In this document: positions 1 to 40,637 of the stretch, in pieces
Numbering within the stretch: the first letter of the stretch is position 1
Layout of the letters: the number at the start of each line of letters is the position of its first letter
The notes under the pieces: generated by a model
What the model was told of the DNA's origin: nothing
What the model saw: only the letters and a program-made list of their open reading frames with translations
Database searches by the model: none
Translations under genes and position numbers: made by a program
Source of the DNA: Dirinaria sp. TL-2023a
Lineage: Eukaryota
Assembly (NCBI GenBank): GCA_051941275.1
Contig: JAVEBF010000045.1
Location: 1-40,637 of the forward strand
Direction of reading: 5' to 3'
Length of the DNA stretch: 40,637 nt

Positions 1-1012
1 CCCTCTTCCTTAATCCTTGCCCCCTCAACTCTCACTTCTCAAAATCTCTCCCCCCTTCTCTCCCCATTCTCACTCAAGTTCAAAGCATAAACCCTCATTA
101 TAGAAGAAAAATGAAATGAATAATGCAGATCTGGGATGGTATCATTACCACCTGCCCAAAAACCGCATCCCTGCCCAGGGAGGCAATGGGGTGGAATATA
201 GATTCCTACACATGCGGCAAAAAACAGAGAGACAGCCGCTTAGGTATGAACGTGTAAAAGAATATTCGGAACCGCGCCAGGGGGTGTTAGTTGATGCTTC
301 GATAGTACAGATCCCAGCCACTTGGAGATTGTGCCATCTTTCATATCGCAATAATGCAACATCTAGCAATAATTGAAAAGTTGCCGCCAAGCGTAACTTG
401 TTAGAGACTTCTATAAAAAAACAGGTTTAATGATCCATTTATGCACGTTGGCAGAAACACACTGGCTACCAGCTCATTGTTCACTATTCAGTACTTGAAG
501 AGATAGTGACTTACTTAGCTAGCTGATCATACCTTAGGGCTTTCGCTGCATTCTTCTTCATCTTCATCGGATTCAAATTCCTTTAACATTTCTACGTATA
601 AATTCAAGAGTTTCCGCGGTATTCGCTCGCCTGCATTCTACTTTGTATCATTATAGAAAAAAAGATCGAAGTAAGAAGTAAACCGCAGCTCCCCGAGATG
701 ACGCCAAGTATTTCAAGAGACTAAAAGATCTTTGCTCTGACGCATAGCTGAAATTTTGCAATGAGACTTGATCTAAAGATTGGTCGAGTAACTCAAAGCA
801 TGATGGTGTTCTTCCGGAAAAAGGAATATTTAGAGAGTCACCTGAACATACAGAGCACCATTCAATCAAGAACTGTGATATAGCTTATTGTTTCATGTCC
901 ATAATGAATTTTAAGGAAATCCGTGAGCAGCATGCTATTATGCCTGGTAGAATAAAAGCTCTCAGATTCGAAGCCAAAAACAAATTCCAAAACTTGCCTT
1001 GCATCTCGCTGT

Positions 1013-3298
1013 TTACATCTTCTCCCCCTTCTTCAACCCACCAAACAGCCCTTTTGTAGCCTCCGGATATTCGACCAACGGTCCGTAATAAGGGAATCGG
1101 TCATTGGTCATGCTCGACACGACCCGCTGCCCCACAATGGCCAGTTTGAAACTGCTCGGGATCTCATTGTTGCCAACTGGACTATCATCCAGTCGCTGAA
1201 TTCGGTAGCCGAGCTGTGTACTGAGATACGGCACAGTACTGTTAGGTTTGAGATTCACACTTAGGTCTGTAAGCCGGTGCGTGAGCGCGATTTGACCGAC
1301 CATCATCCCATCAGTGTGTGACATGGCGGCGTAAGAGCCGGCGAGTGAACCAGCAGTGGCCCAGCTGTCGGGTGAAGGGGGGATTGCGCCAATGAATACA
1401 TGTATCCATAGCGGATGAGTGATTTCAGAGCTGTCGAGCTTTACGTTTGCGAAATATTGGTAGTCGCCGTTGATCCACGGGGGATGGTAGGCCCGCTTCG
1501 AGGCTTTCAGCGAGCGACGTGTTACATTACCAGTTGGATTGTAGAGCTGGTTTAGAGCTGTTCTGGCATTCGCTGCAAGTTGAGTAGCATTGACGCCCCA
1601 GTCGACCACTTCAGGATATGTGTAGCCAAGTGACCGCTGTTTAGATTAGCATAGCAGTCCGTTTTTCTAGGGTAGGTGATACAGACTGTGGATCTGACTG
1701 TCGGTGGCGTGTAGAGGTCATTAAATGCGTCGGAGTGAAAAGGCGTCAAAGCTATCTGAATTAGCGTTGTAAATTACGTGTACTGGGATAGGTGATCCAA
1801 ACAGCTATTGATGCCTTCAGTCCCACCGGGAGCGTCGGTGTAAGTCCCAATTGAGTTGATCTGTGATGTCACGTAGGAGCTTGGATAGATAGCTTGCCAA
1901 ATAGCAAAAAGCCGGTCGACATTGCTTTGAGCAATGAGTGAATGTCGCTTCCTTGAGTAGGAGTAGGTAAACGACTGCTTACGTATGATGAAGCCAGAAG
2001 ACAGGATCAAAGGCGGAGTATGGGATGTTGCTCATATGACCACCATGGCCGCCAACAAGTGCATGAATGGCGTTATGCATGTTCTCTATACTATTATACC
2101 GCCCGCCGCGTGCATCAGAATATGCTGTGTTTGAAAATGGTGCGTAGTTGCTTGTTTGAGAAATTAGTTGGTATGTCATGGAACGCAACCTACCCTCATT
2201 AGTCAAATTCATGTGTCTTCGAACTCGATACTCACTGCACTGCTTGGGCTTCTAATTTTCCATTGGCAACTGAGGGTTGGCTCTGGCCTGCAGCGTCAGG
2301 ACACCGGACGGTACTGGTGTACTTGGCAAGCTGCGTGTTACGTTAGCAGAACCTTGGGAATTTCTCAGGCGCCTCAGTCGCAAATTATAGGGGAATGAAG
2401 AAATAATGTGCCGCTTAGACACTTGATGGGATCTGAAGTTAGTTGACGTACAGCATCACTAGGGGGAAAGTCGGCTGCCGATGGCTGTGGATGAAATGTG
2501 TAATTGTACAAGGGGTTGACGACGGTCTGGGGTCCCGTAGCTGTATTGATTGAGATGATGGGCTGATTGACGGCATCAGGCATTGTTGCATTGGAAGCCC
2601 AGTCCCTGGTCAATCTCTTTATTTTAGCGGCACTTCTCAAGAGCATTGATCATGCTGGTTGACTGCGTAAGAAAAGCCCTCTCGAATTCGTTCCATGCGT
2701 TGACTTGAATTGAATGGCAAACAAGAAGCTAGACGATACATACCAGTACGGCATCCGGAATGTCTGAGCTGCAGCTTGATACTGTGCACGCTGGGAGACT
2801 GGGTAGGTCGATGCAATCTGCTGTGCGCTATCCCATAATACTTGCTACATTCTTAGCCGAGATCGAATCTGGACGAATCGGACATACTTCGAATAGAGCC
2901 ATGTACGGACGGTGCCAGACCGGGAAAAGAATGGACCCATGTGTACAGTATCCGAGATTGTATGGCCCTTGGACGCCATCCCACGAGCTAAAAGGGTGAC
3001 CGTGGATGCCTCAGGCTTGTCAGTTGGATTTGTAAAGTTCAAAGCTGTTTCCTTATTTACCTGACACTTGGTAGTATGATAGCAGCGATGATTGATTTTG
3101 CTGCGCAAAAGCCTGAAGAGAAAGAATGTAGAGGTCGAAGGCTGGACCTGCATGTACGAATTCTGTGAAGTCTTTGCGCATTGGCCGCTCGCCAGTAACG
3201 AGGTTTACACCACCTTGTGGCCCTTTGATGGCATAAGTGCTAGTGAGGGCGATTAGAACAGCAAGAAATAAGGCCCAGTGGAGAATAGGAAGACGCAT
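1013..3298 (-). CDS. Secreted tyrosinase (type-3 copper protein) with C-terminal domain; 9 exons
   Basis: Manual splicing gives a continuous frame: signal-peptide-like [23 protein letters not shown]; CuA region GIHGHP..WDG...[31 protein letters not shown]; CuB ENMHNAIH...[41 protein letters not shown] (YxY motif). Eight introns with GT donors. Confidence 0.93.
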
Positions 3299-5282
3299 TG
3301 TAAGATGCTATAAGATAAAAATAGGACGACGAGGAAAGGGAGGAATAGAGAAAGACGTATGGTGAAGATCCGCTCTTATTTATTGTTTAGGACGCACCGT
3401 CCCCTTCACTCCATGACGTGTGCGTGTTGATTTGAAGACTACACGCCTAAGCTCACGGCTATTACGCATTTTCCACAAGGCAGGAACAAGAGCGTTGCTG
3501 CATTAGACGCTACCATACTGAGAGAGCGGAATGCAGACTTCGATTGCACCACCTCTCTATCTCATGCAACCTTCACATCTTTGGGAAGAGACTCCAGTTT
3601 TATTTCCCTGCCCCAAGTCACGTTCACGAAGTGTTGTGTACCCAGAGGTCGGATTCTAACTGGGTCAAGAATCATGATTCTGCGACTTTCCGTAGGCATG
3701 TATGCGTGCTGCCTCTAGTCCACGGACCTTGAAAGGATCATCCCGGACATGTGTTCATAATACGAACAACTCCATTGCTTAGGACCCAATACTTTGCCTT
3801 GCATTGTACGAAAGCGATAAAATATTGGTATTTCCTTATGCTCCAAAGTGGACGTCCTTTGCAGACCAAGAACAAAAAGATTACTATGCGAAGAGCGGAT
3901 AAGGGCACGACAATCGTGAAGGAGACTAGAGGCCACTTGGTGTACCTAACAAGATTCGAAGGCTCATGTTTAAATGCAGAGGTCACGAACCCATTGCAGC
4001 ACTACCCAGGCTTTCCATACTGTTCAAGTAAATCTGCACTTCGCTGTTATCCCGTGCTCTGCTAAGAATGGGTTCTACAAGTGATATTCCTTGACGAGCA
4101 CGTCAGCATATTTAATTGTGTTTTGTGATCGCTCTTCCGGTGCTCTTACAACGGGCAATGCAAATTTAACGGCCTGCTGAATCGACGACGGCTCCTCGTT
4201 GGTCGATAGCGCATCGGCATCTCGTTAGCATGTTTTTGTCATGAGTTGCGGATCCGCTTGAAATTACCACCTAGTCAGAGCATGGGATACGAATTTTCTT
4301 GAAATACACAGGAGAGGCTCATAAGTTTTCAGAAGTCGATCTCGGAATGCCATGCTCGATACCGTTGATGGAGCTGCAGCTGTCCAAGATCGAGTGAGCA
4401 ATTACCCGTACGCATGCACCATCTGCAAGATTTGTGGAGTTCATGTCTGGCACGATAAGCTCGTCCGCGATGGAGTCCTCTGTGGCCATATCGCACTCGC
4501 TCGGCGATGTTTCGAACGATTCAGAGTCTGCGAATAATTGGTCGACCACATATTGTTGTCAATCTCTCAAGAAGAATCCCTTACTCGGTACCCTTGGGAT
4601 CCGAATGCCCAATCTGAATTGTGCCTTAAGAAGTGGAGCACAGTCAAGGGGCATAGCCAGAGATCAGCAGGAAGTCGTATGCGAAGCATCATTATTGAGC
4701 GCAGCTTGAGTCATTCTGGCATAACCGAGCCGTTATCTGTGGCCACGTTCAATATGAGATTCGTTCTTCACAAGGGTTTGAAAGGAATAGGATGGAAGTG
4801 GTGAAACATGCGTGTCAACTTTAGTATTGGCGTATTGCATAAGCGTAGGTGGCATGGGTGTGAAAGATGGCGTACCCAGTACCCTGTGCTTTCAGCAAAT
4901 CTGAGATAGACGGGCATCCTTACGGGTGCAACCAGGAGGACCCTGCAAGTGGGAAAATGCGAGGTATTTGTTTGGCCTCATAGATATTCATGCTTGTTAT
5001 CCCTGCAATAATGAAATTGGCAACGAAACGATCTCTGCATCATTACATACAGTAATGATTGACATGCACCTCGCGACGCATGATGTACTGGAAGATGAAG
5101 GGGCGGATGACGATGGGAGCAAACATAAACGCTCGGCGGCTGAGCAGATTGACGTGGTGGCAGCTGGCTAGATTCAGCCACATCCAGGACAGCTCTCGAT
5201 GAATGCCTACGCGATCTTTCCTGGATTGCGACGATCCCAGCAGATCAGACATTATTAGGTCCAGGAAAAAGAATAAAGTAAG

Positions 5283-6566
5283 ATGGCCTACAACAGCGGA
5301 TACAACCCGGATGCGCTGCCTGCGTAAGTCGTCGCGTGGGCCGTACATGTACTTTCCGCGAACCAAAGCACTGACAAACACATACTAGGCATGCCGAACC
5401 AGAGCAAGTAGGTTTCATAGCATTGAGCGTGTTCCTCAATCTCAGGTAGCTGATACCCGTCCGAAAAGGCAGCGCAGATCCTTGCGCAGCAACAGCAACA
5501 ACAACAACAACAACAGCAGCCACCGCCATCGCAGAACCCTCCTCTACCACATCGGCCTCGCCCAGGTTCCCTTTCGAACAGCCAAGGCTACAACACTACT
5601 CCTCAAGCATCCTACCAAAATCGCCCACCTCCCTTGACCCCTCAGCCGCCGCCGTCGCAGCAACAGCAGCGATACCAACAACAGCAACCGCCTCCACGCC
5701 CCTCTCCCTCAAACCCGCCCCAAGATTACAATTACAACTACAACAACAACAACCAACCGCACTCCGCCGGTCCTCCGCAGAACTACCAAGCTCCAGCACC
5801 ACCACCTCAGCCTCAAGCCTTCACCGCAACAACAGCATCCCCCCCACCACCGCGGAACTACGGCTTCGGGCCTCCACCGCAAGCGCACCATGGCCGCTCG
5901 CCACCACTTTCCCGACCGCCCCGAACCCCGGCTCCGCCACCGCCGCAGCCGCCCGGGCGGAGCGAAGCGGACGCCTCGCTGTTCCCGCTCTTCAAAGCCG
6001 TCGACAAACAAGGCACGGGCCAGCTGACGGAGAAAGAGCTGCGCGCCGCGCTCGTGAACGGGGACTACACCTCGTTCGACCCGCACACGGTGAAAATGAT
6101 GATCCGGATGTTCGACGTGGACAAGACGGGCACGATCAACTTCGACGAGTTCTGCGGGCTGTGGTCCTTCCTGGCCGCGTGGCGGGCGCTGTTCGACCGC
6201 TTCGACGCCGACCGCAGCGGGTCCATCTCCCCCGACGAGTACGCCCACGCCCTCGTCGCGTTCGGCTACCGCCTCAGCAGCGCCTTCGTCGGCATCCTCT
6301 ACCGCACGTACGAGAAGAGCGGCGAGGGCAATATGAGCTTCGATCTTTTCGTTCAGAGCTGTATCAGTCTGAAACGCATGACGGATGTGTTCAAGCGGTA
6401 CGATACCGATCGCGATGGGTATATCACCCTCAGCTTCGAGGAGTTTTTGACTGGTGAGTACATAGTGAAGAGACAGGTTTTTCTTTTCTTGGTTCGCTGC
6501 GACGGATTCTTGTGCAGTCAATATGGCTAATGCAAGGGACAAACAGAGATCTTGCGGCAAAGATGA
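5283..6566 (+). CDS. PEF1: Peflin / penta-EF-hand calcium-binding protein with Q/P-rich N-terminus; exons 5283-5323, 5389-5407, 5469-6453, 6547-6566
   Basis: Spliced N-terminus MAYNSGYNPDALPAHAEPEQAAQILAQQQ; EF hands FKAVDKQGTGQLTEKEL, MFDVDKTGTINFDEF, FDRFDADRSGSISPDE, FKRYDTDRDGYITLSFEEFLTEILRQR*; canonical splice sites. Confidence 0.93.
5487..5520 (+). repeat. CAA/CAG trinucleotide repeat encoding poly-Gln in Pef1
   Basis: cagcaacagcaacaacaacaacaacaacagcag, in frame in exon 3. Confidence 0.85.
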
Positions 6567-6954
6567 GCGCGCAGAAAACGAATCTCGGAGGTGATTGGGG
6601 GAGAGAGAGAGAGAAACTTAGTCTACAGAGAGGTGCTGCAGATCGAGAGAGCGTATATTAGAGAGATGAGATACCCATACTACAAAAGTAGCGCGTGCCC
6701 CGGAATTCAGCCACATTAAGCACCCTGCATTTCGTAAAATGAAGCTTGTATAAGAGTAAATCGATATTATCCAATATCTATGTCCTATGGACCCCAATAA
6801 AAAATGCTTGTTTAATATCCGACCATGTCCGTACATGATGCAAAACGCCCGCGCTGCGCTAACCATGTGGCCATCCATGGGGGAAAAAAAATGTACAATA
6901 ATCGTAACCTGCGCATGATCTGCATGCACTATCTTTCTGCATGCCGACAAAATT

Positions 6955-9001
6955 TCATCCCTTCTCCACATCTCCTCCGCTCTTCCTATTCTGACTCAAT
7001 CGTTTATCTTCAGCGCGCAGCCGCTCCTGCTCCGCCAGCCCTTGCTTCTGGATCTGATGCTGCTTGCTGAGCTTGTTCCGGCCAATGGCCGCGCTGCAGC
7101 AGATGCCGAGAGCGGCGATGGCGACGTAGAAATACCACATGGTTCGCAGGCTGGCCGTGTAGGCCGAGGTGGCCATGTTGCGCTGCGTGGGGAGCAGGGA
7201 TTGCACGATGTTGGTGCTTGCGCCTGCGCTGCCGCCACCCAAGGCACTGCCGACTTGCGGGCCCAACGCAGCTTGCAGCTCTCGCGCGTGCTTCGACATG
7301 CCGTTCTGGAAAATGACGCCGCCGATCACCACTGAGATCGAGGTTGCGAGGTTCCGCACGAAACCGAATGTTGCTGTTGCGCTGGCGATATCCCGTGGCT
7401 CGATTAGCGACTGCAGTGCGATTAATGGGGCCTGGAAGTTCGGTCCTACGCCTAGGCCTGCGATGATCTGGTAGATGATCAACTTGTCCCAGGAGCCCTT
7501 ACGGTTGGGAAGGTCGATGAAGAGCCCGAAGCCGAGCGTCATGAAAGCCATGCCTAACCAGATTGGGGGCAGGTATTGGCCTGTTTTTTTAATGTAGATT
7601 CCTGTGCCCATGGATGTGAAAGACATGGAGAGGACGAAGGGAAAGGTGTAGACTCCAGAAAGAATGGGCGTCGCCGTATATACAGATTGAAAGTAGAGGG
7701 GAAGGAAGTAGGAGGCAGCGATGAACACCGTACCATGGCAGAAGCAGACCATGAGCGCGGCGATGTTCGAGCGGCGCGAGAAGAGCCGAAGCGGCATAAC
7801 CGGGTAGACAGCTAGCCTCCATTCATTGAGGAAGAATAGTGCCAAGGTAACGAGGCCAAAGACAATGAGACAGATAACCGTGGCGGATTTCCAGGGGAAA
7901 TTGACTCCGCCATATTCGAGACCCAGGAGGAACATTAGAGTACCTCCCACAATCGTAATGCAGCCTATCCAATCAATAGCTTTCAGGCTCGCAAGCAGCG
8001 GCGATTTAGGTATCTCAATGTCGAGCAGAAACAATATGATGATAAATGCTAGCCCGTCAAAAGGAACTATAGAGGTAGCTCATTTAGCATTGCATCTTCA
8101 TATGATGGGGCCAAGAACGCTTACGGTTGATATAAAAACACCAACGCCAAGATACTTTTTCAGTAAATATACCGCCTAGCACTGGTCCGATAGCGCTGGC
8201 TATGCCCCAAACCATGCCGATAAAACCAAAGTACTTTCCGCGTTCCCTGAGGAATAGTGTCAGGGCGTGGCTATAAAGCCATCAACGGTGGCATCCATTC
8301 AGACTCACCTCATGCTAAATAGATCGCTAATGCAAATATTGGCTAAAATAATCAGGCCTCCACCTCCAATCCCTTGTATAACTCTGCCGCCAATGAGCAT
8401 CTTGACGTTGACGCTTGTGGCTGATATGAGGGATCCAAGGAGAAAGATGGCGTTGGCGAAGAGCACAATTGGTTTCCTTCCCCAGATGTCACTGAACTTT
8501 CCCCACGTAGGCGTCGATGCTGCGGCGGCTAGGAGGTAAGCCGAACCGATCCAAGTATAGTCTGCTTCTGAGGCGTGAAACCGTGAAGTGATTGTCGGGA
8601 TAGCAGTCGTAATGATAGTCTACTTAAATTCAGCCGGCTTTTCGCCTCCATGCTCGAAGCAATACGATACTCACCATGTCCAATGCTGCGAGAAAGACTG
8701 CTATCTATGGGACTGATCAGCTTCAGATCGGTATCGCCACAAGGTTTGTCAAGCTTACGCATAGTGAGAGCATGATCAATGCGGTCTTGAGTTTGCTCCG
8801 TTGTGGCGCTGCTGGCTCCTCTTCTTTCTTTGGTTCTGCAACATCTTCTGAAGAGCCGCCTGGCGACAGGCTCTTAGCCCGATCTGAGCTTCCGTCGCCA
8901 GCAAGTCTAGCAGTATGTTCAGATTCATCTGCTCCCATTCCCGCTTCTGCGACACCTTCAAGACGGGACGCCTCTGAGGGCTCCTGGACCGGAGGTGCCA
9001 T
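6955..9001 (-). CDS. MFS multidrug/toxin efflux transporter, DHA2 (14-TM) family; multi-exon
   Basis: Many hydrophobic TM segments; motifs [70 protein letters not shown]; introns in the 5' half (8035-8760). Confidence 0.92.
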
Positions 9002-10333
9002 CAGATGAAAAAATTATCGCAGAGAAAGCACAGAGCAAGATAGAAAAGTGCAAGAGAACGTCCAGCCCAATCGATATGGGCGTCTAGTCTTGGTGGCGTG
9101 ATATGACGTGACTTGAGGAAGGGCTATCAAGAACAATGAAAGTGCTTTTTAAAGAGCCAAGAACCTGTGTTCTAGTGACAATACTGTATGATGGAACGGA
9201 ACAACTATCCTTCATCAAGAAACGATGGAAGGAGCCTACCATATGACTGCAAGCGAAAGACTACCTCAGTGTTCCCACCTCCAACAGAATCTGGACTTAT
9301 ACATACTGGCCGCCACCCATTTCTAATCTACTTTGGATCGGAAATAGGGTGATCGACCCCGGAGCTACGTCGGGCTAACTACATCCGCCTCTCTTCACAC
9401 CTCCTACATTTTACCTACGGAGTACGCCGACCGACGCCATAAGTCCTGGCTGGCGTCATGTACGTTAATACTAGTCGTCCAGGTGAGTACAGGTAGACTT
9501 GGCAGAGCCCAGGTAGCAAACTGAAGCTTTCGAGTGATAGTTTTAGGTGATCCCCCGGGCGACTTTCGCTTGACCCCCCACCTGTCGCATTGGCCGCGCT
9601 AGCCAGCACTTATGCCTAAGATCCGCAAAAGCCGAAAGGCCGTTGCACATACAGTCCTTACTCGACGGGTAAATAATATGCCTGCTCGTTATGATTCGTC
9701 GTGAAACCCGAAATCTGCTGCTTGTTTCGTGGATCCGTGACTAGAGGGAAAGCTTGTTTTTCATCTGCCGATTGCGTGCCGAGACTTCAGACTTGCGCGT
9801 TTAAGGTAATTCGCTGTTGCGTACCGTGGGACGATGCAAACATGAACACACTGGAGAATGGCCTGGTGCTGTGACCTCCGAACGGTACATCGTATGTACG
9901 TACATGCCGCAATTCCAGTACCTGTGCATGTGTAGCTTTTGAACAGGAATACGCGTACGATTAGCAATCGCGAGAACCGCTACATGAAAACTCCCAAGTC
10001 CGTCAATTCCGATCAGACATTTTGTAGAAATGGCAGGATTCTACGAGCCCCCTCGACACTCAACAGTACACGATGTATTCAATGGGAGCTTCAAAATTGG
10101 TTGTACTACGTACTGTATAAGCTGGCCGAACCGAGAAATATACGGCAAGCGAGCGTGAAGGGTATCTTCCGACTACAAGTCCCATCATGAAGCCAAAACT
10201 AGCTCTCGTACATTCATAACCCATGTCGTAGGGAATCCCCAAACATGTGCCTCGAAAAGAATCAGATGAAAGCCCAACATCCCACCACTTATACAAAGGT
10301 GCCTGCCGTATGCAGGATCTGAATGCAAATCTA

Positions 10334-12253
10334 TCATGTCTTCACCCGTTTCAGAGTCGACGAGCTTTCTTGCGAGTCTCCTTCCGGGCTCTTCCTTTTT
10401 TTGTCTCCTTCTTCCTCCCGCAGAAAGCTCGGTCCGTTACCCATCACCGGCGTCTGGAAATTCAGAGGGCTGGGCAGCATATTGCCCTCCCCTCCAGTCC
10501 GGCCAAAGCCCCACTCCGGATAAAAGGACGATGGCGATGGAAGTAGCTCGTTTGTGATGAATCGTGAGGGTAGTGCAGAGATCGGGGTCTCGATGTTGTT
10601 ATTGCTGTTGTATGACTGGGTGTTACTGGAACTGTGGTTCGGAGGGTGCGGTCGAGCGAATGGGTTTGGAGGACCTTGGGCGCCCGCGGAGAGTATAGCA
10701 CTGGCACTTGGTGAAGGTGGAGGCAGAACGACCCCAGAAGAGTGACTTGCTTCAGTGCTACCTTTGGCGGGGGTATCGACCACAGTGCCACCGGACTGAC
10801 GAGTAGACGACTCCGCTGATGCCTCGCCGTCGTCATCAGATTGCTCGCTAGGGATCTGGACTTTGAGTCTTGGTCTTTTGGCTCCCATTGGTGCACTGTT
10901 CGTTCGCAATGGGGGTGGAAACTCGGAGGCTTGGCCCGGCCGTGGCGGAGGGGCCCCTTTCTGCACTTGGGCTTGTGGGGGAGAAGGCTGGGACGGCTTT
11001 GCTTTGGGATTCGTGGGCTCGTTGAGTAGTCGGTTGGCGTTCTGTTTTTGCACTGTACTGATGTCTACCGATTGCGATCTGGTATCCTTTTCAGTCTTGA
11101 TGTCCTTCTTATCGCCTATCGACCAGTGCTGTGCGAGTAACGATCGACTATCATCGATGGGAGTAAATATGCTCCGTGATTTGGCATTTATAGGTTTTGG
11201 AGCGTAAGGCTGTTGTTCGTCATCTTGTGCGCGTTCTGGCTGTGGCGGGGATGGGACAGGTGGCTGCAAATGCTGAGATTCTGCTTGTGAGAATGTTGGT
11301 GGCATTGATTGCCGCCTTTGATCTTGTGTATACGTTTGCTGAACTTGGTGGTTTTGTGGGTGTTGTTGGGGTTGCCCAGTGAACTGCTGAGAACTAGGCA
11401 CTCCATGAAACCGTTGGTTCGGCAATCCGTTGTTCGGCAAACCGTGATGTGAAGCCACTGGCATGCCTTGCGCAGCGTGAGGATTGTAGATTGGAGGGTT
11501 TGGCATATATGCGTAGCCATTTGGGCCTTGTGCGGCCTGACTCGACTGCATTATTCCAAGGTTCGAACTAGGCCGGCGGACGGCATTTCGTGAACCAGGC
11601 CTTGAGCTCATTTGCATCTGAGCTTGAGGGGTATGCTGCCGATTATGATATGGGACGCCATTCGAAACTGGTGGTGATGCAGACGGAGCGTGTCTCATGT
11701 GCGTATAGCCAGCTTGATTCTGAATGTGTGGAGGGATGTTCTGCTCAGATGGTACGTTGTCATCCATAGGCGGTGTGCCCATCTCATCGTCATCATCATC
11801 ATCAAGATTGCCCCGGCCATTGAAATCCGCAGGGCCTTTGTGCTCATGAGCGGCACCATACTAGATGCTCGTCAGTTTTGCTTACGCTTTATGCGAGAAC
11901 ATGAACCCACATATTGGAAGCGCCCGATGGTCTCGTTGATGTCGCCCGATGAATACTCGTATAATTTCTTGTTATGGCCGAAGATGATGACAGCAACATC
12001 GACAGAACAGAGCACAGAAAGCTCATGAGCCTTCTTGAAGAGACCGCCTTTACGCTTTAGGAAGGTTCTGTTTTAAACGACAGTTTAGTGAGAGGCTCTT
12101 AGGAAGGAAGCCAGGAATGATTGGAGGGCGAAGGCTTTGCTTGGGATAAAGTGGGTGGCGAGCACAAGGCCACCCATTGAACTGGGAATAGACATACACG
12201 GAGCGATTCCTGTCATCTTTAATCGCTTTTATCTCAATCTTGCGTCTGCCCAT
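10334..12253 (-). CDS. rlmA: MEF2-type MADS-box transcription factor RlmA/Rlm1 (cell wall integrity pathway)
   Basis: [59 protein letters not shown] after removing intron 12068-12197; C-terminal motifs [56 protein letters not shown]. Confidence 0.95.
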
Positions 12254-13626
12254 CGCGACTGACTCAGTCCAGAGCACAAGATGGATTAAGGTTCGAGCAG
12301 CGTTGGAGCGGAATTCTGCTTGGAGCTCTGATAAAGCGTGACTCGAGGAAGACGGTTGGCCGGAAAAATGCAGTCCCTGGGATTGCGACGATGTCCAATG
12401 ATCAAGTACAGTAGTGGGCTGGAGGTTTTCTGGCAAATTCGAGGTCAAAGACTGGAAGAAAGGTCAAGCATATACGTCAGGGTTTCTTAGCCTTGAACAT
12501 GAGTGTACTCAGATTTGAAGATGCAGGTTTCTAATAATAAAAGAAGCGGGCGAGACTGCCCTCGAGTTTGGGAAGGGAACCCCGAACCACCCCCCAAGGG
12601 CCCAAAGATTCTTCACCCGGTTGCATTGGGTCACGTGGTGCCCGAATCCTCACCAATGAAACGTGTAAGAGTTGCGCTACTGCTCAATCCCGTCGCTTTG
12701 TAACGAGAAGAGCATATAAATAGATCCCGTTCTGGATATTAGTATCTATCTTCAGGATCATCGTCCAATGAAAAGAGGAAGAAAGAGCAGTAAATAGACT
12801 CCTTTCGGCCACCGTCATCCCGGCCTCCCACACCACGCCCCAAACATGGTTCTATTTCAGCCGCACTAGGCAGGTATGGATGGTATTTGGTGTGAAGTAG
12901 CTAGGCCGGAGGATTCGTTCCATCCTCGAAAGAGTGTCAAGTCAACCTCGTTGCTATTGAAAACCTGCGGGACCAAGTTGATGCTTGAGCGGCTCTGCGT
13001 GTGTACACAACACACTACCCTTGTCAATCTGTAGCGCCGACACCAATGGCTCTACCAAGATTGGTGGTTGTTCATCTGGTGTCCTTCCACTCATTGATCA
13101 GGTCGCATCGCTTATCTCACGCGGCAAGTTCATCAGATCGTACACTACCAGGACTCCTCCAGGTAGGTAGGTATCTACTACTTCCTTCTGCTCCGCATGG
13201 AAGTCAGTAAGCGCTTGGCATGCAGCGGAATAGGTGCGGCTCTTTCACTGGCACAGTTCACTATTCTTGGCTTTCAGGTTCGTGCTGCAATAATGGTTGA
13301 GATTCTGATTCCCGTGCAGCCATTCTATCTTGCTTGCCGATGGCTGGCTTTTTCTTCAACTTTGTTTTCAACAGAGACATCGGGATATTCAGATGCATTG
13401 TGGAGTCACGGTTCAGTGTTCTCATGTGTGGTTCTATGATAGAAGAGCATGCCCACACGTACATTATATTACATTGACTCCATCGTACATGCTAGTGCTC
13501 TTTTGTTATTCGACACTATGATCAACGAACTAGGTACTGATTCCGACTGGTATGAAACTTTCCTCAGACCTTTCGTATTATCTGAGCCTGGCTACAACCT
13601 TCTATATACATGAAAGCCAGTTCAGT

Positions 13627-14085
13627 CTAGGCTTTTAGGGCATCATGACCCCAGTTCTTCAAAGATTTGTAACTTTTGCTCTCCGTATCCTGCTTAGCTT
13701 TCTCTTCCTGAGCTAGGTGCCTCTTGTTGTAACTAACAACCTTCCGCATGTGAGGGATGTCTTCCTCGTCGTATTTCCCCGGATCTTTGTTCGGATTCTT
13801 CCTCAAGATTTCAATAATTTTGCGACCACTATCGAGGTCAACCGACAAGTGGCGGGTAGTCTGTGCTGTACAAGAATTTACCTCTCATGCCCAACTGTCT
13901 CTCCCGAATCGTCATCTTTACTCCAACCAGACGTTTGCGATTGCTCTTCTTTGAGCCACGCTTCCAGCTCGTCGGCTGTCATATTGACGAGCTCGCCGAA
14001 TTCCCTATCCGTTGCTGTGAATACAGTATTGAAGTAAAAACGACCAACAAACATACTCAATAACAGTCTGGTCATCTTTGACCAT
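13627..14085 (-). CDS. DUF3140-family small protein (putative DNA-binding; bacterial and fungal members); 3 exons
   Basis: Spliced MVKDDQTVIEEFGELVNMTADELEAWL...GETVGHESGRKIIEIL...HMRKVVSYNKRHLAQ...SLKNWGHDALKA*; VNMT..EL..WL, GHESGR, HMRKVV and SLxNWGHD are family hallmarks. Confidence 0.88.
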
Positions 14086-14813
14086 CTTTATGAAATGCGC
14101 TCGGGTTCTGCTGATGCTGGACTTCTTCTAATCGTGCGAGACACTCTTAATCGGGAATCGAAACGAAGAAGTCAAAGACAGCTTCCATGAAGAAGACGCT
14201 TTATGGTGGTCGAGGTCAAAGGGAAAGCTATGACATCATCATTCCTACCTAGCAAAGTTGCCGCTTCTGTCACCTCCCTTCGTTCTATCTAGAGCAGTAG
14301 CCATTAATATTTGCCCATCGGCTGATGATCTTAGCATCGTCCATCACGACGTAACATAATCACCACAGCGCGCTGAGGTGAAATGACAGACGTGGCCAAT
14401 ACCGAACCAACATTTTGAGTCCGGCACCATTAATTGATCATATAGGGTTGATACTGCTGAGGTGTTGTTCTGAAGGCTAGGACGTGTTCTTGTATGATCT
14501 TGCCTTACAGAAATGGGGCTGAAGAACGCAGGAGCCCTGTGATCTGTGTAAACTGCTTCGACGAATGACGAGTCGACACGTTCTCGCGCCCTCCTGACCG
14601 TGAACTCGCCAAGAGTGCGGATTGGCCAGTAAACCTGTGACACTGCTTGCTTTTGTCTTCATAGGAGGTCGATGAAGCGATGCTGTACAGTCCCTTCCTC
14701 GCGCACAATGACGTCCCCCCACGTCCTCTTCAAAATGATTGAATAATGTGTACAGTAAGTACATCAAGTCATGTACCTCTAATATCAAATCTCCGCGAAG
14801 GCGCGCTTGAAGT

Positions 14814-14850
14814 GCGCCAAAGAGGAGCGCCAAGAGGAGCGCCAAGATGA
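14814..14850. repeat. Short ~12-bp tandem repeat (GCGCCAAGAGGA x3) in the DUF3140/Msb1 divergent intergenic region
   Basis: gcgccaaagagga gcgccaagagga gcgccaagatga. Confidence 0.75.
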
Positions 14851-15496
14851 TTGACGACCTTACCTCTGTATGTGCCACTCGGGGCGGGGGTTGCTGCAGC
14901 TCTGCAGGTAACGCGCTAAGACGTCTAGCAGCCAACTAGCAGTAGCTGCTGGGAAGCCTGGGAGCGGCCCCTCGGCGCGTTGACCCCTGTCTGGCCGGGT
15001 TTTCGATCACCGTCACATCTGTGCGTCTGGGATAATTTCACTAATGCTCCCCTGAAATAATTAAGGTACTGACTTTACTTATCTTCATATTAATGCCTCC
15101 ACATGGCACGCTTGGACATTTCACAGCGCTAATCAAATCACCAGCAAAAGAAAAATCCCCATCATCAAAAACATCAAAACATCAATCCATCCTCTCTTGC
15201 TTGTCACCCTTCCCTCATGGCCGGCTTCATCATTCTCGCACTTCCCGTAGAAGATCTTCCGTGATCTGCATTGTGCTGGCACCCGTTCCCCTATTTGTAT
15301 TCTCGCCCGGGTGATTTTCTTGAATCAGTTCACTAATCCCTGGCCCATCCAGGCTCGCTTCGATTAAGTCGCATTGACCGCGAATACTGCGCGCCTCGTT
15401 TCTTCTCCAGCATCAGGCAGCTCAAGGTCCGCAGCGCCGATGCCCACCACGCCCGCTTTAATCTACTAAGCGAATTGGAGCGTACCCTGCTCAAAA

Positions 15497-18400
15497 ATGC
15501 CATTCTTTTCCAGAGTATTCAAAAGCAAGGATGGCGGGGCTCCCAAATCGAAGACAAAATCCAAGAAGCAATCGTTCCAGTCTGAGCCCGTACCAGCACT
15601 ACCGACGAAACCGAAGTGGGATGACGCCTGGTCGAGAAAAGATGTGGAGCCCGAAGAGGTCCAGGAGTTGCTGCGAGCTTGTACGACTGAGTTGAAGTCA
15701 CGAGGTGAGATATATGGCGTCCTACTTTACTACGAGAGTCCAAATAACTAACTAGCCACTCGTTCGTAGCACTGGACATGCCTTTCCTCCTGCTCCCTTT
15801 CCGACCAACTTCAGATCCCAGCGCCGCGCGAACATTCATCCGCAATTACTTTGACGCAAGCAAGGGGCCTCAACTTCAAGGAGAAAGCCTTAGACAAGAG
15901 CTGATGTTGACAGAGCCAATGGTGAGTACGGGCCTCTGCAGAAGTGAAGTGAAGCTAAGATCATCAGGTCCTCAGTAGCGTCCTGAAATGGTGCTGGAGT
16001 CGTCTACCAGGAGGCGTTGTCACTTGGGAGGCATACGAGCTTTTTCGAATTGGTGAACAAGGTACGACACGGGTTATAGGATTCGCTGAGTGTCTCTAAC
16101 GTCCAAGTCCAGACTCAGATATGGCTCGCGATGCGTTTGCTACCTTCGTTCCTATCAGCGTCGAATCAGACGCTCGAACCAAAATCGTCTTTGATTTCTT
16201 CGACCTCATGGCTGCAATTGCTGCGCACGGGAAAACTAATGGTATGAGCGGGAGGAAGCTATCAAGATTAGCTGGATGGTGGGCTTTCGAACATCTTGAT
16301 ACTGGCAATGGCTTTGATGGAGGCTACAAGTCGTGGACATCGTAAGTCCCTGCATTTGGTCTGAGACGAACCACACTGATTGAATAGTGCCGCGGACGCC
16401 ACCAGTCACCTGTTTTTCGCGTATCTCCGCTCCTTATCACCAGACTCCGTTCGAGGTGTCAACGGCATCTCCGCGCTACCGCTCTCCCTGCAAAACCTGG
16501 TCCAAGCCACTGAATACCCCCCAGCGCAACCTCCACTTAATACGACGTCGAAGGTGGTCATGATCGTAGATTCCGTATCCCCTACACCTTTCGCTCTACT
16601 ACGTCGAGCTAAACACTTCGAATATCGAGAGGACGACGAAGCCTTGCAGCAATTTTCTGATTACGATGATCCCGTGCAAGCTTTGACCGATGAGTGTAGG
16701 CGGGTTCTAAAGAGTATCTCTTCGATCAACCAGTCTACTGTGTCTACGTCGAAAGCTTCTACAAGCCTGCCAGATGCATCGTGGTCTCGTTTCGAAGACA
16801 TCGGCTTCGGAGGCTTTGGTGAATATTCGGATAACGAAGATGATGCTGAGGACTCCGCTTTTGGTAAAAAGCGAAGGCCACAAGGTATGAGGTCTGCACC
16901 GCAGTCTAAAAATGATTACGGCCGTCCAACAACGCCCTCATGGGCCGATTTCTTGTCGTCTGGATTTGTGGATGAGCCGAGTAGTCCTGGGCCTCCTCTT
17001 TTGTCATTGCCTCCAGACAAGGTGCTGCCACCAATCGACACGAAACGTGGACATAGCTCGCAGTCCCACCGCCCCGCGCAAGTTAAGGAAGACCTCGAGC
17101 CTGGAGAACTCGCCAGTATTAACGGTATCTACCTCGAAGATGCCTTCTGGTGGGTTTGGATCAGCAGTCTTGCAGGGGAGGAGCCAACAGAGCGTAAAGC
17201 CGTCTTTGGGCGCTGCGCCTTGATCGAGACCAGTATCCGGGGCGGTACTTGGTTAGTCATCGAAGAGATGGTCAAAGGCGCTGCCCCAGAACCCGAGGTG
17301 GGAGCTTATATCGCGGAGAAGAAGAGCCGATTCGGTTTTAGCAAGAAGAATCGGCTCAATCGGACGATGACCAAGAAAGCCCCCCCGCCCAAGATTGAGC
17401 CTTACCCAAGGAGCACACAAGATTCACCAATGAGCAAGACCAGCATCGGCCCCGACCAACACGCACGTATTCAAGCAGCAGCGGCGGCTTTAAAGCAAAA
17501 GGACGAGGATAACGACATTACCCCACGCAGAGCTCGCAATGGGGATGCTATGTCTAGTAAGACGAATAGTGTGTTCACACTTCAACCCGTCATCATGAAT
17601 GAAGCAGCGTCAGCTTTGAAGTGGGCCAACAGCTACGACAAGAATTCTATTCGTGCAGCCTATCTTGGAAATAACTTTACTGGAAAGGGAACCCCTACAG
17701 ACTCTGGTTCAAAGAACCTGGTTAGTGGGAATGGATCTTTGACGCCTGTTCCTCCCAAAGATATGCCAAAGTCCGAGTCTTATAATTTCCCGGAGCAGAA
17801 CGCACTTCCACGCAAAGAGTCAAACCTAGTCCAGGAGAATGAGCGAGGTCTACCGGCCTTACCTCCAGAGACACCCAAGGAACAGTCGGCCTTAGAAAAC
17901 GGCCAGCAAGCACCAGCTGAAGCTCCGCCATTGCCCGAAAACCAACCTCCGCCTTTACCTGCTGCAACCAATGAACACCCGTCGGAGAGGGCGGTGGATG
18001 AGGCTTCGGAGGTACCTTTACCAAAAGAATATCCGCGCCCAATGGAGACTGCAGAGCCTCAGGAACACCAATTGACAAGCACGCTAAGCCGCGAGTCACA
18101 AGTGAATGGGGCGGCCTGGCCCTCACCTGAGAGCAAGAGGAGCAAAAAACTGCAGAAGAACAATCGTAGGGGTATCAAATCGTTATTCGCGAAGAAACCG
18201 TTGCCGCCTTCGCCTCAACAGCCTGTTGACAGCGCCGCCGTCGCTGCCGCTCGCGCGGCTTATCCAGGCCCTCAGATGAAGGCGAATTTTACTAACTCCC
18301 AGACTACGCTCAGCCGTCGCTTCTCTGCCATCGGAAGGAAAAAGTCTCCCGCTCCTCCAATGCCTTCGCCTGCGCCTCCACCTATCAAGGATGAGCTTGA

Positions 18401-18964
18401 GTCTGCAGCGATGCAGTATGACCCACCGCAGGATTACGAAGAACCAGCACCGCAGAACTACGAATCTCAAGCGAGCCTAAGCCGTGTTGATATGAATGAG
18501 CAACGTCAGCCCAATCGGGAATCCAACAACTTTGAGCAGCCGGAGCACGTGTTCAACCAAGGGCCAATGACTGATGAGCCGGCTTTTGTGCCTGAGGATT
18601 CTCCGGAGCGTGCTACTACCCCTTTAGAAGGCAGCCGGCCTTCCTACGATGTTAGCTCGGTGTCGGACGATTCGCGGCCACCGTCGCCTGCGAAGGATCG
18701 TTGGGCTCAGATCAGGAAAAACGCTGCGGAGAGGGCGGCGAGACATAGCGAAGAGCAGTCACGTAAGCAAAGCGAGGAACACTCCAGAGTCAGCCATAGG
18801 GATACAGATGATGGGGAGAGCGATGCGGGGCCTGAAGAGAGTAAGTTAGGATTACCATGGTCGCGTCGATCTGCTAACACAGTGTAGCTATCGAGTCCCG
18901 AGTGGCACGTATCAAGGCCCGCGTGGCCGAGTTAACTGGGAACATGGAGGCCAATCGTGCTTGA
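15497..18964 (+). CDS. Msb1/Mug8-like morphogenesis protein (N-terminal RhoGAP-like DUF1708 region); multi-exon
   Basis: MPFFSRVF..., ELKSR|ALDMPFLLLPFRP, VLKWCWSRLPGGVVTWEAYELF, IAAHGKTNGMSGRKLSRLAGWWAFE, AADATSHLFFAYLRS, RPTTPSWADFLSSGF, DAFWWVWISSLAGEEP; last exon TIESRVARIKARVAELTGNMEANRA* (TGA 18962-18964). Confidence 0.87.
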
Positions 18965-19947
18965 AAATTATTTCCTTACTGTACACACATTTGCGACCCA
19001 AGCTTTCTTTTACATCAAGATACCCGGTTGCTTTTGTCCCCTTCAGAATGATACCACCTTCTCCGGCCATTTTTTATTTTATGCGCACACTGCAATCCCT
19101 GCACTGGCACCAGCAGGTCTCGGGGAGGGTGGGGGCATATTTGCTCTAGCTCTCTACTATTCTACCCCTTTGCCAGGGGCCTAATGTAATTGAGATAGCC
19201 GTTGCTGAGCGACGGTCGCTTTGCCTAGGTTCGATGTATAGATGGAGGGGCCATGTAATAGAATTCAAACATCAGATTCTATTTCTACCAAATTCGTCGC
19301 TGTGTGATCGATCACATTGCACGCAATTTTTTCCGCTCTCGCATTGCTTGAACAGGCGTGGAAAGGCTTCATCACTGGACTGCAAGAAAAGCGGGCACAG
19401 CTCCTACCAGAACTAAGGTAACTAACGATGATTCAAAAATCTGACACACCACTACCGTGAACATATACCGACTTCATACTATCAGATAGACAAGGGAAAG
19501 AGCCGTAGAGTGTAGAAGCACCCTTGACCACTAGCTCTCTTAATACTCGTCCATCGTTCGTTCCTCCTAGAGTAATACAAAACGAAGAGATCGACTCCAC
19601 GATACTTTAAGGTCTCAAAATGCGATCACCAGAGTTCTATCTTTGTATACGGAGTGCCAACGTACGGTAGGTACCCTCCCTCCAATCCACCCTTTAAAAC
19701 CCCTTCGAGTGCAAATGCCATTCCACCACGCCAGTATTAATGAATAGCTGCGATCAACCAACCGATTGAAAGGGGAATTCTGCAAGCTTGAGGAGATTCG
19801 TTATTGCATACTTTTAAGTGCTATTGTAGATATAGAAATCACACCTAATCTTCATAAAGATCTTGAACGCAAGAAAAAAAAATAGAGATTGTATTTAAGG
19901 TCTGGGAAAGAGGATAGGGGTAAAAATATGGAATGTGGGGAGATACC

Positions 19948-19952
19948 AAAAA
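19948..19952 (-). terminator. RNA polymerase III oligo-T terminator of tRNA-Lys
   Basis: TTTTT on the minus strand ~16 nt downstream of the tRNA 3' end. Confidence 0.7.
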
Positions 19953-19967
19953 GGAGATCTGATTTTG

Positions 19968-20054
19968 AGCCGAAGGCGGGGCTCGAACCCGCGACCTTGA
20001 GGTTATCTCTTGCAACTTAAGAGCCACACGCTCTACCGATTGAGCTACCCCGGC
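19968..20054 (-). tRNA. tRNA-Lys (anticodon CTT) with 14-nt intron at 20004-20017
   Basis: Minus strand reads GCCGGGG TAGCTCAATCGGTAGAGCG TGTGG CTCTTA[agttgcaagagata]A CCTCA AGGTC GCGGG TTCGAGC CCCGC CTTCGGC T. Acceptor, D and T arms pair, A and B boxes are present, and the intron is at the canonical 37/38 position. Confidence 0.93.
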
Positions 20055-20568
20055 AGCAATACTCAGTTGTCGCTATTAAAAACTGTATACATATTTTTGA
20101 ACCAAGACCAACAAATTTGTAGTTTAGTTTCTCCAAGTATCCCATCTACTCAACATCAAATTTATCGCACAACTTTACATCACCAGTTTCTCTCTTTTTG
20201 ATTCCTGTGGACTCCTAGTTGGCTTACATTCAATCAAGAACGATCAATATGCCTTTTCAAAGTATCCTTCTATGTAGGTATGTAGACAAGGTGTCCGGGG
20301 ATCACATCCCCCCGACCTCTCAACAATTATTAAATTTTTATTCTGGGATTTTGTCTCCGGATTTAGAACGTTGGGATTTCTGCCGTACTTTGTTTCATAC
20401 AATGAGTCAGAAGCAATTTCTTCATTGCATTTGCTATTCCTTCAGAAAATGTAGGTCGAGCAATGAGTAAGTACTAAACGATGCTATTCTACAAATGGCT
20501 TCTAATCAAGAGATTGTGTGAAAAACCCATCCCATTCCCTACCTTAATCCCCGCCACCCAAAAAACCT

Positions 20569-21518
20569 CTAAAAACACGGCCCTTGAATCAATCCCTGTT
20601 CCCAATTCCCACCCAAAACATCCTCCATCAACATCTCCCCGGATTCCATGTGCCCATGAGGACAAACCTCGGTCTTCTGTCTCTCGGCCACTCCCTCGCT
20701 GCCATGATGGATCATCATGGAACAGTACTGAGTCGAGAGGTCCCAGCTCGCAAGGACGCAGTCCTTCATCGAGTAATGGCACAGGGTGCAGCAGAAGTAG
20801 CCGGACGAGGCCGTCGCATTTTGGTAATGGAACCCGACTTGACCCCAGGGAACAGCACGGACGAATCTGTGGGTGGTGCCGCTGCTGCATGCTGCGGGAG
20901 ACCGGATTGTTAGCAGCGGAAAGATGGAGAGTGGGATATGGGAAGGAGGGAATAAATACCATCAGGATGAGCAGCACCCGTGGTGTTGGCGGGGGTCGTG
21001 CTGCTGTGGGTTGGTGATGCGGTGGTGGACGAGGCAGTGGTCACCATGGTGGTTTTGGAGGGAGCCGTGCTGCTTTGGGGTGGTGTGGTGGTGGGCGAGG
21101 CAACACTCACGGTGACGGTTTTGGAGGAGGCCGTGCTGCTGTGGGGTGTTGCGGTGGTGGGCGGGGCAACGGTCACCGTGACGGTTTCGGCAGGGGCCGT
21201 GCTACTGGGCGGTGGTGCGGTGGTAGACGAGGCAACGGTCACCGTGACGGTTTCGGCGGGGGGCGTGCTACTGTGGGGAGGTGCGGTGGTGGACGAAGCA
21301 GCGGTCACCGTTACGGTTTCGGTGAGAGCCATGCCATCGAGAGATGATGAGATGACTGGTATGATTGGCATGGTAGTTATCACCGTAGTAATGTCCGTGG
21401 GAGTATTGTAGGGTAACAAGATCGTGAGCATGGTAGCGGTCACTGTGGCTTTGGCGGGGGCCGCGACCGTTAAGCCGGTGAGGAAGCTGACGATGATGAG
21501 GACGAGAATGGAGTTCAT
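20569..21518 (-). CDS. Secreted Thr/Ser/Pro-rich tandem-repeat (mucin-like) protein with C-terminal Cys-rich PAN/apple-like domain; exons 21518-20960 and 20891-20569
   Basis: Signal peptide MNSILVLIIVSFLTGLTVAAP; 22-aa repeats; intron 20892-20959 (GTATTT...GCTAAC...CAG) joins in frame to ACSSG...GYFCCTLCHYSMKDCVLASWDLSTQYCSMM...VCPHG...LIQGPCF*. Confidence 0.82.
20985..21323 (-). repeat. Coding minisatellite, 66-bp unit x ~5 (ETVTVTxASSTTAPPxSSTxPA)
   Basis: Repeated acggtcaccgtgacggtttcggc...gccgtgctactg blocks at 66-nt spacing. Confidence 0.9.
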
Positions 21519-21547
21519 CTTAATAGTGGTGGTGTAGGAAGCTAGAT

Positions 21548-21625
21548 GAAGTTAGGAGCAAGAAGGAAGTTAGGAACAAGAAGGACGAAGTTAGGAACAA
21601 GAAGGATGAAGTTAGGAACAAGAAG
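21548..21625. repeat. 18-21 bp tandem repeat x4 (GAAGTTAGGAACAAGAAG) in the probable 5' UTR of the mucin-like gene
   Basis: Copies start at 21548, 21566, 21587 and 21608. Confidence 0.88.
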
Positions 21626-21726
21626 TTATAGATTATGGAAGGATGCTTGATAGTTTGAGAGGCAGTAAGGTATGATATAGTTTAAAATCTTGATGATTTC
21701 TGAAGATATGAGCGGTCTTGCCTTGC

Positions 21727-21734
21727 TTTATATA
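21727..21734 (-). promoter_or_regulatory. TATA box of the mucin-like gene
   Basis: TATATAAA on the minus strand, ~210 bp upstream of ATG 21518. Confidence 0.55.
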
Positions 21735-21754
21735 CGGTACAGCCGTGGCAAAAA

Positions 21755-22038
21755 GGCTCAGAAAGGAACACTCAACAATAAGCAATTTTTTGTTGGAGTG
21801 ATTTGCCACAAGAAGCCTCAATCGGACTAAAGCTCTCAACCGCAGCATTTGGGTGACTGAAGACCGAGGCTAGAAGAAAAGTGGAATTTGGCTTAGGAAG
21901 GAACACTCAACAATAAGCAATTTTTTGGAGTGATTTGCCACAAGAAGCCCCAATCGGCCCAACAAGCTCTCAACCGCAGGATTTGAGAGACCTTAATCGA
22001 GTGACTTCAAAGAAAGAGGCCAGAAAAGTGAAATTTTT
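21755..22038. repeat. ~135-bp tandem duplication upstream of the mucin-like gene
   Basis: aaggaacactcaacaataagcaatttttt(gt)tggagtgatttgccacaagaagcc..aatcgg....aagctctcaaccgcag.atttg occurs at ~21763 and ~21898. Confidence 0.9.
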
Positions 22039-22935
22039 TTCATGAGTCCTCAATAATCTGGCAATACTGAGACTGCTTGATTTGTTTCCCGCAATCCCTG
22101 CTTGGAGGCATGGACCAGGATTCAGAAGAAGATTCAAACCTTTCAGTCCTCAAGCTTCATAGCATTCTGTCTCCTCGCACTCTTCTTTACCAATGAATCA
22201 ATATTCTAACAGGCCGGCCAAGGGATGTTAGCATTCATGCTTGTCGGGGCACGAGATAAATAGCGCTCTCTTGAGCAGGGTGAATATTTCTTCACTGTTC
22301 TGCATTCCTGGAGAAAACACTAAGAACCCTTGTGTCTCTGCCAGATTCGTTGTAACTAAGCTTTTAGCCATGCTTGAATGGCCAAAGGATTGCTTGAGTG
22401 TCTCCGACGTTCGCCAAAATGCGCTCGCGATATTAGCGTTGCTTCATGATGAGATATTGCATCGGTCATAATTATTGCTGCCCACGCCGCCCTCCCCACT
22501 TATTGTTTTCCATCTATCAATGCCTCTCTCAAAAAATTTTTTCTCTAACACCTTCAACCTGCTTTAACGGTTTGCCTATTTGACGATGGCACGTGCGTGG
22601 TGAAATCAGTTCATCGTCATCTCGTGAAATCATCGTTGCTTGAAACTCGCACTCTGTCAGAGCAAGAGATCGATAGATCTTAAGCTCGAGGCATCAAAGA
22701 GATCGGATGCATTATCACCCGAGAATGAGTAGTAGTTCGTGGGGAAGGGTGGTATGCCAGTAGAGTAGGGTGGTGTGGCGGCAGTGGGATCCTGATTATC
22801 ATGTTCAGCGTGGCTTTGAGGCATCAGAACATTTATTGAGCAAAGTGCGATATTGTCGCTATTTTGAGTGCCCGAAGAAAATACTAAGGTAAGTTTCTAG
22901 GGTGTCCAAACTAATGGGCGCGGGATATCGCTGCT

Positions 22936-24573
22936 TTACTTCTTGCCGAAATAATTCATCAAATTATTTTTCTGAGGCTTTGCAACTTCCTTCTTCTGTT
23001 TGGCTGGACTTCCCCCCTGCACAGGGTCAGGTTTTTCTCCGATCTTCATCAAAGCCATAAGCTCCTCGAATGCTGCAGCTGGGACAATGCCTCCCGAGGC
23101 TTCTTTGTGTCCTCTAGCAAAGCTCTGGCCCATTCTTTCGACTAAACCAGTAGTGTCGAGATCTGCGACAGCCTTTAGAGACTCAATGGTATTGACAGGT
23201 GAGTCCCTGGACTGTGCTGAGCGAGCTATACGGCATGAAAAGTTCACCATGCCAGGCAAGTAGCCCGTGTTCGCCACCAGGACGATTTCAAGGGTCTTTG
23301 AACTTAGGTGGCCAGCCTATTTGACGTTATTCTGAATCCTATCGCGCTACCTTGAGTGACACATACCCATCTTGTAGCGATGACTGGATGTACTTGAGCA
23401 GCGCTATGTATTCGCAGTACTGCGATCTTCCCGTCTTTGCTGAATTTTGGTGGGGCGTGTGTATGTTTTTCCACCTCGTCGTTGATCTCGGCGCGCGCAG
23501 CTAGTAACCTCTTGTTGGTTAAAAGTTCTTTTGGGTTCTTCGCGTCTAGCAGAGCCTCCCAGGCTGATACCACGTCATACTTCGATGTCCTCCTGGCTGG
23601 ATGATATGAGCTCTGCCTTAAAGCTTCCATATTCATGACACTTACGAGCATTAATGAGAGATACAGCGTCATTGATAGACTTTTTAGTATACGTCTTGAA
23701 AACCTCGATCATATCCGGAAATGGGGGCTTCCACTTCAGTGTGGTACCGAGGTCACCGTGAGTACCCATGGCACACAAGTAACCGCAGGATGTCTCGATA
23801 TCAGCATGCAAGGTTTTGCATATCTCATAAGTTAACAGAGACGAGGTGGCGACAGGCGGATAATGACAGGCAGACACTACCTACAAGGGTGTAAGCAAAG
23901 CACGCTGAACGATCTGCCAATAATACCATTGCGTCCTTTGGGAATTCGTCGCTTAGATGGTGATCAATTATCAATGCTTCAATCTCCGGAGAATCTACTA
24001 TTGGCGGAGCGGCAATGCTGCCTTGATCGACGACAATAATGTACTTTGGTTCTCTAGCTTTCATCGCTGCCCTCTCTTCTTCGGAATGGACAGTAGCTCC
24101 CTTCTGAATTAAATGCACATCAATCAATGATGGTGATAAGCCTAGAGCTGTAAGGGTTCTGTGGATAATGACGCCAGCGTCAAGACCATCTGCATCTTTA
24201 TCTGGAACTATCAAAGTCCTCCCAGAAGACGTGGCACTTGCTGAAGTTAGCATTGTCATGTTTTAAGATCTCTGACTGACCATTGTTTAAGGAATTCGCG
24301 AGCGTTCTCTATTGCCTCAGAAGGCGCTGGCCAAATGTTCGAGCCATCATTGTTAGTCAAACATGGTGCATCGCAATAATCTGACTCTGGTTCCCTACTG
24401 CGCTGCTTTTTGTTGGCCTTTGTTGACAAGCCTGAAACAGGTGCACGTCTCTTCATCGTCCGTGCTCCTATTGCGCGACGTTGTACTCTCCAAAGTTGCA
24501 ATGACCTAAAGGCGCCAATTGGAGTGAGGAGCAACGATGCCTTCCAACGTGCACACTGTGAAAGCAGATTCAT
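22936..24573 (-). CDS. DHH/DHHA1 family phosphoesterase (RecJ-like putative nuclease); multi-exon; second in-frame ATG at 24456
   Basis: Motif I IVPDKDADG, motif II IIVVDQGS, motif III LIIDHH, motif IV MGTHGDLG; DHHA1-like C-terminal VNFSCR...ARGHKEASGG; exons separated by short GT-AG introns. Confidence 0.88.
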
Positions 24574-24703
24574 ACAACGATATTATGATCCTTAAAGATC
24601 TTCTTACTAGCCTCATAAAAGATCCCAATTGGACCGCCTCAACTAATAAGCACCTCAAATTGAACTGAACTATGAAAAGCGGACCAGCTGGCCTGGTAAG
24701 AAG

Positions 24704-24758
24704 GTGCTACTCACTTGTACCTTACTTGCAGTACCACCGCAATTTAATATAGAATGAG
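24704..24758 (+). repeat. Left copy of an imperfect direct repeat flanking the NLR/effector block
   Basis: gtgctactcacttgtaccttacttgcagtaccaccgcaatttaatatagaatgag; aligns with 33175-33235. Confidence 0.7.
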
Positions 24759-24949
24759 AGCTTCTTGGTGTCAGATGGACGATCCTAACGAAATGCTACG
24801 GGACAGAAGTGTACGAGTGCCAAGAAATGCCAAGCCATCAGATAAGATTCTCTATCTCATGAATCGGGTTTGTCAACGCCATTTCCCTTCCCTTGACATG
24901 AAGTTCTAATTAACTTCAGAACATTAGCTGCGTGGAATATGCTGATGTA

Positions 24950-27900
24950 ATGGATCCCATGTCTATCTTTGGCCTTGCCAGCAACGTTCTCCAATTTGTC
25001 GATTTCAGCTTCAAGCTCCTGAACAGCACGCAGAAATTATACATGCCAGCATCAGGAGTCTCCGGGCAATGTCAACATCTTGGTAGTGTCCATGTCAAGC
25101 TTCTGGAGTTCAGCACGGAGCTTGCGGATTATGAGACTTCTAGTGGCACAGTGCGTACCGCGTTCAATTGCCCCAGTAAATCTAGGAACGAGACGCATTT
25201 CAGAGAAGTAGCAAAGGCTTGCCAGCAGGACTGCGAAAGACTTCTGGTCATTGTCGAGAAGCTTAAAGTCGGAAGCGGTAAGAAGAGAAGATGGTGGTTG
25301 AGCTTCTCCAAGGCAATCCTCGAGGTGTGGGCATCCAAGGATCTTGAGGAGCTTAAGGCTCAAATCAACAACCATCGAAATGACATGACTTTAAGGCTCT
25401 GCGCAATGTCTTGGTGGGCCCTGCTTTGATGGACACATATCAGCTACTAACCGTACCCGTAGCGAAAATGTGAATCTTTCAATCACTGAACTACAAAAGC
25501 TAAAGATCGAGACTAACTCAGCAAATGAAGAAAGGCTGCAGCAATTCCATGTTTTGAGAGATTCCTTGGAAGATCTGCACCGCGAGATTCAGCACATCAA
25601 AGCCCAAGTGATTGACAACGAAAGATACGGTGTTCGCAGGGGATTGGAACAGGAAGAACTTGATTTGTTGACAGCAAAGACTGCTTCTTTGTCGCTCTCC
25701 GAACAGAACTTTGAAAAAGAAGAAGCCGTACTCTCTAGTCTAAACTTTCCGCAGCGAATCAGACGATACGAAGCCATTCCTGAAGCACATCAGAAAAGCT
25801 TCAGATGGATTTTTGACGGCCCTGAACAATCAAAGTATTCATCAGAGCCTCGATTTCGTGAATGGCTCGGAGTGAGTGGTAAGCCATTCTGGATCTCTGG
25901 TAGGCCAGGTTCTGGAAAGTCTACACTCATGAAGTTTCTTGCCAACGCGCCAGAAACCATGTCGTCTCTATCGTCATGGGCAAGCCCTAAACGATTGATC
26001 TTTGCTAGCCACTATTTCTGGAGTGCTGGCTCACCTATTCAGAGATCTCGGGAAGGCCTTCTACGCTCTCTACTCTACTCTTTCTTAAGTCAAGCTCCTG
26101 AAATGATAGCTTCGATATGTGGAAAGCTGTGGGAGAAAGATGCGCCCGGTCTGCATCACTATAGTTGGTCTTTCACAGACCTCGAAACATCCTTGTATAG
26201 GATTGCCAAACTCAACCAAATATCTGTTAAGTTCTGCTTCTTCGTTGACGGTCTTGATGAGTTCGAAGGAGATTCCTCTACCCTATCTCAGCTTCTGCTG
26301 GATCTTTCCCGCAATGCAGATATCAAGCTCTGTGTCTCGAGTAGGCCGTGGAATACCTTCGAAGATAGCTTTGGTCGAAACCCGATATACAAGCTCTATG
26401 TCCACGAACTAACACTAGACGACATCCAAATGTATGCTAAAAGCAGGCTGTTGGAGCATCCTAGATGGTCGGATATAGCTACTGAGGCAGGGCTAGTGGA
26501 AGATCTAGTTTTCGAAATCACAAGACGGGCCCAGGGCGTTTTTCTTTGGGTTTTTCTTGTGACGCAGCTACTTCGCGAAGGCCTCACTAACTACGATAGT
26601 ATAGCAGACCTCTGGAAAAGGTTGGAGAGCGTTCCTGTGGATCTTGAGCTATTCTTCAGACATATCCTATCATCCATTGAACCTTTCTACCACGAGAAGA
26701 TGGCTGGAACATTACTCATAGCGTTAAAAGCCGAACGTCCGCTTCCGATTGAGTTCTACAGTTACCACGATCTGGAATATTCGGACGAAAACTACGTTTT
26801 TCAACACGATCCACGGCCTTTGAGGGATCAAGAAATCAAGAATCTTCACCATTCGACTGCACGGCGTTTGAATGGTTGGTGCAAAGGTCTTATTGAGGCT
26901 CGGGATGGTGAGGTCGAATTTCTTCACCGAACCGTCAAAGACTTTTTACAGACAAGAGATATGATGGATTTCCTTAAAGATAGGAGTCGCCGCGGATTTC
27001 ACCCTAGCTTGTCATTGTGCCGGGCTTCTATTGCTTGGACGAAGGGTAGGAGATTCTTCAAGGAAGACCTGTGGAGCAAACACGCGCGTTGGAATGCTGA
27101 ACATTACACGTTCAGTGGCAGTATACATGAAATCTTTGAGTTTGCTGCATCTTTGCCTGGTGAAGCTGAATACCAAGATCCACTCGAGATTTTACTGGAC
27201 GATCTCGAAAGTTCTGCTCAAAAGATGTTTAAATCCGGTCAGCTGCAGGTCATCGCTTCTCACTCTACTAGAACGAGCGCCCAAGACGTCCGAACGTTTT
27301 ACCGGCAATTTGTCATCCATCATGATCTTAGTGACTACCTCTCTCGAAAGATAGCCTGCGATGCTGAGTATCTCGCCGACTCTGATCAACCTCCGCTGTC
27401 GATGGTGCTGCATGATTGGGTTGATGGGGCATTTGAAGAGCGCTATCTAGGACAATATCCTAATACGCTGGAATGTTTGTTAACACATGATGAAAGCCTC
27501 AATGAGCTCATTGCCGATGAACTTTCGGGAGCAACAACAACTCCGTGGACAGACTTTATCAATCACCTAATTGGTCAACTCATGAAAGCCCCAAATGGGT
27601 ATATTTTTGCGAACATACTCAATTCTGGATTGATTTCCTTACTCTTGCGTTATAATGCTGACCCTAACGCCTGCATTGAAGGACTTTCAAGCAAAGTATA
27701 CTATAGCCGGATCCCATTCTGGGTGGGATGGCTCTTGCTAATCTTCCATGTCCCAAATCTCTGGAGATGCCAAGATCAGTACCTACGTGATCTGGGACAG
27801 CTTTTTGAGGTAGGCGCTAACATTAAACTGATAAACTCACATGTGGATACAGAAATCGCATCCAAAGTTACTTCACTCTGGATGCTTTTCTGTAGCGAAC

Positions 27901-28247
27901 TTGACAAATTTGCAACCAAAATTGCCGGACTGGGCAACTTGGATGGAACGAATGACAAACAATTGGATTTCGTAGCTCACGTGCTTATAAAGTTTGCAGA
28001 GGCTGCAAAGAATGATGTTGTGGATTGGAATGCTACCGTGCCCAGCTTGCGCCGCTTATTTCCCCAGGGACAGCTCCGCAGAGTACTTGAAGCCATGAGC
28101 ATAAGCGTCCAGGCCGAGACCACACACATGAGGAAACGATTTCGAAGACCTACTCCAGATGCCGGCGACTCTTCTGCCGCAAAGAGACGGAGGGAATCAG
28201 TAGGTGGAGATGAGAGGACTGAAAGACAGCTTCTTGTTTCTGACTGA
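24950..28247 (+). CDS. NACHT-NTPase fungal NLR-like protein with N-terminal SesA/HeLo-like helical domain; one intron at ~25414-25462
   Basis: N-terminus MDPMSIFGLASNVLQFVDFS, typical of fungal STAND N-terminal domains; FWISGRPGSGKSTLMK (Walker A), CFFVDGLDE (Walker B), KLCVSSRPW, AQGVFLWVFLV, VEFLHRTVKDFL; degenerate ankyrin-like LLLRYNADPN. Confidence 0.92.
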
Positions 28248-28880
28248 TTGGAGCGCACGATATTCAAATAGTTCAAATGAGACATTCGCGGGGCACTCGA
28301 GGGTCGTTTGACTACCAGAATAATTCAATTTTTGTAGTGTACATGAATCAGTAGACGACTCTTGCGAGACTGCTCTTCCGTCGAAAATACAGAGCGGATA
28401 CTCGGATTCGTGTATGTGATAGAAAAGGGATAATAAAGTCAGCAAGGAAGAGCCTGTATCGAGAGGATGACTGTATACAACTTCAGCGCCGAGCATTTCG
28501 AAACCCAGTCTATCACTATTATCACCCGCTCTTGACTGTATACACGAGCAATCCCCGAGTACGCTAAGTATCAACTACAAACGTGAAGTGAATAACTAAC
28601 GCGAGAGTGAGCACTGATGGTAACACTAGAGATAGATATAATGATACGAACATCCCTCAGGCGCTCTATCGTACGCGCTCTTCGTTTCTAAGGGCTACTG
28701 TTTTCTCATAGATTTATCATTTGCGCGGCTCTCATTCTCCTTTCTTCTATTATCCTATCTCTATTCTTTTCACAAACGGCGCAAGCACTCGGCTGAGAAA
28801 ATAGCAAGCATGACAGCCATTGATACAAGGTGAGGAGGTTAGCAAGCAAGCAAGCATGTGTGTTGCACGTTTCGGGCAGG

Positions 28881-28916
28881 GACACACACACAAACACACA
28901 CTCTCTCTCTCACACA
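28881..28916. repeat. Compound (CA)n/(CT)n microsatellite
   Basis: gacacacacacaaacacacactctctctctcacaca. Confidence 0.75.
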
Positions 28917-28942
28917 GAGGCCTTTATAAAACTCGTCACACA

Positions 28943-29490
28943 TCAGGCAGATGATCTCCCATCCTTCGAAACGGTCAAGCTATGACCTTCAGTGCAGCAT
29001 TTGCCGGCTTTCGCTGAAAACTTTGTGATTGTGTAGTGAGCCTTGCTCATTCTAAGGCTCAATCTGAGCTGTAAAGACGGTACAGGCCACGAATGCAAAA
29101 CTCTCCCAAATAATAACTTACTTCGCTTCCATCAGGACAACAATGGCCGCTCGACTCGTGGTAACCTTTCTCACAGCACTTCCAACACCCATTTGGATCA
29201 TGCCCCGGTACAGGATTGCCACTACAGTTATGAGAAGTTGAAGGAAACTCTCAGTCTTTACGACAACAAATGTGATTCTGTTCGTTGAAGTCGGAGGTTT
29301 CTATTTTCCTCCTTCAATAAACAGTCCCAACACTCGGGCCCCTTTGGTCTGTTTTCCACACTATAGCCGGGGTCACAGTCAGGGGACCGCCCGTTGATGC
29401 CGTATCAGAGGGACACTTATCGGTCAGTGCGGTAGCAAAGGGGCGGGACTGAATGGCTGCGACAGTAATAACACTAATAGGTAGCCTCAT
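28943..29490 (-). pseudogene. Decayed gene for a probably secreted Cys-rich (CC-repeat) protein
   Basis: ATG 29490 MRLPISVITVAAI...DKCPS; apparent frameshift near 29405 into YGINGRSPDCDPGYSVENRPKGPECWDC; further ...HICCRKD*...GCWKCCEKGYHESSGHCCPDGSE|GTAAGT intron|FSAKAGKCCTEGHSL; TGA at 29314-29316 and 29251-29253 in the ATG frame. Confidence 0.6.
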
Positions 29491-31647
29491 GGTGATCAAG
29501 AAGAGACTATCAAGTATTCCATCCAAATCAAGTTTAATAAAACGGAATGTGATATAGAGCGTTGTGAGATAGGTTGCTGTATTCAAGTCTCCACGGAAGT
29601 CACTGAGGTCGTACGCGATATCGACGCAGTTGAGGAAGCCGGAGACGTGCTAAGGGTGCTTTACACATGTATCTCCAATGCCTACCAAAACAACTGCCAA
29701 ATGCATCTAGAAGGTCCATGCGATATGCTCACTAATGGAGCATATCGGGATGACCGAAGGCCTGACAAACCCTGCCCCTAGGTCAGCTGGCTGCAAGCAA
29801 TCCCACATACCTATATGCGCACTCATAAGTGGCAATGGCATCAACGGCATCATCCACGCAAGGCCGTCTCGGTATGCCCAAGACTGCATACAGGCCGCGG
29901 CATCTGCTAGGTACTGAAGTTTGACACTCACAATAGACTCCATTCTGGCGACGCGCACGTATCTACTCAAAGACAATCGAAGAGACTTGATACCAGTAAC
30001 AGCAAGCAACTCCGAGTTGTGGATCAACTGATCGAACAACACCTGGCGACTCTTGATATGCATGAAATGACTGATAAATGCATCCAAAATCAACGAACTA
30101 CATATGCAAAGAGACAAAAGTGCGTCGGCTTGAAATAGACGTTCAATTGACTCTCATATATGATGTTTTCTCCGCAGTATGCGCCTGAAGCAAGTGGGGG
30201 AAGCTCGATCGATACCAATAACGCTTTCACGGGATCGTGCCAGGGACACACCGCAGGCAGTAGAAAAGCAAGTAGTACTGGAGGCAGTATGACTCTGAGC
30301 GCGTCAAGCCTCGCTCAAAGTAACTGAACTCTGCCACAAACCGCGAGGGAGGCCGTACCTCAAGGTAGAGATGTGTGCCGCTGCCGCTAGGCCCTGATTT
30401 GGCAGAAGAGTAGCGACAGGAAGCATGTGGTTCCCCACGGAGCCGTGTCGATCTACAGAATGAGAAAAGCCTAAGGTACGTATGGGTACGGGTGATAGCC
30501 GTTAGCGGCCCACCCCGCTTAGATACAGGCGCTACAGTTTCATCGGCGCCTTTAGAAAACCCCAAGCGACACGCCAGTAACACAGCTTCGAGGTTTGAGC
30601 TGCATCGATGAAAGCACCTCGCGGTTTGCAGCAGAATCCGGATACTTTGTGCGGGCTTGGCGCATTTAGTGTCCTGGTCGACATGCAAAACGCGAAAGTT
30701 CAGAGTAGGTAATAATATGTACCTCAGAGAAGGTAACTTACCATGCACAGTGTCATTTTTGCTCGGCGTTGGCGGAATTTACTAATCGAAAGCTAATGCT
30801 CATGCAGGTAAAACATCATGAGTTCTGGCTAGCCCAGTGTTTCCGCATTCTTTGTCATCCAGGTGGCTATTACCACGGGTCTGTACCGATGTGCTTGGCG
30901 AGCATAGCATCCTAGGAGAGGAATCCGGACAATATGGATCCTGGAAGGTCCGCTAGGTGGTCTCCAAATCGTCGCACTAGCGGCGCCGATTGGAGTGGTA
31001 GTGGAAAAACACCGCGTGTACTCTGTTCGATCATCCATTCCCCTCAATGTCAAACATGGTGAAAGTCCCCGAATCCACGAAAGTCCTCAATCCCCGTGTC
31101 ATTGCCGTCAATGGTCGTATGGATTTCTCTGGTCATCTGCTCTCGACTGCATACACGAGCAGTCCCCAGTCATGCTGGCTATCATCCAAATATACCCGTA
31201 CCATGAGTGACTAATGTACTAATGAGCGCTATATTCGCATTGGACATATAGACAGATGCTGAGGGTCCGAGATAGCCAAAGAGACGTAGGCATGCATGAA
31301 GAGAATGCACAGAGGAAATTGAACAGAGGGCGGCTTTGACAACGTGGAATGCCTCTCACCCGATCTTTTCGGCGATGCCGGATAAAGAGCCATAATGAGA
31401 GGGACTATGCGGAGAAGTAAGAGCGCTTTGGACGCTTTGCATAGCCAGTAGATCTTTCGAGCTCGCGTATTCAGACCTATTCCCGACAGAAACTGCGGAT
31501 CCACGAGCACTTACTATCTCAAGGGTAACGTTGCTCCTGTCATGCATACACGAGAATAAAGAAGGATTGCCTAAGATCGTTGATTGCTGTCGGTCACGCA
31601 ATAGAACTCTCATGCTTGCTTCTTACTATGTCAGTGCTCTCGGTCAA

Positions 31648-31655
31648 TATATAAA
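31648..31655 (+). promoter_or_regulatory. TATA box of the small secreted Cys-rich gene
   Basis: TATATAAA ~140 bp upstream of ATG 31789. Confidence 0.6.
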
Positions 31656-31788
31656 GGCTACTGTCTCCATTCGAAACTGACAGTTTCTGTCCACAAGTCA
31701 TCAAGATTCATTAGAGCCATCATATAGCCATAACACCACTAGGCCTTGACCTCTCCATCAGAACCGTACGCATCCTGCATCAATCAAG

Positions 31789-32275
31789 ATGAAACACATC
31801 ACACTTATCGTCGCTGCGCTTCTTCCAGTCCTGGCAACTGCCAATCCTCTTGACATTACAGTCGTGTCATCGGGTCTTCAATCTCAATCTGGGGGGGAGT
31901 GTAGGGAGGACCTTCTTTATTGCGGTCACAATTTATTGGATAACCATGGTACGCCCCATGAAGTGTGTTCGCTTTAACGAGTAGCATGAAACGTCAAGAA
32001 GACGACTCAATCCTTGAAACTAATATATCTCAACAAAAATAGGTTTCAAGGAGGATCAACTGAAAAAGACCTGCACTGGGCGGTGCGATACCGAGTATAT
32101 CAGAGAATCCTTGTTCCTCTGCCAGGGAGATAAAAGAGTCGCATGGGACAGAGAGTGCATAGAGGGGTGCGACATCACGAATCCAACGCTCTCCGACAGG
32201 TGCTACTCAGGTTTGAAGCAAAACCCTGGCAAAAGCCACAATGACAACGAATTCCAAGTGAAGATTAACCTCTGA
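31789..32275 (+). CDS. Small secreted Cys-rich protein (130 aa, 8 Cys), effector candidate; exons 31789-31948 and 32043-32275
   Basis: Signal peptide MKHITLIVAALLPVLATA; intron GTACGC...CTAAT...TAG; spliced ECREDLLYCGHNLLDNHGFKEDQLKKTCTGRCDTEYIRESLFLCQGDKRVAWDRECIEGCDITNPTLSDRCYSG...KINL*. Confidence 0.85.
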
Positions 32276-33174
32276 GCGTTATTTTTCCAGCAGCAGTAAC
32301 ACGACGACAAGATCTCCAACCTCTCTCCGGCCTCGAATTGCACGAAGAGATCTTACGACAGAGCTTATGTCTTTCTTTTCAGGGTTTCACGAAAACTTGC
32401 CACTCTTTCAAGAAATAGAAAACGAATCCAATCCTTAAGAAGCTTCCAAAGGAAGAGAAACTAAAGGAATGGCCTTCAGTGCTCCTTTTGACACGCTGTG
32501 CCAACAAAAAACCCCTGTGTCTAATCAATTTGAACAGCCCCTTGAGCCCCCCTCTCAAACTTTTTCCAATCCTGTAAACGAACTCTTCCCGCTCCATCCC
32601 TTACGCCAGCCTGCTTGTCAGGGCGTCCCCGCTACCAGTCAATTTCTTGAGCTTAGAGACGAGATGCTTCGCTAACTTTGCGAACCTTCACCAATTGCCC
32701 ACAACAAATCATCTGAATACCCCTCAGAAGCCACTCCTTCAGATAGCATTTAAAACCCAATGAATACTTTGCAAACAAGTCCATGCGCGAAGAATCTTAG
32801 AACTAAACATTGAAATTGAGAAAGTAGATTACTAATGTCCAGAGAAGCAGGGACCCACAAATTTTTGCACCTCAAGGTAAAGTCGGCACGGCATCTTCAT
32901 CACAGAGCACAGTAAAATCCAGTCATTTCAATTACTTATCTTATAGTGCATAGCGAGATAAGTAGCGATGTACGTTGTTCATACAAGACGCGAGTACCTT
33001 AAGCATGTTGTTTCGCGAGACTGTTTTGGATGTTCCCATGAAGGCCCGCTAATATTGGAGCGGAGTTTTATTGCCCGATTGGGTTTAGCGCCCAAAGGGC
33101 TGATACTGCCGTGGGTACCGCAGCTACCTTAACGTATTTAGCATGCCCCAAGCACCTTAATACCTTACAGGAGA

Positions 33175-33235
33175 GTGCTACTCAAATGTACCTTACCTTA
33201 CTTACTCGCAGCACTACTGTAGGTAATCCAATGAG
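33175..33235 (+). repeat. Right copy of an imperfect direct repeat flanking the NLR/effector block
   Basis: gtgctactcaaatgtaccttac(cttacttac)tcgcagcactactgtaggtaatccaatgag; aligns with 24704-24758. Confidence 0.7.
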
Positions 33236-33396
33236 GTAGTACGAGTACATCAGCGTCGTCGGCCATGCCAAGACCGCACTAGAATAGCCGCACTGCCGCA
33301 TCACTCAATCGTGCATGAACTTCCCCGCCCGATATCTGCCAAGAAACCCCAATAGCCTCTACCGATGTGGCGCCCCACCACGGCACTGGTGAGGAC

Positions 33397-34821
33397 ATGT
33401 CGTCCATCGCCGAGACGCAAGCAAGGACGGAAAAAGAGATAGACTCGAAGTACAAGGCGGAGCATTCCCTGCAGCTGGCGCACCGCGAGTCCCAAGCCGC
33501 CAGGACCCTCCAGCGGACCTACCGAGGGCACCGCGAACGCCGACAGCTGGCGGGGCTGAGCCTGGATCCCTCGACACGATGGGTTGAAGCGATCAAGGAA
33601 GCTCAGTACCGTGAGCTCACGAGGCCCCGCCCACGCAGCTCTGCCAGCGGCCAGGAAAGCAGCGATGCCAGATCTTTGGAAGCGCGCCAGAGTTGGCGGC
33701 GCGTTGGCGGCATCGCTCGACGAGCTGGCGGGGATGCAAAGGACGATGAGAGTCACTCGTCTGGGCATGAGGGTGATACAGCTCAGAAAAAACCTGCTCA
33801 CCAACAAAAGCAGTCAAGCCCACGAGGAAATTCCACCCAGATGATGGACCTGTCCTACTTTCTGGAAATGGTTGATGTGAAGCACCGTTACGGCAGCAAC
33901 CTTCGAAAATACCATGCCGAATGGCAGAGAAGGGAGACCCATGAAAACTTTTTTTATTGGTTAGACTGCGGTGAAGGAAAAGAGGTGAGCCTCGAAAATT
34001 GTCCGAGGGAACGGCTCGATGCGATGCAAGTGCGGTATCTGAGCCGAGAGGAGAGGCTCAATTATCTCACCATGCCCGACGAGGAAGGGAGGCTGTGTTG
34101 GAAAAAGAATGGTATCAGGATAGACACGAGCGTTAAGTGGAGAGATTCGATTAATGGCATCGTTCCAGTGGACGATCCAACCCCAGCCTTTGATTCAGCA
34201 GCCCGAGGCACCCAAGTCCCAGCGGCCCCAGCAAATCCTTCGAGTGGATCAGAGAGCGGCGGAATCTTCGATGCGGATACCGAGAAGGGCGAGAAGAAAA
34301 CGACAGAAGTTCCACCTGAACAAATACTCAACCGACTAGTCAGGAAATCCTCGACGAAAAGCAAGTGGATCTTCGTAGCCGACACCTCGTATAATCTCTA
34401 TGTTGGCATAAAGCAGTCAGGTACTTTTCAACACTCCTCTTTCCTCCATGGCTCTCGGATTTCCTCTGCAGGCCTCATCAAGATCAGAGATGGTAAGATC
34501 AAGCTCCTTCAACCTCGTAGTGGTCATTACCGCCCTCCAGCATCCAATTTCCTTGCCTTCATTCACGCTCTTCGCGCTCGTGGTGTTGATATGTCCGCCA
34601 CGAGCGTCTCGAAAAGCTATGCCGCATTGGTAGGCATCGAAGGATACATGAAGGGCAAAAGCGCGTTAAAGGAGACAAAAGCGAACTTGAGTAGGATCAT
34701 GAGCCCGGAGAAACATCATGGAGGGGACCATCATGACAATAAAGAGAAAGAGGGGAAAGACGGAGGGAATAGGGAACATGAGGGATTTGCGAAGAGGCTG
34801 ACAGGCAAGCTGGGGATTTGA
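33397..34821 (+). CDS. IQ calmodulin-binding motif protein (plant IQM-like family), intronless
   Basis: IQ-like AARTLQRTYRGHRERRQL; YFLEMVDVKHRYGSNL, ENFFYWLDCGEGK, VRYLSREER, KWIFVADTS, FQHSSFLHG, SGHYRP are IQM-family motifs. First in-frame ATG is at 33397 (the ORF track opens at GTG 33367). Confidence 0.88.
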   Translation: MSSIAETQARTEKEIDSKYKAEHSLQLAHRESQAARTLQRTYRGHRERRQLAGLSLDPSTRWVEAIKEAQYRELTRPRPRSSASGQESSDARSLEARQSWRRVGGIARRAGGDAKDDESHSSGHEGDTAQKKPAHQQKQSSPRGNSTQMMDLSYFLEMVDVKHRYGSNLRKYHAEWQRRETHENFFYWLDCGEGKEVSLENCPRERLDAMQVRYLSREERLNYLTMPDEEGRLCWKKNGIRIDTSVKWRDSINGIVPVDDPTPAFDSAARGTQVPAAPANPSSGSESGGIFDADTEKGEKKTTEVPPEQILNRLVRKSSTKSKWIFVADTSYNLYVGIKQSGTFQHSSFLHGSRISSAGLIKIRDGKIKLLQPRSGHYRPPASNFLAFIHALRARGVDMSATSVSKSYAALVGIEGYMKGKSALKETKANLSRIMSPEKHHGGDHHDNKEKEGKDGGNREHEGFAKRLTGKLGI

Positions 34822-35075
34822 GGCATGATATGACGTCGCAATATTTACATGCATGAGCGAGGCGTTCCGGTCCAAGCTGCCGACGAATCATCGGAAGGTT
34901 TTCGGTATCTGGAGCCCTGTATCTGGAGTGAGGATTTTAATACAAGGCTAAAGTGACTCACTTCTTATCAGCAATAATATCACAGCGATACAGTATTCAA
35001 TACCAGACTATTCTCTAGCTCTGGCTTGGTCCCTGGTTCAATATACCAATTGTTGAACATGCCTACATTTATTAA

Positions 35076-36577
35076 TCATTCCATGTGATGGACCAATTGC
35101 TCGTAAATCTCGTTCGGTATCTTCCGTACGCAATTGACCGCAGCCTCAATCACCTTTTTCGCTTGGAGTTGAGGAAAATTTCGCAACATATTGCCTGGAC
35201 TGGACAAGAAATAGTCAGCTGCAGCTCATTAGCCAGCTAAGATGCCTAACACGCATGCGTACCTGGGGCTCGCCAACAACCGGTCTCTCATTAACATTAA
35301 TTGCGCGCAAATGCAGAGCACATTTAGATGCGGTCCATATGCGAACAAGAAATCCCACAGTTGCAATACCTCCGGCAGCGGCGGCGTACAAGCGCACATC
35401 GTCAGCACGCTTGCGAATGCATACACCTCCGCCTTCATGCCCTTACTGATCAGATGTGTAGACAGCTTCTGATCCACGATTGCAAGACATTTGTCAACAA
35501 GAGCAACACCACGATGCACACCGTCCATGGCGCCACGAACGTAACCAGGGCAGGACATTGTGATGAAGCGATGGAAGGCGACAAATGCTTCCGCTTCAGA
35601 GCGGGCAGCGTAAAGAAAAGGAGCGCAAAGAACATTCATGCCTTGCACGTAGATTCCCGGCTCGGATCCTCCAGCTTCAGATCCTTCCGTAGCGGTCGTT
35701 GTAGATGTGGTCTGAGCGTGCTTTACTATTGGCGAAGCATGCTGGAGCTCAGGGCTTCCTAGCTCGGTAGCGGCGTTGGTTAGACGGTTTGATTCAACAT
35801 GCGCATTCTTGGCGTCGTGCAGTTTCCACGCTATAGCGTTGAGTAGACGAATCAGGGAGGCCTCACTGACACGGCGCTTAAAGAGTGGATCTGTGGCTAG
35901 GGTGCGAAATGTGTCATTGCGTATTTTGGCGTAAGCTGGAGACGGGCCACGATGAATCAGAGAGAGATACGTGTCTGTCGAGAGGGTGGGTGCATTAAGG
36001 AGAATGAGCCAGATGTAGATTCGCAATTGAGACTAGACGTCGTCAGGCGGTCATAATGCGCTTCGCAAAATAATACTCTTACCATGCCATCATTATCTGC
36101 TTCCAGGCCGTCTTCCAAAATTAGATGTCGTAATCGCCGTAAGCTACCTCGAACATCGCCCTTCGTTCCGTGGCTGATGAGGGACTTCAGCTGGTCTTTC
36201 GGTGATTGAAAGGTAATTTGCCTTCTTGGAGGAGGAGGACGTGTTGTCATAACGTCAGTAGACAGTTTGTTTGTTGGTACAGCATCGCTATTGGAGCGTG
36301 TGCGGTGATGGGCCGGTTTGTTTGGCGAATGTTGAGGGGGAATAGGAGGAATGTGAGGTAGACCCTGATGCTGAGAGGAACTGGCATTGCGCTGCTGCTG
36401 GCGCTGCTGAGATATAAGCGAAGGTGCATTCAAAGCAGCGTAGTTTGACGATAATTGATGAGCCGATTGTAATTTGCGGAGGCCACGGGTACTTCGTGGG
36501 GAACTCAAGTGCTGAGCTGTATTGGAGGAAGTAGGAGATGGAACGTTGGAGGCTTGTTTAGCAGGTGAGCTGGTCAT
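35076..36577 (-). CDS. BUB2: Mitotic checkpoint/septation TBC-domain GAP Bub2 (Cdc16); 3 exons; an upstream in-frame ATG at 36646 is possible
   Basis: LRIYIWLILL, KIRNDTFRTLATDPLF, YVQGMNVLCAPFLY, CPGYVRGAMDGVHRG, AEVYAFASVLTMCACTPPLPEVLQLWDFLFAYGPHLN; last exon SPGNMLRNFPQLQA...LVHHME*. Confidence 0.93.
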
Positions 36578-36684
36578 GGTAGCACAGGTTTCGCATCCAA
36601 AGGCTAAGTCCGGACTACGTTTATCTACAGACCCATAAGTAGGCATGGATACAGTAGACACTTCAGAGAAAAGAGGCTTCGATT

Positions 36685-36707
36685 ACGCGCTTTCGCGTTT
36701 GACGCGT
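36685..36707. promoter_or_regulatory. Cluster of MCB/SCB-like CGCG boxes in the BUB2 / HhH-gene divergent promoter
   Basis: ACGCGC, TTTCGCG (CGCGAAA on the minus strand) and a perfect MluI box ACGCGT (36702-36707) within 23 bp. Confidence 0.55.
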
Positions 36708-36956
36708 CTGCATCTGGCACTAGAATTTAACGTTGCGGGAGATCGGCGGCATGATGACTTCATTGGCACTTCCATGTCCTCGTACATACTGTACCTGAAT
36801 GTGGTGGTTTAGACCCGAGATGTGGGGACGCCGTACACAGCGTTTTCATCCCAAGCTACATTAACATCAGGCATTTCTTAGTCGCGAATTTGCACGTCGC
36901 AGCATTGCATTCCCCTTTACAATTGTTAAATGATTCAATTTTTCTTGTAGGATACA

Positions 36957-37985
36957 ATGAGCGACAAATCCGCCGAAAAGAACCAGCAGAACGCTGAGGA
37001 TGCGCCAGTACAACCCAAGGGCGAAGACATTTCTGCCACTAGCAAAAATGCCAGCGACCAGAGAGACAGTCCGGAAAAGCAGTCTGGTACGATTCCGGCG
37101 AAACGCAAAGCCAAGAGTAAAGCGAAAGACGAACCGTCAAAGGCACCTCGACGTTCAGCCCGCGGTGCTCCGCAAACACCCATTGAGCCAGTGAAGATGG
37201 TTAATCTTCTACTTTCGTCTGACTCTATCGATCTTTGCCGACCGAAGGATGAGACTGAAGACCTTAAAAATCGAGGCAACATCAAGACTTACTCTATATC
37301 AGCATTCAGCCCTTTCGAGGAATTGGTATGCGCTGTGATTCTCAGTCGCCCAATCAGTCACGCTCTAGGGCTGCGATCCATCCGCACCATCTTTAATGAT
37401 CCGCATAACTTTACCACGCCGAAAGCCATTCTTAAAGCTGGAGCAGAAGGCCGGCGACAAGCCTTGGATGATGCGAAGACTCAACATAGACAGAAAACTG
37501 CTGAAGAGTTGGGCCTCCTTGCAGATCTGGCGAATGGTACTCTCGGCGATGGTGAAGACGATGTCAGTCTTGAGAAAGTGAGAATAGATGGTCAACATGA
37601 TCAGGAGAAAGTAAGCAAAGTCAACGGAGATCTCAGTCTCCATCTAACGAGCCCTCAGGAACGGGAAATTCTCAGAAAAAATGTCAAGGGTCTTGGGAAG
37701 ACAGGACTGGACATCTTTGGAAGAAGGATTCAAGGGATCTGGCCAGCATTTTACCCGTTCGTGGATCAAAGGACCGCAGCAGCTCTGGAGAAGCTTGGAT
37801 TGCCGGCCGATGCCGAAGACCTGGACAAGCTTTTGACGGAAAGATGGGAAGAGTTCGAGATTCGGGACATTGATGCCAAAGATGATGACGAGAAAAAGCG
37901 GAAGGCGTTCGTACGCGTCTTGGAACGCGCAATAGGCGCCGATCTAGAAGGAAATACTGACGCTTTCAAGACGAAGGCTGCTTAA
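36957..37985 (+). CDS. Uncharacterised HhH-GPD / endonuclease III-like protein; 48-nt intron at 37611-37658
   Basis: SPFEELVCAVILSRPIS...TTPKAI...KTAEEL; HhH-like VKGLGKTGLDIF; WPAFYPFVD...LGLP resembles the bacterial endonuclease-III-like family. Intron GTAAGC...CTAAC...CAG. Confidence 0.7.
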   Translation: MSDKSAEKNQQNAEDAPVQPKGEDISATSKNASDQRDSPEKQSGTIPAKRKAKSKAKDEPSKAPRRSARGAPQTPIEPVKMVNLLLSSDSIDLCRPKDETEDLKNRGNIKTYSISAFSPFEELVCAVILSRPISHALGLRSIRTIFNDPHNFTTPKAILKAGAEGRRQALDDAKTQHRQKTAEELGLLADLANGTLGDGEDDVSLEKVRIDGQHDQEKVSKVNGDLSLHLTSPQEREILRKNVKGLGKTGLDIFGRRIQGIWPAFYPFVDQRTAAALEKLGLPADAEDLDKLLTERWEEFEIRDIDAKDDDEKKRKAFVRVLERAIGADLEGNTDAFKTKAA

Positions 37986-38479
37986 ATGCGCTTTATTAGG
38001 TTTCAATATTTGTGATCATATACAGCATGTACCAAAAGAAAAGTTCTGCGTTATCGAAAATACCTTTTGTATCTTACTACAATATCCAGCGGCAAGAACG
38101 ATAAAGTCTGGACATTCCAAACCTCCCAAGACGTAGCTTTTCTTGGAACTGCTATTAGTTTAGGATATTTCCGATTACTAGAGACTTTCCTTTGGCGATG
38201 TTCCACACGATGGAACTTGAAAGGGAAATCAAGATACGAGAGTTTTACACTCCTCAAGTAGGTACCTTAGAGATAGACGCAAGTTCTGCAAGTGAGACCA
38301 GAGCAACCCTGAATAAACCCTGAGCTGGCTCTGAAGCCGCCCAGAGTACAGCTGCATGCGGATTCATGAATGCATCTGAAGCAGTACCTAAATGATTGAA
38401 AGACCAAACAGGCAATCTCGGGCGTACTCATTCAAGTTAGCAATGCGCGATAGAAAATTGTTACCATACCCATCTCGCA

Positions 38480-40122
38480 ATGGACAGTCAAGCCGTCACC
38501 AGAGTGTTTCGACAGCTCCTGTCCCACCGGACCTGTTCGAGGATTCGATTCTACCCTCCGCGACGCAACTTAGCTGTAAGTGATCGACAAGGTTATCAAA
38601 AGAAGTCTTCAGAGGAAGTGTATACCGACAATGGGCGGCAAGAGAGCCATTGGCAGCAGAGATCAGACTTTATGCCCCAGGACAAATCGAAAGAATTTAT
38701 GACGTATCCGATGGTCGATGCCGATGGGCTGAGAGTGCGCAAACAACCACCAAGGCGGGTAAAGATGTTGATGAGAGATTTTATTGAAGGTGCATAATGC
38801 GCACCCATTTTCCGTCTGTTCTGGACCACTGATGAAGCTTCCAGACAGTCTTTACAATCCCCACTATGGCTACTTCCCCCAACATGCAGTCATCTTCTCT
38901 CCGGGCGAACCATTCGACTTCTATAGCCTGCGCAGTGAACACGCGTTCCATACGTTTCTTGGACAGAGGTATACGGAATTTGAGGACAAATTGGATGAGG
39001 AGACTCCGAATGAGACACGGCAATTATGGCACACCCCGACGGAACTCTTCCGTCCTTACTATGGCGAGGCCATTGCTCGATATCTGGTGATGAATTACCA
39101 GTTATCACACCATCCGTATCATGACCTGATCATCTATGAATTGGGAGCGGGCAATGGTACACTGATGCTGAATATATTGGACTATATTCAAGATTTCCAT
39201 CCCGATGTCTACGAACGCACCAAGTTTAACATCATCGAGATATCTTCTGCCTTGGCCACACTTCAGACCGCACAGCTGGCTCGGACAGCGTCCTCTCGAG
39301 GTCACAGTGACCATGTTGAGATTATCAACCGCTCGATCTTCAACTGGGACTCTCGTGTGACAGCTCCGTGTTATTTCCTGTCCCTGGAAGTCTTCGACAA
39401 TTTCGCTCACGACTGCATCCGATACGATCCTATCACCGAACAGCCCCTTCAAGGATCTGTCCTAATCGACGATGTTGGCGATTTCTACGAGTTCTACACT
39501 CGGGAAATCGATCCTGTAGCAGACCGCTTTCTCAGACTACGACATGCCGCCTGCACGCGTCCGTTCAATCACCCACTTCGATCTTCTCGTTTCGTCCGCA
39601 GTATTAAAGCTCGCTTGCCTTTTGCCGCTAATTTGACGGTCCCGGAGTTTATACCAACAAGGTTGATGGAGTTCTTCGACATACTCCGGGAATACTTCCC
39701 TCTCCATCAATTGCTAGCCAGCGACTTCAGCGCTCTACCAGGTGCAATCAAGGGCATCAATGCTCCCGTAGTCCAGACACGATATCAACGGCGGACGGTG
39801 CCAGTTCGCACGCCCTTGGTAAGCCACTCCATGCCGTCCTTGAAACCGCAGCACATGGCCCAACCCGACCGTCTTCACATATTTTGAACTCCTCTGCTAA
39901 CGCGGTCTTTAGGTTCACCAAGGCTATTTCGACATCCTGTTCCCGACAGACTTCTCGGTGATGGAAGACATCTACCGAGCAACGACGGGCCGGCTAACCC
40001 GAGTTTCCAGCCAGAGCGACTTCCTACGCCGCTGGGCCGATGTGGAAATGACGGAGACCCGCAACGGTGAAAATCCAATGCTGAGCTGGTATCGGAATGC
40101 AATCGTGCTGGCGACAGTGTGA
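38480..40122 (+). CDS. NDUFAF7: Mitochondrial SAM-dependent protein arginine methyltransferase, NDUFAF7/MidA (DUF185) family; 3 exons
   Basis: Arg-rich presequence; MLMRDFIE|DSLYNPHYGYF, LWHTPTELFRPYYG, IIYELGAGNGTL (SAM motif I), LEVFDNF, APVVQTR, GYFDILFPTDF, GENPMLSWYRNA. Confidence 0.92.
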
Positions 40123-40229
40123 GTCCTATGATCGTTTTGTACATAGAGTACATCTTTGTATATACTGTACCTAGGACCATAACTTTCTTTCTCAAGAGTA
40201 CAGTCACACATATAAGGGTTTAATCAAGC

Positions 40230-40554
40230 CTAACCCGATCAAGGTTTTGAAAAGTGATCTGTTCAGTATCGGCCGGTAATCGGACAGAACTCGGCCAGAG
40301 AAGCATGAGATCTTGACCGAACAGAAACCCTTCTTCACGCTTCACTGTACTACCCTAGATCTATGAGGACTAGCAAAACTCTAATCCCAATCTAGGTTTC
40401 AGAAAGAAATCTGTTCAATGCCTGCCGCAGCGGTCCGACAGCATGCTGAAAAGTCTAACCCGATAGAGGTTTCTTAAAGAAATCTGTTCAGTGTCCCGCG
40501 TTACGGGACGTGACATGAATCACCCCAGGAATACCTTATGCAAAAGAAATCTGC
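40230..40554. repeat. Degenerate ~41-bp dispersed direct repeats (3 full copies and 1 partial)
   Basis: ctaacccgatcaaggttttgaaaagtgatctgttcagtatc (40230); ctaatcccaatctaggtttcagaaagaaatctgttcaatgc (40381); ctaacccgatagaggtttcttaaagaaatctgttcagtgtc (40455); aaaagaaatctg (40542). Confidence 0.7.
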
Positions 40555-40637
40555 ATACTGCTGCCTCCCATGAATAATCCCCAAGCCTTTAAAAAGCAAA
40601 CCATCCTTTATTGCAGAACAGCAAACCTGAGAGACGA

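Follow-up and report, generated by a model that had tools for sequence, protein, structure and literature searches.

The window analyzed here is the whole 40,637-nucleotide stretch of contig JAVEBF010000045.1 of Dirinaria sp. TL-2023a. Within it, a DHH-family gene and an IQM-like gene enclose an 8.5 kb block bracketed by a short direct repeat (repeat A), inside which a second direct repeat (repeat B) is nested (Table 1). Both flank genes named in the first-pass annotation were confirmed, DHH by PF01368 and IQM, which has no Pfam match, by the names of its homologues; the two genes point outwards. Five translated pieces of DHH match the related genomes L012 and L013 at 44–91% amino acid identity, with their order kept.

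Table 1. Features of the block and its flanks, by position in the window
Feature	Position	Strand	Remarks
DHH-family gene, multi-exon, conserved left flank	22936..24456	-	PF01368; start placed by L012 comparison
Repeat A, left copy	24704..24741	+	Within the 490 bp DHH/NLR divergent interval, 246 bp 5′ of the NLR start
NLR-like STAND protein gene, 1082 aa, intact	24950..28247	+	One intron (about 25414-25462)
Repeat B, left copy of the nested direct pair (66% identity over about 115 bp)	28522..28634	+	
Cys-rich open frame	29485..29781	+	No gene support
2.9 kb sub-block absent at the site in the ~91% relative	30130..33009	.	One contig (depth 8) joins 30129 and 33010 through 6 intervening letters
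Element with about 58 bp inverted arms	30291..30695	.	Arm sequence at two further genome places
Repeat B, right copy	31133..31248	+	At the 5′ edge of the secreted-gene unit
Secreted-protein unit	31233..32537	+	CDS 31789-32275, intron 31949-32042
Decayed relative of a ~170 bp LTR-like dispersed repeat	33025..33131	+	16 other pattern matches in the genome
Repeat A, right copy	33175..33221	+	With a 9-nt slippage-type expansion, 222 bp 5′ of the IQM start
IQM-like (IQ-motif) gene, conserved right flank	33397..34821	+	Homologue names; synteny in L012/L013

The NLR carries NACHT/NPHP3_N with Walker A and B motifs and a DUF7791 domain; a SesA-like N terminus scored weakly, below the cut-off, and there was no ANK, WD40, or TPR match and no recognized repeat domain. 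By its family, we take it to be probably an ordinary fungal non-self sensor. It is among at least 22 NACHT matches in the source genome, and its orthologue P0123 is 88% identical.

The secreted protein has 131 aa, eight cysteines, and a signal-peptide-like N terminus, and its gene is expressed, as seen from spliced RNA contigs in one sample (runs X1–X3). The protein had no Pfam match, and exon 2 had no database homologue. Together with its flanks the gene has two dispersed paralogues in the genome (C1410 and C1429, 61–66% nucleotide identity), and the three loci form a small orphan family. The source annotation apparently missed it, because NLR and IQM have consecutive gene numbers. Its product is a candidate symbiosis or antimicrobial protein. 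The NLR and the secreted-protein gene were confirmed. The "decayed Cys-rich gene" reported between them could not be confirmed: the frame had no Pfam match and no homologue among 1.84 billion representatives. A tandem paralogy of this frame with the secreted gene was rejected (286 of 500 shuffles scored as well).

An Rfam scan of the window returned a single tRNA and nothing else. The block gave no RIP signal: its CpA index was negative throughout, with no CpA or CpC depletion of note; observed/expected CC/GG ranged from 0.65 to 1.2 (genome median 0.89) and was lowest at 28248-29000. Near the block lies a tandem duplication, a 135 bp pair at 21755-22036.

The interval in related genomes

L012 and L013 belong to a related species and served as the outgroup; being 99.4% identical, they are effectively one species. 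In both, DHH and IQM lie 1.75 kb apart and the NLR and the secreted gene are absent, with gene order otherwise the same. The slot is not empty, for it holds a BTB gene, and repeat A was not found in this interval, where the non-coding DNA has diverged beyond alignment with the window. The synteny bears out part of the earlier proposal of an insertion between DHH and IQM: the absence of the NLR and secreted gene agrees with it, the BTB gene in the slot does not. The block is lineage-specific. Since none of the 36 distant fungal loci with at least 3 kb upstream (of 78 loci) had DHH near IQM, the linkage of the two genes is itself clade-level.

We also compared X5, a DNA run of a ~91% identical relative, and the RNA runs X1–X3; contigs of both cover the NLR. 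Gaps in contig cover, at 28680-30009 for the RNA runs and over parts of the block for X5, counted as evidence only where a contig joined across. One X5 contig does so over the 2.9 kb sub-block, the ends of which do not coincide with the copies of repeat A. None of the X5 joints listed connects the two copies, and no empty site with a single copy was seen in the relatives compared. The first-pass annotation had the block as a single unit, inserted or excisable, bounded by the repeats; X5, which keeps the NLR and has its joint elsewhere, does not support this. Judging from record length and depth bins, with no bridging piece among those listed, the X5 NLR appears to adjoin DHH.

In X5, differences per aligned length were 87/1003 and about 64/785 for the NLR, 76/811 for DHH, 57/646 for IQM, and about 147/1672 for TBC. 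The RNA sample gave 12/477 for the NLR and 75/1861 for IQM, and the best protein matches were 88–89% identical for the NLR versus 87% for IQM. The NLR has been kept at host-like divergence in two related samples.

The polarity of these differences, gain here versus loss in relatives, depends on a single outgroup species. In a rival history the NLR is old at the site, the lineage of L012 has lost or replaced it, and repeats A and B are remnants of tandem duplications of the interval; the single outgroup, the lichen homologues at 44–52%, and the tandem pair nearby are compatible with this. We consider it very unlikely, as no NLR orthologue falls between 49% and 89% identity, whereas IQM has many at 67–83%.

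Repeats A and B

The two copies of repeat A align where the first-pass annotation had placed them, with 20 of 22 positions identical in the core (24704-24725/33175-33196) and 31 of 38, plus a 9-nt gap, over 24704-24741/33175-33221. The gap is a CTTAC-type tandem expansion of the adjoining unit in the right copy, as described before, and five of the seven mismatches are C/T, each before A or G. The claimed length of ~55–60 bp shrinks to a supported span of about 40–50 bp, because the tail to 24758/33235 lies outside the best local alignment, an 11-mer match preceding both copies was equalled in 54 of 1000 shuffles, and the downstream flank match in 181 of 1000. Because its longest perfect run is no more than 10 bases, present-day loop-out through repeat A is unlikely.

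In a search of the whole window, repeat A reached a blastn E of 0.40 and a Gumbel E of 0.30, and 1 of 300 random 55-mers matched its score. When the interval from the DHH ATG to the NLR ATG was compared with that from the secreted-gene stop to the IQM ATG, the score was reached in 0 of 1000 shuffles; with bounds from the NLR stop to the IQM ATG, 1 of 300 reached it. Repeat A is therefore unremarkable window-wide, yet significant inside the synteny-defined bounds (p about 0.001–0.003), and it is weak. Attempts to extend it to 150–200 bp through colinear micro-matches were not significant.

A chance match chosen after the fact, beside plain NLR and secreted-gene turnover in which the repeat has no role, would fit the window-wide E values, the flanking micro-matches, the scores of 38–40 at other loci in like geometry, and the missing copy in L012/L013. 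We regard this as unlikely, given the shuffles inside bounds set by gene starts and synteny, the transitions among the mismatches (five of seven, all C/T and before a purine), and a gap that is a tandem expansion of the adjoining unit. At most, repeat A is the faint trace that an old local duplication left behind.

The motif matched the genome twice at ≤2 mismatches and three times at ≤3 (three in the control), and a dispersed repeat was rejected, with two copies in the genome. A DNA similarity search, also used here, is insensitive to old copies and missed the second copies of repeats A and B themselves. Membership in an LTR-like family was likewise rejected (against the flanks of 16 LTR-like copies it scored 27 at best), and an LTR retroelement bounded by repeat A was not found, with two copies only and no gag/pol Pfam match in the block. 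Nor was it a hairpin or structured site (fold z-scores −1.2 to +0.6), and it did not recur at 19 loci of NLR paralogues (best score 25) or at 8 captain loci (best score 29).

Repeat A might instead be a promoter element, the NLR having captured a copy of the IQM upstream region and both copies having been kept as cis-regulatory sites; this is compatible with the explanation that we prefer below and adds selection to it. Both copies have the same orientation and stand 246 and 222 bp 5′ of plus-strand starts, repeat B likewise lies about 650 bp 5′ of the secreted gene, and RNA contigs of IQM start at 33368-33376, downstream of the right copy, though contigs cannot define transcript starts. The element was not found upstream of IQM in L012/L013 or near the NLR paralogue and captain loci, and it has no special fold; we rate this reading as quite improbable.

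Repeat B, overlooked in the first-pass annotation, is stronger than repeat A (score 74, 0 of 1000 shuffles; blastn E 3.5e-5). Across 40 stretches of the same genome, direct pairs scoring at least 41 occurred in 9 of 1252 tile pairs and inverted pairs in 1 of 1252. Local duplication in direct orientation is therefore a real and fairly frequent event in this genome. On contig C271, an NLR of the same family is bracketed by a ~280 bp direct repeat of 61% identity. Its left copy lies just 5′ of a divergent neighbor, and the open frame that comes next has the right copy at its 3′ end; no further copy was found. Bracketing repeats were present at 2 of 18 NLR loci (one being two MITE copies) versus 1 of 44 controls, and an enrichment at NLRs is not shown. 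Two other NLR loci reached scores of 39–40 through low-complexity matches. A nearby MITE family was rejected as the maker of long flanking repeats, its other copies scoring 17–32 versus 46 here (13 of 14 testable), and a 169 bp repeat at L170, considered as a further bracket of host sequence, turned out to consist of the two LTRs of a small LTR-like element.

The Starship question

As the first-pass annotation noted, both copies of repeat A contain TTAC(N7)A, at 24722 and 33202; a further occurrence lies at 33193. This pattern is the target of Hephaestus (10.1101/2022.08.04.502770), and we considered whether a Starship, of the Hephaestus type or another, had inserted there and since lost its captain. 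The block resembles Starships, including the lichen element Tangerine, in being accessory DNA with a SesA-like NACHT NLR and in having captains elsewhere in the genome: a search for DUF3435 (PF11917) gave eight matches on five other contigs. SesA-NACHT NLRs are counted as Starship auxiliary genes (PMC9156397), and lichen Starships carry NLRs (PMC13486527).

The remainder of the comparison speaks against a relic. The DUF3435 search gave no match on this contig, four captain frames from C1129 reached a best E of 0.99 against the window, and captain loci share no DNA similarity with the block. A degraded Starship has been defined as lacking a captain but holding three or more auxiliary genes from among DUF3723, FRE, PLP, and NLR (PMC9156397), whereas among the long frames scanned here the NLR stands alone. 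Starships span tens to hundreds of kb (PMC11162782), against 8.5 kb here, and a 17.9 kb candidate was rejected in PMC13486527. The repeat is about 40 bp long and degenerate, unlike the 4–5 bp direct repeat of Tangerine (PMC13486527), and no Starship-type short DR or TIR was found. The window has 61 occurrences of TTAC(N7)A (1.5 per kb), and homologous repeat copies count once. Furthermore, NLR divergence follows that of host genes, CpA and CpC are not notably depleted, there is no clean empty site, and parts of the block vary independently. The Starship-relic reading is already largely refuted, and we judge it highly improbable. As a caution, an NLR and TTAC(N7)A together are insufficient for calling a Starship relic.

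A slot probably filled in steps

With moderate confidence, we interpret the DHH–IQM interval as a lineage-variable slot for accessory genes that was filled stepwise, with repeat A as a decayed target duplication from the arrival of the NLR. Several steps rather than one mobile element are indicated because a BTB gene occupies the slot in the outgroup, the NLR is common to the ~91% relative, the 2.9 kb sub-block is absent there, and small repeats lie inside. The NLR, which bears an intron, would have come in as DNA at a time before that relative split off. Its arrival may have needed no dedicated recombinase, proceeding through repair of a break or through a DNA circle integrating at short homology, and would have left local promoter DNA duplicated on both sides. 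Repeat A would be what CpG/CpA transitions and slippage have spared of this duplication. A separate event may have added the unit of the secreted gene here, or removed it from the relative, and repeat B would be a comparable scar.

In Arabidopsis, transposed genes of fast-turnover classes (LRR, defensin-like/small secreted Cys-rich, F-box) are described as flanked by direct repeats of host non-transposon sequence, for which circle integration or long target duplication was proposed (PMC2869330). The likeness lies in genes at new positions with host-sequence direct repeats on both sides, and here too genes are absent at the orthologous site in relatives, the NLR and secreted gene in L012/L013 and 30130-33009 in X5. 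A single repeat marked the orthologous empty site in 13 of 18 Arabidopsis cases (PMC2869330), whereas no such site was seen here; our repeat is also shorter and older, and in a fungus rather than a plant. Among fungi, NLRs of the Podospora complex show presence/absence between species and occasional translocation (PMC13449251). The present NLR shares the presence/absence but lacks a recognized repeat domain of high identity, and in the two comparisons available its divergence does not exceed that of its neighbors.

The locus as it stands is ordinary turnover of an NLR and a small secreted gene at one intergenic slot. A bolder generalization, which we offer as speculation and think doubtful, is that NLR and secreted-protein genes of this lichen fungus relocate by a route that needs neither transposase nor captain and that duplicates 50–300 bp of the landing site (a neighbor's promoter or 3′ end). 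A surface-level literature search found no fungal account of such transposition. If it were true, newly arrived NLRs would come to lie in divergent promoters and have duplicated regulatory DNA at hand from the start, and repeats A and B, the DHH 3′-end duplicate, and the ~280 bp repeat on C271 would be scars of different ages. It would then be a fungal counterpart of the flanking-repeat gene transposition of plants and a second route of NLR turnover beside Starships. The locus would matter more if long landing-site duplications were general at moved fungal NLRs, as this would bear on how single NLRs relocate outside Starships.

Repeat A and the block it brackets

The window is the entire contig C45 of a fragmented fungal assembly (27.7 Mb in 3105 contigs). 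The first-pass annotation had described an imperfect direct repeat of ~55-60 bp (repeat A) around the 8.5-kb block between the DHH and IQM genes. The two stretches did align where it placed them, with 20/22 bases identical in the core and 31/38 overall plus a 9-nt expansion; five of the seven mismatches were C/T, every one preceding A or G. The tail and the 11-mer preceding the repeat made no significant addition (181/1000 and 54/1000 shuffles as good, respectively), so the supported length fell to ~40-50 bp. A repeat this short and mismatched supports little present-day recombination.

In a whole-window search, repeat A was unremarkable (blastn E 0.40; Gumbel E 0.30), and 1/300 random 55-mers scored as well. 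Within gene-start bounds it exceeded chance, with 0/1000 shuffles as good against the secreted-gene-to-IQM interval and 1/300 against the NLR-to-IQM interval. Its 20 informative bases occurred genome-wide at ≤2 mismatches at its own two places only, hence it is no dispersed repeat; at ≤3 mismatches there was one extra match, and a reversed control gave three. Judged by these comparisons, repeat A is probably real, old and local, and a chance match is unlikely. Repeat B, nested inside the block, scored 74 (0/1000 shuffles), far above the 41 of repeat A.

Features of the window in and around the DHH-IQM block
Feature	Position	Remarks
Intron-containing tRNA gene	19968-20054	matched in outgroup locus L012 too
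Ser/Thr-rich, secreted-looking gene	20910-21551	66-bp internal repeats; absent from the outgroup MSB1-DHH interval (L012/L013), a second lineage-specific gene nearby
Tandem duplication	21755-22036	135 bp; upstream of Ser/Thr-rich gene
Duplicated DHH 3' end	22271-22476 / 22836-22968	decayed; flanks MITE-like element
MITE-like element	22475-22793	5'-truncated copy; ~350 bp with terminal inverted repeats; many unrelated run contigs pile up here
DHH gene	start 24456	minus strand
Repeat A, left copy	24704-24741	between DHH and NLR
NLR gene	24950-28247	1082 aa; NACHT/NPHP3_N + DUF7791; SesA below cut-off; has intron
Repeat B, left copy	28522-28634	
Candidate Cys-rich frame		between repeat B left copy and inverted-arm element
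Element with inverted arms	30291-30695	arm present at two other loci
Repeat B, right copy	31133-31248	
8-Cys secreted-protein gene	31789-32275	131 aa; apparently absent from source annotation
Decayed LTR-like repeat	about 33025-33131	3' of secreted gene; a contig of RNA run X2 is without 33068-33134, part of this remnant
Repeat A, right copy	33175-33221	between LTR-like remnant and IQM
IQM gene	start 33397	best protein matches in lichen-forming Lecanoromycetes, top match labelled Dirinaria
Three direct repeats	40226-40495	~45 bp each; near contig end

Relatives and the outgroup

We compared the block with two related samples known as contigs only, which together made up four of the five sequencing runs listed: a ~91%-identical DNA run (X5) and an RNA sample of three runs. 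The X5 NLR differed at 87/1003 and about 64/785 bases, similar to DHH (76/811), IQM (57/646) and TBC (about 147/1672), so that the NLR has aged alongside its neighbours. A 1706-base X5 record begins in DHH (895 bases are unlisted; the next bin is equal in depth) and suggests, but does not show, a run from DHH into the NLR. Another X5 contig joins 30129 to 33010, skipping the secreted-gene sub-block, with ends that differ from repeat A; no joint between the repeat A copies appeared among the joints listed (15 of 35, plus a table of further joints). The proposal of a single inserting or looping-out unit bounded by repeat A was thus not borne out.

The RNA sample was 3-4% diverged; its contigs cover the NLR and the secreted gene, whose transcripts were spliced in all three runs. 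The secreted gene belongs to a dispersed three-locus family sharing ~1.3 kb including flanks. This family is orphan and expressed, and the RNA sample carries an in-frame 18-nt deletion at 32208.

DHH was present at 2/80 metagenome loci with an IQM homologue (L012 and L013) and near IQM at 0/36 more distant loci with at least 3 kb upstream. L012 and L013 are 99.4% identical and therefore one species, on which the outgroup comparison rests. Both keep the order MSB1-DHH-IQM-TBC-unknown-methyltransferase. The outgroup offers no empty site: DHH and IQM lie 1.75 kb apart with neither NLR nor secreted gene, but the slot holds a BTB/POZ frame (8482-9192; intact in L012, early stop in L013). A repeat A copy was not found at these loci, but their non-coding sequence could not be aligned with that of the window. 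That repeat A is a retained promoter element is quite unlikely. The best NLR protein match was 88-89% identical and the next 49%, whereas those of IQM were 87, 83 and 67-78%, so the NLR orthologue is seemingly limited to a narrow clade. An old NLR lost in the outgroup is very unlikely.

Starship signatures

In the portions of the literature consulted, Starships carry a DUF3435 captain and short direct repeats and span tens to hundreds of kb, whereas this block spans 8.5 kb; a captainless 'degraded' Starship requires three auxiliary genes (PMC11162782, PMC9156397, 10.1101/2022.08.04.502770, PMC13486527). The block holds one auxiliary-type gene. DUF3435 matched eight times in the genome, on five contigs that do not include C45, and captain frames searched against the window gave a best E of 0.99, leaving no sign of the suspected remnant. 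TTAC(N7)A, put forward as a target signal in both repeat copies, occurs 61 times in the window, and the two copies count as one event. The CpA-based RIP index was negative throughout the block. CC/GG was 0.65-1.2 there, against a genome median of 0.89, and 0.50-0.68 at 5/7 captain loci; any mutation signal in the block amounts to no more than a slight dip at 28248-29000. A Starship relic, which the shared motif had suggested, is highly improbable. Elsewhere in the genome (L004-L011, L126), the captain locus on C1129 has long open frames adjoining a GH47 gene, and others show stops and CC/GG depletion. Overall, the block content is lineage-specific, its parts vary independently and a captain is absent.

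Recurrence and a route of arrival

We then surveyed 40 own-genome stretches of ~10 kb (1252 tile pairs) at a score of at least 41 and obtained nine direct pairs (six stretches) and one inverted, several being transposon pairs or internal gene repeats. Upstream and downstream sequences were compared at 18 of 21 other NACHT matches (three short contigs excluded; five with <2.2 kb downstream). Two direct and no inverted repeats reached 41, one being a MITE pair; two further loci scored 39-40 through low-complexity matches. The flanking-repeat pattern recurs, but the counts (2/18 direct versus 1/44 controls, which also gave one inverted) do not show enrichment. On contig C271, a same-family NLR lies between the copies of a ~280-bp direct repeat with 61% identity (1806-2086 / 7628-7899 of stretch L165; E 5e-10). 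The left copy sits immediately upstream of a neighbouring divergent gene, and the right copy falls on the 3' end of the open frame that follows; this is the best candidate landing-site duplication. A second repeat pair, of 54 bp, also flanks this NLR.

In the window, the duplicated DHH 3' end scored 46 (0/1000 shuffles); other MITE copies are without such a bracket. Scoring 40 candidates gave 65 matches to the MITE-like element, at 73-95% identity, and a short match lies at L012 9665-9691. Just upstream of an NLR on C15 is a small LTR-like element (L170 6799-9149) with 169-bp, 96%-identical ends; it has a single frame of 381 aa that includes a C2H2-like stretch, and pol was not seen. Its family has about 16 genome copies, most apparently solo.

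We somewhat favour a stepwise accessory-gene hotspot in which repeat A is an insertion scar. Because it has an intron, the NLR would have arrived as DNA, before the split from X5, duplicating its landing site through break repair or circle integration at short homology; the secreted-gene unit would be a separate event. The model is Arabidopsis gene transposition with flanking repeats, for which the part of the account seen proposes circle integration (PMC2869330); here, arrival is inferred. In the part of the account consulted, Podospora species differ through a documented high turnover of NLRs (PMC13449251).

Here, accessory genes (an NLR and a secreted-protein gene) occupy an intergenic slot of variable content and are flanked by weak repeats, an instance of a known phenomenon. 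On a bolder reading, of which a listings-level literature search returned no fungal account, they may reflect a general captain-free route of gene movement that duplicates the landing site, with one good second example on C271.
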